From positions 32,001-96,000 of the forward strand of contig JABIAG010000003.1 of assembly GCA_018653365.1 (NCBI GenBank): DNA of 64,000 nucleotides. The letters are read 5' to 3'. Origin of the DNA: Candidatus Woesearchaeota archaeon (GTDB lineage: Archaea; Nanobdellota; Nanobdellia; Woesearchaeales; JABIAG01). Both the position numbers and the translations under genes were made by a program. Numbering within the stretch: position 1 is the first letter of the stretch; the number at the start of each line of letters is the position of its first letter. Below are positions 1 to 64,000 of the stretch, piece by piece. The notes under the pieces were generated by a model that saw nothing but the letters and a program-made list of their open reading frames with translations, had not been told where the DNA came from and searched no databases.

Positions 1-316
1 CAGTGTCTAAAACTGCCTCTTTTATTCCTGCTTCTAATGCTTTTTTACCTATTAGGTATCCTGTTAGGTAGGCAGCACATAAGTTTTTGGTGGAACCTTT
101 CCAACCTAGTTTTATTAGTGCAGTTGAATCCACGCCTAATTTTACAATGTCTCCTTTAATATCGAATTTGATTACTTGAGTAACGATTTTAGTATTGGTT
201 TTTCTAATTACTAACCTTAGTTTGTTTGAGGTTAAGGTTTTTATTCTCTTATTATAATTAGTTTTACCTTCTCGTCTTCTTCTATATTTTACTATTTGTA
301 TATTACTTTTTTTCAT
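1..316 (-). CDS. rpl18: 50S ribosomal protein uL18 (runs off the window start)
   Basis: Manual translation from ATG 316: MKKSNIQIVKYRRRREGKTNY...LGWKGSTKNLCAAYLTG; follows L19e as expected. Confidence 0.95.
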   Translation of the reverse strand, partial: MKKSNIQIVKYRRRREGKTNYNKRIKTLTSNKLRLVIRKTNTKIVTQVIKFDIKGDIVKLGVDSTALIKLGWKGSTKNLCAAYLTGYLIGKKALEAGIKEAVLDT

Positions 317-761
317 TTTTTAGTATCCCATGTTCTTCGAGGTAAACTTTTATGTGTCTTGCACTTCTGAAAAAGTTTCCTTTACTTTTTTTGTATAATT
401 CTCTGTATGTTGTGGTATCAATTTTTTTATTTTCATATAGTCTTTTAATGAGCGCTCTTTGTTTTCTTATTTTATTAATCCAAGTTCTTTTGGTCTTGGC
501 TCGGGCATTTAAGGTTCCTTTTCTAGAACCGTGTCCTTTTCTTAGTCCTTTTCTTTTTTGTTTTAATGCTTTGTTTGCTCTTGCTCGTGAAACACCCTTT
601 TTTTGTTTGGTTTTTATTGCTTTTGTACCTAGTAATAGTTTAACATCATGTTTTGTGATTGCTTCTTTTATTTCTTCAAGTTTAGTCGGGTCTAGTTTGA
701 TCCTTTTCGGGGAGCATTTCATTACTTTTGCCGCTATTCTTTTTTGTATTTGAGTTACCAT
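303..761 (-). CDS. rpl19e: 50S ribosomal protein eL19
   Basis: QKRIAAKV..., GHGSRKG, WINKIRKQR, LYKKSKGNFF motifs; start set at ATG 761. Confidence 0.95.
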   Translation of the reverse strand: MVTQIQKRIAAKVMKCSPKRIKLDPTKLEEIKEAITKHDVKLLLGTKAIKTKQKKGVSRARANKALKQKRKGLRKGHGSRKGTLNARAKTKRTWINKIRKQRALIKRLYENKKIDTTTYRELYKKSKGNFFRSARHIKVYLEEHGILKNEKK

Positions 762-762
762 T

Positions 763-1338
763 TTATACTGCACCTTTTTTGATTAATGCTTTATCTAGTT
801 CTTTTTTCTTTTCTTCTTCGGTTTTTGTAGTATCTTGTTCAGACGCAGACTTTTCTTTTTCATCTTCTTTCTTTTCTTCTTTTTCAGCTTTTACTTTTTT
901 AGCCTTTTTGTCTGCTTTTGCTTTTTGTTCTTCTTTTTTAGATTTTAATTTTTCTTCTGCTTTTTTGATAAATTCTTCAGTATAGTTTGCAAGTTTGATT
1001 TTTTTCTCTGTTGCTTTTTTGATTATGTCTATTTTTTTTCTTGCTCCTACTGTTGAGCCGATTACTCCAACCATTCCTTCTTTTATTAGGTTTAAGTCGT
1101 TTATGTTACAAACAAGGATCTCTTTTAATCCCTCTCTGTTTAGTCCTCGAACAGCTTTTGGTGATTTGTATCCTACTTTTACAAGTTTACCTTTGCCTCT
1201 TAGTTGTAATCTTAATTTGGAGTCGATTCCTCTTGGTTTTCTCCAATTTTTTGCTAATCTTTTTTTCTTGTGAGTGTCCTGTCTAATGAAAGTTGGTTTT
1301 TTCTTTTTCATTTGATTTCGTAGGTCTATTTGTTTCAT
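763..1338 (-). CDS. rpl32e: 50S ribosomal protein eL32 with K/E-rich C-terminal tail
   Basis: KKPTFIRQD, WRKPRGIDSKLR, GYKSPKAVRGL. Confidence 0.95.
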   Translation of the reverse strand: MKQIDLRNQMKKKKPTFIRQDTHKKKRLAKNWRKPRGIDSKLRLQLRGKGKLVKVGYKSPKAVRGLNREGLKEILVCNINDLNLIKEGMVGVIGSTVGARKKIDIIKKATEKKIKLANYTEEFIKKAEEKLKSKKEEQKAKADKKAKKVKAEKEEKKEDEKEKSASEQDTTKTEEEKKKELDKALIKKGAV

Positions 1339-1889
1339 TTGATCGGTACTCCTGCTTTTTCTATTATGTAAATTCCATCCATGAAGATTCTTCTATCGAA
1401 TCTTGGTCTTTTTACCATTTTTTCGATGTCTGCAGCTATTTGTCCTGCACATTCTTTGTTTGGAGATGTAACAGTAATTATTTCACCCTCAATTTTTACG
1501 TCAGCGCCTTCTTTGATTTTGAGTACTCTTGATACTTTTTCTCCAATGAAGTTAGTTACCTCTATTTCTTGTCCTTTTAGTGCAACTCCCATTGGGAAGT
1601 GTGAAGAGCAAATTTTTAGTTTGTATACGTAAGGTTCTTTTACACCTTTTATCATATTTTTGATGTGTGATTCTAATGTGTTAATTAACTTTTTTTCAGT
1701 TTTTGATGATTTTTTCACGTTTGGTTTTAGGATTACTTTGCCCTCTTTTACTTCTGCAGTTAATCTTTTTGTTGTGATCTTCTTACTGATTTCTGCATCA
1801 CCTTTTACAGTTACAATTCTTTCAGCTATTGTAATTGTTATTCCTTCGGGGATTAGTACTTCCCTTATTAGTGTTTTTTTATTTTCCAT
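1335..1889 (-). CDS. rpl6: 50S ribosomal protein uL6
   Basis: HIKNMIKGV, SHFPM, NFIGEK, DRRIFMDGIYI. Confidence 0.95.
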   Translation of the reverse strand: MENKKTLIREVLIPEGITITIAERIVTVKGDAEISKKITTKRLTAEVKEGKVILKPNVKKSSKTEKKLINTLESHIKNMIKGVKEPYVYKLKICSSHFPMGVALKGQEIEVTNFIGEKVSRVLKIKEGADVKIEGEIITVTSPNKECAGQIAADIEKMVKRPRFDRRIFMDGIYIIEKAGVPIK

Positions 1890-1891
1890 CT

Positions 1892-2281
1892 TTAGTAACA
1901 ATAAGCTAGTAGTTTGCCCCCTATTTTTTTCTTTCGTGCATCATCATTTGTTAGTATTCCTTGTGATGTTGAAATGATTATTATCCCGAAATCTTTTGCA
2001 GGCAGGAATCTTTTTTCGAATTTTTCAATTTCTTCGAATTTTATGGCATATCTTGGTTTTATTGCGCCACATTTGTTAACTTTTCCTATTAGGTTTAAGG
2101 TTAGTTTTGTTCCGCCAATTTCTTGAACTTTTTCAAAACTTCCTATGTATCCTTTTTTACTTATGATTTCTAGTGCTGCCTCTATTATTTTTGAGGTTGG
2201 TTTTATCTCTACTGTTGGCTTTCCTATTTTTTCCGCGTTTAGTATTGCGGATAATGCATCTGCTAGTGTATCATTTAACAT
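1892..2281 (-). CDS. rps8: 30S ribosomal protein uS8
   Basis: DTLADAL, NKCGAIKPR, STSQGI, IGGKLLAYCY. Confidence 0.97.
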   Translation of the reverse strand: MLNDTLADALSAILNAEKIGKPTVEIKPTSKIIEAALEIISKKGYIGSFEKVQEIGGTKLTLNLIGKVNKCGAIKPRYAIKFEEIEKFEKRFLPAKDFGIIIISTSQGILTNDDARKKKIGGKLLAYCY

Positions 2282-2290
2282 TTTTTTTCC

Positions 2291-2521
2291 TCAACTATAT
2301 TGTTTAAATCCAATGTCTTCAGCGTGATCTCTGAAACATTGTCTACATAAGTGTAATCCATATTTTGATATGTGTGCTCGGGTTCTATTACATTTAACAC
2401 ATTTTTTTAGGCTTATTCCACAACTTCTGTCTTTTGGAGAGTTATGTTTTATGTATTTCTTTAATTTAGCTGGTTTTTTCTTCAGCTGTTTAAAGACTTT
2501 TTTGTAGTCTGTTGCAGTCAT
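2291..2521 (-). CDS. rps14: 30S ribosomal protein uS14 (Zn-binding, N-terminally extended)
   Basis: CxxC...HISKYGLHLCRQCFR..AEDIGFKQY. Confidence 0.95.
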   Translation of the reverse strand: MTATDYKKVFKQLKKKPAKLKKYIKHNSPKDRSCGISLKKCVKCNRTRAHISKYGLHLCRQCFRDHAEDIGFKQYS

Positions 2522-3033
2522 TCTTCTGCCTCCATTGTTACTTTATAATTTTCTTTCATGAATTTTATTGCATCGTCTTTGTTGATCTTGTGTTTTTGTG
2601 CTACTTTCTTCTTTTGAGTTTTTCTGTTTTTGATTCTGTAACCTGGTCTTTGTAATGTGATACATACTTGTAATCCAAGGGTTCCAATTTCAGGAGCGTA
2701 TTTTAGTCCGGGTATGTCAATGTATTCGCTAATTCCAAAAGAGATACTTCCATTTTGATCAAAATTATTTTCGCCAAGTACAAAGTCTTTAGCTTCAACC
2801 ATTCTTTTTAATACTTCTTCTGCAACCTTTTTTCTTAGTGTGATTTTACATCCAATTGGTAGTCCAGGTCTTAATCCCCAGCCTGCAATTCTTTTTTGTG
2901 TTATGGTCTTAATTGGTGTTTTTTGTGTTATGATTTGTAATAGCTTTAGACCTTTTTCTAGTTGGTCTTGGCTTTTTCCAGTCCCTATATTAAGGGTAAC
3001 CTTTTCTACTTTTACTGCTTGCATCGGATTCAT
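2518..3033 (-). CDS. rpl5: 50S ribosomal protein uL5
   Basis: MNPM..KVTLNIG, PIGCKITLR, NFDQNGSISFGI, RPGYRI. Confidence 0.97.
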   Translation of the reverse strand: MNPMQAVKVEKVTLNIGTGKSQDQLEKGLKLLQIITQKTPIKTITQKRIAGWGLRPGLPIGCKITLRKKVAEEVLKRMVEAKDFVLGENNFDQNGSISFGISEYIDIPGLKYAPEIGTLGLQVCITLQRPGYRIKNRKTQKKKVAQKHKINKDDAIKFMKENYKVTMEAEE

Positions 3034-3719
3034 TTTATCTTAACGTATGTTTTACCTTTTCCCACTACATATGCGTGGGTTTTTATAGTTTCAAATACTT
3101 CATTTTTTTCATTTTTGAATACTAATTTATTTCCTTCTACGCTTTCTACAATTCCAACAGTTCCGATGTGTTTTCCACCAGTTAGTAATATGTTGGCACC
3201 TTTTTCAAAGTTGAATTGTTCTAATATTTTTTGAGTTGGAACTTCTATTGCTACAGTTGCTTTTACTTTTACATCTGTTTTTTCTACTAGGATGTTTCGG
3301 CCATCGAATAGGTTTAGTTGTATTTTTTTTCCAACCATTACTTTGCCTTTAACTTTGTTTAATTTGATTTTTGCTTCTTTTTCATCAATTTCTATTAGGT
3401 TTAGTTTTCCTCGATCATCCAGGATTATTCTATAATTTTTTTTGATTTTTGGGAAACTAATTGTGTCCATTAGTCCAACCATTCTTTTGTGATCTTTTGT
3501 TTGTTTTCCATCAACAAGTACTTCTTGGTGGTGTAGTATGTCTCGGATTTCTTTTCTTGTTTTTCCGATTTTTAATAGGTCTCTTAATGCTAAAACTAGG
3601 GGAATCCCATATTCCATGGAGTGACTTCCAGGTTTTGGTTTTGCCACATACTTTTCTTCTTTTTTCTGGATCTTCCAGTTTTTGCTTGTTGCTATTCGTT
3701 TTAAGTGATTTTTTACCAT
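3030..3719 (-). CDS. rps4e: 30S ribosomal protein eS4
   Basis: HLKRIA..W, PKPGSH, VGLMDTI, TGGKHIG; start set at ATG 3719. Confidence 0.95.
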   Translation of the reverse strand: MVKNHLKRIATSKNWKIQKKEEKYVAKPKPGSHSMEYGIPLVLALRDLLKIGKTRKEIRDILHHQEVLVDGKQTKDHKRMVGLMDTISFPKIKKNYRIILDDRGKLNLIEIDEKEAKIKLNKVKGKVMVGKKIQLNLFDGRNILVEKTDVKVKATVAIEVPTQKILEQFNFEKGANILLTGGKHIGTVGIVESVEGNKLVFKNEKNEVFETIKTHAYVVGKGKTYVKIK

Positions 3720-3720
3720 T

Positions 3721-4266
3721 TTAGTTTTCCTTTTTTTCTTCTGTTTTTTTAACAGGTTTTGTTTCGACTTTAGTCGTGCCAGAAGTTTTCTTCTGTTCAC
3801 TTTCTTTCTTTTCTGTTGTCTTGGGTTTTTCCCGAGGCTCAGAAGCTTTTTCTTCTGTTTTCTTAGGCTTTGCCTGAGTAGTTTTTGATTCTGATTGGAT
3901 TGTTTTCATTCTTTTTTTGTCTTCTAAGTTTAGTTCCATTATCATGATGTTTGAGGGTTCTAAAGGGTATAATGATCTGCTTCCGTCTCTTTTTTTGAAG
4001 TCTAATCCTTGTATGTAGATTTTTGTGTGTTGTACACTTACTTTTTCTACACTACCTGTTTTTCCTTTGTGTTTTCCTCTCATTACTTTTACTTTGTCAC
4101 CTTTTTTTATGCCAATTGTTCGAATTTTATGTTGGGTTCTTAGTTCTTTACAAAGATGCCCTCCTAAAAACTTCTTTTTGATATGTAATGGAGCATTATG
4201 TCTATACTTTCTTTGTTTTCTTGGTTGTGTACTGTTTTTCCAAGTTGTTGAAAATGTAGTTTTCAT
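3721..4266 (-). CDS. rpl24: 50S ribosomal protein uL24 with charged C-terminal tail
   Basis: STQPRKQRKYRHNAPLH, KGDKVKVMRGKHKG (KOW motif). Confidence 0.96.
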   Translation of the reverse strand: MKTTFSTTWKNSTQPRKQRKYRHNAPLHIKKKFLGGHLCKELRTQHKIRTIGIKKGDKVKVMRGKHKGKTGSVEKVSVQHTKIYIQGLDFKKRDGSRSLYPLEPSNIMIMELNLEDKKRMKTIQSESKTTQAKPKKTEEKASEPREKPKTTEKKESEQKKTSGTTKVETKPVKKTEEKKEN

Positions 4267-4267
4267 T

Positions 4268-4669
4268 TTATACTGTTATCCTCGCTAATTTTGATATTGC
4301 AGGCCATCTTTCGCATACTTCTTTTGCGATTGGTCCTTTGAACATTGTTCCTTTTGGATTTCCTTGATCGTCTTTTAAAATTACTACTGCGTTATCTTCA
4401 AATTTTACTCTTGTTCCATCTTTTCTTCGGAATTCTTTTCTTTGTCTTACAACAACTGCATTGAATACTTGTTTTCTCATATCTGGTCGTCCTTTTTTTA
4501 CTGTTACTACAACCATGTCGCCAATTCCTGCAGCAGGTAATCTTCCTTTTACTGTTTTTCCTCTTTTTACTCCAAATATTTGAACGAGTTTTGCTCCAGA
4601 GTTGTCACAAGGTTCAACTTTTGTTCCTACGTTTAGTCCTCTTGTTACTCTAGCGCTTATTGCTTTCAT
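4268..4669 (-). CDS. rpl14: 50S ribosomal protein uL14
   Basis: CDNSGAK, VKFEDNAVV, KGPIAKE. Confidence 0.97.
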   Translation of the reverse strand: MKAISARVTRGLNVGTKVEPCDNSGAKLVQIFGVKRGKTVKGRLPAAGIGDMVVVTVKKGRPDMRKQVFNAVVVRQRKEFRRKDGTRVKFEDNAVVILKDDQGNPKGTMFKGPIAKEVCERWPAISKLARITV

Positions 4670-5130
4670 TCTTCTTTTACCTTTGATTCAGATTCTTTTG
4701 ATTCTGTTTCTTCAACTTCTTCTTCAGTTTCTTTTTTCTTTTCTGTTCTTTCACTTCTTGTTCTTCCTTCTTCAAGTGCTTCTTTTCGTTCTTCGTAGTG
4801 TTTTTCTTTTCCTTGATTTTCGACAATTACGTGATGAACAGTTTTTGATAAGGGTCTTGTTGCAAATACTTTTACAATGTCTCCCTCTTTTGCGTGTATA
4901 CATTCAGGGTTGTGAACGGTGATTCTGGTTTTTTTCTTTGTGTACCTTTCATATTTTGGTATTGGTACTTTTCTTGTCCATTCTATTACTGCTGAATTGT
5001 GCATTTTTGCTTGAACTACTGTTCCAACAAATGATTTTTTCTTTACATTGATGTTTCCATGGAATGGACATTTTTGATCTGTACATTCCTTTTCAGGTCC
5101 TTTTATTCCAAATATTTCGTTTGTTTTCAT
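4666..5130 (-). CDS. rps17: 30S ribosomal protein uS17 with acidic tail
   Basis: CTDQKCPFHG, PKYERY, VHNPEC, TRPLSKT. Confidence 0.96.
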   Translation of the reverse strand: MKTNEIFGIKGPEKECTDQKCPFHGNINVKKKSFVGTVVQAKMHNSAVIEWTRKVPIPKYERYTKKKTRITVHNPECIHAKEGDIVKVFATRPLSKTVHHVIVENQGKEKHYEERKEALEEGRTRSERTEKKKETEEEVEETESKESESKVKEE

Positions 5131-5396
5131 TTTAGTGATACTCTTTCTTCGGGTCTTTTTTCAAGAAGTCTGCCCTCTATTAAAAACGTTTGCCCTTTGT
5201 TTTCGATTTCGAATGTGTTTTGTTGTTTTATCATTTTTTTGTTTCCGTTTTTTGTTTTGATTGTGATTGTACTTTTTGTTTCATCGACAATTTTGCCAGT
5301 GATTCCTTTGTTGGATGGGTTGTTGCTTTCAACAACTTTTACTTGTTTTCCTATGATCTCTTGTGTTATCATTTTCTTTTCCTGAAAATGATTCAA
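5127..5396 (-). CDS. rnp1: RNase P protein component 1 (Rpp29/Pop4)
   Basis: EIIGKQVKVV, GITGKIVDETK, RPEER; usual position between SUI1 and S17; start may be 5372. Confidence 0.9.
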   Translation of the reverse strand: MNHFQEKKMITQEIIGKQVKVVESNNPSNKGITGKIVDETKSTITIKTKNGNKKMIKQQNTFEIENKGQTFLIEGRLLEKRPEERVSLK

Positions 5397-5418
5397 AAAT
5401 CATTTTTGATTTTTGTTA

Positions 5419-5754
5419 TCATCGGGTTTTTGGTTTTCGTGTGAAACTTTTAACTTCGATTGTTTCAGGTGCAAATCCGATTTTGATTAGTTCTTCTTTG
5501 ACCTTTTGTTGATGATTTCCTTGTAACTCAATTTTTCCATCTTTTGCTGTGCCTCCGCACGCAAATTTCCCTTTGAGTTGTTTTGCAAGGTTTCTAATGT
5601 TAATTTCTTTGTCGTCTACGCCTTCAACAATTGTGTATGGTTTTCCGAATTTTTTCTTGACCATACTTACAACAATCTTTTGTGTTTCTTTTGCTATGCT
5701 TTCACACATACAAAGTTCTTTTGGAAGTCCACACATGGTGCATATTTCGCTCAT
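5419..5754 (-). CDS. sui1: Translation initiation factor SUI1 (aIF1)
   Basis: CGLPKELC, LKGKFACGGT, IELQGNH. Confidence 0.95.
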   Translation of the reverse strand: MSEICTMCGLPKELCMCESIAKETQKIVVSMVKKKFGKPYTIVEGVDDKEINIRNLAKQLKGKFACGGTAKDGKIELQGNHQQKVKEELIKIGFAPETIEVKSFTRKPKTR

Positions 5755-5966
5755 TGCTTATCTTCAGCCTCTTTTTCAAGTTTTCTTGAATTGGTGATTG
5801 TTAATATTTTTGCGATTGTTTTCTTTCTTTGTTTTAACATTCCTGGACTTTTTGGTGGAGTCCCTGTGGATATTTGCGAGTAGTCCTGCATTAACTCTTT
5901 TTTTAATTCTTTTAACTTATTTTGCAAGTCAGCATTATTTAAATCGCGAAGTTCTTTGGATTTCAT
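5751..5966 (-). CDS. rpl29: 50S ribosomal protein uL29
   Basis: ELRDL, LKELKKEL, RKKTIAKILT. Confidence 0.93.
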   Translation of the reverse strand: MKSKELRDLNNADLQNKLKELKKELMQDYSQISTGTPPKSPGMLKQRKKTIAKILTITNSRKLEKEAEDKQ

Positions 5967-6733
5967 TATTTTTTAGCCTCTTTTTTCTTTTTTGATTCTT
6001 TTTTCTTGGGCTTTGCTTGAGAGTCATCACTTTTCGGTTCACTTTTTTTAGTTTCTTTTTTCTTTGAACTTTTTTCGTCTGATTTTTTTGTTATTTCTTC
6101 TTCTTTGATATCTTCAGATTCTTCGATTGTTTCTAGTTCTTCTCTTAATTCTACTTTATCAGGTAGTTCTACATCACCGGGCATGATTCTTACCTGGATT
6201 CCCACAGTTCCACTTTTTAGGTTTGCAACTGTGTATGCTTTTAAAACTCCTATTTTTGCGATATGTCCTGATTTTTTCAAGTAGCCTTGATAGAATCTCC
6301 ATCTTTTTGCTCTTGAACTTGGAATTTTTCCTGAAATTAATATTTCAGTTCCTAGTGCACCTGCTTTCATTATTGCTTCTAGTACTTTATGACCTATTGA
6401 TTTAAATCGTCCCGATCCAAATCTTTCTAGTGTTGTTGCGATTCTTTCTGCAACGATTTTTGGATCTAGGTCTGGTTGTTGTACTTCTTCAATTTCGATT
6501 TGTGGATTTTCTAGGTTGAATCGTTTTTTTAGTTGTGTTGTTAGTAATTTGATATTTTCCCCTTTTCTTCCTACTACTAGTCCTGGTTTGGATGCTGTGA
6601 TTAGTATTTTTTCCCCTAGTGGAGTTTTCTTAAGTTTAACATTTGATTGTCCTGCTCTTTTTAGGACCTCATTTACGTATTCTTTTATCAAATACTCTTT
6701 CAGGTTTTCTGATACAAATTTTCTTTCAATCAT
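5966..6733 (-). CDS. rps3: 30S ribosomal protein uS3 with charged tail
   Basis: KPGLVVGRKGENI KH domain, GALGTEILISGK, GTVGIQVRIM. Confidence 0.97.
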   Translation of the reverse strand: MIERKFVSENLKEYLIKEYVNEVLKRAGQSNVKLKKTPLGEKILITASKPGLVVGRKGENIKLLTTQLKKRFNLENPQIEIEEVQQPDLDPKIVAERIATTLERFGSGRFKSIGHKVLEAIMKAGALGTEILISGKIPSSRAKRWRFYQGYLKKSGHIAKIGVLKAYTVANLKSGTVGIQVRIMPGDVELPDKVELREELETIEESEDIKEEEITKKSDEKSSKKKETKKSEPKSDDSQAKPKKKESKKKKEAKK

Positions 6734-7419
6734 TTTTTAATTTCCTCTGCTTGATCTTTAGGAGCTTCAGTTTTTTCTTCTGTTTTTTTAACAGGTTTTG
6801 TTTCAACTTTAGTCGTGTCAGAAGGTTTCTTCTGTTCACTTTCTTTTGATTCTGTTTTCTTAGGCTCTGCCTGAGATTCAGAATCTTTTGATTCTGTTTT
6901 AGGAGTTTCAGTTTTTTCTTCAACCTTTTTTTCTACCGTGGTTTCTGTTTTTTTCTCGGTTGTTCCTTTTTTTGCAATCTTTTTATCGTCTTTTTTTGTT
7001 ATTTCTTCAACAACGATTTCAATATGTGTTGATTTAGTTTTAAGACCTCTCCGTCTTCCGTAATGGTAACTTCTTGATCCTTGATTTGGGATCATGGTTT
7101 TAATAATTAAACTGTCTGTGTTTAATCCTTTTGAGTTTGCATTTGCTTCAGCACTTTTTAATACGTTTAGTATGAATGTTGCTGCTTTGATTGGGTAATT
7201 TCCTGGACCAATTCCTTTTTTGTGACCTACGCTTGCAATTTTTCTACAAGGGACTGCTATTTTCATTAGGATAACATCTTCTAGCATTTTTTTTGCTCTT
7301 TGAACGTCTTTTCCTTTTATGAAATTGCTAATTTCTAAACTTGCTTTTCTTGAAATAGGTAATCCTATTCCGATTGCAATCGCTTCTCTTTCACTTAATT
7401 GTTTTGTTGTTCTCGTCAT
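6730..7419 (-). CDS. rpl22: 50S ribosomal protein uL22 with long charged tail
   Basis: ISRKASLEI, GNYPIKAA, SAEANA, THIEIVVEE. Confidence 0.95.
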   Translation of the reverse strand: MTRTTKQLSEREAIAIGIGLPISRKASLEISNFIKGKDVQRAKKMLEDVILMKIAVPCRKIASVGHKKGIGPGNYPIKAATFILNVLKSAEANANSKGLNTDSLIIKTMIPNQGSRSYHYGRRRGLKTKSTHIEIVVEEITKKDDKKIAKKGTTEKKTETTVEKKVEEKTETPKTESKDSESQAEPKKTESKESEQKKPSDTTKVETKPVKKTEEKTEAPKDQAEEIKK

Positions 7420-7799
7420 TTAACTGATACCGCACTACTTGATCTTGTTGCACCTACTCCTGGAGCTGAGTGTGCTAGTCTTTTTCTTGTTAATACAAAG
7501 TCGCCCAGTCTATATCCGATCATTTCTTCGGTTATGATTATTTTTTCAAAGCTTTTTCCTGAGTATACTGAAATTGTTTTGTCTATCATTGAAGGGAGTA
7601 TGATTATTCCTCTGCTATGAGTTTTTAGTTTTCCATTTCCTTTTTCTAAAGCAGTCATGAATTTTTTTTGTTCATCTGTTAGTCCTCTTGTTAGAGTTCT
7701 TCTTGCTCTTGTTGGAAGTAATGTTATGAATTCTTTTAGCGGCATTGCCTTTAATTCTTCTGTTGTTTTTCCTCTGTATTTGAATATTTTTTTTGCCAT
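7416..7799 (-). CDS. rps19: 30S ribosomal protein uS19
   Basis: FKYRGKT, EMIGYRLGDF, PGVGATRSS. Confidence 0.97.
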   Translation of the reverse strand: MAKKIFKYRGKTTEELKAMPLKEFITLLPTRARRTLTRGLTDEQKKFMTALEKGNGKLKTHSRGIIILPSMIDKTISVYSGKSFEKIIITEEMIGYRLGDFVLTRKRLAHSAPGVGATRSSSAVSVK

Positions 7800-7804
7800 T
7801 TTAT

Positions 7805-8506
7805 TTACCTTTTCATTCCTGTTCTGCTTGGTGCAATTTTACCAACTTTTCTTCCAGCTGGTGCATGTCTTGATACGTGCATTGGTCTTCCTTTAACATG
7901 TGAACATTTTCCACCGAATGGATGGTCTACTGCATTCATAGATATTCCACAAACTTTTGGATATTGTTTGTGATGTGCTTTCATGTATTTGAAGTTGTTT
8001 CCTGCTTTCATTAGTGGTTTTTCTGTTCTTCCACCGCCAGCAATTACTCCTATGGTTGCTCGGCATTCTTGATTAAATAATTTGATTTTTTTGGAGGGCA
8101 GTATTACAGTTATTCCTTTGCTTGTTTTTTGTGATACTCTTGCAAAGTTTCCTGATGCTCGTACAAATTTTCCACCATCTCCTTGTTGTTTTTCAATGTT
8201 ATAAATGTAAGTTCCTTCTGGAATGTCTTTTAATGATAAACAATTACCTACTTTTACTGTTGTAGTTTCATATTCGATCTCGTCACCAACTCTTATACCT
8301 TCAGGTGCGATTAAAAGCACTTCTTCATTTCCAAATTTAGTTTTTAGTAATGGTGCTGAATGAATTTTGTTTGTGATTATATCTAATACTATTCCAGTTT
8401 TTTCACTATTAAGTTTAGCGTGTCTTGCTTTTCCTTTTGACTGGTGTTTTAGTGATTCATGTATTGAACCTTTTCCCCGTCTTTGTTGTAATAGTCGTTT
8501 TCCCAT
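7805..8506 (-). CDS. rpl2: 50S ribosomal protein uL2
   Basis: MGKRLLQQRRGKG, MNAVDHPFGG, GRKVGKIA. Confidence 0.97.
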   Translation of the reverse strand: MGKRLLQQRRGKGSIHESLKHQSKGKARHAKLNSEKTGIVLDIITNKIHSAPLLKTKFGNEEVLLIAPEGIRVGDEIEYETTTVKVGNCLSLKDIPEGTYIYNIEKQQGDGGKFVRASGNFARVSQKTSKGITVILPSKKIKLFNQECRATIGVIAGGGRTEKPLMKAGNNFKYMKAHHKQYPKVCGISMNAVDHPFGGKCSHVKGRPMHVSRHAPAGRKVGKIAPSRTGMKR

Positions 8507-8507
8507 T

Positions 8508-8768
8508 TTAGATCATTCCCAATTCTGTTGCAATATCCATTGCAGGATTTTCATCTGCTAATTTTACATATGCTCTTTTTTTTCCTTTTCTTGATATGTA
8601 TGTGTTAACTTTTCGAACTTTAACTTTGAACATTTCTTCTACTGCTTTTTTTACTTCAGTTTTTGTTGCTTTAATGTCCACGTCAAATAGTAATTTGTTT
8701 TCAGCTTCCATTAGTCTGATTGCTTTTTCCGTGGATACAGGATTTTTAATTATGTCGTGTGATTCCAT
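8508..8768 (-). CDS. rpl23: 50S ribosomal protein uL23
   Basis: PVSTEKA, ENKLLF, KKRAYVKL; start set at ATG 8768. Confidence 0.96.
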   Translation of the reverse strand: MESHDIIKNPVSTEKAIRLMEAENKLLFDVDIKATKTEVKKAVEEMFKVKVRKVNTYISRKGKKRAYVKLADENPAMDIATELGMI

Positions 8769-8769
8769 T

Positions 8770-9570
8770 TTATATGAATAATTTATCCTCACTAATTTTT
8801 TTGATTGAATCTTCGCTGAATAGTACTAATCTTCCTGCTTCTGCGCCAGGGGCTAGTATTTTTGCGTTTATTTCGTTCACTTTTGCAATTTCTACGCCTG
8901 GAACATTTTTTACTCTTTCAACTTCACACTCTTTTGATACCACAATTAGGGGTCCTGTTTTTGTTTTGTATTTTCTTCCTCGCATGGTTCCTTTTCCTGC
9001 TCGGATTTTTTTTACTTTAACTCGGTCTAATTCTTTTTCAAGTCCGAATGATTTTAAGGCTTTGATTAATTCAGATGTTTTCTTTATATTTTCAATTCCA
9101 CTTTCAATTATGAAAGGATATTTTTCAGGTACTTGATGTTTTGTTTCAACTACCTCTTTCATTAGTGTTGCGGATAGTGCGCACCTGATTGCTTTTCTTC
9201 TTTCTTTTTTATTGATATCTTTGATTATGATTTTTTCTGCTTTTGGTGAGTGTGCTTTTCTTCCGCCAACAGTTCCTGGTGCGCTTGCTCCTACCCAGTT
9301 AAATCTTGTTCCTCTGCTGGTTAGAACTTTTCTTGGTACTCTCGAAATTCCAATTCCATAAGCTCCTCTATAATTATGTCTTCGTCTTGATACTTTTGAA
9401 GATGATCTCATTCCTGCACCTGGTTTTGAACCATAGGGTTGGATTGTTTTGGAGTTTACTGCAATGAATGCTCTTTTGATTAGATTTGGTCTTAGTTCTT
9501 CATTGAACTGTTTAGGCATATCTATAGTTCCTTTATTTTCGCCTTTTAAGTTTAGTATGTTTAGTTTCAT
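8770..9570 (-). CDS. rpl4: 50S ribosomal protein uL4
   Basis: GISRVPR, PGTVGGRKAH, RAGKGTMRGR, LAPGA. Confidence 0.97.
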   Translation of the reverse strand: MKLNILNLKGENKGTIDMPKQFNEELRPNLIKRAFIAVNSKTIQPYGSKPGAGMRSSSKVSRRRHNYRGAYGIGISRVPRKVLTSRGTRFNWVGASAPGTVGGRKAHSPKAEKIIIKDINKKERRKAIRCALSATLMKEVVETKHQVPEKYPFIIESGIENIKKTSELIKALKSFGLEKELDRVKVKKIRAGKGTMRGRKYKTKTGPLIVVSKECEVERVKNVPGVEIAKVNEINAKILAPGAEAGRLVLFSEDSIKKISEDKLFI

Positions 9571-10499
9571 AATATCAACTTTTTAAGTTCAATTTTTGTG
9601 CTAGGTTTTCTTTTTGCTCTTATAGCATTTGTGATTGTGATTGGTCTTTTTTTGGATCCTGCAATACTGCCTTTGATTATGATAAAGTTATTTTTGATTT
9701 TTCCATAGTGTCGAATTCCTTCTTCAGGTAGTGTGTCTTCCATTTTTAGAATTTGTTTGTTGTATTCTGTTCTTTGGTGGAATCCCATTTTTCCGGGTTG
9801 TGCAACTCGATACATCATATGTGCTTGTGCTTTCCATCCACCTGATCTTGCACCAACTCCTCTTTGACCTTTTTCAGATCTGTGAGATTTTAGGTTAACT
9901 CCAAATCGTTTAACCACTCCTTGGTACCCTTTTCCTTTTGTTACTGCATGAATGTCAACAAAGATGTTTTCTTCAAATACGTCTTTTACATTGATTTCTT
10001 TTTCTAGGTTTTCTTTTACCCAGGTTAGTTGTTCTTCTTTTGATCCACCTAGTGCTACTTCAAAGATATCAGGTACTTTTTTCCCCATACTTGTTAGTTT
10101 AGGTTGGGTGTATGTAAGAATTCTTATTTGATCGTATACGTCTTTTACATCGTCTAATTTTTTAGAATATTCTTTTGGTAAGGGTAATCGTTTTTTAAGA
10201 TCTTGATCGAGTTTTGGTGAGAGAATTTCGGTTTGAATTGAATTTTTTTGGTAGAAACGCACAGAAAAGATTTTGATTGGTGGACACTCAATCAGTGTCA
10301 CGGGAATGGAATGTTGAAGAGTTAGTTTGCCTTTTTGTTCAGCACCCATCATATGAGCCATTCCAACTTTATAGCCCACAAATCCCAGGGGTTTGGCTTG
10401 TTTGCCAGTCCAAGTTCTAACTCTAGTTAAAAGTTTCTTGGCCCTTTTTCTTGGCCAAAATTGCATACTTCCATGCCTTGGGTTTGCTTTTTTTACCAT
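9567..10499 (-). CDS. rpl3: 50S ribosomal protein uL3
   Basis: PRHGSMQFWPRKRA, GYKVGM, TKGKGYQGVVKR, GFHQRTEYNK. Confidence 0.97.
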   Translation of the reverse strand: MVKKANPRHGSMQFWPRKRAKKLLTRVRTWTGKQAKPLGFVGYKVGMAHMMGAEQKGKLTLQHSIPVTLIECPPIKIFSVRFYQKNSIQTEILSPKLDQDLKKRLPLPKEYSKKLDDVKDVYDQIRILTYTQPKLTSMGKKVPDIFEVALGGSKEEQLTWVKENLEKEINVKDVFEENIFVDIHAVTKGKGYQGVVKRFGVNLKSHRSEKGQRGVGARSGGWKAQAHMMYRVAQPGKMGFHQRTEYNKQILKMEDTLPEEGIRHYGKIKNNFIIIKGSIAGSKKRPITITNAIRAKRKPSTKIELKKLIL

Positions 10500-10655
10500 T
10501 TCCTAAGTTAATTTTTGTTTTTGCTTCTACCGCCTCTTTATTGTGGTTGAATTTAAACTGCCTTTTTATGAAAACATTGAAGAAGTACTTTCGTACTGAA
10601 AATGTTTTCTTTTCAGGCTGATTTGTGCTGAGTATCTAATTTATCGTCAGATACG
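10500..10655 (-). promoter_or_regulatory. Putative structured 5' leader of the rpl3 operon
   Basis: TTTATAAA at 10677-10684; then on the minus strand an 8-bp hairpin (10632-10654) and a GAAAACATT/AATGTTTTC stem enclosing AGTAC-GAAA-GTACT (10570-10609). Confidence 0.6.
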
Positions 10656-10719
10656 AAAAAAAGAATTTTATATGTCTTTATAAATGTTATTCTTTTTTAG
10701 AGGAAGAGCAGGTTTAATC

Positions 10720-11847
10720 TTAACTTAATACGAACTTTAGAGTGGGTTGTGGTTCTTCATCTTCAAAGTATCTTGCACCCTCATCAATTTCTTCAAATGT
10801 TAAAGTTAATCCAAGAACGCTTTTACTATCTCCCTCTTCCAGGGTGATTAATTCATCGTTTAATAATAATCTAATTCTTTTTTCTTCAAAATTAAGAATT
10901 TCAATTTCTTCAAGATAAACATATTTACTCTGATGTTTAAATACAAAGCTTGTGCTTTGATCTAGAGAGTCTGTATGAGACAAAGGTAAGTCGTCAAATA
11001 GGTTGCTGGTCATTCCACGGGGGGTTTTAAGACCGTATGATGCTTTGTCATATGCTAGTTGAACACTACTATATGTGACTCCTCCAAATTCACACACGGT
11101 GAATGTTACGCCATCAAAAACCTCTTCTTGTCCTTTTCTTATCTTTCTCTCTTCTCCATTAACACTAAGTGTTATTGAATTTTCTGAGAAATCAAAGTTT
11201 GTTGCTTTTATCCTAAATACTGAATTGCCAATTTTTTGTTTATATCTTACATCTGTTGTAAATGACGCACCATATAATATGCAACTGTTGTCTCCCTCTG
11301 GACAGCTGTTTTCTTTTATTTTTTCACATAGATTACTTTCTTCAACTCTTTCTGAATAAAATATTATGCTGTCTGATGTTGAAAGTTGATTATAACTTTG
11401 ATAATTGCTTACTTTTTCTGCTATTTCTAGGGTGTCTTCTTTACTTGTGCCTGCTATCAGTAAAATTGTTCGTCCTTCATCTTCTACAACTTTTATTACT
11501 GACTCCCCAACTTTGTAGGGCCAGTTCTCACATGTTTCTTTTGAGTAATCATTCCAGAATGTATTAGCACAGGGCCCACCTAATATGATTAAGTTTTGGT
11601 TGTTTACTGTGGCATATTTGTCAAAGTCTATAAATCCCGGTCCAATTTCATGTGTTTGTACATTATCTCCCAGTATTTGGGCAAATATTTGTAAGTATGC
11701 TCCGTTGTCTTCCTGTCCAAAGATCATTAACAAATCCTCTTCTGATCTAAACTCATCATCTATCTTGTCTATTGCTTCTGTTACACTTATTGCACTAACT
11801 GCTGTTGTTAGCATAATTACAAGAATTAAATAACATATAATTTTCAT
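10720..11847 (-). CDS. Secreted S-layer-like protein
   Basis: Signal peptide; NLIILGGPCAN...LLIAGTSKEDT resembles the archaeal S-layer C-terminal motif; beta-rich duplicated domains. Confidence 0.6.
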   Translation of the reverse strand: MKIICYLILVIMLTTAVSAISVTEAIDKIDDEFRSEEDLLMIFGQEDNGAYLQIFAQILGDNVQTHEIGPGFIDFDKYATVNNQNLIILGGPCANTFWNDYSKETCENWPYKVGESVIKVVEDEGRTILLIAGTSKEDTLEIAEKVSNYQSYNQLSTSDSIIFYSERVEESNLCEKIKENSCPEGDNSCILYGASFTTDVRYKQKIGNSVFRIKATNFDFSENSITLSVNGEERKIRKGQEEVFDGVTFTVCEFGGVTYSSVQLAYDKASYGLKTPRGMTSNLFDDLPLSHTDSLDQSTSFVFKHQSKYVYLEEIEILNFEEKRIRLLLNDELITLEEGDSKSVLGLTLTFEEIDEGARYFEDEEPQPTLKFVLS

Positions 11848-13220
11848 TCTTTTTTAGAATCTTCGTTTTTATTTAAAGTTTCCTTTTTTTGTGTTGTTTC
11901 TTTTCTCTTCTCTTTATTATTCTGTCCAGCAAACACCTTTCTTCGTGCGTAGTTTACTGGGTTTTTTATCTTTCCACATAGGTTATCTGGGAAGCACATT
12001 TTCATTCCTTTGTAATACATCTCATTTGTACAGTTGGGGGGTAGTTTTTTGCCGTTTTTCTTTGTATATTTTAGTTGTCCTTTCCAGTAGACCTCTTTTA
12101 GGGGTTCTTTGTTGCATTTGTTCCAGGCTATCAGTCTGGCCTCAATTTGATCCCAGCCCCAGCCTACACTTGCTAAAAAGTTAATTAGAATAAATACTGC
12201 TCTTTTTTTCCCGTCGTCCATTCCTTTTAGTATATATACTATGCATGGAGGAAACAGCTCTTCAGGTATTGCTTCTTGTAGTTCTTCATATGCTATTTCT
12301 TTTTTTGTTGTTTCATCCTCTTTTATTTCTGGTTTGTAGTCTATTGCCTGAACGAATAAGTTTTCAGCTTCGTTCGGGACTACGTTTTCTCTGTCAAAGA
12401 ACTTCAAAATATTTCTTACGTTTTCTGGTTTAGCATCAACTCTACTAAAGCCTTTGATATCTTCTGGTTTTATTACAACAGATATTAGTCCTGATTTTTC
12501 ATTGTAACAATAGGGCATTCGGCATAAGTGTCGTGAAGAGATTAGTATGGTGTCTACGTCTACAACTTCAAATGGGTCGAACTGTTTTTCTTTTATTAAT
12601 TCTTTAACCTCTTTTCCTACGTTTTTTGCTATCTCTTCAATGCCTCCCTTTTCTAATAGTCCGGTTATTAGATGTTCTCGTATCATTTCTTTAAGGTACA
12701 TTGCAATTCTTCTTGCTCCTTCTGGAAACCAGGTTCTTACTTCATGTTCCATGGTTCGTTTTGGAAATGCTTCAAAGGGTACTCCAATGTGGAAGCCGTG
12801 ATTGCCTGAGAACTTACACATTATGGATTTTATTCCATGGTGTTTTAATGCCTCTACTATGAGGAAGGATGCAACTTTAGAGTATTCAAAAAAGGGAGTA
12901 TCTATATCAATAATTAAGTCCCATCCTTTTCTTAACTCCTCCATCTCTTTTTGTTTTAAGTCTAAATTTAATTGTAAGGGGTCTTTCCATATCTCTTCAG
13001 AAAAGTGAAATGATGTTGCTCCGTTTTTTGCTAATTCTAAAACATCTGCAGGATTATTAATCACATCTGGACGTTTTCCATAACCATATTTGGTACCATA
13101 ATCATATTTCATTCCCACTTCTTTATCTTTGGCTTCACGTGCGATGGCAGTTTGTACATCTTCGCGACTATAGAATTCTAATACTTCTTCTTTGTCCAGT
13201 TTTTTATCTTCTCCCCCCAT
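11844..13220 (-). CDS. priSL: Fused DNA primase PriS-PriL
   Basis: WDLIIDID and KFSGNHGFHI (PriS) followed by FPPCI...PPNC...C...C.KIKNP (PriL Fe-S domain). Confidence 0.9.
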   Translation of the reverse strand: MGGEDKKLDKEEVLEFYSREDVQTAIAREAKDKEVGMKYDYGTKYGYGKRPDVINNPADVLELAKNGATSFHFSEEIWKDPLQLNLDLKQKEMEELRKGWDLIIDIDTPFFEYSKVASFLIVEALKHHGIKSIMCKFSGNHGFHIGVPFEAFPKRTMEHEVRTWFPEGARRIAMYLKEMIREHLITGLLEKGGIEEIAKNVGKEVKELIKEKQFDPFEVVDVDTILISSRHLCRMPYCYNEKSGLISVVIKPEDIKGFSRVDAKPENVRNILKFFDRENVVPNEAENLFVQAIDYKPEIKEDETTKKEIAYEELQEAIPEELFPPCIVYILKGMDDGKKRAVFILINFLASVGWGWDQIEARLIAWNKCNKEPLKEVYWKGQLKYTKKNGKKLPPNCTNEMYYKGMKMCFPDNLCGKIKNPVNYARRKVFAGQNNKEKRKETTQKKETLNKNEDSKKE

Positions 13221-13302
13221 GCTCTCCAGATACTTTACAAATTTAATAAGGTTTTGGTAAGTTTAACAATACTTTTATATTATTAGTACTTATCTTTCTT
13301 TT

Positions 13303-14133
13303 ATGTCTTTGATCAATAATGTTAAAACATTTGTTTTGCTTGGCTTACTTACTGCGCTATTATTGTGGGTTGGTAGCTTCTGGGGTTATTCTGGCTTGGC
13401 AATAGCTCTTGTTCTTGTTTTGGTGATGAATCTTGTTTCTTTTTGGTATTCTGATAAGATTGTTTTGAAGATGTATAAAGCTAAAGAAATCCGCTCTGCT
13501 CCTGTTAAGGAGTTGGTTAAAGAACTTGCTAAAGAGGCTAACATACCAATGCCTAAAGTATACCTTATCCCCTCTGATGCCCCTAACGCTTTTGCAACGG
13601 GTCGTTCTCCAGAGCATGCTGCTGTTGCGGTCACTCAGGGAATACTTTCAGCCCTAACAAAGGATGAACTTCGTGGGGTGTTAGCTCATGAACTTGCTCA
13701 TATTAAGAATCGAGACACACTTATTCAAACTGTTGCTTCTGTTATTGCAGGCGTTATTTCTTATGTTGCAATGATGGCCAGATTTGGCGCGATGTTTGGA
13801 GGGTATGGGGACAGAGATGGTGGAAGGGGAATAGAGTTGTTAGCATTAGCGATCATTACCCCTCTTATTGCGGTAATAATTCAACTTGCTATTTCTAGAA
13901 GTAGGGAATTTTTGGCTGATGAACGGGGTGCTAAGTTGATAAGGGATGGATTGCCCCTGGCTTCTGCTTTAGAAAAGCTGGAGTCTTCACATGTTAAGTT
14001 GAAGTTTGGTTCCAAAATGACTTCTAGTTTATTTATTGTAAATCCTTTTAAAGGAAAGGCTCTTTGGAAGTTATTATCAACACACCCGTCTACAAGTGTG
14101 CGTGTTGAAAAACTAAAATCAATGAGGTGGTAA
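13303..14133 (+). CDS. htpX: Membrane zinc protease HtpX (M48)
   Basis: PNAFATGR, HELAH, SRSREFLADE, STHP. Confidence 0.95.
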   Translation: MSLINNVKTFVLLGLLTALLLWVGSFWGYSGLAIALVLVLVMNLVSFWYSDKIVLKMYKAKEIRSAPVKELVKELAKEANIPMPKVYLIPSDAPNAFATGRSPEHAAVAVTQGILSALTKDELRGVLAHELAHIKNRDTLIQTVASVIAGVISYVAMMARFGAMFGGYGDRDGGRGIELLALAIITPLIAVIIQLAISRSREFLADERGAKLIRDGLPLASALEKLESSHVKLKFGSKMTSSLFIVNPFKGKALWKLLSTHPSTSVRVEKLKSMRW

Positions 14134-14134
14134 T

Positions 14135-14368
14135 ATGGCTGCAATGGCTTATGTGTTAATTAGTGCGAGAAACGAACAGGAAGTTGCTAAGAAACTTATG
14201 AATTTTGATTTAGTTTCAGAGGTTCACGAATTGTTTGGTCAATGGGAAATTATTGTTAAGTTAGAGGCTGAGGAGATGGCGTCGATTCAAGATTTTATTA
14301 ATAATACTATTCGTGCTGATAAAGAAATCCAGGGTACAGAAACTCTAATAGTAAGTGATGTATTCTAG
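14135..14368 (+). CDS. Stand-alone Lrp/AsnC ligand-binding (RAM) domain protein
   Basis: AYVLI...EVHELFGQWEIIVK...TETLI; no HTH. Confidence 0.8.
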   Translation: MAAMAYVLISARNEQEVAKKLMNFDLVSEVHELFGQWEIIVKLEAEEMASIQDFINNTIRADKEIQGTETLIVSDVF

Positions 14369-14385
14369 AAACTTTTTTATTTTTT

Positions 14386-16569
14386 TTATGAATTTTCAAA
14401 TACTTTTTTTATTTTCGCTGCTTTTTTCTCTCCGATTTTAGATACTTTTTGTAATTCTTCTTCACTAGCATTAACAATGTTTTTTGGACTTCCAAATTTT
14501 TCTAGTAATTCTTTTGCTAATTTGAGTCCAACACTGGGTAGTGATGATATGAAGTATTCTTGTTGTTCTTTTAGTGAGATTCCTCTTTTTGTTGGGTTTG
14601 GTGAGAAGTACCCTTTTTCTTTTTGTTCTCTTTTTGCAATGCTGACTAACAATTCTGTGGTTTCTTTAAAGTTTCGAGAGTTCAAAATTGGTATGCCAAA
14701 ACTTATTGCGATGGTTATTAGCATACCTCTGATTGAATTGGGATGTACTTTTCTCATTGAGTATAGATCTTCTTCTCCCTCTATAATCAAAAGTGGTTTT
14801 TTGAAGTTATATTTTAAATCTTTAATCTGTTCTAGTAGCCGCCCATCAATTAGTGAGTCTACAAAGTCTGGTACGGTTTTTAGTTCAACCCCTATTTCCT
14901 CTCCCAATATGTAGTCAGCTACTTCTAATTGTTTTAACTCAACCTTGATTCCTTTGTCTATCAGTTCTTTTATTGTTTTGCCTGCTTTCTCTCTATGATC
15001 TGCATATATTACAAGTTCTTTTTCAAATTCTTCTAGTTTGGTTTGTTCTTTTTCTTCTTTTAGAATTATCTTGTCTTTCAAATTTTTCAAATTAGTATAC
15101 ATCTTTTTTTCTTTGTGAAATGCGCTCCAGCGGTATGCTTCGTCTCTTGTTCCTTTTGTTACTAGTACGATCACTTTTCCTTTTTCTAGTCTTCCGGTTC
15201 TTCCTTTTCTTTGGATGTGTCTGATTGCAGAGGGTACGGGTTCAAAGAAGATTACCTGGTCTACTTTTGGAATGTCTAGTCCTTCCTCTCCTACGGAGGT
15301 CATTACTATTACGTTGAATTTGCCCTCTCGGAATTCTTGTAACATTTCGATTTGTTTTTTTTGACTTAATCCGGTTCCTGACTTTTTTGCTTGTCCTACA
15401 AAGAGTTTTGCTTCAACATTTTTTATTTTGTTTAGTTCTTCAACAATTTTGGCTGCGTTGTCTCGAAAGTTGTTGAAAATTATTGCTTTTTCTCCAGAGT
15501 CTAGTAATTCAATGAGTGAAACGAGTCTTGCTAATTTTGGGTGTTCTATTCCTTCTTCAATTAGGTTTTTTACTAATATGTTTGCAGATCTGAAGTGTAG
15601 GTCTGCAACTAAATTTTTTGTGGCTTTTGTTTTTGTTTTTTCACTATCTGAAATGAGTTTTTCAAAGTATTTGTTTAGTGCATTCATTCCCTGACTTTCT
15701 AATAGTTCCATTGCATGGTGCATTTTCATTATTTCTGCCAGCACGGATATGCTTTTTAAAATTTCAAAACTTTTTTCTCCTCTTGCTACTTCGCCATGAA
15801 GTTCGCTCATGATTCCGAGTAGTTCTTTTTTACTTATGGTGTTTACTTTTCGTCCAGGTATTGCTCCAAATTCATCTATTCTTTTTGCACGGTCAGCTAG
15901 AAAGTCTTGTAAGTATTTTCTTATTTTTTTGAATTCTTCACTTAGTTCAACTTCAACAAATTCAGTTTCGACTTCTTGAATGTATGGTTTCACATCCGGG
16001 TCTTTTTCTGTTCTTATTTCTATTGCTTCAACGTTGAGGTTGTCACATACTTCTTTGATTTTTTCTGTATCACTTCCAGGGGATGCGGTAAGTCCTAGTA
16101 TTCGGGGATATTTTGCGTGTTTAACATAGTGTTTTGCTAGCCAAGAATATGCATATTCTTTTACTGCTCTATGACATTCGTCAAAGACTAATAATGAAAC
16201 GTCTTGAAAGCTTATTCTGTTTGAGATTACATCATTCTCTAGTCCTTGGGGTGTTGACACTATTATTTGGGTTTTCTTAAATAGTCTGGCTCTCTCTTCA
16301 GGTTTTACCTCTCCCGTAAATAGAACTATTTGATCTTCTGGAACGTCTAGAAATTGTTTGAATGTTTTGACGTGTTGTTCACATAATGGTTTGGTGGGTG
16401 CTAGGATCATTATTTTTGAATTTGGGTAATTGCTTAGTCTTTGTGCAGCAAGCATTACAAACACAATTGATTTTCCCATTCCTGTGGGAAGTACAACCAG
16501 TGTGTTCTTTACCGCACAGGTTGCTAGAATGGTTTCCTGATAGAGTCTTGGTTTAAGATCTTTAATCAT
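14386..16569 (-). CDS. hef: Hef (FANCM-like) helicase/XPF nuclease
   Basis: LPTGMGKS, DECH, GLTASPG, EEGLD, QRKGRTGR; ERCC4 domain (ADY, ELKT..DF); C-terminal HhH. Confidence 0.93.
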   Translation of the reverse strand: MIKDLKPRLYQETILATCAVKNTLVVLPTGMGKSIVFVMLAAQRLSNYPNSKIMILAPTKPLCEQHVKTFKQFLDVPEDQIVLFTGEVKPEERARLFKKTQIIVSTPQGLENDVISNRISFQDVSLLVFDECHRAVKEYAYSWLAKHYVKHAKYPRILGLTASPGSDTEKIKEVCDNLNVEAIEIRTEKDPDVKPYIQEVETEFVEVELSEEFKKIRKYLQDFLADRAKRIDEFGAIPGRKVNTISKKELLGIMSELHGEVARGEKSFEILKSISVLAEIMKMHHAMELLESQGMNALNKYFEKLISDSEKTKTKATKNLVADLHFRSANILVKNLIEEGIEHPKLARLVSLIELLDSGEKAIIFNNFRDNAAKIVEELNKIKNVEAKLFVGQAKKSGTGLSQKKQIEMLQEFREGKFNVIVMTSVGEEGLDIPKVDQVIFFEPVPSAIRHIQRKGRTGRLEKGKVIVLVTKGTRDEAYRWSAFHKEKKMYTNLKNLKDKIILKEEKEQTKLEEFEKELVIYADHREKAGKTIKELIDKGIKVELKQLEVADYILGEEIGVELKTVPDFVDSLIDGRLLEQIKDLKYNFKKPLLIIEGEEDLYSMRKVHPNSIRGMLITIAISFGIPILNSRNFKETTELLVSIAKREQKEKGYFSPNPTKRGISLKEQQEYFISSLPSVGLKLAKELLEKFGSPKNIVNASEEELQKVSKIGEKKAAKIKKVFENS

Positions 16570-16619
16570 TTAATCTCAATATCAACAACTTTTATATACT
16601 TTTATACTTTCGAAGAATC

Positions 16620-16886
16620 ATGATAGTCAAATTTTTGGGAACTATGGACATTGTTATGGCGTTTCTAATTTTATTACTTCATTTTGGAGTTGGTTATTGG
16701 AGGCTGCCTCTTCTTGTTACTTTATACCTTTTCATTAAGGGTGGAATGTTTTACAAGGATGTTCAGAGTTATGTTGATATGTTTATAGGGGTGTTTGCCT
16801 GGATTATCTTTCTTGGGGCAGCATCATTATTTGATTATATTTTAATGATTTATTTGTTGCAGAAAGGGATTGCTTCGTTCATGTAG
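16620..16886 (+). CDS. Small membrane protein
   Basis: 88 aa, mostly hydrophobic helices; TATA-like element upstream. Confidence 0.7.
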   Translation: MIVKFLGTMDIVMAFLILLLHFGVGYWRLPLLVTLYLFIKGGMFYKDVQSYVDMFIGVFAWIIFLGAASLFDYILMIYLLQKGIASFM

Positions 16887-17600
16887 CTACTCCCAATTGT
16901 TCTTAAATACTGTAAAGAATCCAACAAATCCAAGAACTACTCCTGTTAATATTGCATATCCTACGCCTGCATAGAATAATGTTACTGCAAATGCTATTGT
17001 GAATCCAACTGAGAATGCAAAGTTGTAAAAGCTTCCAAAGAATAGGTGCATTCCATCATATCTTGGTGCAGGTATTAATGAGAATGCTGCAATTAGTATG
17101 TTTGCAATTACAAATTTATAGACTATTGGGTTAGCTATGAATGCCCCAAATATTGCTGCGAGTATAATGTTGGCTAATATTCCAAAGTTTGCCATGTAGC
17201 CATACTCTCTTACATAAGGTCTGTATCTCCATTTTCCAACACGAGATTTCATTTTTACTTTTGGCATTAGGTATCCTGGTGCTAGTATGAATGCAAATCC
17301 GTTAGTTAAGACTGCCAAGAATAGTCCTATGCCTAGTGCTGGAAAGTTCGCATGGTATTTTGTTTCCATCCCTTTCCATATTGCGTAAAACTTTTCTCCG
17401 CAAAAGTGTACAAAGATTGCGATGAATGCCATGATGCTCATTATGATCATGTTTTCTATTCCTGCATTTACGTCGATTGTTTTTCCGTCTCCCCACATTC
17501 TGAACGATAGAATTAGTCCTGAGAGTATTGCAATTATTGCAAATGTTCCTATTTCTTTAGAACTAAAGTGAAACTCTTTTTTAAGTCTTCTATGCAGCAT
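16887..17600 (-). CDS. Membrane protein related to site-2 protease (M50), degenerate active site
   Basis: Multi-TM; HFCGE in place of HExxH; SLIPAPRYDG resembles NxxPxxxxDG; next to TraB. Confidence 0.6.
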   Translation of the reverse strand: MLHRRLKKEFHFSSKEIGTFAIIAILSGLILSFRMWGDGKTIDVNAGIENMIIMSIMAFIAIFVHFCGEKFYAIWKGMETKYHANFPALGIGLFLAVLTNGFAFILAPGYLMPKVKMKSRVGKWRYRPYVREYGYMANFGILANIILAAIFGAFIANPIVYKFVIANILIAAFSLIPAPRYDGMHLFFGSFYNFAFSVGFTIAFAVTLFYAGVGYAILTGVVLGFVGFFTVFKNNWE

Positions 17601-17648
17601 ATTCTTATTATTGAGAAATGTTTATTTAAATGTTGCTTTTTAGGATGT

Positions 17649-18314
17649 TTACTCAAACTTTCTTTTAATCATATCTAATACTTCTTCTTCATGTCCTGCT
17701 CCAATTACTGCAAATATTTTAGAATCTGGGTTTTGTTTTATTATGTGTGCTATGTTTCGTGCTAGAACAACATTTCTTTCAACTACTAATACTTTATACA
17801 CATTAGGATACTTGCCCTTGACTTCATCAATGAGTGTTTTAATTAGGTCTTTATCTGGTACTGAATTTAGATTAAATTTGATTTTTTTCTTTCTAAATGG
17901 GGCACTAACCAGATCCCATACAAATTGGAATTTTTCTTTCCAAGTTAATTCTTTAGAAAATCGTTTTAGTGTAATCATAATGTCTTGATCAACTAGGGCC
18001 ATCTTAATCTTATTTTTTTCACACTCTTTTATTGCTGCCATCATTTCTGCGCCAGGGGTTGTTCCTACCATTTTTCCCAGTTTCTTTTCAGCCCAGCCTC
18101 CCAGTAATACAAACAGCCAGCCTTTCAATCCTATGCTTCGAATATCTTTTAGTGTGGTTTTCCTTTTTCCAACTTTTAGAGCTACAAATCTTCGTTTATC
18201 TAGTTCTAAACAAACTATGTCTGGTTTGTCTTCTTTTATGATCTTCTTAACTTTGTTTATGGATTCTTTTGATATGTGTGATGTTCCAAGTATTGTAAGA
18301 TTTTTCGTTTCCAT
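17649..18314 (-). CDS. TraB/PrgY family protein
   Basis: GTSHIS, VCLELD, PGAEM, LVDQDI, ERN, VIGAGH. Confidence 0.9.
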   Translation of the reverse strand: METKNLTILGTSHISKESINKVKKIIKEDKPDIVCLELDKRRFVALKVGKRKTTLKDIRSIGLKGWLFVLLGGWAEKKLGKMVGTTPGAEMMAAIKECEKNKIKMALVDQDIMITLKRFSKELTWKEKFQFVWDLVSAPFRKKKIKFNLNSVPDKDLIKTLIDEVKGKYPNVYKVLVVERNVVLARNIAHIIKQNPDSKIFAVIGAGHEEEVLDMIKRKFE

Positions 18315-18365
18315 ATTGTTCTCTAATTTAGTAATATTTATAAATGATTTTGTTTGTTTTTAAGT

Positions 18366-18782
18366 ATGGTTGGTGTTGAAACTAAAGGTGTTGAAGAGAT
18401 AATTAGTTTGCCCGATTCCGAGTATTTGGATTATCTGGAAAAGTTAGCAAGAGGGATTCGAACTATTTTAAGAGAAAAGGATAAAATGTTGGAGGTCCAA
18501 AATTTAGCAGCTCACGCTACTGAAGATGCGGTTAAGGTAAGTTCTAAATTGGGTTCTTTATTTGAAGAGGTTTATCAAAAAGCATTTAGCATAAATCAAC
18601 AGTTGGGAGTAGCTAACCAGCATAAGGGAGCAGATGTCCATCCTTATTGGAAATATTATGAAGATGATGTCGAATTTATTGATGCAAAAGTTGAAGATAT
18701 TCTGGATATAATTTCTGAGATTAAAAGAGATGAAAAGAAAATTGAAAGGTTGGCGGAAGATATTCGTAAGCTTGCAACTTAG
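18366..18782 (+). CDS. Hypothetical helical/coiled-coil protein
   Basis: Open frame with host-like codon use; no recognised motif. Confidence 0.6.
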   Translation: MVGVETKGVEEIISLPDSEYLDYLEKLARGIRTILREKDKMLEVQNLAAHATEDAVKVSSKLGSLFEEVYQKAFSINQQLGVANQHKGADVHPYWKYYEDDVEFIDAKVEDILDIISEIKRDEKKIERLAEDIRKLAT

Positions 18783-18879
18783 CTAGTTAAGTTGTATCTA
18801 ATTGTTGTCTTAAATCATCAAAAGATTTATAAAGTACATAAATTATAAACTAGTATACTTATTTAGGGAGGGAATTACA

Positions 18880-19158
18880 ATGCTGAAACTTAAACGGGTC
18901 TCTGAAATGTATGAAATGAGAGTTTATACAGATGGAGGCGAATATTTCGGAGATGTTGAAGAATTAGTTTTAACTAAAACTAAGGTTAGTATGTGGAGAA
19001 TTAAGGCCACAAAAAATTCATTTCTTAGTAATGTTCTTGGTGGTGCTAAAGGTGTTTTGGTTCCACATAATCTCGTGAAAAGTATTGGTGATATTGTTAT
19101 AATCTCAAGATCTGCTATTCCTAATTTCGGTGGCGAAAAAGAAGAAGCAGAAGCTTAA
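18880..19158 (+). CDS. PRC-barrel domain protein (possibly CdpB-like cell-division factor)
   Basis: VYTDGGEYFGDVEEL...LVPHNLVKSIGDIVII; SD GGAGG. Confidence 0.85.
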   Translation: MLKLKRVSEMYEMRVYTDGGEYFGDVEELVLTKTKVSMWRIKATKNSFLSNVLGGAKGVLVPHNLVKSIGDIVIISRSAIPNFGGEKEEAEA

Positions 19159-19194
19159 TTTTTTTATTTTTAGTAATATTTAGAATTTTGTTGT

Positions 19195-19704
19195 TCAAGC
19201 ATTACTTTCTAATTTTTTTATGTTTGTTTTTAATCGCTCGATGGTTTTTGTGTTGTCTTGTTGATTCAGCAGACTGCCACATTCAGGGCATTTGAATTCG
19301 TGTTCTGTTGCGGTGTAGAATTCCATTCTTACGCATGCTTGTGGGCACATAAAGTAGTTGCCCTCATTTTCTTCTTCTTTTTCTAATCTTTCTTTGAATT
19401 TGACTAATTTTTTGTTTTTTAGGATTTCTACGAGTTCTAGTACTCTTTTCAGTGCAGGTGTCCAGTAGCTTATGTACCACCCTTTTTCTTTATCTTTCTT
19501 TCTTCTATATGTTACCAGGCTTTCATTATGTAATCTGTATAATATATTGCGAACTGCATGTATTTCTGTTTTTGTATCGTCTGCAATTTTAAACTCAGAA
19601 ATGTCTTTTCGCGTTTTTAAATAGAAGTATATGGGTAGCGCATCTTCGCCGACTGCTTCTGCAACGACGTCAGTTATCAGTTTTTTTGTTAGGGACTTCG
19701 CCAT
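19195..19704 (-). CDS. tfe: Transcription factor E (TFE alpha)
   Basis: VRNILYRL, GWYISYW, Zn ribbon CPQAC...FKCPECG. Confidence 0.92.
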   Translation of the reverse strand: MAKSLTKKLITDVVAEAVGEDALPIYFYLKTRKDISEFKIADDTKTEIHAVRNILYRLHNESLVTYRRKKDKEKGWYISYWTPALKRVLELVEILKNKKLVKFKERLEKEEENEGNYFMCPQACVRMEFYTATEHEFKCPECGSLLNQQDNTKTIERLKTNIKKLESNA

Positions 19705-19909
19705 TTATCTCCTCAATCATTTTATCGATTTGTGCATCATCCATTCCATGCATTTTACATCCTTGCTCTACACTTTCTACTTTTGCCATCATGCAACCCA
19801 TGCAATGTAGGCCATTATTTTGTAATATTTCGGTAGATTGGGGGAATTTTTCAATTAGTTCGAAGAATGACATTCCCTTATTTGCTTTGATTTTTGGTTC
19901 GTTTTCCAT
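19670..19909 (-). CDS. DUF1858 family redox-disulfide protein
   Basis: GLHCMGCMMA..ESVEQG...HG. Confidence 0.85.
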   Translation of the reverse strand: MENEPKIKANKGMSFFELIEKFPQSTEILQNNGLHCMGCMMAKVESVEQGCKMHGMDDAQIDKMIEEINGEVPNKKTDN

Positions 19910-20021
19910 AAGATCACCTGTATTTCCTTATTTTTATCATTTATATGTTTTACTAATTAGTTTACTGGATAGAAAGGCTTATAAAGATATCGGGTGATTC
20001 ACTACTCTTAAGAAGAAACAC

Positions 20022-20768
20022 TTAATTATTCTCAACACGCGGAGCCAATATAAATGATAGTTGTACCTTATCCACCTCTTGAAATGTTAGTTTCATTGGG
20101 TATTCTTTATCAAAAAGGAGTGTAACTCTGTCAGAAAGTTTACTCCCACCAATTATTTTTTTGAAGTATTCAATAGAGTATTTAGCTTTAACAGGATCAG
20201 TTTCATCGTTTGTTATGATTGTTTTTTTGTCTGACTCAATTTCTACTTGAGCTTTTGATAAATTTCCTTCTCCTTTTAGTATTAATTTTTTTTGTTCGCA
20301 AATTAGTGTTACTGATTCTGAAACAACTCCTATGTCTTCTATTGCTTCACTTATTACTTCTGCATCTGTTTCTATTATTACTGGGAATGCTAGTTCGGGT
20401 ACTTTTTGTTCTTTGTCTTCTAGTTCCATTACGGGTATTGAGAAGCTTCTTGTTGTTTTTGATTTTAGTATAACTGTTAACTTGTTATCCTCTCCGAATT
20501 CTAATGTTACTGCGTCTGTTGGTTTGGCTCGTCTTAGTACTTGTCTTAGGTTAGTTAGATTAATGCCAATCTCAGTCTCCTTTTTAATGTTATATTCAAC
20601 AAAACAACTAGAAAGCAGTTTAAAAACTACCATTGCTACATTAGCGGGATCCATTGCAATCATCTCGATTCCATTAGAAGTTACCTTGAATTTTGCTTCA
20701 TTAACTAGTTCTGAGATGATGCTAATACTTTCTTTTAGATATTTTGGTTCTGCTAAAGTTAATTTCAT
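20022..20768 (-). CDS. pcn: Sliding clamp PCNA
   Basis: AMDPANVAMV, AKYSIEY, SFILAPRVE. Confidence 0.97.
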   Translation of the reverse strand: MKLTLAEPKYLKESISIISELVNEAKFKVTSNGIEMIAMDPANVAMVVFKLLSSCFVEYNIKKETEIGINLTNLRQVLRRAKPTDAVTLEFGEDNKLTVILKSKTTRSFSIPVMELEDKEQKVPELAFPVIIETDAEVISEAIEDIGVVSESVTLICEQKKLILKGEGNLSKAQVEIESDKKTIITNDETDPVKAKYSIEYFKKIIGGSKLSDRVTLLFDKEYPMKLTFQEVDKVQLSFILAPRVENN

Positions 20769-20818
20769 ATTTCCCCCTAATATAAAAAAACGATAATACT
20801 TTATAAATTTTTATAGTG

Positions 20819-22144
20819 TCAATTAAACTTAACACTTTCTCCATCATGTAACAAATGTACTTGTTTTTCTTCATATCCCATCGCTAGACATATTTCACGC
20901 ATTCCCTGCTTCATTGATTCATCTCCGTGTGCAGGAATTACATTTTTAGGTTTTACCATTAATAATAAATCTTTCAAATCCTCTTTTGCTGCGTGTCCAG
21001 ATACGTGGATATCTTTGAACATTCTTATTCCAGTTCTTTTCAACTTCTCTTCAAGTACTTTTCTTCCCTCGATTGTTAGGGGGGATGGAATCGTTTTACA
21101 TGAAAATATTACAAAGTCTTCTGAATCAAATCTGAATGGTGTTTCTCCATTGGCCATTCTTGATAGTATTGCTTTTGGTTCTCCTTGATGCCCCGTTACA
21201 ACTAAAATGTATTTTTCTTTGCCTTCTTTCATTACAGTTCTCAATTTGTTATATATCTTGCCTCTAAATCTTATTACTTCTGCATCTTTTGAAAAATCAA
21301 TAATCCCTACTTTTTCTGCAGCTTTGATATATTTGTTTAATGACCTTCCTAAAAACAATAACTTCCGACCAGTTTTTTTAGAAAACTGCACTATCGAATT
21401 AAGTCTGGCAATATGTGAAGAAAACGTTGTAATAATAATCGCTTTTTCATGAGAATAACTCCCTAACATAATATCTTTTAACATTTGTTTTGCAACACTT
21501 TCTGAGGGCATTTTTCTTTCATCCCTGGAATAGGTAGAGTCAACAATAACTGCTACAACATTCTCTAATTCTTCTAACCGTTTGAAGTTGGGTTTCTTCC
21601 CTAATGTGGGATAAAGATCAAATTTGAAATCATTTGCATATAGTACGGTTCCATATTTTGTGTGTATAGCCACCATTGCAGTTTGAGGTGTTGAATGTGT
21701 TACATTAATGAATTCTATTGTTATGTTTTCGCTAACTTTGAATGAAGAGTTGGGATGTATGCTTCTTATGTTATTGTTGATTTTTATTTTTTCATCTCGT
21801 AAGATTGTTTTGATGACTTCTGCTGTAAATGGCGTACAGACAATGTCTGCGTTAAATTCATTTGCTAAGTAAGGAATTGCTCCCACATGGTCTAAATGGG
21901 CATGGGTGGGTATTATTGCTTTTACTTGACCTTTAATGTCTTCAATATTTTTAGTGTTGGGTATTGCTTCAACCCTTTTTAGATCTTCAGGGGATACGTT
22001 AATAAGATCTTCATCTTCTGTAAACTTAATATAATTTTCTAGATGTATTCCCATGTCGCAGATTACTACTTCATCATCTACTTTTATGGCGGTCATGTTT
22101 TTCCCAACATAGTCAAATCCACTTACTGCTATAATCTGTATCAT
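20819..22144 (-). CDS. rnj: Ribonuclease J (beta-CASP)
   Basis: GKNMTA, THAHLDHVG, HSTP, TGHQGEP, HVSGHA, PAHG. Confidence 0.95.
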   Translation of the reverse strand: MIQIIAVSGFDYVGKNMTAIKVDDEVVICDMGIHLENYIKFTEDEDLINVSPEDLKRVEAIPNTKNIEDIKGQVKAIIPTHAHLDHVGAIPYLANEFNADIVCTPFTAEVIKTILRDEKIKINNNIRSIHPNSSFKVSENITIEFINVTHSTPQTAMVAIHTKYGTVLYANDFKFDLYPTLGKKPNFKRLEELENVVAVIVDSTYSRDERKMPSESVAKQMLKDIMLGSYSHEKAIIITTFSSHIARLNSIVQFSKKTGRKLLFLGRSLNKYIKAAEKVGIIDFSKDAEVIRFRGKIYNKLRTVMKEGKEKYILVVTGHQGEPKAILSRMANGETPFRFDSEDFVIFSCKTIPSPLTIEGRKVLEEKLKRTGIRMFKDIHVSGHAAKEDLKDLLLMVKPKNVIPAHGDESMKQGMREICLAMGYEEKQVHLLHDGESVKFN

Positions 22145-22911
22145 TTAAACAACCTCATATAGTTCAAGAATATATTGTTTGCGGTTTCTTTTTCGTCAAA
22201 TCCTTTTATTTTTGCTATTTCTTTTATTGTAACTGTTATGTTTGCGGGTTCATTTGGTTCTCCCTTAATTGGGCTTAGAAATGGCCCGTCGGTTTCTGTT
22301 AGTAACTGATTAATATTAACCTCTTTCACCATGCTTTGAAAATTAGATGCACGATTAACATTTGTTGGAATAGTAAAATAATATCCTCTCAAAGCCCCCT
22401 CTTTCACTAGATTTTTGTTTCCGCAAAAGCAGTGCATTACAACCTTTTTAGCATTTTCGCGTTCAAGTATTTCTAAAACTTCTTTTTCTGCTTTTCGTGA
22501 GTGTACAATTAGTGGTTTATTAAGTTCTTTGGCTAATTTAATCATTTTAACAAATAATTTTTCTTGTTCTTTTTGATTAATATTTTCTGAACTAAAATCC
22601 AGTCCCACTTCTCCAATACCCATAATGTCCTTTTGATGTTTTTTAATGAATGCAATCTCTTCTTCAACATCACACTCCTTAAACGCTTTCCCTGATGCTT
22701 CATACTCTTTTTTCAGAGCATCTTTTGGGTAAATTCCTAAAGAACATTCAACAATTTCATATTCTTTTTTCAATTCAAGTGCTTTTCTATTTGTTTCATG
22801 ATCAATTCCAGAAGTAATAATCTTCTTAACACCGCTCTCTTTCGCTCTTATAATTGCATGATCTAAATCATTTAACAATTCTAGATGATTGTGTACGTCT
22901 ACTAGTTCCAT
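22141..22911 (-). CDS. tatD: TatD family DNase
   Basis: DVHNH, GIGEVGLD, VHSR, MHCF, LTETDGPFL; start set at ATG 22911. Confidence 0.93.
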   Translation of the reverse strand: MELVDVHNHLELLNDLDHAIIRAKESGVKKIITSGIDHETNRKALELKKEYEIVECSLGIYPKDALKKEYEASGKAFKECDVEEEIAFIKKHQKDIMGIGEVGLDFSSENINQKEQEKLFVKMIKLAKELNKPLIVHSRKAEKEVLEILERENAKKVVMHCFCGNKNLVKEGALRGYYFTIPTNVNRASNFQSMVKEVNINQLLTETDGPFLSPIKGEPNEPANITVTIKEIAKIKGFDEKETANNIFLNYMRLFK

Positions 22912-22976
22912 TAATCTTAGAATAACAAAAACCTTTAAAAATGTTCCTCCCATTCTTTGTTTTGGAGGTAATTATA

Positions 22977-23150
22977 ATGGTAAAAGATAGCAAATTCCTT
23001 AAAATTCGTTGTACTAAATGCAATAATGAACAAAATACTTTTGGTAAGGCCTCAACACCTGTCAAATGTTTAGTTTGTGGAGAACCCCTGGTTGATCCAA
23101 AAGGTGGTAAAGGTAAGATTAGAGCTAGAATTTTAGAGGTATTAAACTAA
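22977..23150 (+). CDS. rps27e: 30S ribosomal protein eS27
   Basis: SKFLKIRCTKC...CLVCG..L..PKGGK; SD GGAGGT. Confidence 0.95.
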   Translation: MVKDSKFLKIRCTKCNNEQNTFGKASTPVKCLVCGEPLVDPKGGKGKIRARILEVLN

Positions 23151-23920
23151 TGTTGCTTAAGAAAAAGGGGTTTCCTGAAGAAGACATTTTAGTTTTGGTT
23201 AATGTTACTAAGGTTAATCCTAACTCTGTTTTCGTTACGCTAGATCATTATGAAGGTCGTACTGGTCTGATTCACATTTCTGAGATTAGTCCAGGTAGAA
23301 TTCGTAACATTCGTGATTACGTTGTTGAAGGAAAAAAGATTGTTTGTAAAATTTTAAGAGTTGATAAAGAAAAAGGCCATATTGATGTTAGTTTAAGAAG
23401 AGTTACTGAGATTCAGAAAAGAAATTTCTTGAATGACCTTAAACAAGAACAAAAAGCTGAAAAACTTTTACAATTTTTTGCTGAACAAAATAAACTCCCT
23501 GCAGCAGATTTAACTAATATGTTTTCTAAAATTGGAGTGGAATACAATTTTGTTTTTGATTTTTTTCGAGATGTTGTTGATAATGTGGTTAAAGTTGAAG
23601 ATACAATTAACCTCCCTATTGCTAAGAAATTAGAAGAGTTTATACGAGAAAAAATTCAACCAGAAGAAGCTATTGTTAAAGGAAAATTAAAAGTTTCTTT
23701 TTTTAATTCTGATGGCGTTTCTGAAATCAAGTCTCTTTTCAAAGAAGTTCTGGATGATCAAACAGTTGTAAGATATCTTGGAGCTGGAGCTTACTCTTTT
23801 GAGGTTAAAGACAAAGAGTTTAAAGATGCTGAAAAATTACTTAAACAAAAGTTAAATAAAGTTGAGAGCTTTGTTGAGAAAAGAAAAGGTGTTTTTTCGT
23901 TTGAAAGGATCGAAGCATGA
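23150..23920 (+). CDS. eif2a: Translation initiation factor aIF2 alpha
   Basis: S1 domain GLIHISEI, IRNIRD, GHIDVSLRRV. Confidence 0.95.
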   Translation: MLLKKKGFPEEDILVLVNVTKVNPNSVFVTLDHYEGRTGLIHISEISPGRIRNIRDYVVEGKKIVCKILRVDKEKGHIDVSLRRVTEIQKRNFLNDLKQEQKAEKLLQFFAEQNKLPAADLTNMFSKIGVEYNFVFDFFRDVVDNVVKVEDTINLPIAKKLEEFIREKIQPEEAIVKGKLKVSFFNSDGVSEIKSLFKEVLDDQTVVRYLGAGAYSFEVKDKEFKDAEKLLKQKLNKVESFVEKRKGVFSFERIEA

Positions 23921-24069
23921 ATCATATAATGAAATGTTCAAAATGTGGCAAATACACGCTTGAAGCTTCTTGTTGTAGTAAAAAAACAGTTTCACCACGC
24001 CCTCCCAAATATTCTCCTGAAGATAAATATGCTGATTATAGAAGAAAGTATAAGGAGTTGAATGCATGA
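23917..24069 (+). CDS. nop10: H/ACA RNP protein Nop10
   Basis: Manual translation MNHIMKCSKCGKYTLEASCCSKKTVSPRPPKYSPEDKYADYRR; conserved gene context. Confidence 0.92.
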   Translation: MNHIMKCSKCGKYTLEASCCSKKTVSPRPPKYSPEDKYADYRRKYKELNA

Positions 24070-24815
24070 CTTGGAAAGTTATTAAAAAGCTTAAAGAAAA
24101 ACCTAAGAATAGTGTTTTGTTAGTTGGTCTTCCAGGAATTGGTAATGTGGGTAAGATTAGTGTTGATTTTTTGATTGAGGAACTGAAGGCTAAGAAACTG
24201 ATTGATTTTTTTTCTAACTCTTTTCCAAATTCTGTTTTTGTTAATGAAAAAAACTTGATTGAACTTCCTTTAATTTCTCTTTATTACAAAAAAAGGCAGA
24301 ACAAAAAAGACTTGTTATTACTTACTGGAGATATTCAACCTCCTGATGAAAAAACTTGTTATGATTTTTGTGGTATAATTAATCATCTTTCTAAAGAGCT
24401 TGATATTAAACAGGTTATTACTTTGGCAGGGATTGGGTTAAAAGAAGAGCCTAAAAAGCCTAATTTGTTTGCTACTGGTAACAATTCAAAAGTAATTCAA
24501 ACATTTTGTAAAAAGCACAAGGTTAGCAAGGATGTTTATGGTACTGTTGGTCCAATTATTGGGGTAAGTGGAGTTCTACCTGCGGTAACAAAGATCCCCT
24601 CTCTTATTTTTTTAACAGAGACTTTTGGCCATCCGTTTTATGTGGGAATTAATGGTTCTAAAGCATTGTTAGACGTTCTTAATAAGGAGTTTAGTCTTAA
24701 TGTTAAGGTTGATAAACTTCTAAAAGAAGTTAAAAGTATTGAAGAAGATTCTTTAGAAAAAACTAATAAGCTTAAAGAAGTTTCTAATAATAAAGCAGAT
24801 AATTATATTGGTTAA
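24066..24815 (+). CDS. PAC2 family proteasome assembly chaperone
   Basis: GLPGIGNVGK, LTGDIQP, PIIGVSG; follows nop10. Confidence 0.9.
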   Translation: MTWKVIKKLKEKPKNSVLLVGLPGIGNVGKISVDFLIEELKAKKLIDFFSNSFPNSVFVNEKNLIELPLISLYYKKRQNKKDLLLLTGDIQPPDEKTCYDFCGIINHLSKELDIKQVITLAGIGLKEEPKKPNLFATGNNSKVIQTFCKKHKVSKDVYGTVGPIIGVSGVLPAVTKIPSLIFLTETFGHPFYVGINGSKALLDVLNKEFSLNVKVDKLLKEVKSIEEDSLEKTNKLKEVSNNKADNYIG

Positions 24816-26170
24816 AAAAGTTCTTTTATTCTTGTTAGGAATCCTGAAAAGTATGCAATTATTAAAAATATTATTATTGCCAGCCCTCCAACTGAATAAT
24901 CGAAATGATAAATTGCTAGATTCCAAAGCCATACTGCGTTTGTTATGATCCAGCTCCAAATCTGGTTAAACATGCTGAACGTAATTATCTGTGTATATGC
25001 TGCATAGTACAGTGTTGCAATAATTACTGCAATACTTAGAGTAATTGTTAGTATCTCTTTGTACTCTTTTATTTCATACCATTCTTTGTATAATAATACT
25101 ATTAAACTAATTATCAGTATGCCTAAAATTGTGTGTGCAGGGTATTGTAAGACTAAATTGTATAGGTAAACTGTGTTGGCTGTTACAAACCCACTTGCTT
25201 TTGCAAATGCAAGCTCTATTTTAGCAAGTGTTAATAATTTGGTATAAAACACACATGCTAGTATAATTATTGCTGCTGTTATTTCAGCTATTTTCAAAAC
25301 CTTTTTTTTATTTATTTCACGTTTTTTGTAGGGTTTTTTGAGTATATGGTGGTGTACTGTTCTTCTTAATAAGTGAACATGCATTCCGATTAACATTGTT
25401 ACTGATAGGGTAGTTACTGCAAGAATAATTAATGCTAACCAGTATAAATTATCCTTGTTGCTATTGAATTGTTCTCTCTGTTTATCGTTTTCAGTACTAA
25501 ACATTAGGCTTGATGTTCCGATTGAATCGCCGTGTTTTATTATGATTCCAAATACGTATTGTCCACTTTCGATACTTTTTGGAAGATGAATTGTTTTTGT
25601 AAAAGTTTCTTTTTTGTTAACTGCTATATTCGAACTTTCTGTTAGGATTGTATTGCCTTTGAAGTCTTTTATTACATATTCGATATCAACATTGGTCAAT
25701 CCGACATCTCTTAAATCAAATAATGTTAATTCAACATTTAAATTTCCTCCTGCCTTGATCTCTTGGTTTAGTTGGAGGGTTGTACTTGCATCAAATAATA
25801 CTTTTTGTGTTTCTATTTCTACTATTAGTGGAATATTTTTTACTTGACTTTTGCTTTTGGCTAAAAAGTTTCCTACAAATATTCCTTTTTGATTTGTTGA
25901 ACCAATTGTTAGCACAACATTTTTGGTTTGCCTAGGTGTTAAAGCGAATTTGTTTTCTTGTATGTTGATTATTTCTGATAAGTGTTCTGGATAGACTTCT
26001 AAGTTTTGTTCTTTATTTGAAATGCTGGTTAATTTTACTATTCGTTCTTCTGGTTGGTCTTTTAGTAATACTTTGATTAGTATATTGTCTGTTTTAAACG
26101 ATTCTGCTGCTAATACACTAGTAGCAAAGAGGGTTATCATTAGAATGAATATTAGTATTTTTGCATTCAT
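24812..26170 (-). CDS. Membrane-anchored protein with Ig-like domains and a multi-TM C-terminus
   Basis: Signal peptide; N-terminal domains paralogous to the C-terminus of the giant protein (IPLIVEIETQKVLFD vs IPIVMKVATEKVLFD). Confidence 0.75.
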   Translation of the reverse strand: MNAKILIFILMITLFATSVLAAESFKTDNILIKVLLKDQPEERIVKLTSISNKEQNLEVYPEHLSEIINIQENKFALTPRQTKNVVLTIGSTNQKGIFVGNFLAKSKSQVKNIPLIVEIETQKVLFDASTTLQLNQEIKAGGNLNVELTLFDLRDVGLTNVDIEYVIKDFKGNTILTESSNIAVNKKETFTKTIHLPKSIESGQYVFGIIIKHGDSIGTSSLMFSTENDKQREQFNSNKDNLYWLALIILAVTTLSVTMLIGMHVHLLRRTVHHHILKKPYKKREINKKKVLKIAEITAAIIILACVFYTKLLTLAKIELAFAKASGFVTANTVYLYNLVLQYPAHTILGILIISLIVLLYKEWYEIKEYKEILTITLSIAVIIATLYYAAYTQIITFSMFNQIWSWIITNAVWLWNLAIYHFDYSVGGLAIIIFLIIAYFSGFLTRIKELF

Positions 26171-26352
26171 TGTTTTCCCTCTTTTTTTGGTAACTCAACG
26201 TTTTGATGTATCCACATGACTAAAATATTTCTTATTACTGATGCTGAAGAATTTCCATATACGCCTTGTAGGCCTTCTATAATAGCTAATTGTTCTTTAT
26301 TTAGAGATGTTGGTATCTTAACAGTATCCTTTTGGTTACCTTTTGAAGCCAT
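26167..26352 (-). CDS. Ribbon-helix-helix (CopG-like) regulator
   Basis: KIPTSL beta strand, helix, G-N-S-S-A-S-V-I-R turn-helix; TTTATAAA upstream. Confidence 0.7.
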   Translation of the reverse strand: MASKGNQKDTVKIPTSLNKEQLAIIEGLQGVYGNSSASVIRNILVMWIHQNVELPKKEGKQ

Positions 26353-26387
26353 TATGGAGTATCTATAGAAACTTTACTTTATAAATA

Positions 26388-29300
26388 TTATTCTTTTTTC
26401 CAGGTTTTTACTGTTCTAACGATTAAGAATAAAACTAAACTAAGAACTACTAACACTCCGATCAATTTTGAATCAATTTTTGTGTAACTTTCTTTATTCA
26501 ACAACCCGGCCATTCCTGCTGTCAGTTCTTTCCCTCCTTTAACTTTGAACATGTTGCCTGCTACTGCTACTGCTCCTTCATAGTCTGCTTGAACAGTTGC
26601 TATGTAATTTCCAGTTATTAAATTATTTGTTGAGAATTTTTTTACAAAACTTAATTCTTTGTCTACTGCCAGGGTTTCATAAGATTTCCAAACAGTGTTG
26701 TCGTCCATATCTTTAATTGTGTAAGTTATTACAACATCAACCTTTTTTGGTTTTCCCATGCTTAACAAGGTTATTTGTGTTTTTAGATCTTTTCCAGAAT
26801 CTAGTTCTTTTCTTTCTGCATCCATCTTAACATCAAATAATACTTTTTCAGTTGCAACTTTCATTACTATTGGGATGGATTTCATTATTCCCTGTGTTTC
26901 AATTAGTACGTTTCCTGTATGCACTCCTGTTTCTTTTGCTATAAAGTCTAATGTGATAGTTTCTGCTTTTCCTGGATCCAGGGTTATGCTGTTTGTTGAG
27001 CTGTGTACATTTTTTAATCCTCTGATGTCTATGCTAAGTTTTAAGACTGTATCACCTGTATTGATTATTGTTAATTCTTCTGTTTCTCCCTCTCCTTCGA
27101 TTAGATTTACTGAGATTTTACTTCGTGTTGTCTCAATCTCTTTTCTTATCTCTTTTACGTATCCAATTGGTTCTTCTAGCGTTTCAATTGATCCATCTCC
27201 GCCGCCTCCTCCTCCACCGCCTGCAGTGTTTATGATTGGGTTAACGGTATCAACACTAGTATCAATAGTTACTGTTCTTAATTCAGTAATATTCTCATTT
27301 CCTGCATCATCTTTTGCACTGGCAGAATATGTGTAATTTCCATCTGGTAGTCCGTCTGTTGCATTCAAACTTTGATTCACATACAAGTACCATTGCGTTT
27401 CATTAAACTTATTTAAGTTTGAAGCATATTGTTGGTAAACTTCTGAAGCTGAAAGAGAACGATTCCAAACTCTAACTTCATCGATTAATCCATTAACAGC
27501 ATATTGGCCACTAACAATATTAAGATCGCCAATATAAAACTCTCGTGTGCTTGTTCCAGCAGTCCAAGAATAAGTAAATGTATCTTTTGCAATGCTATCA
27601 ACATAATAAGTTGCCGTAGTCCCATCTCCGGTAAGAGTCAGCATATGCCAGTCCCCTGCACTTATTCCATGAACTCCGGGATTCCCATTTCCATTCCCTT
27701 CATAAGTATCTCCAAATCCATAAAATGTATTTCCGGTTCCATCAATTCCAATATAAAATCTCCTGTTATTTCCATCATGATGACCTACCAACTGATCTAT
27801 TGGTGAAACAACATCATATTTGACCCAGTATATGATTGTACCAACATTAGTACTGTGGTTATATCCTGTAGAAAAATAGTCTCCTCCATCAAAACTATAT
27901 GCTTGATCATATTTTCCACTCGAGCTCCAACTAGGACAACTATCCCCACTACAACTCCCATCATTCCCCTTCCCACTCATATCAACAACATAAGTATCAT
28001 TCTCACCTAAAGCTGAACGATTATCAAAGTTCATCATTAACACAAGACTATCATTAAACATTGTAAAATTAGTTCCATTCCAATTATATTTAACCTCATC
28101 CAAATTAAATTCACTAATTGAAACATTTATTTCAACAGAAGTATTAGTCGGTGAGCTTTCATTATCAAGTGTTGGGCTGACATAACTTATGGTTGGGAAA
28201 TAATCTGATAATTCAATATTTATCTGCAGGTTTGTTGATATGTTGATGCTTGAATTAGAATAGCTGCTTAAACCAGTTAGAGTTGCATTCAAACTATGGG
28301 GGGTATAATTATAAGTTCCTGTCTTGTTTTGTGTATACTCCTTAACGGTCTGTCTTACTATATTTCCCGTAACATCTGTTAAGACAGAAAACTTCTCATT
28401 ATTATTAACATCATCTACACTTACATTTACTCCTTGTTTGTTATTCCCTAAGGTATCATTCACATAAACGTCTAAGTACCATGAAACATTCAAATCCAGA
28501 ACATCATTAATGGAAGTTTCAGTTTCATCAAATGTGACATTTATGAAATTCAGCCAGGAACCTGCATCCGTGTCTGTACCAGTATAAATATCTAAATGAT
28601 TTGTACAGTTTAATACTGTATTTATGAATGTTGCAGTTATTACATCCTTATTTGCCTGCAGGGCATAATTTGTTCCACCATCTTTTGTTATTGTGAATGT
28701 TGAATCTGATATTGTATTGTTAAGTGAATCGTCATATAGATAAATTCCCTTCAGGGCATATCCATAAAGATTAACTGATGCATTTGATATGACGTTATTT
28801 GAGCTTAAATAGAGATAAATCCCATTTGTTCCTGAATCATATTCAGTATCACTTATATTGATTATTGTTGAAGTTATTACATTATTATTGGATCCTCTTA
28901 AGTAAACTCCGTGTGTATTGTAACCTGCCCCCTGGCCTGAAGAAAGATTATTGCCTGTTAGATTGTTGTTTGGGCTGTCATAGAGATAAATTCCTATAGC
29001 AGAAGTTCCGTTATACTCAATATTGTTATGTTCTAAAATGTTATTTGAACTGGTATCAAGGAATGTACCATGTCCATATGTTGAATCTGTGATGATTCTG
29101 TTTGAACTGAGGTTATTATTATTTGAATTCGGATATAACCAAATTCCATAACCTGTAGATGAATTTATGAAATTATTGTTGATTGTTGAATTTGTTGTGT
29201 GAAATAAACTTATCCCGTCATCTGTAATATTTGAATTCTGAACTGTAATATTATTACTCCAGGCAAATATGATTTGTCCATACTGAGCTAAATTAATTCC

Positions 29301-32300
29301 ATCATAAACTAAATTGTTATAATTAAATGAATAATTTACTGGTTTTCCTTCTGCAGTATTTGAAGAGTCAATTGAATGGTTAAAATGATCAATAATTGTT
29401 CCATCAATAACATAACTATTTGCTGCAGATGAATTAGCATTGTTGTCAGTTAAGGTATTGTTTAAAGTTGACAAGAGATAGATTGAAGATCCCAAGCTTG
29501 AAACTTTGTTTGAAATTATATTGTTATTGTTTGAGGTAACATAAATGCCATAGCTAATTCTAAAAGCGGTTATTGTGTTGTTAGATAGGGTATTGCCTGG
29601 TGATGCAAGATAAATTCCATGAGATGGATTTTGTGTGGCTGAAGCTGAAATTGTATTATTATTTATTGTATTGGAGATTGAATCTGATAATAAATAAACT
29701 CCATAAGCATTTCTTGCATTTATTGTTATTAAATTATTGTCAACCAAATTATTAGCTGATGATGTAAGATAGATTCCATGAGCTAGCTGATAATTAATTA
29801 GTGTTGTGATGTTGTTGTTAGAGATGGTTGTGTTTGAAGATGATGCTAGTGAGATCCCATAACCCAAACTCCCTAAGGTTGTTATGGTGTTGTTCTCAAT
29901 TGTCCAGTCTGAAGAGGAGGATAAGGAGATTCCATAACCATTCATCCCTGTGGTTGTTATTGTATTATTTTCAATTGTTCCATTGTTCCCACCCTCGGAA
30001 TAAATTGCGTATTTGTACCTTGTAGTATCGATTCCTTCTTTAATCACACAATTCTTTATGGTGGTAAAATTATATGCTCCGGAATTATTGATACCATACC
30101 CCAAAGTTCCAGCATAACTATAATTGATTTCATAGCCAACACAGTCCAAAGTTATGTTGTTGGCAGCAATTGTAAAACAGGTTCCTGTGTTGTTAACGGA
30201 TGCATTTAGGTTATAAATTGCATTTGAGATGTTAAGTTCACCACATTGACCAACATATTGGATGGCACTTTCGTCAACTGCATCTACTGTTAGAGTTCTT
30301 AGTTCAGTTTCATTTACATTTCCACTTAAATCCTGTGAGTATGCTTTGAATGTGTGATCTCCTTCTGCTAAACCAGTATAATTAGCTTCAACATATTTTG
30401 AAGTGGTATTTGCATATAATCCAAGAACTTCATCTGCGCTTAATGAACGATTAAAGATCATTACGTCGTCAATATATCCTTTCCAGAATTTTTCAGTTCC
30501 ATCATCCCTTGCCCCGATATAAACATTTTCATCAGGTCTATCAAAAATATCTCCACTAAAAGTTCCAGAATTATCTTCTCCTCCATCAACATATATTGTC
30601 TGAGTTGTACCATTATAAACTGCAACAACATGGTGCCATTTGTTGTCATCAACAGTTGTTGTTCCTTGAACTGCACCCGTACTTGAACCATCTTCTAAAA
30701 CAAATCTTGGCTGATAAACTGCATTAGCATTAGCATCATAAATTGCTAGATACCATCCTCTATTGGTCTCAGCAGCATCAGTATCATATCTTGACACAAT
30801 AGCATTCAGACCACTATTAGAAGTAATCGCAGGTCTCTTAATCCAAGTACTTATTGTCACTTCTTCGCTAAAATTAAGACTAGAATCTTGTCCAACATTC
30901 ACGTAATCTCCAGTTCCATCAAAATATGTCGCATGCCCTAGTTTTCCAGATGCATTTATCAATGCATTTCCAATAAGTGAACCATTATTCCTTCCAGTGT
31001 AGTCTGTTGGGTCTCCTGAAGCGTTTACATCGTCCATTCTCCACCAACTAACAAGCGAATTATCAAAATCAATAAAAGTAGAAATATTACTTGTCTCATC
31101 AGCTGAACTTACATTAACATAAATCGAATCAACTGAAATCTCAGTAGCATTATCTTCTGTTGGTTCTTCAAAACTAATATTCGGCGCCGTTGTATCTGGT
31201 GTTTCCGCCGCTTCAATAGTCAAACTCCTAACCTCAGTCAAATTCTCATTCCCAGCAGAATCCTTAGCCGAAGCAAAATAAGTATAATCCCCAACAGACA
31301 AACCATCAGTTGCATTCAATGATTGATTAACATAAAGATACCATTGTGTAGAATTAAACTTATTTAAATTTGAAACATATTGTTGATAGACTTCATCTGC
31401 TGTTAATGAACGATTCCAGATACGGACTTCGTCTATATTTCCAATAATATGGGTTGCTCCACCAGTAGCATGTCCCCCAATCCAAAGGTCTCTTGTTCCC
31501 CAATTAGGAGTTGTTGGAAAAGAAGTAGAACCTATTGATGCCCCATTAACAAAAAGCTCACCATCTGTTCCATTATACTGAGCAACAATATTATACCAAT
31601 TTCCTGCAACCATCCCATGTGCCTTTGTATTAAACATATAACCCGCTCCCGTACCAACATAAAACTCTAAATTATTTGCACTAGCGTCATCTATTCTTAA
31701 TGTATAGCCTACATTAGACAATGTTTTACCAAAATAAACATCTCCTGCAGGTAATGTTTTTGGCTTAACCCATAAAGAAGTACTCATAGACTCACTAAAC
31801 ACAAAATCAGAATCATGGGCAACAATTATTGCATCTCCAACCCCATCATAAGTAAAACAATTCCCATATTTACAATTAGTAACATTAACAACTGGATTTC
31901 CAGTCAATGCCCCATTATTCCCATTCCCACTCATATCAACAACATGCGTATCATTCTCACCCAACGCACTAACATTATCAAAATTCATCATCAAAACTAA
32001 CGAATCATTAAACATCGTAAAATTAGTCCCATTCCAATTATACTTTACTTCATCAAGATTCAACTCACTAATTGAAACATTAATCTCAACAGAAGTATTT
32101 GTAGTACTCGAACCATTATCCAAAGTTGGAGAAAAAAAATCAATCAAAGGGAAAGTCTGATCAGTAACATTAACCCACATCAAACTAGAATTCAAATTAT
32201 TAGAACTATCATTAATTGTAATATTCAAATTATACAAACCTAATCCCAAAATAGTATTATTAACCAAAGTCCCCGAACAATTAATTGCAAAGTTCGTCGA

Positions 32301-35276
32301 ATCATTCACAGCAAAACAATCCAAAGCAGTCTCATCAGTCGCATTAATATTATAACTCAAAGCTGTGCCCTGAGCAATTGTTTGATTTGTTGGTGTTGAG
32401 TCTGTAAAATACGGAAGAGTTGTGTCAGGAATTTCAACTCCTGTACAATCATATCCTCCATCAGTAATAGTCCAATCATATGTGCCAATTAAAGTGTCAT
32501 TTCTAGCACTTGCACCCAAACAATATGTGGCAGTTCCTGCATGGAATGGTTCGGATGAACTCAGAGTATCTAATGCAGCCCAGCCAGTTAATAAATTGTC
32601 GTAATTAGTTGTTGATATTTGTGTAACATAAAGCATATTAGTAAAGTCTGTAACTCCTGAAACATTTAAACTTCCCAAATCTTGGTCAAATGAAGTTGCG
32701 CCCCGGAACATAGTGTTCATACTTGTTACTTTTGATGTGTCCCAATTAGTTAAAGGCTGGTTGAATGCTGGTGCTGATCGGAACATTTCTTGCATTCCTG
32801 TTGAGACATCTCCGAGATACCAATTACTCACATTCCCATTAAATGCTGTTGCTGAGTAGAACATTCTGTAGAAGTTTGCGTTGTTTGACCAGTTCATGTC
32901 TTTCATGCTTCCGTTGAAAGCGTGTGCGGATTGGAACATCGAAACTGTGGTTGTTACTTTTGATGTGTCCCAAGTGTGTATGTCTTGGTTGAATGAAGTT
33001 GCAGATAAAAACATGTTTTGCATGCTTATTGGACTCTCACCTAAATGCCAGTTTGTTACGTTTCCATTAAATGCTGGTGCAGATTGAAACATGCTTGCAA
33101 AATTTGTATTGCTTGACCAGTTCATGTCTTGCATGTTTCCATTGAAAGAGTCGGTTCCGTAAAACATTTGGTAGGTTGATGTTATTTTACTTGTGTCCCA
33201 TGTGTGTATGTCTTGGTTGAATGCATCTGCTTGTTCAAACATGTTTCGTAAAGTCGCAGCTCCAATTGTCCAATTATCAACATTTCCATTGAATGCAGAA
33301 GCATAAGTAAACATGTTTGCAAGATTAGTATTGCTTGAAAAGTTCATATTACTCATATCTCCATTGAAAGCATCACAACCATAAAACATTTGATATGATG
33401 TTGTTACATTTGAAACATCCCACCCTGTAAGGTTTGAATTAAAACTATCTGCTTGATAAAACATATAAGATAAATCTGTAACTGCGGACATATCCCAGTT
33501 ACTTATATTAGGTATTGTTGATACGCCACTAGTTCTAAATGCATTAATAAAAGAGGTTGTCCCACTTGTGTTTAAAATATCTGTTGTAGAAATATTTAAA
33601 TTAGTACATCCATAAAAATATCCTCCTGAAGAACCCAGTGTGAGATTTCCCCATTGACTTATATTGATTAATTTAAGCCTGTCTCCTCCATTATTAAAAC
33701 TAAAACCATCAAGTGTTCCAGAAATATTAATCTGATAAATCCCTCCTGAATCATAGCTGTGAGTTACTTCTGCTTGATTGTATTCTGTAATTGTATCAGT
33801 ACTTCCATCTCCCCAATCAACTTCAAAATCATAATTCCCTCCATTAATTAATGGGAGTCTGACAGAAGTTGCATCACTTGAACCAGATGACGTTTTTGAA
33901 GTATCCCAAGTAGAAATAAAATCGGTTATAGAAACTGGATCAACAATATAATCAAACTCTACAGCTGAATCAACAACTTTTAAGTCAAATGTATCTTCAG
34001 TTCCATTTAGCTCAGTCAAATACTTTTTATACTCTTTATCTTCTGAAACATTTTCAAAAGTTATTAACAATACATCAGAACCTTGTGAATAAACTTCTAC
34101 TGTGGCGCTCCCATTTGATTTTGCATATATTGTAATGTCTCTTGTATTGTCTAATTCTTCTTCAAAGGTTACTCTTACGTATTCTCCATCATCAACTGTA
34201 ACCCAATTATCATCTTGTGCTTGTACAATATCGTAAATATCTGCAATAAATTCTTTGTTAGAATCTAAATGTTGGGCAGAACTAATTTCAATAATCAATG
34301 AATAACTCTGATTAGATAAATGTGGAACCACCCATTCAAGGTAGTCATATAATCCATTGTTGTTTGTATCATTTGCGGTATAACTTACCTCTTCCTTTCC
34401 ACCATTTACATTCCAATATAGCTTAACTCTATCTAATTCACTAATTTCATTAGGTAAATTTGTAAATGCTGTTACATTGGTGTAATGTGGTAAATCTGGA
34501 CCAACAATCAGGATCTCTTTTCCATTTGTAACAACTTCTTCTTCAGAATATGGTGCTTCGGTAAAGTATTCGGTTATTAATTCATCTTCAGGGGTCAGTT
34601 CTTCTGTTTTCTTTTTCTTTTTCGCTTTACTTTTTGCTGCCCCAAATTCTTTTTCTTGACCTTTTTTATTTGTAATTACATTTTGTGCATTAGTTGGTAA
34701 TGTAACAGTTACATTTTTGTTTTTATTTACCTTAATTTTTTGTTCCCATTTCACTAATTTATTTATCCTGGCAGAATGTTGTGTTGTTGTTATGGTTTCA
34801 TCTTCGGTGGTTATTGTGTTGTTTGTGGTTATGTTAATGGAACTATAATTTCCACTTGTAATTGGATCTTTAGAATAAACAATTGAATTAAGAACGTACT
34901 CAACCTCGCCCTCGATTTCGTGTCTGATCAAATACTTATTTTTTTTCAACTCCAAATTACAGGTTTCCACACAATAAGAATCAAAGCTAACACTTTCGCT
35001 ATTAACACTAAACTCATTTATTAAATAAAAATCAGTTCCCTTAACCAAATAACTTCTTACTAACCCCGTTCCATTTGCCATTCCACTTACTGCCACGCCC
35101 CCTAATGAAGTGCTAACTTGTGGCGTCCATAAATATACTGAACTTTCATCAAACGTTTTATCAATATTATCTTGATAGCCTCCCGTCACCATTCCAGTTA
35201 TTCCTGTTCCAAATCCGATCCCAATTATCACTAAACAAAACATTACTAGTATCCAGTGTTCGGCAGTTCTATTCAT
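26388..35276 (-). CDS. Giant (2962 aa) cell-surface glycoprotein/adhesin: PKD, BspA/DUF285 repeats, three LamG domains, NosD-like beta-helix, Ig-like domains, C-terminal TM
   Basis: VDWGDG..HSY; WDTSKVTxMxxMF repeats; IDEVRIWNRSL; GIYL repeats; many NxS/T sequons; poly-Gly linker; terminal TM with basic tail. Confidence 0.9.
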   Translation of the reverse strand: MNRTAEHWILVMFCLVIIGIGFGTGITGMVTGGYQDNIDKTFDESSVYLWTPQVSTSLGGVAVSGMANGTGLVRSYLVKGTDFYLINEFSVNSESVSFDSYCVETCNLELKKNKYLIRHEIEGEVEYVLNSIVYSKDPITSGNYSSINITTNNTITTEDETITTTQHSARINKLVKWEQKIKVNKNKNVTVTLPTNAQNVITNKKGQEKEFGAAKSKAKKKKKTEELTPEDELITEYFTEAPYSEEEVVTNGKEILIVGPDLPHYTNVTAFTNLPNEISELDRVKLYWNVNGGKEEVSYTANDTNNNGLYDYLEWVVPHLSNQSYSLIIEISSAQHLDSNKEFIADIYDIVQAQDDNWVTVDDGEYVRVTFEEELDNTRDITIYAKSNGSATVEVYSQGSDVLLITFENVSEDKEYKKYLTELNGTEDTFDLKVVDSAVEFDYIVDPVSITDFISTWDTSKTSSGSSDATSVRLPLINGGNYDFEVDWGDGSTDTITEYNQAEVTHSYDSGGIYQINISGTLDGFSFNNGGDRLKLINISQWGNLTLGSSGGYFYGCTNLNISTTDILNTSGTTSFINAFRTSGVSTIPNISNWDMSAVTDLSYMFYQADSFNSNLTGWDVSNVTTSYQMFYGCDAFNGDMSNMNFSSNTNLANMFTYASAFNGNVDNWTIGAATLRNMFEQADAFNQDIHTWDTSKITSTYQMFYGTDSFNGNMQDMNWSSNTNFASMFQSAPAFNGNVTNWHLGESPISMQNMFLSATSFNQDIHTWDTSKVTTTVSMFQSAHAFNGSMKDMNWSNNANFYRMFYSATAFNGNVSNWYLGDVSTGMQEMFRSAPAFNQPLTNWDTSKVTSMNTMFRGATSFDQDLGSLNVSGVTDFTNMLYVTQISTTNYDNLLTGWAALDTLSSSEPFHAGTATYCLGASARNDTLIGTYDWTITDGGYDCTGVEIPDTTLPYFTDSTPTNQTIAQGTALSYNINATDETALDCFAVNDSTNFAINCSGTLVNNTILGLGLYNLNITINDSSNNLNSSLMWVNVTDQTFPLIDFFSPTLDNGSSTTNTSVEINVSISELNLDEVKYNWNGTNFTMFNDSLVLMMNFDNVSALGENDTHVVDMSGNGNNGALTGNPVVNVTNCKYGNCFTYDGVGDAIIVAHDSDFVFSESMSTSLWVKPKTLPAGDVYFGKTLSNVGYTLRIDDASANNLEFYVGTGAGYMFNTKAHGMVAGNWYNIVAQYNGTDGELFVNGASIGSTSFPTTPNWGTRDLWIGGHATGGATHIIGNIDEVRIWNRSLTADEVYQQYVSNLNKFNSTQWYLYVNQSLNATDGLSVGDYTYFASAKDSAGNENLTEVRSLTIEAAETPDTTAPNISFEEPTEDNATEISVDSIYVNVSSADETSNISTFIDFDNSLVSWWRMDDVNASGDPTDYTGRNNGSLIGNALINASGKLGHATYFDGTGDYVNVGQDSSLNFSEEVTISTWIKRPAITSNSGLNAIVSRYDTDAAETNRGWYLAIYDANANAVYQPRFVLEDGSSTGAVQGTTTVDDNKWHHVVAVYNGTTQTIYVDGGEDNSGTFSGDIFDRPDENVYIGARDDGTEKFWKGYIDDVMIFNRSLSADEVLGLYANTTSKYVEANYTGLAEGDHTFKAYSQDLSGNVNETELRTLTVDAVDESAIQYVGQCGELNISNAIYNLNASVNNTGTCFTIAANNITLDCVGYEINYSYAGTLGYGINNSGAYNFTTIKNCVIKEGIDTTRYKYAIYSEGGNNGTIENNTITTTGMNGYGISLSSSSDWTIENNTITTLGSLGYGISLASSSNTTISNNNITTLINYQLAHGIYLTSSANNLVDNNLITINARNAYGVYLLSDSISNTINNNTISASATQNPSHGIYLASPGNTLSNNTITAFRISYGIYVTSNNNNIISNKVSSLGSSIYLLSTLNNTLTDNNANSSAANSYVIDGTIIDHFNHSIDSSNTAEGKPVNYSFNYNNLVYDGINLAQYGQIIFAWSNNITVQNSNITDDGISLFHTTNSTINNNFINSSTGYGIWLYPNSNNNNLSSNRIITDSTYGHGTFLDTSSNNILEHNNIEYNGTSAIGIYLYDSPNNNLTGNNLSSGQGAGYNTHGVYLRGSNNNVITSTIINISDTEYDSGTNGIYLYLSSNNVISNASVNLYGYALKGIYLYDDSLNNTISDSTFTITKDGGTNYALQANKDVITATFINTVLNCTNHLDIYTGTDTDAGSWLNFINVTFDETETSINDVLDLNVSWYLDVYVNDTLGNNKQGVNVSVDDVNNNEKFSVLTDVTGNIVRQTVKEYTQNKTGTYNYTPHSLNATLTGLSSYSNSSINISTNLQINIELSDYFPTISYVSPTLDNESSPTNTSVEINVSISEFNLDEVKYNWNGTNFTMFNDSLVLMMNFDNRSALGENDTYVVDMSGKGNDGSCSGDSCPSWSSSGKYDQAYSFDGGDYFSTGYNHSTNVGTIIYWVKYDVVSPIDQLVGHHDGNNRRFYIGIDGTGNTFYGFGDTYEGNGNGNPGVHGISAGDWHMLTLTGDGTTATYYVDSIAKDTFTYSWTAGTSTREFYIGDLNIVSGQYAVNGLIDEVRVWNRSLSASEVYQQYASNLNKFNETQWYLYVNQSLNATDGLPDGNYTYSASAKDDAGNENITELRTVTIDTSVDTVNPIINTAGGGGGGGGDGSIETLEEPIGYVKEIRKEIETTRSKISVNLIEGEGETEELTIINTGDTVLKLSIDIRGLKNVHSSTNSITLDPGKAETITLDFIAKETGVHTGNVLIETQGIMKSIPIVMKVATEKVLFDVKMDAERKELDSGKDLKTQITLLSMGKPKKVDVVITYTIKDMDDNTVWKSYETLAVDKELSFVKKFSTNNLITGNYIATVQADYEGAVAVAGNMFKVKGGKELTAGMAGLLNKESYTKIDSKLIGVLVVLSLVLFLIVRTVKTWKKE

Positions 35277-35403
35277 CTTTTAATTTATCCAGAGCTTTTA
35301 GTTTCATATAATCAGAAAGAGACAGGCCTAGCTTATTGGCTCGTTTTAATATTTCTTCTTTGTGTTCTTTAGATAGGTAAACATCTATCTTTACTTTGTG
35401 CAT
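35269..35403 (-). CDS. Small ribbon-helix-helix regulator (44 aa, not in the ORF track)
   Basis: MHKVKIDVYLSKEHKEEILKRANKLGLSLSDYMKLKALDKLKDE; overlaps the giant gene start. Confidence 0.8.
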   Translation of the reverse strand: MHKVKIDVYLSKEHKEEILKRANKLGLSLSDYMKLKALDKLKDE

Positions 35404-35434
35404 GTAGACTACATGCTGTCTGCATGTTTATAAA
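35401..35434 (-). promoter_or_regulatory. Putative RHH operator and TATA box
   Basis: Palindrome CATGTAG-A-CTACATG (35401-35415); CATG at an 11-bp period (35401, 35412, 35423); TTTATAAA 35427-35434. Confidence 0.6.
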
Positions 35435-35560
35435 GTTTGCTAAAAATAACAACATTTATAACAAAAATCTTAGATTTTTGGGATAGATGTTCCGAAAATT
35501 TGTCTCATTTTCGATACATTTATATTATTTTAACCCTAAAATGGTTTTGAAGGGGTGAGA

Positions 35561-36787
35561 ATGTATACTAATATTACTAAAGTTATTGCTAGAGAAATCC
35601 TAGATTCTAGAGGCACTCCCACTATTGAGGTTGATTTGTTCTCCAAAAAGATTAAAGCTACTGCTTCTGTCCCTTCTGGTGCTTCTGTTGGTATTCATGC
35701 TGCTTTAGAACTTAGAGATCATGAACAGCGTTATTTTGGTAAGGGTGTTAAAAAAGCAGTTGCTAACGTTAATACAATAATCTTTCCAGCGATTAAAGGA
35801 ATGTCTTGTTTTAATCAGAAGGCATTGGACAATTTTTTAATTACTTTAGATGGCACGCCTAATAAAGCTATATTGGGTGCTAATGCTATTTTGGCGGTAA
35901 GTCTTGCCAATGCACGTTTGGCATCAAAAATAAAAAATATTCCTTTATACAAACATATTTCAAAATTAGCTCAAACAAAACCTCGTCTTCCCACTCCATT
36001 CTTCAACGTTATCAATGGGGGAAAACATTCTGATTCTAAACTTGCTATTCAAGAATTCATGATTGTTCCTAAATCAAAATCATTTAAACAAGCCTTGAGG
36101 ATGGGTTCTGAAACATATCATATGTTGAAACACATTTTAGAAAAAAGGGGGGCAAACTCCACTAATGTGGGTGATGAGGGGGGTTTTGTTCCTAACATAG
36201 CAACAACTTCTCAAGCATTAAGACTTTTAACTAAGGCTATTAAAGCTGCAGGTTATGAAGGAAAAATAAAAATTGCAATGGATGCAGCGGCAACATCTTT
36301 TTTTAAAAGGGGTAAGTATAAAATTGATAAGAGAACGCTAACAAAAGATAAACTAGTCCAAAAGTATCGAAGAATGTTATTAAAATACCCAATTATTTCT
36401 TTAGAAGATCCTTTTTATGAAGAAGACTTCATTTCTTTTGCAAAGCTAACCAAACTTGTTGGTAAGAGTGTTCAAATTGTTGGTGATGATTTATTAGTTA
36501 CTAACATTGAAAGGATGGAAACAGCGATTAAAGCCAAATCTTGTAATTGTCTTTTACTAAAAGTAAACCAAATAGGAACTTTAACAGAAGCCATCAACGC
36601 ATTCAAACTAGCTAAAAAACAACGCTGGAATGTTATGGTCTCGCATCGTTCTGGTGAAACTGAAGATTCGTTCATTGCAGATCTTGTTGTTGGATTGGGT
36701 GCTGGTCAAATCAAGTCTGGAGCGCCCTGTCGATCAGAACGCCTAGCAAAATACAATCAATTATTGAGGATTGAGGAAGAATTATGA
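35561..36787 (+). CDS. eno: Enolase
   Basis: AREILDSRG.PT, VPSGAS, NVINGG.H, GDEGG, VGDDL, SHRSGETED, KYNQLLRIEE. Confidence 0.97.
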   Translation: MYTNITKVIAREILDSRGTPTIEVDLFSKKIKATASVPSGASVGIHAALELRDHEQRYFGKGVKKAVANVNTIIFPAIKGMSCFNQKALDNFLITLDGTPNKAILGANAILAVSLANARLASKIKNIPLYKHISKLAQTKPRLPTPFFNVINGGKHSDSKLAIQEFMIVPKSKSFKQALRMGSETYHMLKHILEKRGANSTNVGDEGGFVPNIATTSQALRLLTKAIKAAGYEGKIKIAMDAAATSFFKRGKYKIDKRTLTKDKLVQKYRRMLLKYPIISLEDPFYEEDFISFAKLTKLVGKSVQIVGDDLLVTNIERMETAIKAKSCNCLLLKVNQIGTLTEAINAFKLAKKQRWNVMVSHRSGETEDSFIADLVVGLGAGQIKSGAPCRSERLAKYNQLLRIEEEL

Positions 36788-37548
36788 GATCAAAAGAACT
36801 TAAGATTGCAATTAAGGCTGCAAGAGCTGCTGGAAGAATAACTTCAAAGTATTTTAAAAAAGAACTTACCATTTCTCATAAGGAAAAGAAGGAGATTGTA
36901 ACTAATGTTGATAAGGAATCTGAAAAAAAGATAATACATATAATTCAAAAATCATTTCCCTCTCATTCTATTTGGAGTGAGGAACGTCCAGAATTAAAAC
37001 AAAAATCAGATTATAGGTGGGTTATTGATCCCGTGGATGGTACTTTAAATTATGCTCATAAACTCCCCTTCTATTCTATCTCTATTGGTTTAGAATATAA
37101 AAAGAAACCGGTTGTTGCAGTCATTTATGTTCCTGCTCTTAATCTTTTATTTCACGCAGAGAAGGGAAAGGGAGCGTTTCTAAACAACAAACCTATTCAT
37201 GTAACAAAAACTTCACAAGATCTTCTTTATTTTGTTAGTACCAATGTTTTTTGTAATGTTGCACTAATGAAACTGTTAAGAACTGATCTAATTAACAGAG
37301 CGCTTCACATTAGGAGTTTGGGTTCGGCTGCTCTGGAATTTGGATTGGTTGCGAGTGGTAAGGCTAATGCTGCTTTTGAGTATGGGATTAAACCCGGGGA
37401 TATTGCTGCAGGAATACTGCTGGTTAAAGAGGCAGGGGGAAAGGTAGTTAATATTAATGGAAAACCTGCAACTTCTCGAGATAAGAATATTATTGCAACT
37501 AATTCACTTTCGCATCTAAAACAGTTTAAGGTCATAAAGAAAAAATGA
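36784..37548 (+). CDS. suhB: Inositol monophosphatase / FBPase family protein
   Basis: VTNVD..SE, SEE, WVIDPVDGT, GSAALE, DIAAG. Confidence 0.9.
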   Translation: MRSKELKIAIKAARAAGRITSKYFKKELTISHKEKKEIVTNVDKESEKKIIHIIQKSFPSHSIWSEERPELKQKSDYRWVIDPVDGTLNYAHKLPFYSISIGLEYKKKPVVAVIYVPALNLLFHAEKGKGAFLNNKPIHVTKTSQDLLYFVSTNVFCNVALMKLLRTDLINRALHIRSLGSAALEFGLVASGKANAAFEYGIKPGDIAAGILLVKEAGGKVVNINGKPATSRDKNIIATNSLSHLKQFKVIKKK

Positions 37549-39050
37549 AACCAGTTGTATTAGTAATACTTGATGGATGGGGAATAAGTAAATACAAGAA
37601 GGGTAATGCTCTAAAAGCGGGTAAGACTCCATTCATTACTAAGTTAAGAAAAACAGATCCCACAAGTAAGCTGAAGTGTTTTGGTCAGTATGTTGGTCTT
37701 CCTAAAGGATTTCAGGGTAATTCAGAAGTGGGCCATATTAATATCGGAGCAGGAAGGATTGTTTCGCAAATGCTTGAAATCATAAACAAGAAAATAAAGG
37801 ACAAATCTTTTTTTCATGATAAACAAATCTTGCAAGCAATTAAGAATTGTAAAAAGTATAACTCAACCCTTCATTTGATGGGGATGCTTTCTGATAAAGG
37901 AGTCCATTCCCATCAAGCTCATTTATTTGCGTTATTAAAACTTGCTAAACAGCATAATTTAACTGATGTGAAGATTCATGTTTTTACAGATGGTAGAGAT
38001 TGTCTTCCCAAATCTGCACTAACTTATATTTCTCAACTAAACAACCAACTAAAATCCTTTCCAGGAGAGATCGCCACTATTTCTGGCAGATATTATGCAA
38101 TGGATCGAGATAAACGATGGAATAGAACTGAAAAAGCTTACAACGCAATCATTAATGCTCGGGGAAAACATGATTCAACTCCTAAAAAGGCAGTGCAGTC
38201 ATCTTACAAGAAAGGGATTACTGATGAATTTATCTTACCAACGGTTCTGAATGGTTATAATGGAGTCAATAAGAAAGATTCGCTAATCTTTTTCAACTAT
38301 CGTTTAGATCGTGCTAGACAATTAACTCATGCGATTACTGATACTTTTTTCAAACACTTCAAAAGAAGAAAAGTTAAATTATTTTTCACTGCGTTCACAC
38401 CTTATTATAAAGGAATTTTGGGAAAGATTGCTTTTCGTGAACCTAAGATTCCAAATAATCTTGGGGCAGTTCTTGCTAAACATAGATTAAAGCAGTTTCG
38501 TATTGCAGAAACTGAAAAATATGCTCACGTAACGTTTTTCTTTAACAGCGAGAAAGAAAAACCTTTCAAACGTGAAACAAGATATATCATTCCTTCTCCC
38601 AAAGTTGCAACATATGATCTTAAACCTGAAATGTCTGCAAATAAAATAACAAAAAAGCTTGTTAGCGTGATCAACAACGATTTTTATGATGTAATAATTG
38701 TGAATTATGCTAATGCTGATATGGTTGGACACACGGGTAAGCTCAACGCAGCTCTAAAAGCAGTAAATACTGTCGATTCTTGTGTTAAGCAGGTTGTTGA
38801 GGCAGTAAAAAAACAAAATGGTACCACAATAATTGCTGCAGATCATGGGAATTGTGAAGAAATGATTGAACCTAAGACAAATAAAGTTTGTACATCACAT
38901 TCTTTGAATCCGGTTTATTGTACGATTGTTTCTCAAAATGTTAAGCGTTTACGTGATGGTGTTTTGGCAGATATTGCCCCCACTCTGTTAGAAATTCTTA
39001 AGATTAAAAAACCTAAACAAATGACTGGAAAATCACTAATTATGGGATGA
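37545..39050 (+). CDS. gpmI: 2,3-BPG-independent phosphoglycerate mutase, bacterial type
   Basis: ILDGWG, GNSEVGH, GRYYAMDRD, AETEKYAHVTFF, DMVGHTG, ADHGN. Confidence 0.96.
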   Translation: MKPVVLVILDGWGISKYKKGNALKAGKTPFITKLRKTDPTSKLKCFGQYVGLPKGFQGNSEVGHINIGAGRIVSQMLEIINKKIKDKSFFHDKQILQAIKNCKKYNSTLHLMGMLSDKGVHSHQAHLFALLKLAKQHNLTDVKIHVFTDGRDCLPKSALTYISQLNNQLKSFPGEIATISGRYYAMDRDKRWNRTEKAYNAIINARGKHDSTPKKAVQSSYKKGITDEFILPTVLNGYNGVNKKDSLIFFNYRLDRARQLTHAITDTFFKHFKRRKVKLFFTAFTPYYKGILGKIAFREPKIPNNLGAVLAKHRLKQFRIAETEKYAHVTFFFNSEKEKPFKRETRYIIPSPKVATYDLKPEMSANKITKKLVSVINNDFYDVIIVNYANADMVGHTGKLNAALKAVNTVDSCVKQVVEAVKKQNGTTIIAADHGNCEEMIEPKTNKVCTSHSLNPVYCTIVSQNVKRLRDGVLADIAPTLLEILKIKKPKQMTGKSLIMG

Positions 39051-40647
39051 ATTGATTTAGTTCAATTTCAGGATCTGTTTTAATTGCGAGTAAAATTTCA
39101 TAGAATGGGATCTCTTCTTTAAAGTCAAGTTTTTTGCAGGCTTTGGCATACAGTTTAAAATAAGTCAACAATGTGTGATGCTTTAAGTGTTTAATTAACC
39201 TTTTTAGATCTTGCACTTCAAAAAAAACATGGGTATTCGGATCAAAAAGGTTTTTTACCGCTTCTTTTTCAGTGATTAATGAATAATCCTCGGTTGCATC
39301 GTCTAATTCTTCAATAAGACTTAAATCTCCATTAAAGCAGGTGGCTTTTTCTTCAAGTTCATGTAATAATATCAAGAACATTATTTTATATCCTGCATAA
39401 TGTAATTGTCCTCTTTGATTATAGGCTTCATCAACAGATTTTTTCCCACTCTGTACTTGTTGTAAGATTCTTTTTAAGTTGACTTTTTTAAGATGGTTTG
39501 AAGGTGTTATCAGTCTTGAATTGCTGTTTATCACAATGTTTCTTCCTTCAATTGTTAAGGGATGGGATTCATATGTGTCTACGGTTATGGTTTTAATTAA
39601 GGACAGGGCTTCAGCTATTCCTTCCGATTTTAGATGTGAAAACAGTCTTTGTATTTTTTTTGTTTTTTGTTTTTTTAATGAAGTGTCGTATAAATGTCCT
39701 AATTCATGAAATGCAGTTGCTTCAAAATCTGTTGGGGGAATTCCGGTTCCTACAATTTTATTTGCAACTAGTTGTAAAGCACTAAAATCTAGTTTGATGA
39801 AAATTTCTATTAAGTCTTGATCAATTTTGTAATAATAACCTGCTCTTTTTGCTAAGTTTCCTATGTATAAATTTATTTTTAGGTCTTGAATTATAAGTTC
39901 GGGATTTTTTTCTATTAATGTGATAAAATGATCAGTTAAAGTTTTTAGTATTGTATGGTCTAAATCATCTTCTGGCTTATCATAAACTAATAATCTCGAA
40001 AATAAGTATGCTGGCTCTACATAATCTCTCTCAGATTCGATTAGATCTTCGTCTGAAGGATCAAGGTTTGCGTCTTCTTTGTCTAATTCGTCTTCTGCAA
40101 TATATTCTTTTTCTCTATCAATAAACTCTTTTCTTAGTTTTTTTGTGTATATGTCACGTTCATGTAAGTAATCTACATCTAAGTCTTCTCGTTCAATTAG
40201 CTTAGATATTTGGTCGCCTAATATTGAGGTCAAAATTTGACCATTTACTTTGTTTCTTTTTGAGTGAAAGAGTCCAGTGGCGTTTAAAATAATGTGATTT
40301 CCATTAATTTTTTTTACCACTTTGTATTTTTTATGGGATTGTAATAGAAAACCAATTTTTTTGTGGGGGTGGTTTATGATGGTATCTTTTATGTTTTGGC
40401 TTCTTAAGTAATGGTTAATTTTTAAAAAACAATATTGGAGTCGAGTTTGTTCTTTTTCAGTAAGTGTTGAGTGTGTTTCTCTTATTATGCTTGATGTTAT
40501 TTTGTTAAGCTGTTTGTATGCTTTTGTCTCTTTTTTGTATCTTTCTAGGTGAGACAAATATTTTTTGAGTTCTTTTATGTGTGGTACGTTTTTTTCTCTT
40601 AAGATTTGTGTGGCTTCTCGGATTATGGTACGTATTTTGTTTTGCAT
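39040..40647 (-). CDS. Hypothetical protein with a zincin-like motif
   Basis: FHELGH followed by EGIAE and HYAGY. Confidence 0.6.
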   Translation of the reverse strand: MQNKIRTIIREATQILREKNVPHIKELKKYLSHLERYKKETKAYKQLNKITSSIIRETHSTLTEKEQTRLQYCFLKINHYLRSQNIKDTIINHPHKKIGFLLQSHKKYKVVKKINGNHIILNATGLFHSKRNKVNGQILTSILGDQISKLIEREDLDVDYLHERDIYTKKLRKEFIDREKEYIAEDELDKEDANLDPSDEDLIESERDYVEPAYLFSRLLVYDKPEDDLDHTILKTLTDHFITLIEKNPELIIQDLKINLYIGNLAKRAGYYYKIDQDLIEIFIKLDFSALQLVANKIVGTGIPPTDFEATAFHELGHLYDTSLKKQKTKKIQRLFSHLKSEGIAEALSLIKTITVDTYESHPLTIEGRNIVINSNSRLITPSNHLKKVNLKRILQQVQSGKKSVDEAYNQRGQLHYAGYKIMFLILLHELEEKATCFNGDLSLIEELDDATEDYSLITEKEAVKNLFDPNTHVFFEVQDLKRLIKHLKHHTLLTYFKLYAKACKKLDFKEEIPFYEILLAIKTDPEIELNQFIP

Positions 40648-40691
40648 ACGTTTTTTTGGGGGTTGTGTCTATTTATATTTTTTGTATTTGG

Positions 40692-40834
40692 TTCTGTCGT
40701 CGTAAGATTTATTCTTTACGACGTATAACTCGTCATATTCCTGTTTCTGTCGTCGTATGGACTTTTCTTTACGACGTATAAATCAATTTTATGTTTTTCT
40801 ATCCGTCGATAAATCTTTTCTTTACGACGTATAA
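40692..40834. repeat. Three 37-bp palindromic direct repeats at an exact 53-bp period
   Basis: 40692-40728, 40745-40781, 40798-40834; all end TTCTTTACGACGTATAA; internal inverted repeat CGTCG(TAA)...TTACGACG. Confidence 0.92.
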
Positions 40835-40926
40835 CCTCTTGATTGCGTTCTAAACGCCTTTTTCTCAGATTTTCCGAATTTTTGATTGTAATTAAGAATA
40901 ATTAAATTTATAAACCATCCCAAGAA

Positions 40927-41490
40927 ATGCAAATTATGGATAAGCATTACACAGTATTACCAAAGCGAGAAAAGTGTTTGAGTTTACTTGAACAACATGG
41001 AATTACTGGGCAAGTTCTTGAGCACTCAAAATTAGTTAATAAAATCGCAGTGTTTCTTGCTAACTCTTTAATTGCAAAAACAGAATTAATAGATCTTCAG
41101 CTAACAGATCGAGCAAGCTTACTTCATGATATTGGAAAAAATGAGGCTGTACAACAGCATCATTCTCTTGTTGGAGCTAAAATTCTTGAGGAGTTAGGTT
41201 TTCCCAAGCTTGCTGCTGCAGTTAAACATCACAAGGGAGATTTCATTTTAGAAAGCAAATTTAATGGTTGGGAAGAATTGTTAGTTTATTATGCTGATGT
41301 ACGAGTTCTAGAAACTGATATCTTGTCTCTTGATGAGCGTATTAGTCGTTTAAAACAAATGAAACCAGAAAATATTGCTGTATTAGATAAAATTCTTGCT
41401 AAACAGAAAGCATTAGAATCTCAAATATTCCAGCATCTAGAATTCTCACCATCTGATCTTAAGGAAAAGATAACTAATTTAAGTGATTAA
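40927..41490 (+). CDS. HD-domain (HDIG) phosphohydrolase
   Basis: EHS..V, LLHDIGK, H..VGAKIL, VYYAD. Confidence 0.88.
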   Translation: MQIMDKHYTVLPKREKCLSLLEQHGITGQVLEHSKLVNKIAVFLANSLIAKTELIDLQLTDRASLLHDIGKNEAVQQHHSLVGAKILEELGFPKLAAAVKHHKGDFILESKFNGWEELLVYYADVRVLETDILSLDERISRLKQMKPENIAVLDKILAKQKALESQIFQHLEFSPSDLKEKITNLSD

Positions 41491-41505
41491 GCATTCTTCC
41501 TCTAA

Positions 41506-42171
41506 ATGGACTTAATAGAAATCAAATCTCAATTACCTGAAGATCTTTTTAATGTATTAAATCCGGATATAACTGAATTAAGGCCTTCTCAAGAAAAAGC
41601 AATAGGTGCAGGTTTGTTAGAAGGCAGTAACTTATTGGTTTGTACTCCTACTGCTTCTGGTAAAACTCTTATTGCAGAAATTGCTTTGATCAAATCTATA
41701 ATGGAAAATAAGGGCAAGGGTATTTACATTGTTCCGTTGAGAGCACTAGCTACTGAAAAGTTTAAGGAGTTCAAAAAGAAATATGAAAAATTAATCAGAA
41801 TAGCTGTTTCAATTGGTAATATGGATTCTACGGATTCTTATCTTGCAGACTATGATCTGATCTTTTGTACTTCAGAGAAGCTAGATTCATTAATTAGACA
41901 CAATTCTCCTTGGCTTAAATACATCAAAACTGTTGTTGTTGACGAAATACATTTGCTAAATGATTTAAGTCGTGGTCCTACTTTGGAAGTAACCTTAACC
42001 ATTCTTAAAACATTATTAACCAACCCTCAAATTATTGGCCTCTCGGCTACAATAGGCAATCCTAAAGAACTTGCTGACTGGTTAGAAGCAAAACTAGTAC
42101 AAGATTCTTGGCGTCCCGTGGAGCTTAAGAAAGGAGTCTATCTTAAAGGAAACTTAGAATTCTTAGATTAG
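41506..42171 (+). CDS. Hel308/Ski2-like helicase, first RecA domain only
   Basis: LRPSQ, PTASGKT, PLRALA, DEIH, RGPTLE, GLSATIGN, WRPV; stops at 221 aa. Confidence 0.85.
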   Translation: MDLIEIKSQLPEDLFNVLNPDITELRPSQEKAIGAGLLEGSNLLVCTPTASGKTLIAEIALIKSIMENKGKGIYIVPLRALATEKFKEFKKKYEKLIRIAVSIGNMDSTDSYLADYDLIFCTSEKLDSLIRHNSPWLKYIKTVVVDEIHLLNDLSRGPTLEVTLTILKTLLTNPQIIGLSATIGNPKELADWLEAKLVQDSWRPVELKKGVYLKGNLEFLD

Positions 42172-42510
42172 TGTTGGAATTGGTTGTGCAATCCATACTA
42201 TTGTTGTTATAAATAATATTAATACTACCCAGAGTCCTATCCACACTCCCCAAATGTTGAATGTTTCTTTCCATGTTTTTACATAAATATATTTTACCAC
42301 CATTAAGGTTACTAATAGTATGATCGTTGTTAGTATTATGTTTGAGAAGAAAGAAAACACAAACAGTAATGCTGCGAATATTCCTGCTATAATCATATTA
42401 TTTTTTAAATAACCTTTTTCATGTAAAAAGAAAAAACTCATTGATAAAAATAATGTTGCAACTAATGCAAACGCAAAGGAAACTCCTAATCTTAATAATA
42501 TATCATTCAT
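42163..42510 (-). CDS. Small multi-TM membrane protein
   Basis: Hydrophobic ORF from ATG 42510 overlapping the upstream stop. Confidence 0.7.
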   Translation of the reverse strand: MNDILLRLGVSFAFALVATLFLSMSFFFLHEKGYLKNNMIIAGIFAALLFVFSFFSNIILTTIILLVTLMVVKYIYVKTWKETFNIWGVWIGLWVVLILFITTIVWIAQPIPTLI

Positions 42511-43139
42511 TTGTAATCTTCTCCAATTACAGTGTAAAAGATTGTTCCGCCAACAAAACTTATTATTGCATTGCCAACTTGTTGTATTGCAAATGCAGGG
42601 CTTAATCCTTTTATTCCTCCTAATGCTAGTGCGATAACAAGATAAGTTAGTGCTCCAACAATCCATGCTTTGAAATATCTTGCTGTAAACGCTCTTTTGA
42701 ATACTAAATTTATATTGAAGGCTTTTCCTAATTTCTTGCTAAACCCAAATGAAAGTATTGCTGATGGAAATACATATGCAGTTATCAATAGTATGATTAC
42801 TCCAATGATTACTAATCCTGCTGAGCTTGCGATTAGTTGTTCTATGCCTTTTCCTTCTAACACATTAATAATAACTGTTCCAAAGGCAAGTACTGCATAT
42901 ACTGCTGCGGGTATGAAATAAACAAACCCTATAACTACCATAAAAAATCCGTTTACAAACTTTTCTCCCCATTGGTCCCACTCGGGAAGTTTAAATCTTT
43001 GTCTGTTTGCGGTTCTTGCACACTCTAATACATAACCTAATGCAAAGAAATTCACTATTGGAACTATTGTAAGAAGTATTCCTAAGATTAATTTTCTAAA
43101 ATCTGTGAATGGTCTTTTTAGCGCTTCTGAGTAATGCAT
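42507..43139 (-). CDS. DUF4013 family membrane protein
   Basis: ALKRPF, PIVNFFALGY, LPEWDQWG..F..GF. Confidence 0.85.
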   Translation of the reverse strand: MHYSEALKRPFTDFRKLILGILLTIVPIVNFFALGYVLECARTANRQRFKLPEWDQWGEKFVNGFFMVVIGFVYFIPAAVYAVLAFGTVIINVLEGKGIEQLIASSAGLVIIGVIILLITAYVFPSAILSFGFSKKLGKAFNINLVFKRAFTARYFKAWIVGALTYLVIALALGGIKGLSPAFAIQQVGNAIISFVGGTIFYTVIGEDYK

Positions 43140-43184
43140 TTATTCCCCCTATTTAGAAATTAGGTTTTGAGTTTATATATTTTT

Positions 43185-44303
43185 CTACAATCCTAATGTT
43201 TTAAGCACTTTCTCAGAATTAAATTCTTCAATGTCTTTATACTCCTGACCCATCCCAAGATACATTATTGGTTTTCCAGTTACATAACTAACAGATATTG
43301 CCGCTCCGCCTTTTTCATCTATGTCCGCTTTAGATAATATGATCCCGTCAATTTCTACTGCTTCATTAAATTTGGTTGCTTGTTCTACACAATCATTTCC
43401 CGTAATGCTCTCTCCAACAAAGATTTTCAAATCAGGATTTGCAACACGAATTATTTTTTTCATTTCATCTACAAGATTAGCATTGCTATGTAGCCTTCCC
43501 GCAGTATCTATTAATACAACATCTATGCCTTTTGCTTCTGCATGTTTGATTGCATCAAATGCTACTGCTGCAGGATCTGATCCATAATCATGTTTGATCA
43601 TCTTAACTCCTAGTTTGTCTGCGTGTTCTTGTAGTTGGTCTATTGCTGCTGCTCTGAATGTGTCTGCTGCTGCCAGTACTACTGTTTTTTTCTTATCGAG
43701 CATCATTTTTGCAAATTTTGCAATGGTTGTTGTCTTTCCACTTCCATTTATTCCTAAGAAACAAATTACTAAGGGCGTTTTTTCTAATTTTTTTTCTAAA
43801 TCTATGTTTTCAACATTCAAAACTTCTTTTATGCTTTCTCTTAAACTGGTTTGTATTGTTTCACTTACTTTTTTTATTGGTTTGTCAACAATATTTTCTT
43901 TTAGATCTTCTTTGATTTTTTCTATTACTTCTGTTGCAACATTATTTTCGAGTAGCATTACTTCCAGGTCCCAAAATAAGTCTTCAAACTTTTTTTCGCT
44001 TATCTTTTTTGATGTTATTTTGTGAAAGAATCCTTTTTTCTTAGGCTTGTCTCGAGGCTCAGAATCCTTTTTTTCTTCTTCAACAGCGGGTTCTATTTCT
44101 TCTTTTTTTGTTTCTTTTTCAACAACAGTTTCTTGTTTTTTTTCAACTTTTTTTTCTTTTTCTTTGATCTTTTTTTGTTTTTTTTCTACAACTTTTTCTT
44201 CTTTAGGAGTTTCAATCTCTTCTACATCTTCAGCTTCTTCTTCTACCTTTTTTGAGAACTTATCTACTGCATTCTTTAATTTATTTTTAAGAAATTTAAA
44301 CAT
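43185..44303 (-). CDS. ftsY: SRP receptor FtsY
   Basis: GINGSGKTTT, DTFRAAA, DTAGR, SKAD, GMGQ; charged N-terminal region. Confidence 0.97.
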   Translation of the reverse strand: MFKFLKNKLKNAVDKFSKKVEEEAEDVEEIETPKEEKVVEKKQKKIKEKEKKVEKKQETVVEKETKKEEIEPAVEEEKKDSEPRDKPKKKGFFHKITSKKISEKKFEDLFWDLEVMLLENNVATEVIEKIKEDLKENIVDKPIKKVSETIQTSLRESIKEVLNVENIDLEKKLEKTPLVICFLGINGSGKTTTIAKFAKMMLDKKKTVVLAAADTFRAAAIDQLQEHADKLGVKMIKHDYGSDPAAVAFDAIKHAEAKGIDVVLIDTAGRLHSNANLVDEMKKIIRVANPDLKIFVGESITGNDCVEQATKFNEAVEIDGIILSKADIDEKGGAAISVSYVTGKPIMYLGMGQEYKDIEEFNSEKVLKTLGL

Positions 44304-44706
44304 TTTTTTCCATTACTTTTTGTACGTCAGCTTCTAGTGTTGATGCTTTTCTTAAACTAGCGTTGATTCTCTCAATAAATTCTTCACTGAGTGTATCTAT
44401 TTCATGGATTTGTTGCTCTACTAATGCTTTAGCACCATTTACATCTTTTTTTACTACAACTCCACTTCCAACATTTACAAGTAATTCTTTCACTCCTTTT
44501 ATTTTTGATTTTATGAATATTCCTTGGGATACGGGAGTTAGTAATTCTTTTTCTTCTTTTGTATTGCTCAATTCATCTATTGAGCTTATTGTACTAACTA
44601 ATTCTGCTTTTTGTTGTTGTAGTGTTTCTACTTGTTTGTGTAGTTGCATTACTTCTTGTTGAATTGTTTGCATTTCCATGTATTTTTTTTGGGTTTCTTC
44701 ATTCAT
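44296..44706 (-). CDS. pfdA: Prefoldin alpha subunit
   Basis: Coiled coils flanking LLTPVSQGIFI..LLVNVGSGVVV; upstream of ftsY. Confidence 0.92.
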   Translation of the reverse strand: MNEETQKKYMEMQTIQQEVMQLHKQVETLQQQKAELVSTISSIDELSNTKEEKELLTPVSQGIFIKSKIKGVKELLVNVGSGVVVKKDVNGAKALVEQQIHEIDTLSEEFIERINASLRKASTLEADVQKVMEKNV

Positions 44707-44737
44707 GTTATTTTAGAATTAATTCGCGTTTAAAAAA

Positions 44738-45484
44738 CTACTGTTTTTTGTTTAACATTTTGATGAATATTGGGGAGAAGTGTTGGTGTTGTACTAGGTT
44801 GACATGTCTTTGGTTTTCTAAATGTAATAAGGGTATGAAAGTCATTATTTTGTCTTCTTTGCTATTGGATGGGATTAGTTCGTTAAATCCCAAGATCTTT
44901 TTTTCTGTAGTGCTAAAATGTGTTTTTATTTTTCCATACACTTCTCTTATTACTTCGGTTATGTCTCTTGTCTTTTCGGGTATTTTTATTTCTACATCAG
45001 GTAAATCTTTTAACACTCTTCTCTTTTTTACTTCTAAAGCTTGTTGGAGTGCATCTACAAGGTCAAATATGCTCACCTTTCTTTCTCTTGGTTGGGGTGT
45101 TCTTGGGATTAAGAGTGGTTTTTCTTCACCATTTTCGAGGTTTCTTAGCTGGTCATCTAGTAATCCTTCTTCCATATATTCTGATAAGTTCTCTTCTGGT
45201 TGGTTGAACAGGTTGTCAAAGTTGCTCATATCACTTCCTAAAAACCTGTTGGATTTGATTTTTAATAATACTGTTGCTGCTAGTAAAACTTTGCCTGAAA
45301 CCATGAAGTCCATTTCTTTTAATTTCTTTAACATTTGTAGATATTCTGCAGTTAGTTGTGAGACGTCAACATCCCAGGGGTCAATATCTCCGACTTTTAC
45401 TAGGTCATAAATAATAGACTGCCAAGTAACTTCATCTTCATTTAGAAGTAAATTAAATATTTTATCACTGCTCTGTTTACTCAT
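44738..45484 (-). CDS. scpA: SMC kleisin ScpA
   Basis: IDPWDVDV, SGKVLLAA.VLLKIKS, R.VS..DLV.AL, FIPLLHL. Confidence 0.92.
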   Translation of the reverse strand: MSKQSSDKIFNLLLNEDEVTWQSIIYDLVKVGDIDPWDVDVSQLTAEYLQMLKKLKEMDFMVSGKVLLAATVLLKIKSNRFLGSDMSNFDNLFNQPEENLSEYMEEGLLDDQLRNLENGEEKPLLIPRTPQPRERKVSIFDLVDALQQALEVKKRRVLKDLPDVEIKIPEKTRDITEVIREVYGKIKTHFSTTEKKILGFNELIPSNSKEDKIMTFIPLLHLENQRHVNLVQHQHFSPIFIKMLNKKQ

Positions 45485-45524
45485 GAAAAAAGAATTGCTC
45501 TGTCGGTATTTAAATTTATCGCAA

Positions 45525-45656
45525 TTATAAATCCATGGCCTTACCTAATTCTAACTCCATTTTTCTGAAATACTCTTCGGATGCATTACATGATGCAAAC
45601 TTTCCATGTTTGTCTCTGCATCTGAATACTCTAAAGTCTAAATAGTTTCTTTTCAT
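45525..45656 (-). CDS. Small hypothetical protein (43 aa, not in the ORF track)
   Basis: MKRNYLDFRVFRCRDKHGKFASCNASEEYFRKMELELGKAMDL, preceded by SD GAGGTGA. Confidence 0.6.
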   Translation of the reverse strand: MKRNYLDFRVFRCRDKHGKFASCNASEEYFRKMELELGKAMDL

Positions 45657-45775
45657 TTTTATTCACCTCAGTACTGTTAGAGTGTTGAACTATATCTATT
45701 CTGTCTTTAATGGTTAAAGAATGTTTTAAAATGAGAATCTTTAAATAAAAACATTAGCTTTCATTGATTTATATA

Positions 45776-45925
45776 GGGCCCATAGCTCAGTCTGGTTAGA
45801 GCGCTGAGTTTAAGAGGCAACTCTTATTCGCGCAAGTCTTATATGATGTTTTTGGTTGCAATGAAAAAATGCCAAGAATACTCTAAGCCAGCCAGAGGTC
45901 CGGAGTTCAAATCTCCGTGGGCCCA
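45776..45925 (+). tRNA. tRNA-Ile(UAU) with two introns (29/30: 45807-45835; 37/38: 45844-45889)
   Basis: Acceptor GGGCCCA/TGGGCCC; T arm CGGAG-TTCAAAT-CTCCG; both introns form BHB motifs; spliced anticodon arm CTGGT-CTTATAA-GCCAG. Confidence 0.85.
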
Positions 45926-45930
45926 TACAT

Positions 45931-46019
45931 GCGGTAGTAGTGTAGTGGTTTAGCATCGGTCGTTGCCAATTAAAAGCAAAAACGATTGGACCCGAGTTCA
46001 AATCTCGGCTACCGCACCA
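45931..46019 (+). tRNA. tRNA-Gly(GCC) with a 13-nt canonical intron (45969-45981) and encoded CCA
   Basis: GCGGTAG/CTACCGC acceptor; GGTCG-TTGCCA|A-CGATT; BHB helix TTGC/GCAA. Confidence 0.92.
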
Positions 46020-46050
46020 TTTTTTTAAAATAATTCTGTATTTTTAGTTT

Positions 46051-46149
46051 CCATTGGACACGCGTTGTCCAGTGGGCAGAGAAGGACTGTACCCTTTGAA
46101 TCCGGGCGTTTCAGATGTTTAATTTTCAAGTTTTCCACTGGACAAGTCC
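46051..46149. repeat. Three CCA(C/T)TGGACA boxes (middle one inverted) upstream of LAGLIDADG gene 1
   Basis: CCATTGGACA 46051-46060; TTGTCCAGTGG 46065-46075; CCACTGGACAAGTCC 46135-46149. Confidence 0.85.
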
Positions 46150-46188
46150 CGCCCTAAGGTTTTTAAAAGAGATAAGAATTACTTAAGG

Positions 46189-47166
46189 ATGAGAACTCCT
46201 GGAAGCCGCATCTTTGAAACAAGAATAAAACTAAATACAATTGATTGTAAAGCGTTCATAGACTGTTGTAAGTGTGAATCAAAAATGTCTTGGAAAGATT
46301 TAGCCAGATTATTAGATGTATCTGAGCATACAATCAGAAATGATTGGCGAAGAGGGAGATCAACAATACCCAATTCGAGATTTAATAAACTTAAGGAATT
46401 AGTTCCAAAGTTCAATTTTCACGAGTTTGAAACTCTTTCTAAGAACTGGGGGCAAAGTATGGGTGGAAAAAACACTGCATGTAAATTGCCTAAAATAAAG
46501 ATCCCCCTCTCAGGTTCCAAGAATCTTGCTGAGTTGTTTGGTGCTATGTTGGGTGATGGTTGTATTTATAGCAATGGTCAGTCATTAGTGATTGCTGGAA
46601 ATTATAAGCTTGATGTGGATTATATTAATTATTTAAAGCGTTTGTTTTTGGATCTGTTTGCAGTGCAACCTAAAATTTATAATAAATCAGGTTCGTTGCG
46701 GCTTATAGTTAACAACAAACGAATTTGTGACTTTTTTGAACAAATGGGCTTTAATAAAGGTAGAAAAAAAGATTCTAATATCAAAATTCCTTCCATTTTC
46801 TTTGATGATGGCCGCTTACTCATTTTGTGCTTGAGGGGGCTTTTTGATACAGATGGAGGAGTTTATTCACACCCAAATTGTGGAATAATGTTAGATATTA
46901 CTTCAAAAATTCCTTCCTTATTAAACTCAATAAAAATTGCTTTCAATCAATTAAACTTTGAGGTGGGTTTAACCACTAATAGAATTCAATTATTTGGCTT
47001 TAAAAAAGTTAATGCTTTCTTTACTTTTATTGGGAGTAGCAATCCTCGAAACTTTATTAAACTACAAAATTTTAAATCTAAAAGTTATGTCCCTTCAACG
47101 AAACAAATGGAAAGACTTTTAAAACATAATGGAAAACCTGTTAAAATAAATGGGCTCATGGTTTAG
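46189..47166 (+). CDS. Free-standing two-motif LAGLIDADG endonuclease with N-terminal HTH
   Basis: SWKDLARLLDVSEHTIRNDW (HTH), WGQSMGG, LAELFGAMLGDG, CLRGLFDTDG, IGSSNPRN. Confidence 0.9.
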   Translation: MRTPGSRIFETRIKLNTIDCKAFIDCCKCESKMSWKDLARLLDVSEHTIRNDWRRGRSTIPNSRFNKLKELVPKFNFHEFETLSKNWGQSMGGKNTACKLPKIKIPLSGSKNLAELFGAMLGDGCIYSNGQSLVIAGNYKLDVDYINYLKRLFLDLFAVQPKIYNKSGSLRLIVNNKRICDFFEQMGFNKGRKKDSNIKIPSIFFDDGRLLILCLRGLFDTDGGVYSHPNCGIMLDITSKIPSLLNSIKIAFNQLNFEVGLTTNRIQLFGFKKVNAFFTFIGSSNPRNFIKLQNFKSKSYVPSTKQMERLLKHNGKPVKINGLMV

Positions 47167-47271
47167 TGGCTTGCGACTAATAAAAGTCGTCCATGAATGA
47201 CAGCGCCCTTACATGGCAGAAGTGCTTATGAAAGGCGTTAATCCCCGGTTCGAGTCCGGGTGGGCCCACCA
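47152..47271 (+). tRNA. tRNA-Val(UAC) with a D-loop intron (47172-47196), a canonical intron (47214-47232) and encoded CCA
   Basis: GGGCTCA/TGGGCCC; GCGCC-CTTACA|A-GGCGT; BHB helices GTGG/CCAT and relaxed CTTA/TATG. Confidence 0.88.
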
Positions 47272-47280
47272 TTTTCATTT

Positions 47281-47358
47281 GCCCCTGTGGTGTAGCCCGG
47301 TCAATCATTCCGGATTTTCGATCCGAAGACTCGAGTTCAAATCTCGGCAGGGGCGCCA
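47281..47358 (+). tRNA. tRNA-Glu(UUC), intronless, encoded CCA
   Basis: GCCCCTG/CAGGGGC; CGGA-TTTTCGA-TCCG; TCGAG-TTCAAAT-CTCGG. Confidence 0.93.
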
Positions 47359-47416
47359 TTTTTTATCATATTTTATCAGAAACATTTTTAAATGAATCGT
47401 TAGTTCTTAGATGTAG

Positions 47417-47518
47417 ATGAAAAGAAGTTCCCGTAGATGGAAGAAGAAAGGACAAATGCGTTGGAAGTGGCAACGTAAACGTATGAAGAAAGAACGTAAG
47501 AAACGTCAATTGAGATAG
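47417..47518 (+). CDS. rpl41e: Ribosomal protein eL41 (33 aa, not in the ORF track)
   Basis: MKRSSRRWKKKGQMRWKWQRKRMKKERKKRQLR, like the long Thermococcales form. Confidence 0.85.
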   Translation: MKRSSRRWKKKGQMRWKWQRKRMKKERKKRQLR

Positions 47519-47588
47519 TTCTATTTTATTTTTTTATAATAATAAAGTTTATTAACTATTATTTCTATTATTTGCTTGAGGTGATATT

Positions 47589-47801
47589 ATGGGAAAAACT
47601 ACAGTTAAGGTTGAAACATTTAATGCTGCTGCAGGCGGTAAAGTCATTCTTGCGATTAATAAAGGTAAATCAAAGCAAAAAGTTGTTGTTAGTGCAGCAC
47701 AATTTATTGGTTGGCTTAAAGATCAATTTAAACCAAAAATGTCTGATAGGGAATTAGAAAAAATGGCTAAAGACTTAGGTGTTAAGTTAGCTCCTGCTTA
47801 A
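47589..47801 (+). CDS. Small basic hypothetical protein
   Basis: Strong SD GAGGTGA; 70 aa. Confidence 0.7.
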   Translation: MGKTTVKVETFNAAAGGKVILAINKGKSKQKVVVSAAQFIGWLKDQFKPKMSDRELEKMAKDLGVKLAPA

Positions 47802-48091
47802 GTCATTCTAATGCTGTTAGCAAACATTGTGTAGCCTGGGTGAGGTTCCTGTCTCCATCCCGTGCACGTACCTTCTTGTGTTAACATCGATCTTAGCGAT
47901 TTAGGCAGTTGATAAGGTCTTTCAACGGTAGTTTTACGGAATTCAGCTCTTCTTGGATGTCTTGTTTCTTCTACAACTTCTAAAAACCATTCACCCACAC
48001 GATTCCACCTATCTACTAATTCTCTATTTGATCTTTGTTGTGCTAGAATTTTTGGTGAGGGTTGTTGTCCGCCCTGTATGTATCCTTTCAT
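47798..48091 (-). CDS. Hypothetical protein
   Basis: 97-aa ORF with a TATA-like element upstream; no motif. Confidence 0.4.
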   Translation of the reverse strand: MKGYIQGGQQPSPKILAQQRSNRELVDRWNRVGEWFLEVVEETRHPRRAEFRKTTVERPYQLPKSLRSMLTQEGTCTGWRQEPHPGYTMFANSIRMT

Positions 48092-48127
48092 TCTTGTTGA
48101 GAATCTTTATGTGTTTATATTGTTTTT

Positions 48128-48586
48128 CTAGATTTCGTTTATATTATAATCTTTCACGCTTTCATTATCATCTGCGAATGTAAATGTTGCTTCTATTGTT
48201 TTTCCTTGTAATAAGTAAGGCATCCAGTGGGTGTCTGTTTTCCACATCTTATCTAATTGAAGGGCATTAAGGTCAAACCATTCTACAGTCATTTCTTCAC
48301 TTTCTGTTGGTTCACCAGTATACATCTTTGCTACAAATAGATGTACTTGTTGTTTCCATTCGGGTTTTTGTGGAAAGGTAAATATTATGTTTCCTCTGTT
48401 TTCCAGGTTTGTAACTTTCACTCCTGCTTCTTCTTCTACTTCTCGTATTGCTGCTTCTTCTATGCTCTCGCCCTCTTCTTGTTTTCCGCCAAATCCATTA
48501 TATTTGCCTGCGCCAAATCCGCGTTTTTTCATTCCTAATAGAACTCTGTTTCCATCAATAATTAAACATAATGTTTTTTGCATCAT
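48128..48586 (-). CDS. Nudix hydrolase, MTH1-like 8-oxo-dGTPase
   Basis: LLGMKKRGFGAGKYNGFGGK, Nudix box AIREVEEEAG, ESEEM, MW..D..W. Confidence 0.9.
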   Translation of the reverse strand: MMQKTLCLIIDGNRVLLGMKKRGFGAGKYNGFGGKQEEGESIEEAAIREVEEEAGVKVTNLENRGNIIFTFPQKPEWKQQVHLFVAKMYTGEPTESEEMTVEWFDLNALQLDKMWKTDTHWMPYLLQGKTIEATFTFADDNESVKDYNINEI

Positions 48587-48632
48587 TTTATTTTTTATCT
48601 GATAAAGTGTTCAAAAATCTTTGATTTTTGTA

Positions 48633-49037
48633 TCATTTCCATAATCCCGCATCCACGAGTGCATCTTTTACACTCTTAACAGTATTTAATTCTTTTATTT
48701 CATTTAGTGTAAAGAATTTTGCTTCTGATAAATCATCACTTGCTTTTATTGTTGGATCGTTTGATTTTGCTAAGTGAAAGAATACTATTGCATGATAATT
48801 TCCAGGAGTGTTGATCACTTCTTGATGTCCAAGTTGTTTTACAATCTCAACATCCATTCCGGTTTCTTCTTTTATTTCACGAATTGCTGCGTCTTGTATT
48901 GTTTCCCCCCAGTCTACTCCTCCTCCGGGGATAACCCACATACCTTCGCAGTTTGTTTTATTTCGTCGTCCTAACAATACTTTGCCTTCGTGTTCGACTA
49001 TTACTGCGGATGTAATTCTTGGTTTTGGTTCTTCCAT
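48633..49037 (-). CDS. Nudix hydrolase (ADP-ribose pyrophosphatase-like)
   Basis: WVIPGGGVDWGETIQDAAIREIKEETG, ASDD. Confidence 0.9.
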   Translation of the reverse strand: MEEPKPRITSAVIVEHEGKVLLGRRNKTNCEGMWVIPGGGVDWGETIQDAAIREIKEETGMDVEIVKQLGHQEVINTPGNYHAIVFFHLAKSNDPTIKASDDLSEAKFFTLNEIKELNTVKSVKDALVDAGLWK

Positions 49038-49057
49038 GCGTATTTCAAAGAATACTT

Positions 49058-49840
49058 CTATAAAACTTTTTTGTAATTAGAAAATAGTTTGTTTAGGATT
49101 TTCTTTCTTTCTTCAATTGTGGTTTTAGGTGGTAAATATCCTAACTTTTGCCACACGGCATGTCGTGTTTGATGTCGGGGATTGTTTGAACCAATCAAAT
49201 CAAACCATTTTTCAATTTCAGCAATTTTTCTGATTCGTAATCTATAAGAATTATTGATCTTCCTGTTACATTTGATGCCCGCTTTCTGTTTAAGTGAAAC
49301 TTTAGATTCAATTCCTAATTTATTTAATAAGTAAGAACTTTGTTCTAATAGTTGTTTTGAACAAGATACTATTGAGAGTTCAGGATGGTAATTGTATGTT
49401 CGCTTCCATTCTGTTGATGTTTTGGCTCGTGACTTATCGCACCAAAAAGAGCCATCTGTGTCAAACAACCCTCGTAAAAACGCTTTTATAACTTGTTTAT
49501 TTTGAGTTTTTAATATTGAAGTTGGTATTGTGGCATTCAAACATTTTTTTCCTTTTTGAAATCCTAGCTTCAATGCTTTTGCAATTATTTTTTTTCGGTA
49601 TGTGAAAATGCCATAAACTTTCCAGGGGATAACTTTTTTCGGGGTTACCTGAATAAAATGTTTAGAAAACAGTTTTGAAAGGAAGTCATCATAGTAGTCT
49701 TTATCTTCGGTAGGGCTTCCCATTATGTAAAATCCTTTTTCTCTGTTTTCAATCCATCCATCGCCCGTAAATGCCCCCAAGATCTCAGCAATTTCTGGGT
49801 GGTTTAAAGAACTTTTGGGTTTTTTAGTATTCATTTTCAC
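49058..49840 (-). CDS. Free-standing two-motif LAGLIDADG endonuclease
   Basis: IAEILGAFTGDG, AFLRGLFDTDG, IGSNNPRH; start may be ATG 49834. Confidence 0.9.
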   Translation of the reverse strand: MKMNTKKPKSSLNHPEIAEILGAFTGDGWIENREKGFYIMGSPTEDKDYYDDFLSKLFSKHFIQVTPKKVIPWKVYGIFTYRKKIIAKALKLGFQKGKKCLNATIPTSILKTQNKQVIKAFLRGLFDTDGSFWCDKSRAKTSTEWKRTYNYHPELSIVSCSKQLLEQSSYLLNKLGIESKVSLKQKAGIKCNRKINNSYRLRIRKIAEIEKWFDLIGSNNPRHQTRHAVWQKLGYLPPKTTIEERKKILNKLFSNYKKVL

Positions 49841-49885
49841 TTGTTTAAATGAATAATAAAAACCCTCTTTAAATATTCTCGGCTA

Positions 49886-49920
49886 GGACTTGTCCAGTGC
49901 CGCATGGAATTGTCCAGTGG
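49886..49920 (-). repeat. Two direct CACTGGACAA(G/T)TCC boxes upstream of LAGLIDADG gene 2
   Basis: Plus strand GGACTTGTCCAGTGC 49886-49900 and GGAATTGTCCAGTGG 49906-49920. Confidence 0.85.
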
Positions 49921-49932
49921 TAATTAAATTGA

Positions 49933-50093
49933 TGCGGGGAACAGGATTTGAACCCGCGTAGGCACTAAGCCAGTAGATGGCTCACGGTAAGCACTTCATC
50001 GACTTTCGTCTCATTACTCAATAACTTGAGTTTGGGTGTCAGCGCCCCTTTGGCGTCAAACGCTACCCCGTTTGACCGCTCCGGCATCCCCGC
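49933..50093 (-). tRNA. tRNA-Leu(CAA) with two introns (30/31: 50032-50062; 37/38: 49979-50024)
   Basis: GCGGGGA/TCCCCGC; long variable arm; spliced GTAGA-CTCAAGA-TCTAC; BHB helices GGGT/ACCC and CTCA/TGAG. Confidence 0.9.
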
Positions 50094-50131
50094 ATAACTG
50101 TTTAGAATTACTGTTTGTTATAAAAAAGTTA

Positions 50132-50434
50132 TTATTGTGTTAGTTGCGCTTCGACTGCTGCTAGTTCTTTTTCTAGATCTAGAATTTCTTTTGGTTTGGT
50201 TGTTGTTTTTGAGGGTTGGATGTTTGGTAGTATTCTTCTTAGCTTTCTTATGTATTCTTTTAGTTCACTTAGTTCACTATTTAATTTCTTTTCAGTTTTC
50301 ATCTTTCGATGTCGTACCTCTTTTACATCCTCTAAAATTTGAAGGTTTTGTAATATCATTTTAGAACTTTCAAGTACGCCCTTTCTTATCCCTACAGGAT
50401 TTTCTAGTCCAACATATGCTAAGTCTTCTTCCAT
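50132..50434 (-). CDS. Hypothetical coiled-coil protein
   Basis: Third gene of a tight three-gene run; YVGLENP..IRK..LE then coiled coil. Confidence 0.75.
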   Translation of the reverse strand: MEEDLAYVGLENPVGIRKGVLESSKMILQNLQILEDVKEVRHRKMKTEKKLNSELSELKEYIRKLRRILPNIQPSKTTTKPKEILDLEKELAAVEAQLTQ

Positions 50435-50440
50435 TTTATT

Positions 50441-50665
50441 TTAGTCTTCTGGTTCGAATAATACACGATCAACATTTCCTAGTTTTCCTTCAATTACTTC
50501 CATGTTTTTCTTCCATACTTCTAATTTTGTATCTTCTTCATCTTTTATTTGTCGTATTTCTGAAAAAGTGCTTTTGATATCATTTACTTTTCCTTTTATT
50601 ACAGTCATAAGGTCTAATACGTCCTCATAATTTTCTATTTTTATGAATAATGACATTTTTTCCAT
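50441..50665 (-). CDS. Hypothetical coiled-coil protein
   Basis: LFIKIENY then heptads ending VDRVLF; SD GAGGT. Confidence 0.75.
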   Translation of the reverse strand: MEKMSLFIKIENYEDVLDLMTVIKGKVNDIKSTFSEIRQIKDEEDTKLEVWKKNMEVIEGKLGNVDRVLFEPED

Positions 50666-50669
50666 CTTT

Positions 50670-51218
50670 TTACCTCTCAAACATTGTTTTGTCTACATAT
50701 AATAATTTTCTTTCTATATCTTCTAATACTATTCTCATTTCTTCAAATTTTACATCTTGTTTATTTTTATTTTTGATTAGGAAGTCAATAGTTGGTTGTA
50801 CCGTATCAATTCTTACATCCACCTCTCTTATTGAGTCAAGTAATATGTGGTAACCTCGTTTTAGTACAAAGAAGGGTCTTGATTCTGGTTTTTGTACTTG
50901 TGGTGTTGGTTGTACTGGTTTTGATACTGGTTGAACTTGAACTGGGGGTGTTGGTTGTACTGGTTTTGGTTGAACTCTTACAGGAGTTATAGGTTTTTGT
51001 ACTGGCCTGGGGGGTGGTGCAGGTTTTGACATTACTGGTTTTGATTTTATTGGATTAGGAATGGGTGTTGGGGGCGTTATTGGTTCAGTTATTTCTTCGT
51101 GAAATAGATCTCCTGGGGGTATTTTAATTGGTGTGAGAACGTCTTTTTTTTCATATCCTGTTAACTCCGCAGGCGTGGGAGGTATTGGAATGTCCTTTTT
51201 CTTTTTAAACCAAATCAT
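50670..51218 (-). CDS. Hypothetical Pro-rich protein with C-terminal coiled coil
   Basis: PVQP repeats; ends PFFV...LLYVDKTMFE; SD GGTGA upstream. Confidence 0.75.
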   Translation of the reverse strand: MIWFKKKKDIPIPPTPAELTGYEKKDVLTPIKIPPGDLFHEEITEPITPPTPIPNPIKSKPVMSKPAPPPRPVQKPITPVRVQPKPVQPTPPVQVQPVSKPVQPTPQVQKPESRPFFVLKRGYHILLDSIREVDVRIDTVQPTIDFLIKNKNKQDVKFEEMRIVLEDIERKLLYVDKTMFER

Positions 51219-51437
51219 CTTTCTTATTTTAACTCTCGTATTTCACCTTATTAAATTTTACTATTATATCTGAGCTTGTCTGTTACTCTGATGTTCAAAA
51301 TTAGTTTTTTAATTTTGCTATGTTGGAGGTAGTTTGCTGAATTTGACCGGCAATATTGCTGGTTTTAATTTTGTTTATTTTAAATTAGTACTCTAACTAC
51401 CTAAACTTTTTTAAATAAGTGATGTTTTAGATGGGAT

Positions 51438-51986
51438 ATGGTAATAAAAGCAAAAGTGTTATTGGAAGTCGCAGGTTTTCCTAAAGAGCATGTTGAAAAA
51501 ACAATTAGGTCAGTTCTTGAAGAAATTCCTAAACGAGAATATAAAATTCTAGACCAAGAAATTCTTCCTACAAAAGAGAGGGATGAAATGTTTACCTCTC
51601 TTGCAGAAGCAACAATTGAATGTTCTGAAGTGGAAACTCTTTATGGGTTTTGTTTTGATTTCATGCCCGCGTCTGTAGATATCATCGAGCCAGAAACAAT
51701 TAATTTGGGTATTCAAGAATTTAATAATAGCTTGAATGATCTATTAGCAACTTTACACAAACTTGATCAAATGTTAAAGAATAGTAATGCTAGAACTAAA
51801 GTGCTTACAAAAAATCTTAATGCATTAACCTCTAATTTTGTTCTTAATCTTTTGGAGAATGATTTAACACTAAAACAATTAGCAACCAAGTTAGGCATTC
51901 CTGAAGATCTTACGGAAAAGTTTTTGGGTGCGTTTGAACAACAAAACTTAATCAAAAAAGAGGGTAAGAAATATTCAAAAAAATGA
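51438..51986 (+). CDS. Conserved-looking hypothetical protein with C-terminal wHTH-like region
   Basis: EVAGFPKEHVEK, FDFMPASVDIIEP; overlaps the scpB start. Confidence 0.75.
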   Translation: MVIKAKVLLEVAGFPKEHVEKTIRSVLEEIPKREYKILDQEILPTKERDEMFTSLAEATIECSEVETLYGFCFDFMPASVDIIEPETINLGIQEFNNSLNDLLATLHKLDQMLKNSNARTKVLTKNLNALTSNFVLNLLENDLTLKQLATKLGIPEDLTEKFLGAFEQQNLIKKEGKKYSKK

Positions 51987-52717
51987 GTGTGGATCTGTTA
52001 AATTTGGAAGCTTTACTTTTTGCCTATGGTAAACTTGTTTCTGAAGATGAACTTAAAACCCTTCTTAACAAGAGAAATATTAAACCTTTATTAGACAAAT
52101 TAAAAGAGAAGTATTCAACCACTGACACCTCCCTAAATTTGATCCAACAAGATAACAAGTGGAAGTTAACTGTTAAGGATGATTATCTCTCTTTAGTTAA
52201 AGGAATTGTTACCAAGACCGAACTTGATCGTCAAACAATGGAGACTCTTGCAGTGATTGCGTTTAAATACCCTGTTTTACAGTCTGAAGTGATAAATATT
52301 CGTAATGCATCTGCATATGAGCATATCAAAACTCTAACAGAATTGGGTTATTTGATGAAAGAAAAGTTTGGAAGATCGTTTAAGCTTAAGTTAACTCCTA
52401 AATTTTTTGATTATTTTGATCTGCCTGAAGATAAGTTAAAAACATTCTTCTCAGATTTTAAAGGAATTGAGAAAGAGATTGTTGATAAAGAATCTGAAGC
52501 AGATAATTTAAGAAAAAAGATAGAGGAACAAAACCGAATCATGAAAGTTAAAAAAGAAAATAAACAGTTGCCTGACCCAGATTCAACTCCGAGTCCAGAT
52601 CCTTTACCTGTTCCGGAACCAACACCTGAACCAATTCCTGAACCGACACCCGAACCAACGCCCGATCCTGAACCTTCGCCCGAAATTGAGCAAGATTCTG
52701 AAGACTCAAATGTTTAG
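51983..52717 (+). CDS. scpB: SMC complex subunit ScpB with PEPT-repeat tail
   Basis: LEALLFA, METLAVIAFKYPV.QSEV..IR, TPKFFDYF. Confidence 0.93.
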   Translation: MSVDLLNLEALLFAYGKLVSEDELKTLLNKRNIKPLLDKLKEKYSTTDTSLNLIQQDNKWKLTVKDDYLSLVKGIVTKTELDRQTMETLAVIAFKYPVLQSEVINIRNASAYEHIKTLTELGYLMKEKFGRSFKLKLTPKFFDYFDLPEDKLKTFFSDFKGIEKEIVDKESEADNLRKKIEEQNRIMKVKKENKQLPDPDSTPSPDPLPVPEPTPEPIPEPTPEPTPDPEPSPEIEQDSEDSNV

Positions 52718-52850
52718 GCTTAGATGTCCCAAATGTGGGAATTATATGAATTGTCAACCCCAAAAAACACTTCTAGATAAACGTAAAGTTTGTGTTTATT
52801 GTAATGCATCTTTTAAGATTTTAGATCACATTGTTAAAAAATTAAATTAG
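52710..52850 (+). CDS. Small Zn-ribbon protein (46 aa, not in the ORF track)
   Basis: MFRLRCPKCGNYM...KRKVCVYCNASFKI; overlaps the scpB stop. Confidence 0.75.
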   Translation: MFRLRCPKCGNYMNCQPQKTLLDKRKVCVYCNASFKILDHIVKKLN

Positions 52851-52931
52851 GATTTTTATCGACGACAAAAACCCTTTCTAAATAACCAAAATACTTATAA
52901 ATGCCTCCCTTTTTTGTCTTTATGGAGGACA

Positions 52932-55931
52932 ATGTCAGAAGAAGAAAATACAGTTATACCTAAGGTGATTAAGAAGGTCATTGAAGATGAGATGAAAGAG
53001 TCTTATATGGCTTATTCTATGAGTGTTATTGTAGGCCGTGCACTTCCTGATATTCGAGACGGTCTTAAGCCGGTGCATCGTAGAATCATGTTTGCAATGC
53101 ATGATTTGGGCATGTTTCACAACAAGCCGTTTAAGAAGTCGGCAAGGATTGTTGGTGAAGTTCTTGGTAAGTATCATCCTCATGGGGATACTGCAGTTTA
53201 TGATTCTATGGTTAGGATGGCCCAACCTTTTTCATTACGATATCCCTTAATTCAAGGTCAAGGAAACTTTGGTAGTGTTGATGGTGATAGTGCAGCTTCA
53301 ATGAGGTATACTGAAGCTAGACTTAGTAAAGTTTCAGAAGAAATCTTAGAAGATATTGATAAGGATACTGTTGATTTTATTCCTAATTTTGATGGGAGTC
53401 TAGAAGAGCCCTCTTTTCTTCCTTGTAAACTTCCTAATTTGTTAATTAATGGCAGTTCAGGTATTGCAGTGGGTATGGCAACTAACATTCCTCCACACAA
53501 CTTAACTGAAGTTTGTGAAGGTACTATAAAATTAATTGACGAACCCGAATGTGATTTTGAAGAATTAGTAAGCATCGTTAAGGGCCCAGATTTTCCAACT
53601 GGGGGAACCATTGTTGGTAGATCAGGCATTAGAAGCGCATTAGCTAAAGGGCGAGGAAAAGTTAGAATTAAAGCTAACACGTTTATTGAAGAAAAAAATA
53701 ATAGAAAAAAAATCATTGTTAACGAAATTCCTTATATGGTTAACAAATCACAACTTCTTATTCAGATTGCTGCTTGTGTTAAAGATAAAAGAATTTTGGG
53801 AATCTCTGATTTGCGTGATGAATCTGATCGTGAAGGTATGAGGATTGTTATAGAATTAAAACAGAATGCTAATGAGCAGGTAGTTCTTAATCAGTTATTT
53901 AAACATACTCGATTACAAGATACTTTTGGTATAATCATGCTCTCAATTGTTAACAACGAACCTAAAGTTCTTAATCTGAGAAGTATGCTTAAGCATTTCA
54001 TTAATCATAGAAAGAATGTTGTTACACGAAGAACTCAATATGAATTAAGAATTGCGCAAGAACGTGAACACATTCTTCGGGGTGTAGTTATTGCATTAGA
54101 TGATATTGATGAAATCATTCAAAAAATAAAGAAATCAAAAACAGTTAAAGAGGCTTCTGAAATGTTACAATCTGATTATTCTTTATCAGAAAAACAGTCT
54201 AAAGCAATTCTTGAGATGAGGTTACAAAAACTTTCTTCACTGGAACAACAAAAGGTTAGAGATGAATTAACAGAACTTGAAAATCGGATTAATGCATTAA
54301 AAGCGATTCTTGCAGATGAACAAAAGATTTTGGATATAATCAAATCTGAATTAAACGAAATAAAAGAAAAATATGGTGATGAAAGAAAAACAGCTATTGA
54401 TGAAGCCGAAGATGAGGATATGGAAGACGAAGATTTAATCAAAGAAGAAGAAATGGTTATCACACTTACTAATGAGGGCTATATTAAACGTTTACCTGTT
54501 GCAACCTATCGCGCTCAAAGAAGGGGTGGCCAGGGTGTTAAAGCAGCCACCACTAAAGATGAGGATTTTGTTGAAGAATTATTCGTTGCATCAACTCATG
54601 CATATTTACTAATTTTCACAGATAAAGGTAAAGTTTACTGGAAGAAGGTATATAAGATTCCTGAAGCGTCTAGAATTGCTAAGGGCTTACCAATTATTAA
54701 CCTGATTGAAAAAGAACAGGATGAAAAAGTTATGACTGTTATTCCAGTTAGGCATTTTGAAAAAGGCAAATTCTTATTCTTCGCTACTCGAAAGGGTACG
54801 GTTAAAAGAACTAGTCTAGATTATTTTTCAAAACCTCGAAGAGGGGGCATTATAGCTCTTGGTTTAAACGATGATGATGCATTAATTACTGTTAAAATGA
54901 CTGATGATAAGCAAAAAATTATTCTTGCTACTAAAAACGGTAGAGCAGTCAAATTTAAAGAAACTGATATTCGAAGTATGGGTCGAACCGCAACTGGCGT
55001 TAGAGGAATCCGAGTTAAAGAGAAGGATGAGTTAGTCGGGATGATTGTTGCTAATGATGAAAATACTCTTTTAACCATTACCAATAAAGGGTATGGTAAG
55101 CAAACTAAAATTGCAGATTATCGTTTAATTAATCGTGGTGGTGGCGGAGTTATTAATATTAAATGCACTGATAAAAATGGTCATGTTGTTTCAATTAAAA
55201 CAATAGAAGATGATGAAGATTTGTTGATCATTTCTAAAAATGGTGTTGCTATTCGTACAAATGCTTCTGCAATTTCTACTATTGGTAGAAACACTCAGGG
55301 AGTTAGAGTTATGAAGTTGAAAGAAACAGATTCTGTTGTTGCAGTTGCAAAATGTGCTAAAGAAGATGTTGAAGATATTGTTGAATCTGATTTAAATCCT
55401 GATAAACCTGATCAAGTTATTTCTGTTAAAAAAACAGTTCAACCTACAGAAGAGTCTGATTATGAGTCCCTTGTAGAAACAGTTGAACCTGTTCAAGAAG
55501 AGGTTATGGAAGTTGACGAAATCCCCATTAAAAAACCTGAAGAGGCTGTTGAAGAAGTAGATGAACCAATTAAGGAAGAAGTGAAAGAGCCTGTTCAAGA
55601 GGAAGTTACTGAGAAATCTTCAGAAGAAGTTGTAGATGAACCTGTTAAGGAAGTCGTTGAAGAGGCAGTAGACGAACCTGTTGCTGATTCAGTTAAAGAA
55701 GAGGTTAAAGAACCTGTTAAAGAAGAAGTTGTTGTCGAGGAGCCTAAAAAACCTGAAGAAGATAATGCGTCTGATTCAGAACCCTCAATTAAAGATCTTC
55801 AAAAACGAGCAGAAGCTTCGGGTAAGTCTCCAGTTGTTGATCAAGAAGAGGTTGATGATGCTGTTAAGAAAATTCAAGCAGGCAAAGTGATTAAGAAAAA
55901 TCCGTTCTTGAAAAGAATTTTTGGTAAATAA
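52932..55931 (+). CDS. gyrA: DNA gyrase subunit A with long acidic tail
   Basis: [28 protein letters not shown], GyrA-box QRRGGQG, beta-pinwheel repeats. Confidence 0.97.
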
Positions 55932-55932
55932 T

Positions 55933-57000
55933 CTAGTTTATCTTTTCATTTATTTTTTGTTTACATAATTTCTTATAAAAATGAAAGTCATCTATTAAAT
56001 CACAATATGTTTTATCTTCAGTTTCTAGTGCAATGTTAACCACACAGTCTTGGCTTGGGCCATACCCACTTATTTCTCCCTCTCTGTTCATTCTTTTACA
56101 GATCGTAACATCTCTTGTCTTTTTGGCTATTTCCATTGCACATGTTGTTTTTTCTATTAATTCAATCGTTGTGTTTTGAATGATTCCTCCGAACTCATTT
56201 TTTTTGATCAGAGTTAAGTTCTTTTTTGGGCATTGTTCTACATCTAATTCTGTTATTGCTTTTGCCCAGGTAAAGTCTCTTTCGCAGTATTCTGTGTGAA
56301 ATGCATCTGTAAGTTTACACATGCTTTCATTATTGTTGTTGATCGCAAGTTGCAAAATACAGTTATGAATGTAATCATTGGAACCGTACTTAGTTGGAGT
56401 TAACAAATTACAGGTTTCAATACTATTTTTTTCTAATGCTTTTTTTGTTACGCAATTGATCTCTCTTATTTTGTCAGTCGACCATTCTATCTGGGTTCTT
56501 TTCATTTCTGTTTGTTGTGTATAAATGGCAAAACAATCGTTAACATTAGAACTTGTTAGGGCTTGCTTGTATATTTTTTCTTTCGGCGTTTCTTGTTTTT
56601 CTTCAAGTCTTTCATAACAGTATGTTTTTCCTGTTTCTGTTTTTGCTTCTGAGCACATTTCTGCAGCGTTTACATCAGAGTAACAATGGTCTGAATTTTT
56701 GAAACATGCTTCAACATACATATAAGGTAGTCCAAACTTACCTAAACATCTTGAGGGGTTAGCACAGGATCCTTTTGCCCCGCCTCTACCGGGTTGTATT
56801 AGTTCACATATATGTGGGTCTTTTTTGTCTAATGCTAATTTATAGTAACAGTTTGCTTCAGGACAGTCGCCCATAAATCCGTCTTTTGGCATTACTTCAC
56901 ACCCTACTTTTTTTATTGGTGTGTTGAAGATGATTGTAAGAATTATTAAGCAAGCTAATATGATTGCAAGAATTGTTAGGGCTTTTTGGAAAGGTTTCAT
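55933..57000 (-). CDS. Membrane-anchored Cys-rich repeat protein
   Basis: N-terminal TM; repeated C-x3-A-x3-D-x2-IC units. Confidence 0.8.
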   Translation of the reverse strand: MKPFQKALTILAIILACLIILTIIFNTPIKKVGCEVMPKDGFMGDCPEANCYYKLALDKKDPHICELIQPGRGGAKGSCANPSRCLGKFGLPYMYVEACFKNSDHCYSDVNAAEMCSEAKTETGKTYCYERLEEKQETPKEKIYKQALTSSNVNDCFAIYTQQTEMKRTQIEWSTDKIREINCVTKKALEKNSIETCNLLTPTKYGSNDYIHNCILQLAINNNNESMCKLTDAFHTEYCERDFTWAKAITELDVEQCPKKNLTLIKKNEFGGIIQNTTIELIEKTTCAMEIAKKTRDVTICKRMNREGEISGYGPSQDCVVNIALETEDKTYCDLIDDFHFYKKLCKQKINEKIN

Positions 57001-58034
57001 TTTTGTTTTTTTTCAAATTTTTTCAAATATCTTTCTAGTGTTTCTTTTACTTGTGTTCGGAGTTCTTTATTTTTAACGTTTTCAAGTATTGCATTCCACT
57101 TAATTGTTCGGACGTTTTTCATTCTGAACTTACTAACTAGCTCTCTTCCTGCTTTCTTAACTTCGTTTTCAATTTCAATTGCTTTGTCGCTATTAAAAAG
57201 GTTTGTTGCCGGTAACTTTGTAAATGCGTTTGCACCTGCTTTCAAGATCAAACTTATTTCTTTTATTCGATACTTTGCACTTCCAACAATGATCTCTAAT
57301 TTTGGAAAAGCGATTCTTACCTGGGCGATCCACCAGATTAAATCTTCTGTTGAAGGCCCGTTAGTGTAATCGGTGCCTGCTACTGGCCGTAATGTATAAA
57401 TGGTTATTCTGTCTAGGGGATTTTTTGTAATAAATTCTTTCAACTCAGTAAGATCTTTTCTACTTTCTCCCAATCCAATTATTATTGTCATACTTTTCTT
57501 AAATCCCATTTCACCTGAGTCTTTCAATAGTTTAACATAGGGTTGCATTTTTTTATCTGGGCAAACTTTGGCGTGTAATTTTTTATTTGTTGTTTCTATG
57601 CTTGCAACTATCCCTCCAGTTGAGCTTTTAAACATTTCAAGTTCTTTGGGTTTCATGGTTCCAAGGTTTAGCCAAATTTTTTCTCCGAGTACTTGTTTAC
57701 ACATCTTAGCTATTTCTGCTATTTCTTTTAGTGGGAAGATTCCATACCCTCCGGTTAAGAATTCTAGTCTCCATCCAAATCCTCGTATCATTACAGCTTC
57801 TGCTAACACGCTGGCTAGTGAGCGTCGTGCATCAGACGGATTTTTTATTTTATGTTTTTGAGTTGATCGAAAACAGAATTTGCACGTTCCCGTTTCACAA
57901 TACCAACTAAGAAAAATACATCGGCCAAACCACACCTTTCCATCGAAATTTTCTAGGTAAGTTTGGTTGGCTTTTTTTACAAGAGTGGCTAATTCTTTGT
58001 TTAGCGTTGGTGTTTTTGTTATTTCTTCATCCAT
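56997..58034 (-). CDS. Radical SAM protein (BioB/HydE-like fold)
   Basis: WYCETGTCKFC, FLTGG, IET, IIGLGE, LRP..GT, AGAN. Confidence 0.88.
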   Translation of the reverse strand: MDEEITKTPTLNKELATLVKKANQTYLENFDGKVWFGRCIFLSWYCETGTCKFCFRSTQKHKIKNPSDARRSLASVLAEAVMIRGFGWRLEFLTGGYGIFPLKEIAEIAKMCKQVLGEKIWLNLGTMKPKELEMFKSSTGGIVASIETTNKKLHAKVCPDKKMQPYVKLLKDSGEMGFKKSMTIIIGLGESRKDLTELKEFITKNPLDRITIYTLRPVAGTDYTNGPSTEDLIWWIAQVRIAFPKLEIIVGSAKYRIKEISLILKAGANAFTKLPATNLFNSDKAIEIENEVKKAGRELVSKFRMKNVRTIKWNAILENVKNKELRTQVKETLERYLKKFEKKQK

Positions 58035-58747
58035 TTTCTTATCGCTTCTGGTTTCATAACAGGCCAGTCATGTGTTCCGTCTATTGCTATTATTTTTGCC
58101 ATTTTTATTGGCTTGGCTATTTTTTTTATTAGTTCAAAATCAAACATTTCATCCTCTTTTGCTGCAAGTATTGTTATGGGAAATTTTGCATCAATTATTT
58201 CTTTTGAAAAGTCAACCGCATAATTTTTCTTTAGTGTTTTCCAGAACCATTTGTTAAATAAGTTTTTGAAGAAGTTGTCCATCCCTATTTTTAGCACCCA
58301 TTTTGTTTTCTTCTGTCTTTTCTTACATGCAAATGCTATTTTCTTAATACTTAATTCAAAAAAGATTTGCATTAATGATTGCATTTTTATTAATCCTGCG
58401 GGTGCAGCGATTACTAATTCTTTTACGGGTTGGCTTAGTGCATATTTTATTGCAAGTATGCATCCTGCGGAGTGTGCCATCACTATTGGTTTTTTAATTC
58501 CCCAAGCTTTAATCATTTTTTCAAGTACTTTGCTAAAGTCCTCAAGGGACATGGTTTGTTGGTAACTATCTGATTTGCCATGACTTGGCATATCTGGTAC
58601 GTAAACAGTATATTTTTCAGCTAGAATTGGAATTAGGTTCTTGTATGTTCTTGAATCACAATATATTCCTGGGATTAATACTACTGGTTCTCCTTTTCCT
58701 TTTTTTATATAATAGATTCGCAATCCATCGATGTTTAGGTAGGTCAT
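58019..58747 (-). CDS. Alpha/beta hydrolase
   Basis: GKGEPVVLIPG, PDMPSHGKS, AHSAG nucleophile elbow, D and GTH near the C-terminus. Confidence 0.88.
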   Translation of the reverse strand: MTYLNIDGLRIYYIKKGKGEPVVLIPGIYCDSRTYKNLIPILAEKYTVYVPDMPSHGKSDSYQQTMSLEDFSKVLEKMIKAWGIKKPIVMAHSAGCILAIKYALSQPVKELVIAAPAGLIKMQSLMQIFFELSIKKIAFACKKRQKKTKWVLKIGMDNFFKNLFNKWFWKTLKKNYAVDFSKEIIDAKFPITILAAKEDEMFDFELIKKIAKPIKMAKIIAIDGTHDWPVMKPEAIRKWMKK

Positions 58748-58801
58748 TGTTGTTTTGTATAAGGATAACTATTTTAAACTAATGGTTTTTAGTTATTTTT
58801 C

Positions 58802-59428
58802 ATGGGAGCTTTAAGAAATGTAAGAGATCATGCAACCTATGTGTTGATGGGTGCTACAATGTTTCCTTTTGCCCTGAGAAAACCTGGGGTTCGTTCTGGA
58901 AATTTTAACCAACATCAGATTGACCTTGGACACGAAACACTTTATGATAATCTGAGTGATCGTGGTTTCAGAAAAGAGGGCTTTCAATTAGTATATCCTG
59001 GTCAGACTGCAGGGTTGGTTAAGCCATTGTGCAAGCGAGGGGACGAAGTTCATGTTCGTTTTTATGAAAATGGAACTCTTTCTTGTGAAGTCGAGGAGTG
59101 GAGACTTAGTAGGGGACACTGGGATGGTGAACGTTCTGATGGGTCTCTTTTATTAGAACAAGAAATTGAACAAACTGACTTAAGCGAGGATCAAAAACTA
59201 GCTTTGCGTTCAAATATGAGTTATTCCGAACACGATTTTTCTTTAACCTGGGACAATCCTCTTTTTTGTGGTTTTTGTTTTAAGTTGGCATGCGCAGCTT
59301 TTGTTGCAGCGAGTATTTATATTGAACCTCATTTAAATGAATGGATGCATCCTTGGCAAGTTAGGACGCTAAATGAATATGTGCTTCCCTGGTTTACTCC
59401 TTTCATAAACCTTTTAAACACATTCTAA
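58802..59428 (+). CDS. Hypothetical protein
   Basis: 208-aa ORF; VHVRFY motif; C-terminal hydrophobic segment. Confidence 0.6.
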   Translation: MGALRNVRDHATYVLMGATMFPFALRKPGVRSGNFNQHQIDLGHETLYDNLSDRGFRKEGFQLVYPGQTAGLVKPLCKRGDEVHVRFYENGTLSCEVEEWRLSRGHWDGERSDGSLLLEQEIEQTDLSEDQKLALRSNMSYSEHDFSLTWDNPLFCGFCFKLACAAFVAASIYIEPHLNEWMHPWQVRTLNEYVLPWFTPFINLLNTF

Positions 59429-59440
59429 TTAAGGTTATTA

Positions 59441-60430
59441 ATGAAAGCATTACTAATAACTCAGAAGGGGGGCGAACCCGCAGCTAAGAAAGAGGTTAAA
59501 GATTTACTTGGGTTGGTTGGCAAGGTCGTACCTGAAGCTGTTGAGTTTGAATTTAAGGATTACAAACAACTTTTCACACTATCCTATCTTTCTCAGTCAG
59601 CATTAAGGATTGTTCTTTTAGAGAACCCTGAAGATTGGTTGGAAAAGGGAGATACGTTCTGTGTTAGAGCTAAAGATAAAGAAACAGAAATTGAGTATGG
59701 GAATAAAATAAGTGATGAGTTTAAGGTAAATCTTAAAGAACCTGATTTGCCATTGTATGTTCATAATAAAACGTTTGGAATCGATTTTACTGGGAATTTA
59801 AGTAAGCGTTCTTTTCGTATCTTTACGCATAGACAATCGTTAAAGGGTACAACTGCTTTTATTTTATTAAGTGAGGCAGGATTCAAACCGGGATTATCGC
59901 TATTAGACCCGTTTGCTAAGGACGGTACAATTATTTTTGAAGCTGCACACTATCTTAAACATCAGTCTGTTAGACATTTTGATAAGGATGAATTCAGATT
60001 CATTAATTTCAAGAAGTTTAAAGACATTAATTTTGATGAATTTTTTGCAGAGTTAGATAATAAGCAAGTAAAAGAGAAGAAATCCTTAATTTATGCTGTT
60101 TCTAATGAACTTAGAGATATTTCAGCAATAAAAAAGAATGCTAAAATTGCGGATTTAACCAATTTCAATATTAGTAAGTTGGATGTTGACTGGCTTGATA
60201 CTAAGTTTAAAGAACAGGAGGTTGATTTAATTGTTACATTCCCCCCTCCCCGACTTCCGACAAAAATTCTTAAAGAGTTTTATCATCAAGCCTCTTTTAT
60301 TGCAAAGAAGGTTGTTTTGTTAACCGATCCTGATTTTAATTATGAAGATAAGAATCTTAAGATAGAGAAGACTAAACTTATTGGGGTTGGTAAAGCAGAA
60401 TTAAAGCTTGTTTTTCTCTCTAAAAACTAA
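59441..60430 (+). CDS. THUMP-domain RNA methyltransferase-like protein (Trm14/RlmL-type), degenerate motifs
   Basis: VNLKEPD, GIDFTGNLSKR, LLDPFAKDGTI, DLIVTFPP. Confidence 0.8.
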   Translation: MKALLITQKGGEPAAKKEVKDLLGLVGKVVPEAVEFEFKDYKQLFTLSYLSQSALRIVLLENPEDWLEKGDTFCVRAKDKETEIEYGNKISDEFKVNLKEPDLPLYVHNKTFGIDFTGNLSKRSFRIFTHRQSLKGTTAFILLSEAGFKPGLSLLDPFAKDGTIIFEAAHYLKHQSVRHFDKDEFRFINFKKFKDINFDEFFAELDNKQVKEKKSLIYAVSNELRDISAIKKNAKIADLTNFNISKLDVDWLDTKFKEQEVDLIVTFPPPRLPTKILKEFYHQASFIAKKVVLLTDPDFNYEDKNLKIEKTKLIGVGKAELKLVFLSKN

Positions 60431-60464
60431 ACATTTATAAACGAATTTTCACCTCTTTCTATTT

Positions 60465-60834
60465 GGTAAGAAGGTGATTGGCTTACGGGGTTTACCCTGA
60501 GGAAAGTCCACCCACCGTTGAGTTGTTAATGTCGAAAGGCATCCCCAGAGATGGGAGGGCAACTGAGCAGAAACGATACCTTGTCAAGTTAAGGATGACG
60601 TTGAGAAACTGACGTTCCTTGTCTTACGAAAGTGAGACGGCAGAAATCTTTGATTTCGGCCGAATGAGGCTGAAACGTTGAATGATATCGCATTCAGTGT
60701 GCTTTATAGCATAGCAGTCCTAACCGGTGCAAGCCGGAAACACTTGTCAAAATGAGTGTTGGCGCTTAGTATAATGCCAAAACGTGCTGTCTGATTACAG
60801 AGCATGACAAAAGGTGGCTTACAGCCTTCTTACC
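60465..60834 (+). ncRNA. rnpB: RNase P RNA
   Basis: P1 GGTAAGAAGG/CCTTCTTACC; GAGGAAAGTCC; ACAAAAGGTGGCTTAC; TATA upstream and T-run downstream. Confidence 0.92.
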
Positions 60835-60883
60835 TTTTTTCTTTTCCATAACCTTTAAATATCTCTTACTCATCACAATGATT

Positions 60884-61039
60884 ATGAGTCAAGACAAAAT
60901 GTCTATGCCTTCTGGTATGGGTGGATTAGTACGTTATTTTGATGAATACAAGTCCAAGATAGAGTTTAAACCTGGCCATATAGTAATTCTAACAATAATT
61001 ATCATAATATTAATGATTTTATTGAATGTGTTGAATTAA
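60884..61039 (+). CDS. secG: Preprotein translocase Sec61-beta/SecG (not in the ORF track)
   Basis: MPSGMGGLVRYFDEYKSKIEFKPGH followed by a TM helix. Confidence 0.92.
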   Translation: MSQDKMSMPSGMGGLVRYFDEYKSKIEFKPGHIVILTIIIIILMILLNVLN

Positions 61040-61040
61040 A

Positions 61041-61385
61041 ATGATGCCTGGTATGAATCCTCGGAAAATGCAGCAGATGATGAAGAAGATGGGAATCCAG
61101 CAAGTGGATATTCCTGCTACTGAAGTTATTATAAAAACTGCAGATCAAGAAATTATAATCACCAACCCAAATGTAGCGAAAGTTAATGCAATGGGTCAAC
61201 AAACCTACCAGATTACTGGAGAAGAACATATAAGAGAAAAAACAGTAGAAGCGGAAATCACTGATGATGACATTAAAACTGTTATGGAACAAGCTAACTG
61301 TTCTGAAGAAAAAGCTAAATCTGCTTTGGAACAGACTGGGGACCTAGCAGAAGCAATTCTTAATATATCTTCTGGAGAAGAGTAA
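61041..61385 (+). CDS. nac: Nascent polypeptide-associated complex protein
   Basis: MNPRKMQQMMKKMGI; UBA-like DDIKTVMEQA...GDLAEAI. Confidence 0.95.
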   Translation: MMPGMNPRKMQQMMKKMGIQQVDIPATEVIIKTADQEIIITNPNVAKVNAMGQQTYQITGEEHIREKTVEAEITDDDIKTVMEQANCSEEKAKSALEQTGDLAEAILNISSGEE

Positions 61386-61418
61386 TTTTTTTATACTTTT
61401 AAACCCCTTATTTTACTT

Positions 61419-61910
61419 ATGGAGCGATATGAGCTTTTTAGAGAGAGCGCTAATAAGCATTTTCTTACTGCTGATAGGTTTCTTAATTTTACTTTTCGTA
61501 TAGTTAACGAGCCTAAAATGTTGTTGGGAGTTGTAGAGAATATTTTTCTTGCACTTATGTCTTCAGTGTCGTCATTACTTTACTTTGAGCGTTTATTCAA
61601 GTTCATACCTCCTTTTCCAGATACTTTTGAGGGTAAATTATTGGCTTTCAAGCCTTTACTAATCAAATACTCCTTGGGGGAGGATAATATTAAGCTAATT
61701 GAGAAGCTGCATGAGATTATGGTTGTGCACAAGAAGTGTCCAATCGAGTTTGTTAAAGATAATGCTTTGATTATGTGTTCAAGTTCTTATGATTGTGAGA
61801 AATTAACCTCCGAAATGGTCGTTATTTACTTTAAAAAAGCAAAATTATTTATAGAAGAGTCAAATACCATATTAAGGAAGAATGAACGAAATTATAGAAA
61901 CATTAATTGA
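61419..61910 (+). CDS. Hypothetical helical protein, HEPN-like
   Basis: A..HFLTADR...EF pattern; resembles the next gene. Confidence 0.65.
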   Translation: MERYELFRESANKHFLTADRFLNFTFRIVNEPKMLLGVVENIFLALMSSVSSLLYFERLFKFIPPFPDTFEGKLLAFKPLLIKYSLGEDNIKLIEKLHEIMVVHKKCPIEFVKDNALIMCSSSYDCEKLTSEMVVIYFKKAKLFIEESNTILRKNERNYRNIN

Positions 61911-62361
61911 TGAGATGAAGGATTCGTTGAAGCGAGCGGAGCATTCTTGTTATGTAAGTTTGAAGTATACTCGAACTGTTGACGTTCTTAAAAACTTAGT
62001 TGAACGTTTTATTACTACTATCTCTTTTGCGGTTGATGTTCTTTCTGCAGATTTGGAAGAGAAAGGTAAAATAATGGAGCAACCTGACTCGTTAATTGAA
62101 AAAGTTAATCTTACTAAGAGCAATTATGAAGAGGATGAAACAATCACTGCTGCTCTGGAGTTGCTTCTTTTACTAAGAAAGATAATTCGTGCAGATTATG
62201 GTCGTTGTGAAGAGTTTAGAAGACATGTTACAATGGTTGTTAAGGTTGAGGGTGAAGACTATCATCTGGACATTGACCTTTTAACAGCGTATTTTCATAA
62301 AATTAAAGAGTATGTAGGTTATATTGAAAGGTTGATAAAAGGAGAGAATGAAGATCAATAA
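61882..62361 (+). CDS. Hypothetical helical protein, HEPN-like
   Basis: LKRAEH..YVSLKYTRTVDV...EEFRRHVTM. Confidence 0.7.
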   Translation: MNEIIETLIDEMKDSLKRAEHSCYVSLKYTRTVDVLKNLVERFITTISFAVDVLSADLEEKGKIMEQPDSLIEKVNLTKSNYEEDETITAALELLLLLRKIIRADYGRCEEFRRHVTMVVKVEGEDYHLDIDLLTAYFHKIKEYVGYIERLIKGENEDQ

Positions 62362-62839
62362 GAAGGAACTTAAAGAAAAGGGGTGGTCTGCTAGTGAGAT
62401 CAAACATACTGAAAAACTCCTTAGACCCGAAGAGGACGCATCTAAAAAGATGCAAATTATGCTTTACTGGTTTATAATTCTTGCAATGGTTTTTCTTACT
62501 TTACTAATTTCTGGCTGGCTTATTCCTCTATTTATGGTATTGGATGGATGGTTGGTTTTTGTCTTATTATTTGTTTTAGGTTTGGCTTTTGGTGCCATGT
62601 TTAATAATCTTATAATTCATTTAGAACATCTCACGAAGAAGCATTATGTTATTGCGGGGTTACTTATTCCGGTTGTAGCCATAGCATCTTTGTTTATTAT
62701 AGTGAAAGCAGCTGCGTTTACTTCTGCATTATTTAATTTGTCAATTAGACAAAACCCTTTAGAGGTTTCATTATTTTATGTTGTTGGGTTTTTGATCCCG
62801 TATGTTTATGGGCTGATTTATACTAAGAAAAAACAATAA
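62348..62839 (+). CDS. Membrane protein (about 4 TM)
   Basis: L..KGWS..EI followed by hydrophobic helices. Confidence 0.75.
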   Translation: MKINKKELKEKGWSASEIKHTEKLLRPEEDASKKMQIMLYWFIILAMVFLTLLISGWLIPLFMVLDGWLVFVLLFVLGLAFGAMFNNLIIHLEHLTKKHYVIAGLLIPVVAIASLFIIVKAAAFTSALFNLSIRQNPLEVSLFYVVGFLIPYVYGLIYTKKKQ

Positions 62840-62930
62840 CCTTTATAAAAGTCCCATAATTTTCTCTAATCATAAGTCCGAGTTAATAGCGTATATAGGG
62901 CTGTAATATTCTTTACAGTCATTCATAAAA

Positions 62931-63398
62931 ATGAGTCAAGAAAAACCAAAAGAACAAATGCAGAATTTAATTAGGGTAGCGAATGCTGACCTAAAAACAG
63001 GTAGTTCTCTTTTTGTTGGACTTACAAAAATTAATGGAGTTAGTTTTATGTTTGCTAATGCCATTTGTAAAGTTCTTGATTTGAAAAAATCTATGAAAGT
63101 TTCTGAACTTGACGATGCTACAATTACTAGAATTGAGCAAGTTATTGAAAATCCTTTAAAATTTAACTTTCCAAATTGGCTTCTTAATAGAAGACGTGAC
63201 CCCGAAACTGGGGAAGATATGCATATATCTTTGAGTGATGTTAAATTTGTTAAAGAAAATGACATTAAATTGATGAAAAAAATCAAATCCTATAGGGGTA
63301 TGAGACATCAATGGGGCCTTCCTGTAAGAGGTCAAAGAACAAAATCTAATTTCCGAAGAAATAAAGGTAAAGCAATGGGAGTTAAAAGGAAGAAATAA
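62931..63398 (+). CDS. rps13: 30S ribosomal protein uS13
   Basis: PNWLLNRRRD, SYRGMRH.WGLPVRGQRTK. Confidence 0.97.
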   Translation: MSQEKPKEQMQNLIRVANADLKTGSSLFVGLTKINGVSFMFANAICKVLDLKKSMKVSELDDATITRIEQVIENPLKFNFPNWLLNRRRDPETGEDMHISLSDVKFVKENDIKLMKKIKSYRGMRHQWGLPVRGQRTKSNFRRNKGKAMGVKRKK

Positions 63399-63400
63399 AA

Positions 63401-64000
63401 ATGGGACATCCTAGAAAAAATCGAAAAACGTATTCACGACCTTCACATCCTTGGCAAAAGGAAAGGATCGAAGAAGAAATTATTCTAACTAGAGAGTATG
63501 GTCTTAAAACTAAGAAAGAAATATGGAAAGCTTCATCTTTACTTTCAAGATTTAAGAGTCAGGCAAAAACACTTTCTGTTTCTACAACTGAACAATCTAA
63601 AAAGGAAACACAACAATTAATGGATAAGCTTAAGTCTTATGGTGTTGTTTCTGAAAATCCAACTTTTGATGAAGTATTAAGTCTTGAAATCCGAAATTTT
63701 ATGGATAGAAGATTACAAACTGTTTTAGTAACTAAAAAATTGGCTAGAACTGCTAAGCAGGCTAGACAAATGATTATTCATCAACACGTTATGGTTGATG
63801 GCAAAACAATTTCATCTCCTTCTTACATTGTTAGAAAAAGCGAAGAATCAGCAATTGGTTTTAATGATCAATCTGCTTTTAAGAATGAGTCTCATCCAGA
63901 ACGAGAATTGAAAAAAGAGATGGAAGAGATTAAAGAAGAAGTTCGAAAAATCAAAACCGCAAAAACTAATGAAGAAATTAAAGAAGAAAAAGAAACTAAT
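63401..64000 (+). CDS. rps4: 30S ribosomal protein uS4 (runs off the window end)
   Basis: Manual translation MGHPRKNRKTYSRPSHPWQKERI...YGLKTKKEIWK...RRLQT...QARQMIIH. Confidence 0.95.
   Translation, partial: MGHPRKNRKTYSRPSHPWQKERIEEEIILTREYGLKTKKEIWKASSLLSRFKSQAKTLSVSTTEQSKKETQQLMDKLKSYGVVSENPTFDEVLSLEIRNFMDRRLQTVLVTKKLARTAKQARQMIIHQHVMVDGKTISSPSYIVRKSEESAIGFNDQSAFKNESHPERELKKEMEEIKEEVRKIKTAKTNEEIKEEKETN

Follow-up and report, generated by a model that had tools for sequence, protein, structure and literature searches.

Few genes are as conserved as those of ribosomal proteins, and the operon that contains them underpins archaeal phylogenies. The window analysed here, a stretch of 64,000 nucleotides from a Candidatus Woesearchaeota (DPANN) archaeon (genome G000; 1.09 Mb, 95% complete), contains the S10/spc ribosomal-protein operon, in which the genes of uL24 and uL22, two non-homologous proteins that both sit at the ribosomal tunnel exit, end in nearly identical DNA. 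The question raised by this locus is how two essential genes came to share part of their coding sequence.

The identities given to the two genes in a first-pass annotation of the sequence were confirmed by Pfam, with PF16906 (Ribosomal_L26) and KOW covering residues 12-124 of the 181 of uL24 and PF00237 covering residues 20-138 of the 229 of uL22. The uL24 stop codon TAA occupies positions 3723-3721 and eS4 starts one base further, at 3719; the uL22 stop and the uS3 start overlap as ATGA. Beyond the conserved domains, each protein carries a C-terminal tail rich in K, E, T and S, which in uL22 is probably disordered. The coordinates of these features are collected in Table 1.

Table 1. Features of the uL24 and uL22 genes and of the DNA shared by their tails (positions in the window).
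Feature	Position	Strand	Details
uL24 gene (L24P/eL26 family)	3721..4266	-	181 aa; ORF list and Pfam
uL24 C-terminal K/E/T/S-rich tail	3724..3894	-	residues 125-181, 57 aa; lineage-specific
uL22 gene	6730..7419	-	229 aa; ORF list and Pfam
uL22 C-terminal K/E/T/S-rich tail	6733..7005	-	residues 139-229
Shared block 1, uL24 copy	3732..3807	-	73/76 against 6771-6846; encodes KESEQKKTSGTTKVETKPVKKTEEK
Shared block 1, uL22 copy	6771..6846	-	encodes KESEQKKPSDTTKVETKPVKKTEEK
Shared block 2, uL24 copy	3853..3878	-	25/26 against 6850-6875
Shared block 2, uL22 copy	6850..6875	-	25/26 against 3853-3878
Diverged unit of 14 codons, extra to uL24, between blocks	3808..3852	-	repeat spacing 42; gapped alignment
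In-frame two-hairpin element, uL24	3765..3800	-	GTGAA-CAGAAG-AAAA-CTTCTG-GCAC-GAC-TAAA-GTC-G
In-frame two-hairpin element, uL22	6804..6839	-	covariance-model match 6792-6856; R2 43.4 bits, E 1.5e-8

The two block matches reported in the first-pass annotation were reproduced at the same identities, and each gene reads the two blocks in frame. They do exist as described, but they are not separate; gapped alignment revealed one collinear homology with the distal uL22 tail that spans nearly the whole uL24 tail and includes a 42-nt unit extra to uL24. The spacing from block 1 to block 2 is 3 nt in uL22 and 45 nt in uL24, and the block offsets differ by 42 nt because of this extra diverged unit, which is 79% identical to the neighbouring unit and is therefore an old duplication; TRF made no call of a 42-nt array in the uL24 tail. 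Without gaps, the in-register match extends over 135 nt (45 codons; 3727-3861 against 6766-6900) at 86% identity, distributed as 73/76 in the block 1 tract versus 43/59 elsewhere; the older parts are about 75% identical. The uL22 and uL24 copies are direct repeats 3,039 nt apart on one replicon, the uL22 copy lying upstream. Full copies of the shared block were found only at these two places in the 1.09-Mb genome, where the repeat is the strongest dispersed one, excepting a contig-end overlap and repeats within one repeat-protein gene.

In G000, K/E-rich tails often share short exact matches of 19-27 nt, and low-complexity K/E/T-rich coding DNA could in principle be alike by chance or convergence. 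The empirical nulls were, however, far exceeded. When both tails were codon-shuffled 2,000 times, the best window of 76 nt reached 45.0±2.0 identities (maximum 53) against the 73 observed, and the local DNA score of the uL22-uL24 pair was 175, where shuffles gave 35±6 (z=24). K/E-rich segments of different G000 genes were also compared with one another, and over 3,202 such pairs the median score was 26 and the 99.9th percentile 76. Additionally, 23 of the 24 positions with the same residue also use the identical codon, including the rare ACG and CAG, where 12.7 would be expected from genome codon usage (P<5e-6). Similar identity was thus not reached by the shuffled K/E/T-rich controls that the first-pass annotation had called for, chance and convergence retain a negligible probability, and its suggestion of recent in-frame copying of DNA between non-homologous essential genes, with identity extending to synonymous sites, is upheld.

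A second concern was that one locus had wrongly been assigned the sequence of the other during assembly. The first-pass annotation had named a misassembly joining the two loci as the outcome that would weigh against it, and such joins do occur in two public contigs, L068 (ENA) and L069 (Logan), in which uL22 runs straight into the end of uL24 through a 34-nt identical stretch and 3,039 nt are skipped. These contigs hold the collapsed form, not the two-copy form, and could be recombinants or assembler errors; because they collapse across the repeat, the repeat is evidently able to mislead assemblers. Contigs of this kind would be without seven essential genes. The two-copy form, on the other hand, was reproduced in an independent ENA assembly, which over 6.6 kb is 99.97% identical and has both copies as well as the three differences between them, and the exact uL24 and uL22 proteins were found on 44 and 38 contigs, respectively, including one contig of 1.11 Mb. 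As the copies also differ at three fixed positions and lie in unique flanks, an assembly artefact is very improbable.

The core of block 1 belongs to a multi-copy family of small two-hairpin elements, an assignment that is new here. The family has the architecture TGCTC-hairpin-GGCAC-hairpin and a length of about 36-40 nt. A covariance model, R2, that was built from intergenic copies only returned the two coding copies as its top two matches in the window, the uL24 element with its A-rich flanks (3753-3817) scoring 50.4 bits (E 1.9e-10). G000 contains eight intergenic and three coding copies, and further intergenic copies were found in a genome of the same genus (G001) and in the sister species (G002); across the order, 32 of the 151 genomes searched have the family, with 1-22 copies each. 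When intergenic copies alone are aligned, 94% of cells are paired, versus 27-44% when the partner is slid, six pairs show double changes, and the covariation score was reached by none of 500 shuffles. Rfam gave no match at E up to 1 for positions 3000-7600 of the window, and for nine loci with intergenic copies it gave only sub-threshold matches (snoU36a, 27.3 bits; cow-rumen-3, 22.1 bits), both away from the element. In 6/8 intergenic G000 copies, the reverse complement begins directly at a co-oriented stop codon or no more than a few nt away from it, and an A run of at least 5 lies on the 5' side in 35/51 copies from other genomes, which on the other strand is a T run after the hairpins; by their sequence, the intergenic copies may be terminator-like.

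Both coding copies in the ribosomal genes of G000 carry a derived TGAAC in place of the TGCTC of the family. Of the three differences between them, one falls in a loop, one in a bulge and one changes G-C to G-U, and all are structure-neutral, although with three changes only this is not significant. The element alone cannot explain the shared block, because the flanks that the two genes have in common are not part of the family consensus.

Copies of the element were also found in frame in other genes. Relative to orthologs, it adds 13 aa to a NIP7-like protein of G000 (absent from G002, G001 and G003), 12 aa to Rpp29 of G002 and 13 aa to uL18 on the outgroup contig L056, and a further copy is in frame in a K/E-rich protein of genome G020. 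All coding copies use one same reading frame, in which the ORF is kept open (…QK..SGTT…), and A-rich runs of Lys codons look like the preferred target. These observations, namely multiple copies with conserved hairpins and in-frame insertion relative to orthologs in conserved genes, resemble what is found for Rickettsia palindromic elements and support the proposal of a small coding repeat element in the first-pass annotation. Other classes of element found no support. A MITE is argued against by the lack of terminal inverted repeats, the ends not being inverted copies, and of target-site duplications at three sites aligned to empty sites, although the A-richness of the insertion sites leaves room for a duplication of 1-2 nt. 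Derivation as a REP/RAYT or IS200/IS605 palindrome was set aside as the 95%-complete G000 yielded no match to the Y1 (HUH) transposase PF01797 and only a sub-cut-off match to TnpB (PF07282, 16.6 bits).

Comparison with relatives provided information about the order of events. A long uL22 tail is common across the order, uL22 measuring at least 177 aa in 16/20 relatives. The long uL24 tail is rare, being found in 2/18 operons of relatives and in the metagenome relatives P0002 and P0004; most of 120 database homologs of uL24 have 122-138 aa, and that of G001 has 133 aa. We infer that the tail originated in uL22 and passed to uL24. When the 76-nt block was removed, the remaining homology of the G000 tails still scored 54 versus 25.7±4.3 (P about 0.0005), which indicates a segmental copy rather than two element insertions.

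Subsequent exchange was suggested by the tail DNA scores of G000 and G002. Within a genome, the uL22-uL24 pair scored 175 in G000 and 119 in G002, while between the two genomes the orthologous tails scored 62 (uL24) and 107 (uL22) and cross-species non-orthologous tails 33-53. The uL24 tail is thus nearer to the uL22 tail of its own genome than to its ortholog in both genomes, in a clade of which the available species number only three or four and are not independent. The stretches shared by uL22 and uL24 in G002 (36/36, 27/27 and 47 nt at 89%) differ from those of G000, and this separate identity points to repeated gene conversion. The G002 score lies at z=5.3 against shuffles, although in this very low-complexity DNA the null maximum was 107 versus the 119 observed. 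No uL22-uL24 similarity was detected in the outgroup contig L056 (z=0.7). As would be expected of interlocus gene conversion, in two lineages the copies of one genome are closer to each other than to their orthologs, and a discrete high-identity tract lies within older homology together with a shared derived marker, the element.

The position of that marker was resolved by ortholog DNA alignments. Both uL24 and uL22 of G002 are without the element and have flanks in common with G000 (GAAGAGAAAAAAACAGAAACAA…), relative to which the element occupies the same site in the two G000 genes. Its 3' flank is 34/34 identical between them. In P0002, the closest uL24 ortholog with the element, this flank has diverged (…TTKGEKGKENGKK), and the contrast with the identity inside G000 favours recent conversion over constraint. 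The element is present in uL24 of two species (G000 and P0002) and in uL22 of G000 only, the uL22 of the P0002 organism not having been found, a distribution that would be compatible with the latest transfer having run from uL24 to uL22. Gene conversion and a small coding repeat element, posed as alternatives in the first-pass annotation, therefore appear to apply together: the former is supported by the within-genome closeness of the tails and the common insertion site, the latter by the family to which the block core belongs.

Altogether, we consider it likely that the uL24 tail was copied from uL22, that gene conversion followed and that the hairpin element was carried along. In the G000 lineage, uL24 would have gained its tail when the distal uL22 tail was copied onto it in frame, and later non-reciprocal exchange between the tails, presumably by recombination, would represent gene conversion across direct repeats. 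The latest conversion tract would have left the 76 nt at 96% identity amidst older parts at about 75%. The usual place of the family would be A-rich DNA between genes, at their 3' ends, and read there as the reverse complement it gives hairpins followed by a T run; it could also land in A-rich coding DNA of Lys codons with one frame staying open. Having entered one tail in the G000 lineage, the element would have reached the other by conversion, a marker within the converted tract. The tails themselves may be solvent-exposed, tolerated appendages and not sequence-specific modules.

Two other histories were weighed against this one. In the first, the same element variant was inserted twice, independently and in frame, into tails that were already homologous, and recent conversion played no part. 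In-frame insertion into other genes, over times comparable to those of species divergence, and the apparent preference for A-rich Lys-codon runs make such events conceivable, but near-identity continues beyond the element, over 34 nt 3' (100%) and 12 nt 5' of it, outside the family consensus, in tails whose older parts are far less alike. The derived TGAAC is also common to both copies, G002 has within-genome tail identity with no element at all, and BLAST of 400 genomes of the order found no intergenic master with the 3' flank (…AAACAAAACCTGTTAAAAAAACAGAAG); double insertion is accordingly improbable.

In the second, there was one old duplication and no ongoing exchange, the central block being held by purifying selection that acts either on the peptide or on a structure in the DNA or RNA. 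In favour of this, codon-shuffled versions fold far less well than the block itself (z about -5), covariation of the hairpins is seen throughout the family and the three differences break no pairs, and hairpin constraint could account for part of the higher identity of the block. Against it, the 34 nt 3' of the element are identical though outside the family consensus, and in the P0002 ortholog this flank is not conserved. Identity at synonymous sites holds throughout the block, and a rough count over 45 codons gave 11 non-synonymous versus 3 synonymous differences, a roughly neutral proportion that suggests that the peptide is not tightly constrained. The sequence homogenised in G002 is also a different one. 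We regard selection on an old duplicate as unlikely, and copying followed by conversion remains the preferred explanation.

The closest analogue of the element, in kind and not by compared sequence, would be the Rickettsia palindromic elements (RPEs; Ogata et al. 2000 Science 290:347; 2002 Genome Res 12:808), as summarised in PMC10969869. Both are multi-copy, have hairpin potential, occur between genes as well as in frame in unrelated and often essential genes, and lengthen the protein by a short hydrophilic peptide while the ORF stays open, in hosts whose genomes are small and reduced. The Woesearchaeota element is shorter (about 36-40 nt, 12-13 codons, versus about 100-150 bp) and, unlike RPEs, has an archaeal (DPANN) host and a pair of small hairpins side by side, with TGCTC and GGCAC as conserved boxes; conversion of its flanks would also have carried it from one gene to another. 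SPRITE of Streptococcus pneumoniae and REP sequences, listed in PMC10969869 and PMC3184786 among terminator-like or short bacterial repeats, are likewise short structured repeats at gene 3' ends, one orientation of which gives hairpin(s) and then a T run; the present element, whose action as a terminator would be putative, differs in its archaeal host, the absence of any RAYT/Y1 transposase found and its in-frame coding copies. Lineage-specific, Lys-rich, low-complexity tails on conserved ribosomal proteins are also known from mosquito RpL23a and RpS6, whose histone H1-like extensions (Hernandez and Fallon 2007, in PMC11764897) are reported there as independently evolved, whereas the uL22 and uL24 tails demonstrably share DNA. 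Ectopic gene conversion, or concerted evolution, is matched in the high-identity tract within older homology, the greater similarity within genomes than between orthologs and the direct repeats 3 kb apart; unlike in the usual case, the partners are not paralogs but appended tails of two non-homologous ribosomal proteins of one operon.

These observations indicate that non-homologous members of an operon can exchange coding DNA and that they can accommodate a small structured repeat in frame, a concrete route by which disordered extensions of ribosomal proteins may arise and become homogenised. We give an even chance to the broader proposal that an undescribed mobile two-hairpin element seeds peptides in translation proteins and recombination spreads them, the ribosomal tails of these reduced genomes stemming from selfish DNA and gene conversion and not from selection for a function of the tail. 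If this were true, the element would target A-rich DNA, including Lys-codon runs, and would therefore seed peptides in uL22, uL24, uL18, Rpp29 and the NIP7-like protein, as an archaeal counterpart of the protein-coding palindromes of Rickettsia. To our knowledge, protein-coding palindromic elements have so far been presented as peculiar to Rickettsia; if genome-reduced DPANN archaea provide a second case, unrelated to the first, the tolerance of in-frame selfish DNA may be linked in general to reduced, AT-rich genomes. At a practical level, the tail regions should be masked in marker-gene alignments, and the repeat collapses some metagenome assemblies with deletion of the seven essential genes, as in L068 and L069.

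The source genome (1.09 Mb in three contigs, 34% G+C, 95% complete; nearest relatives with a name are Candidatus Woesearchaeota MAGs) carries an archaeal S10/spc ribosomal-protein operon in the first 10.5 kb of the window, on the minus strand, with genes for uL3, uL4, uL23, uL2, uS19, uL22, uS3, uL29, SUI1, Rpp29, uS17, uL14, uL24, eS4, uL5, uS14, uS8, uL6, eL32 and eL19 (Pfam assignments for five of these). Their Pfam domains stop well before the C-terminus, which leaves a K/E/T/S-rich C-terminal tail of 57 residues on uL24 and one of 91 residues on uL22. Both proteins adjoin the ribosomal tunnel exit. Peptides encoded within the tails include ESEQKKTSGTTK in uL24 and ESEQKKPSDTTK in uL22, and the composition of the tails suggests disordered, solvent-exposed polyampholytes. 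Both tails are also open in other frames, so that an open frame alone weakly supports their translation. The mechanically called eS4 ORF extends into the uL24 tail, but eS4 almost certainly begins at the ATG at 3719, one base past the uL24 stop. K/E/A/P-rich terminal extensions were found on at least a dozen of the genome's ribosomal proteins (eL8, uL10, eL14, uL15, uL30 at its N-terminus, eL31, eL32, uS3, uS4, uS17, uL11 and an eS6-like protein), which looks like a lineage-wide habit, not one peculiar to uL22 and uL24.

Positions of the genes, shared blocks and element copies, in window coordinates unless a genome or contig is named
Feature	Position	Strand	Remark
uL24	3721-4266	-	181 aa; Pfam domain ends at residue 124
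uL22	6730-7419	-	229 aa; Pfam domain ends at residue 138
eS4, mechanical ORF	3030-3800	-	GTG start within uL24 tail
Block 1, uL24 and uL22	3732-3807 and 6771-6846		73/76 nt identical
Block 2, uL24 and uL22	3853-3878 and 6850-6875		25/26 nt identical
Ungapped register, uL24 and uL22	3727-3861 and 6766-6900		45 codons, 86% identity
Element core, uL24 and uL22	3765-3800 and 6804-6839		
Weak model match	22409-22471	-	E 0.011
Weak model match	48585-48648	-	E 0.028
FtsY	43185-44303	-	motif in N-terminal linker
NIP7-like PUA protein	G000:C1:133712-134197 (L088:1118-1603)		13-residue insertion
L7Ae/eL8-family protein	G000:C1:312659-313129		outside the window
uL18, outgroup metagenome contig	L056:9914-10441		13-residue insertion
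Rpp29, sister species	G002, L036:3953-4234		12-residue insertion
Element variants L120, L138	G020:C1:402542 and 697069		ATGAC for ATGCT

The first-pass annotation had reported two DNA blocks shared in frame between the uL24 and uL22 tails, and this observation was confirmed: both blocks were found again, in frame in both genes and at the identities claimed. The ungapped register extends beyond block 1, and a gapped alignment makes almost the entire uL24 tail collinear with the distal uL22 tail. The offsets of the two blocks differ by 42 nt because uL24 alone has an additional, diverged 14-codon unit separating them. A 42-nt tandem array was considered, as a repeat search gave units 42 nt apart with 69-79% identity; TRF called no array, and these units are kept only as an old internal duplication in uL24. 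An internal promoter or coupling signal for the following gene was likewise rejected, since the in-block TTAAAAAA lies 25 nt from the eS4 start versus 50 nt from the uS3 start, and since the sister species (G002) shares a different sequence between its tails. The genome contains only two full copies, which form its strongest dispersed repeat apart from a contig-end overlap and repeats within one repeat-protein gene. In 400 genomes of the order (Woesearchaeales), a BLAST search with the 135-nt block found no full copy elsewhere, only matches of at most 60 nt that were low-complexity or belonged to the element described below. The contig-end match (C1:1-124 and C2:1-124, exact reverse complements) is probably an unjoined assembly overlap.

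Compositional convergence did not account for the match. In 2,000 codon shuffles of the two tails the best 76-nt match reached 45±2 (maximum 53), versus 73 observed, so that similar identity did not arise in the shuffled K/E/T-rich controls proposed in the first-pass annotation. Codons for the same residue were identical in 23 of 24 cases, where codon usage predicts 12.7. The local score of uL22 against uL24 was 175, versus 35±6 for shuffles and versus a 99.9th percentile of 76 in an empirical control of 3,202 pairs between different genes, drawn from 81 K/E-rich segments of ORFs of the same genome.

A misassembly joining the two loci had been named as an alternative. The two-copy form is reproduced in L057, an independent assembly from another ENA sample, which matches the locus at 99.97% and contains both copies with their three differences, and database records place the exact uL24 protein on 44 contigs and the exact uL22 protein on 38, including a contig of 1.11 Mb; these data argue against an artefact. 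Joined loci do occur, in contigs L068 (ENA) and L069 (Logan): P0140, a member of the uL22 cluster, ends like uL24. At the junction (window 6771 / 3732), uL22 passes, by way of the final 34 nt that the copies share exactly, to the stop of uL24 and on to eS4, with 3,039 nt and seven essential genes missing. We attribute this join to assembler collapse, a genuine but rare repeat-mediated recombinant being the lesser possibility.

Comparison with relatives placed the two tails in an evolutionary context. uL22 has at least 177 aa in 16 of 20 operons of the same order, while uL24 has 126-145 aa in 16 of 18, the exceptions being the sister species and an unrelated case, G039. In G001, a genome of the same genus, uL24 has 133 aa. 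Long uL24 proteins were also found in two metagenome relatives, P0002 (184 aa) and P0004 (160 aa, on outgroup contig L056). From this distribution of lengths, a long tail appears to be the ancestral state of uL22, whereas that of uL24 appears to have arisen later, in a small clade. Tail DNA scores were higher between the two genes within a genome (175 in the source genome, 119 in the sister species) than between orthologs of the two species (62 for uL24, 107 for uL22) or cross-species non-orthologs (33-53); the L056 pair scored 41 (z=0.7). The sister species shares stretches of 36/36, 27/27 and 47 nt (89%) between its tails, in sequences that differ from those shared in the source genome; the extreme simplicity of its tails makes its signal weaker (z=5.3). 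Between the two species, DNA identity in the protein domains is only 82-85%, so the 96% tract in the source genome must have arisen long after they diverged. Such a pattern is the mark of tails that evolve in concert through repeated interlocus gene conversion.

The block also contains a structured element. Compared with dinucleotide or codon shuffles, the 135-nt region has a far stronger fold (z -4.6 to -5.2), an excess over shuffles that the uS3, uS17 and eL32 tails do not have. A BLAST match of the block in G001, in non-coding DNA just past a stop codon, led to a family of two-hairpin repeats of about 36-40 nt with the consensus AAAATGCTC-[hairpin 1]-GGCAC-[hairpin 2, 4 bp plus tetraloop]-GAAT. 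Intergenic copies number eight in the source genome (G000), and others are found in G001, G002 and G004. When 12 intergenic copies were aligned, pairing held in 94% of cells, versus 27-44% with partners slid; double (compensatory) changes occur in six pairs, and the covariation score was reached by none of 500 shuffles. The top two matches in the 64-kb window to R2, a covariance model, are the uL24 copy (50.4 bits, E 1.9e-10) and the uL22 copy (43.4 bits, E 1.5e-8), an independent test of membership because R2 was built from intergenic copies alone. The two weak matches in the window may be degenerate copies. A known RNA family was rejected, as Rfam gave no match to the element. Of the 151 genomes of the order that were sampled, R2 matched 32, at 1-22 copies per genome. 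Unpublished genomes contributed supplementary rows only, and the conclusions are independent of them: one row from G004 enters alignment A2 and model R1, and another (L039) the tail table, but alignment A3 and R2 exclude this genome, and G124 and G135 supply element matches L091 and L100 in the genome survey.

For six of the eight intergenic copies in the source genome, the reverse complement starts at or beside the stop of a gene on the same strand, and its own end is GAGCA with a T run after it; read this way, the element resembles a terminator or a feature of gene 3' ends. The sense strands of uL22 and uL24 carry the opposite, A-flanked orientation. In 40 of 51 copies sampled from other genomes no open frame of 80 codons spans the element, so copies are mostly non-coding. 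R2 identified additional in-frame copies in the middle of the RNase P protein Rpp29 of the sister species and at the 3' end of the L056 uL18 gene, both clean insertions relative to the source-genome orthologs. The NIP7-like protein of the source genome has the in-frame insertion CAQKSEISGTTTS, missing in the NIP7-like proteins of G002 (89% identical), G001 and G003, and G020 has a further copy in a K/E-rich protein of 611 aa. The reading frame is identical in all in-frame copies (…Q-K…S-G-T-T…). Insertion sites are A-rich, and those examined had no clear target duplication and no terminal inverted repeats; the source genome, at 95% completeness, yielded no Y1 transposase and no TnpB above the family cut-off. 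Additionally, variants L120 and L138 have a conserved ATG in frame and appear to provide both the start and the initial ~15 residues (MTQKSEISGTTDVV… and MTQKLKIFGTTNVV…) of ORFs running into a hydrophobic stretch.

The first-pass annotation had proposed gene conversion or a small coding repeat element as the source of the copying. This interpretation was partly supported, and it was extended in that both appear to act together; the element alone is insufficient for the 76-nt block, because identity continues for 34 bases on the 3' side and 12 on the 5' side, outside the family consensus, because the tails remain significantly similar with the block removed (P about 0.0005), and because both coding copies have the derived TGAAC instead of TGCTC. 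Alignments of ortholog DNA are decisive here: where the element lies in both genes of the source genome, uL24 and uL22 of the sister species both have GAAGAGAAAAAAACAGAAACAA…. In the simplest history, the two tails would already have been homologous before the species split, the element would have entered one tail in the source lineage, and conversion would have carried it with its flanks into the other. The uL24 of P0002 encodes VQKQTSDTTKGE and thus has the element, whose presence in uL24 therefore either predates the split from P0002 or reflects conversion in P0002 as well. The 3' flank of P0002 has diverged whereas the paralogous flanks of the source genome are identical, which favours recent conversion rather than constraint. 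The uL22 of the P0002 organism, needed for direction, was not found in the protein database; the P0002 contig begins at uL29.

Searches of open-access papers and bioRxiv preprints gave no account of this element or of shared ribosomal-tail DNA. The nearest analogue is the Rickettsia palindromic element, described in PMC10969869, with reference to Ogata 2000 and 2002, as inserted in frame in many genes; the element here likewise inserts in frame, but its host is an archaeon, its length is roughly one third and its build is different. The exchange itself would in mechanism be ordinary interlocus gene conversion, with unusual partners, the appended tails of non-homologous essential genes. Lys-rich extensions of mosquito ribosomal proteins were judged independent in work cited in PMC11764897. 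The 45 in-register codons have 11 non-synonymous versus 3 synonymous differences, a roughly neutral proportion, and the best reading is that these ribosomal tails are tolerated appendages, whose growth and homogenisation would come from slippage, recombination and insertion of the element in A-rich DNA.

The motif DSE(P/S)(Q/R)xxP(K/E) occurs in the FtsY N-terminal linker and in the uL22, uL24 and eL8 tails. The pattern [DENA]S[EQ][PS][QR]..P[KE] gave 4 hits versus 0.02 expected, but it was set after the hits had been seen and was discarded as evidence. The C-terminal tail of the L7Ae/eL8-family protein is identical over 27/27 nt (ESKDSESQ) to the uL22 tail at window 6870-6896; this pair scored 92 (z=9.2), second-highest of the 3,202 K/E-rich segment pairs, and the eL8-family tail may be a third partner in the sharing of tail DNA.

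What the first reader, a model, noticed from the sequence alone, without database searches (positions are those of the whole stretch)
45931..50093. Repeated tRNA - CACTGGACAA boxes - TATA - LAGLIDADG architecture
Seen: two divergent, free-standing LAGLIDADG paralogues on opposite strands each lie just downstream of an intron-bearing tRNA (Gly; Leu). Each gap holds 2-3 copies of one box. The last copy is an identical 14-mer, CACTGGACAAGTCC (46136-46149 +; 49886-49899 -), about 12 nt before TTTAAA(A)GAG. I saw this box nowhere else in the window. The proteins lack intein or intron context, and one has an N-terminal HTH. Inference: a tRNA-associated family of mobile or domesticated LAGLIDADG genes with a dedicated cis element (autoregulatory operator, element end or target site). 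The box also resembles the Orc1/Cdc6 ORB core TCCAGTGGAAA, so control by the replication initiator is an alternative.
Basis: partly seen in the sequence, partly recalled or inferred. Interest (0 to 1): 0.8.

Follow-up and report, generated by a model that had tools for sequence, protein, structure and literature searches.

The report
Shared repair promoter on tRNA-linked endonucleases
Two selfish-looking DNA-cutting enzyme genes in a tiny archaeon sit beside tRNA genes that carry an extra intron, and both are driven by a promoter element that this group of archaea also uses for its DNA-repair genes; this suggests an undescribed repair gene network and a testable route by which tRNA introns spread.

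Summary
The reading is only partly right. CACTGGACA is not a dedicated LAGLIDADG element. With a fixed 15-nt spacer and a TATA box it forms a rigid promoter module at exactly 9 sites in this 1.09-Mb genome: 6 free-standing LAGLIDADG genes, the radA operon, an Lhr-type repair helicase operon and a micro-ORF. The same module occurs in 22 of 41 related genomes. There it precedes radA, hef, uvrA/uvrB, nucleases, BRO-N genes, integrases and many LAGLIDADG genes. A LAGLIDADG protein, a second TFB and a second Orc1 are each disfavoured.

Both genes look like active, patchily distributed homing endonucleases. Same-genus genomes have empty sites. Orthologues of the minus-strand gene occur in 10 families. 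Where upstream DNA is held, they always lie directly 3' of tRNA-Leu(CAA). All 10 host genomes have the tRNA-Leu allele with an intron at 30/31, and none of the 57 genomes with the intronless junction has the gene. The plus-strand gene's conserved partner is the downstream tRNA-Val(TAC), not tRNA-Gly.

This scan had already reported the same module on other genomes, and similar endonuclease-tRNA interlocks elsewhere in this genome. I found no publication of either.

The parts
45931..46016 (+). tRNA-Gly(GCC) with a 13-nt intron (45969-45981). It is the upstream neighbour of the first endonuclease cassette.
   Evidence: Rfam tRNA, 46.5 bits. Coordinates. G001 has an intron-less copy followed directly by tRNA-Val.
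46051..46075 (.). Distal pair of boxes in inverted orientation: CCATTGGACA, cgcg, TTGTCCAGTGG.
46136..46171 (+). Promoter module of the 325-aa gene: proximal box CACTGGACA(AGTCC), a 15-nt G+C-rich spacer, and a TATA-like TTTTTAAAAGAG at 46160-46171. The ATG lies 18 nt after it, so the mRNA is probably leaderless.
   Evidence: One of 9 genome-wide PWM hits, score 49.5; the next-best non-member scores 17.9..
46189..47166 (+). Free-standing two-motif LAGLIDADG endonuclease gene (325 aa) with an N-terminal helical, HTH-like domain.
   Evidence: Pfam. D123/G124 and D220 are invariant in a 22-sequence alignment. AF2 pLDDT 89.5. Fold matches I-Tsp061I, I-DmoI and intein endonucleases. Absent from same-genus G001 and G002.
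47152..47268 (+). tRNA-Val(TAC). Its first 15 nt are the last codons and the TAG stop of the endonuclease gene. It has a G000-specific D-loop intron at 47172-47196 and an anticodon-loop intron at 47214-47232.
   Evidence: Alignment with the intron-less G002 copy and the G001 copy. Coordinates. The closest homologue, in G065, ends inside tRNA-Val(TAC) with an intron at the same D-loop site.
49058..49840 (-). Free-standing two-motif LAGLIDADG endonuclease gene (260 aa from the GTG; an ATG lies at 49834).
   Evidence: Pfam. Both acidic residues are kept. Orthologues at 54-64% identity in 9 other families, always 3' of tRNA-Leu(CAA) where upstream DNA is held.
49865..49920 (-). Promoter module of the 260-aa gene: distal box 49906-49920, proximal box 49886-49899 (20 nt apart, direct), a 15-nt spacer, and a TATA-like ATATTTAAAGAG at 49865-49876.
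49933..50093 (-). tRNA-Leu(CAA). It has a non-canonical intron at 30/31 (50032-50062), which same-genus G001 and same-family G004 lack, and a second intron next to the anticodon loop (49978-50023).
   Evidence: Rfam 31.1 bits. Alignment with G001 and G004. Coordinates. Census of the intron across the order.

Best explanation
Two things are superimposed.

(1) The box is the upstream half of a rigid promoter module: CACTGGACA, often doubled, then a 15-nt G+C-rich spacer, then TATA. The module marks a recombination and repair gene set throughout this order of small-genome archaea. Earlier scan notes place the genome in Woesearchaeota (DPANN); I did not test that. Inferred: an unidentified host DNA-binding factor docks on the box and part of the spacer. 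From its fixed distance to the TATA box, it controls recruitment of TBP/TFB. The gene set is thereby co-regulated, probably in response to DNA damage or recombination demand.

(2) The two LAGLIDADG genes are free-standing homing-endonuclease genes lodged in a conserved tRNA cluster. One lies 3' of tRNA-Leu(CAA). The other lies 5' of tRNA-Val(TAC) and overlaps it. Each partner tRNA carries an extra intron that endonuclease-free relatives lack. Inferred: the enzyme cuts the intron-less tRNA allele at or near the intron site, and the intron protects the carrier chromosome. RadA-dependent repair would then copy intron plus endonuclease gene together, as in collaborative or trans homing. Using the host's repair promoter would place the nuclease in the cell at the same time as the recombination machinery it depends on.
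For: Shown for the module:
- A 38-nt PWM finds exactly 9 sites in the genome, scoring 37-51; the next best scores 17.9. Enrichment is 9 sites against 0.3 expected.
- Downstream genes here are 6 LAGLIDADG genes, an 81-aa ORF plus radA, an NTP-transferase plus an Lhr-type DNA-damage helicase, and a micro-ORF.
- The pattern with 15-nt spacing hits 22 of 41 related genomes, 84 sites in all. The reversed-pattern control gives 1 hit.
- First genes behind the 75 non-own sites: radA operon 9; LAGLIDADG at least 13; BRO-N 7; sua5 with or without a micro-ORF 8; RNase_H_2 exonuclease 4; Hef 3; UvrA-like 3 (named from the N-terminal motif only); integrase 3; Cas4/PD-(D/E)XK 3; UvrB 1; AP endonuclease 1; RNR 1; VRR-NUC 1.
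- Spacers are genome-specific: identity 0.56 within genomes against 0.33 between them; 0 of 1000 label permutations reach this.
- No module occurs in 474 kb around viral LAGLIDADG genes.

Shown for the endonucleases:
- Both catalytic acidic residues are invariant. The fold is that of I-DmoI and I-Tsp061I.
- G001 and G002 have empty sites without boxes.
- There are 10 orthologue-bearing genomes in 10 families and none in the same genus or family. Two copies carry in-frame stops.
- All 8 loci with upstream DNA place the gene directly 3' of a tRNA-Leu(CAA) that has an intron at 30/31.
- Across 301 genomes the intron was found in 44 by pattern, plus G260 by eye, and the intron-less junction in 57. 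All 10 orthologue-bearing genomes are among the 45 with the intron (G168's intron lies on another contig), and none among the 57 (Fisher p = 1.5e-4).
- Endonuclease and RadA divergences are uncorrelated (Mantel r = 0.09). One pair has the endonuclease at 71% identity and RadA at 62%.
- Six of 7 free-standing LAGLIDADG genes here lie next to a tRNA (p = 1.3e-6).
Against: - Damage induction, the direction of control (activation or repression) and the transcription starts are all inferred.
- The binding factor is unidentified.
- The endonuclease-intron association may be hitch-hiking by co-conversion from one old insertion into an intron-bearing allele, rather than protection of a cleavage site.
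- 35 genomes with the intron lack the orthologue.
- The orthologues are anciently diverged (48-74% identity), so no recent transfer was caught.
- A decayed homologue of the plus-strand gene sits beside an intron-less tRNA-Val in G050.
- Two of 8 orthologue loci (L109, L111) lack the box, although their genomes have the module elsewhere.
- Splicing of the 30/31 intron was not shown, and the minimum-energy fold is not informative.
- Related genomes are not statistically independent.
Confidence: 0.6

Rival explanations
1. One reading: the box is a cis element dedicated to the LAGLIDADG family. It would be an autoregulatory operator bound by these proteins (through the HTH or the LAGLIDADG core), an element end, or their cleavage target.
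For: Six of the 9 modules in this genome drive LAGLIDADG genes. LAGLIDADG is the commonest class behind the module in relatives. The 325-aa gene has an extra inverted pair of boxes and an HTH-like domain. From general knowledge, I-TevI represses its own promoter, and WhiA is a LAGLIDADG-derived transcription factor. WhiA appears among the fold matches.
Against: The module heads radA, hef and uvrA-like genes in G004, G008 and G040, where PF14528 finds only LAGLIDADG domains inside very long, intein-type frames and no free-standing gene. Neither of the two proteins has an orthologue in same-genus genomes that keep the module. The box is absent from the empty sites, so it is not the target. Its fixed 15-nt distance to TATA is a promoter feature, not an element end.
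Confidence: 0.06
2. An Orc1/Cdc6 protein reads the box because of its ORB-like core CCACTGG, as Orc1-2 controls the DNA-damage response in Sulfolobales.
For: The box shares TCCAGTGG with classical ORB cores (from memory). One copy, at 46132-46147, reads TCCAGTGGAAAA on the other strand. This genome has two Cdc6_C genes. Orc1-2 is a proven damage-response regulator in Sulfolobus (PMC6061795).
Against: The GAAA flank is not conserved among copies. ORB-like repeats beside orc1-1 and its AT-rich stretch lack TGGACA. G013 (17 modules), G019 (9) and the single-contig G020 (4) each have only one Cdc6_C gene. No module precedes either orc1 gene here. The Sulfolobus motif is a different hexamer (abstract of PMC6061795; the sequence ANTTTC is taken from scan notes).
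Confidence: 0.1
3. The box plus spacer is an extended core-promoter element read by the basal machinery (a TFB or TBP variant), giving a distinct but constitutive promoter class rather than a regulated one.
For: The spacing to TATA is rigid. Spacers are genome-specific, as expected if they co-evolve with one protein. This genome has two TFB genes.
Against: Most module-rich genomes (G013, G019, G039, G020, G021, G026) have a single TFB gene. A dedicated TFB paralogue therefore cannot be the general reader. The gene set is functionally coherent (repair, recombination, mobile nucleases), which fits regulation better than a generic strong promoter.
Confidence: 0.12
4. The LAGLIDADG genes are domesticated host repair nucleases or regulators, inherited vertically and often lost. 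On this view tRNA adjacency only reflects tRNA clusters being tolerant insertion spots, and the tRNA introns are unrelated.
For: Orthologues are only 6-9 points less conserved than RadA across families: 57-64% against 63-71%. They belong to a host regulon. No close copy was found on viral contigs.
Against: Orthologues are present in 10 of 301 genomes, one per family, and absent from the same genus. Divergence is uncoupled from RadA. Two copies are pseudogenes. Position is strictly conserved next to one tRNA isoacceptor. All 10 orthologue-bearing genomes have the intron-bearing allele and none the intron-less one.
Confidence: 0.12

Closest known systems
Collaborative homing and trans homing in phages: F-CphI with the ORF-less psbA group I intron of cyanophage S-PM2, and T4 MobE with the defunct I-TevIII nrdB intron (PMC2790892, PMC6083498)
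   Same: A free-standing endonuclease gene sits next to a gene that carries an endonuclease-less intron. The endonuclease is found only with the intron-bearing allele. Gene conversion is expected to move both together.
   Different: Here the intron is a short archaeal tRNA intron, presumably cut by the splicing endonuclease rather than self-splicing. The host is a cellular archaeon, the enzyme is a LAGLIDADG, and cleavage of the intron-less allele is untested.
Orc1-2-centred DNA-damage regulon of Sulfolobales, with its conserved hexanucleotide promoter motif (PMC6061795)
   Same: A short conserved motif lies upstream of the promoters of a damage and repair gene set in an archaeon.
   Different: The motif, spacing and lineage differ. 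radA, hef and uvrA/B are members here. Several module-rich genomes have only one Orc1/Cdc6 gene. Induction has not been shown.
Bacterial SOS regulon (LexA box; recA, uvrA, uvrB, dinD, prophage and mobile-element genes); from general knowledge
   Same: The gene content is analogous: the recombinase, UvrA/B, a BRO-N (DinD-like) protein, integrases and selfish nucleases share one operator.
   Different: No LexA homologue was sought or found. The element lies upstream of BRE/TATA rather than over the promoter, so it may activate rather than repress.
Monomeric two-motif LAGLIDADG homing endonucleases I-DmoI and I-Tsp061I, and the endonuclease domains of archaeal inteins (PI-PfuI, TliVMA)
   Same: The predicted fold matches (Foldseek E 2e-9 to 1e-6; TM 0.68-0.71 normalised by target length). 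Both catalytic acidic residues are kept.
   Different: These genes are free-standing, not inside an rRNA intron or an intein. One has an extra N-terminal HTH-like domain. They are driven by a host regulon promoter.
WhiA (domesticated LAGLIDADG transcription factor of Gram-positive bacteria)
   Same: A LAGLIDADG scaffold combined with an HTH domain. It appears among the fold matches (8dy7_I).
   Different: From general knowledge, WhiA has lost the catalytic residues and has a C-terminal HTH. Here the acidic residues are invariant, the HTH is N-terminal and the gene is patchily distributed.
Phage T4 SegB, a free-standing homing endonuclease in the T4 tRNA gene cluster; from general knowledge
   Same: A free-standing endonuclease gene lodged within a cluster of tRNA genes.
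   Different: SegB is a GIY-YIG enzyme in a phage, with no accompanying tRNA intron.

Membership tests
LAGLIDADG homing endonucleases (monomeric, two-motif) | Two LAGLIDADG helices, each ending in a catalytic Asp or Glu | tested here: met
   D123/G124 and D220 are invariant in 22 sequences. D127 of the second motif is invariant in the 8-sequence orthologue alignment, and the first motif's GDG is present in P0002 itself.
LAGLIDADG homing endonucleases (monomeric, two-motif) | Pseudo-dimeric alpha-beta-beta-alpha-beta-beta-alpha fold | tested here: met
   AF2 model with pLDDT 89.5. Foldseek hits to I-Tsp061I, I-DmoI, PI-PfuI and the TliVMA intein, E 2e-9 to 1e-6.
LAGLIDADG homing endonucleases (monomeric, two-motif) | Site-specific cleavage of a long target in endonuclease-free alleles | not testable with these tools
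   Needs purified protein and intron-less tRNA-Leu(CAA) and tRNA-Val(TAC) substrates.
LAGLIDADG homing endonucleases (monomeric, two-motif) | Signs of mobility: empty sites in close relatives, patchy distribution, decayed copies | tested here: met
   Empty sites in G001 and G002. Present in 10 of 301 genomes across 10 families. In-frame stops in the G168 and G120 copies. No congruence with RadA.
Collaborative / trans homing unit | Free-standing endonuclease gene within recombination distance of an endonuclease-less intron in the neighbouring gene | tested here: met
   The 30/31 intron lies about 190 nt from the gene start. The same layout is seen in all 8 orthologue loci with upstream DNA. The tRNA-Val D-loop intron starts 6 nt after the stop codon.
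Collaborative / trans homing unit | Endonuclease found only with intron-bearing alleles | tested here: met
   All 10 orthologue-bearing genomes are among the 45 with the intron; none is among the 57 with the intron-less junction (p = 1.5e-4). Caveat: hitch-hiking is not excluded.
Collaborative / trans homing unit | Enzyme cuts the intron-less allele at or near the intron insertion site | not testable with these tools
   Biochemical assay needed.
Sulfolobales Orc1-2 damage-response regulon | The conserved hexanucleotide promoter motif bound by Orc1-2 | tested here: not met
   The element here is CACTGGACA plus a spacer. The Sulfolobus element is a different hexanucleotide (PMC6061795).
Sulfolobales Orc1-2 damage-response regulon | A dedicated second Orc1/Cdc6 paralogue | tested here: not met
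   Only one Cdc6_C gene in module-rich G013, G019 and G020. Two in this genome.
Origin recognition boxes (ORB) | Repeats flanking an AT-rich unwinding element next to orc1 | tested here: not met
   All 9 modules are promoter-proximal to other genes. The repeats at orc1-1 have a different sequence.
WhiA-type domesticated LAGLIDADG regulator | Loss of catalytic residues, and conservation throughout the lineage | tested here: not met
   Acidic residues are kept. There is no orthologue in the same genus.
SOS-like damage regulon (works like; membership not claimed) | Co-induction of the members by DNA damage | not testable with these tools
   No RNA data were reachable.

The most novel reading that the evidence does not exclude
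In these small-genome archaea, free-standing LAGLIDADG endonucleases would be the long-sought vehicle that carries short tRNA introns into new tRNA genes. Each enzyme would cut an intron-less tRNA allele, and the intron would be both its immunity and its passenger. The endonucleases would have plugged themselves into an SOS-like, RadA-containing regulon run by a still unknown regulator, so that cutting and recombinational repair are expressed together.
Probability: 0.35. Interest if true: 0.85.

Novelty: new variant of a known kind. Interest (0 to 1): 0.7.

Why it matters
How archaeal tRNA introns arrive at new positions is an acknowledged open question. [quoted passage not shown] A 2026 preprint on Asgard tRNA introns concludes that how they arrive remains open (10.64898/2026.10.13.758758). 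Neither text mentions homing or LAGLIDADG. The strict pairing found here gives a concrete experiment: one endonuclease lineage, one tRNA isoacceptor and one non-canonical intron site across ten families. The experiment is a cleavage assay of the intron-less allele.

Separately, only one archaeal DNA-damage network has been defined, the Orc1-2 network of Sulfolobales. A rigid module shared by radA, hef, uvrA/B, Lhr and mobile nucleases in uncultivated DPANN-type archaea points to a second, different network whose regulator could be fished out with the box as bait.

Tried and rejected
- HTH_10 protein as regulator. It sits behind a module in G021, but it was found in only 10 of 41 relatives, and not in this genome or its family. 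Rejected.
- Second TFB as reader. Most module-rich genomes have one TFB gene. Disfavoured.
- Second Orc1 as reader. G013, G019 and G020 have one Cdc6_C gene. Origin repeats differ from the box. Disfavoured.
- LAGLIDADG protein as reader. The module persists in genomes where only intein-type LAGLIDADG domains were found. Disfavoured.
- Duplicated tRNA-Val 5' fragment upstream of the 325-aa gene, as seen in homologues elsewhere. Local alignment scored 16 against a shuffle mean of 14.6. None found.
- Vehicle for transfer. There are no close relatives of the 260-aa protein on viral contigs, only hits of 35% identity or less, and none of those loci carries the module.
- Recent co-transfer of intron and endonuclease. 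The orthologues are 48-74% identical, and intron similarities do not track them. No recent event was caught.
- Expression.
- Folding the pre-tRNA-Leu did not give an interpretable splice motif.
- ARAGORN with introns mis-joins and mis-names the multi-intron tRNAs. It calls a 'tRNA-Phe' with a 1407-nt intron and names tRNA-Leu as Gly. I therefore used Rfam and alignments to intron-less relatives instead.
- Literature searches for a published Woesearchaeota or DPANN repair promoter motif found nothing relevant.

Full report
**1. Observation.**
The window is C2:32001-96000 of a 1.09-Mb, 34% G+C archaeal genome in three contigs, with an archaeal RNase P. Earlier scan notes call it Woesearchaeota; I did not test the taxonomy.

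- There are two LAGLIDADG_3 ORFs on opposite strands without intein domains.
- tRNA-Gly(GCC) lies at 45931-46016 with a 13-nt intron. tRNA-Leu(CAA) lies at 49933-50093 (-) with two introns.
- The first gap holds three box copies, two of them an inverted pair. The second gap holds two direct copies 20 nt apart. The box occurs nowhere else in the window.
- The 14-mer CACTGGACAAGTCC is identical in both gaps, 12 nt before TTTAAA.

**2. The box is half of a rigid promoter module, and it is not specific to LAGLIDADG genes.**
Genome-wide the 9-mer occurs 16 times against 3.3 expected. These copies lie at 9 loci. In each, the last copy is followed by a 15-nt G+C-rich spacer and a TATA box. A PWM of the 38-nt module finds exactly these 9 sites, scoring 37-51, and the next best site scores 17.9.

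The genes behind the 9 modules are:
- four ORFs with clear LAGLIDADG_3 hits (325, 260, 283 and 210 aa);
- a 264-aa ORF with a weak hit;
- an 81-aa ORF plus radA;
- an NTP-transferase plus a 1576-aa Lhr-type helicase that carries an intein (NF010338, 1156 bits; also related to the ligase-associated DNA-damage-response DEXH helicase);
- a 57-aa micro-ORF.

**3. The module is conserved across the order and marks repair genes.**
CAYTGGACA-N16-WTWTAA hits 22 of 41 related genomes at 84 sites. The reversed control pattern hits once. I fetched all 75 non-own sites and classified the first genes by clustering and Pfam:

| First gene behind the module | Sites |
|---|---|
| LAGLIDADG, several with an N-terminal HTH_3 | at least 13 |
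| radA operon, usually behind an 80-120-aa ORF | 9 |
| sua5, with or without a micro-ORF | 8 |
| BRO-N | 7 |
| RNase_H_2 exonuclease | 4 |
| Hef | 3 |
| UvrA-like (named from the N-terminal motif only) | 3 |
| Tyrosine integrase | 3 |
| Cas4/PD-(D/E)XK nuclease | 3 |
| Radical-SAM plus HhH | 2-3 |
| UvrB, AP endonuclease, ribonucleotide reductase, VRR-NUC, DUF4186, HTH_10 | 1 each |

The 15-nt spacer is genome-specific: identity is 0.56 within genomes and 0.33 between them, and 0 of 1000 permutations reach this. Recognition therefore probably extends beyond the 9-mer. Promoter duplication within genomes could contribute to this signal. Some lineages use a 13-nt spacing, so 22 of 41 is a lower bound. 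No module occurs in 474 kb around LAGLIDADG genes on viral contigs.

**4. What reads the module is unknown.**
- A free-standing LAGLIDADG protein is unlikely. G004, G008 and G040 keep the module at radA, hef or uvrA-like genes, but they show only LAGLIDADG domains inside long, intein-type frames.
- A dedicated second TFB is unlikely, because most module-rich genomes have one TFB gene.
- An Orc1-2-like paralogue is unlikely as a general answer. G013, G019 and the single-contig G020 have one Cdc6_C gene. The ORB-like repeats beside orc1-1 here differ from the box.
- An HTH_10 protein found behind one module is absent from this genome.

From general knowledge of archaeal promoters, a site upstream of BRE/TATA at a fixed distance is typical of activator sites. 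That is inference only.

**5. The two genes look like active, mobile endonucleases.**
Both acidic residues are invariant. The AF2 model of the 325-aa protein (pLDDT 89.5) has an N-terminal helical domain at residues 12-83, a disordered linker, and a core matching I-Tsp061I, I-DmoI and intein endonucleases.

Same-genus G001 has tRNA-Gly, then 68 nt, then tRNA-Val, with no gene and no boxes. G002 is also empty, with the tRNA pair upstream of that site inverted. G001 and G004 have no LAGLIDADG gene beside tRNA-Leu(CAA). The cassettes, promoters included, are therefore insertions into a conserved tRNA-rich block.

**6. The minus-strand gene is tied to tRNA-Leu(CAA) and to one intron.**
Orthologues at 54-64% identity occur in 9 other genomes, each in a different family. 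The next tier of hits is at 39% or less, and none is in the same genus or family. Two copies have in-frame stops.

In all 8 loci with upstream DNA, the gene lies directly 3' of tRNA-Leu(CAA), and that tRNA has an intron between positions 30 and 31. Six of the 8 also carry the box module. G001 and G004 lack this intron.

Across 301 genomes, a strict pattern finds the intron in 44 genomes, plus G260 by eye, and the intron-less junction in 57. All 10 orthologue-bearing genomes fall in the first class and none in the second (Fisher p = 1.5e-4). For G168 the intron lies on a different contig, so adjacency there is unverified. Kinship is ignored in this test, although the ten genomes are in ten families.

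In the list, exon bases 27-28 (AT, AC, GT, GC) change together with the intron's 3' end (ATCC, GTCC, ACCC, GCC). This is expected for an exon-intron helix of a splice motif. I saw this by eye and did not score it.

Endonuclease divergence does not track RadA divergence (Mantel r = 0.09). In one pair the endonuclease is more similar than RadA, 71% against 62%. The copies are old, at 48-74% identity.

**7. The plus-strand gene is tied to tRNA-Val(TAC), not tRNA-Gly.**
Its last codons and TAG stop are nucleotides 1-15 of tRNA-Val. A D-loop intron that G001 and G002 lack begins 6 nt later. Its only fairly close homologue among 301 genomes (G065, 40% identity) ends in the same way inside tRNA-Val(TAC), which has an intron at the same D-loop site. 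A decayed copy in G050 abuts an intron-less tRNA-Val and still has the module.

**8. The tRNA link is genome-wide.**
Six of the 7 free-standing LAGLIDADG genes lie within about 320 nt of a tRNA T-arm motif, whereas only 7.6% of the genome lies within 500 nt of one (p = 1.3e-6). Six of the 7 carry the module.

**9. Interpretation and comparison.**
The pattern is the one expected for collaborative or trans homing as described in phages (PMC2790892). The endonuclease is always with the intron, intron-only genomes are common, and no endonuclease sits beside an intron-less allele. Hitch-hiking of the intron by co-conversion is not excluded.

The regulon resembles the bacterial SOS system in content, and the Sulfolobales Orc1-2 network (PMC6061795) in being an archaeal damage-type promoter motif. 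It meets neither family's defining features.

**10. Relation to earlier work.**
Reviews and a recent preprint state that the route of tRNA-intron arrival in archaea is unknown. I found no paper on this promoter module.

This scan had already reported the module on other genomes (e1-1174892, e1-1148377, e1-4493226, e1-3189919, e1-981649). It had also reported endonuclease-tRNA interlocks at other loci of this genome (e1-5605758, e1-5605853). My tests here were run independently and agree with those reports.

Noticed in passing
L128 (G065), L039 (G013), L041 (G031), L040 (G039), L131 (G132), L129 (G248): upstream of the homologues of the 325-aa gene: In distant homologues of the plus-strand gene there is no box. 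Instead, a roughly 20-25-nt copy of the 5' end of the downstream tRNA sits directly before the TATA box, and the ORF ends inside the real tRNA. The cassette thus looks inserted with a duplication of the tRNA 5' part.
   Followed up: partly
L050 (G002:C30:1-540) compared with window 45776-47268: In same-genus G002, the two-tRNA segment (the tRNA matching window 45776-45925, plus tRNA-Gly) is inverted relative to its flanks. G002's tRNA-Val has no introns.
   Followed up: partly
G000 C1:719261 (-), C2:126405 (+), C3:42381 (+) = L004, L006, L007: Three module-driven LAGLIDADG genes share a 150-200-nt leader that begins with GAGCCTCGCGC-RMAACTC. The two genes in the window appear leaderless. Earlier scan notes describe a hairpin in these leaders that sequesters the ribosome-binding site.
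   Followed up: no
G000 C1:142239 (L036:1613-1786) and L015, L016, L084, L090, L069: A module drives a conserved micro-ORF (about 46-63 aa, motif IDLSQKTIxxLFYxQI) that in relatives precedes sua5/tsaC. G013 has a zinc-ribbon-like micro-ORF there instead. In this genome a 426-aa gene on the opposite strand separates the micro-ORF from sua5.
   Followed up: no
G013 (17 modules), G019 (9), G039 (8): Module copy number varies greatly between genomes. G013's copies are nearly identical 31-mers in front of many HTH-LAGLIDADG and BRO-N genes, which suggests recent expansion of promoter-bearing selfish genes.
   Followed up: partly
L110, L113-L116 (orthologue loci): There is a second spacing class of the module, with 13 nt rather than 15 nt between box and TATA, and a CACTGGTCA variant of the box. 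My order-wide pattern missed these.
   Followed up: partly
window 45776-45925 (+): This 150-nt tRNA has two introns. Its anticodon loop reads CTTATAT, which suggests tRNA-Ile(UAU). ARAGORN fused its 5' half with the 3' half of tRNA-Val into a false 'tRNA-Phe' with a 1407-nt intron.
   Followed up: no
window 47417-47518 (+): A small, very basic ORF (MKRSSRRWKKKGQMRWKWQRKRMKK...) lies next to tRNA-Glu. It resembles ribosomal protein L41e, and its DNA matches are syntenic in G001, G003 and G004.
   Followed up: no
G000 C1:413586-418316 (L148:287-5017, -): The module-driven Lhr-type helicase is interrupted by an intein with its own LAGLIDADG domain. One promoter therefore serves both a repair gene and a second kind of selfish endonuclease.
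   Followed up: partly
G000 C1:458150-458790 (L147): The seventh free-standing LAGLIDADG gene (212 aa) has no box module. It is followed within about 30 nt by a multi-intron tRNA-Leu-like gene.
   Followed up: no
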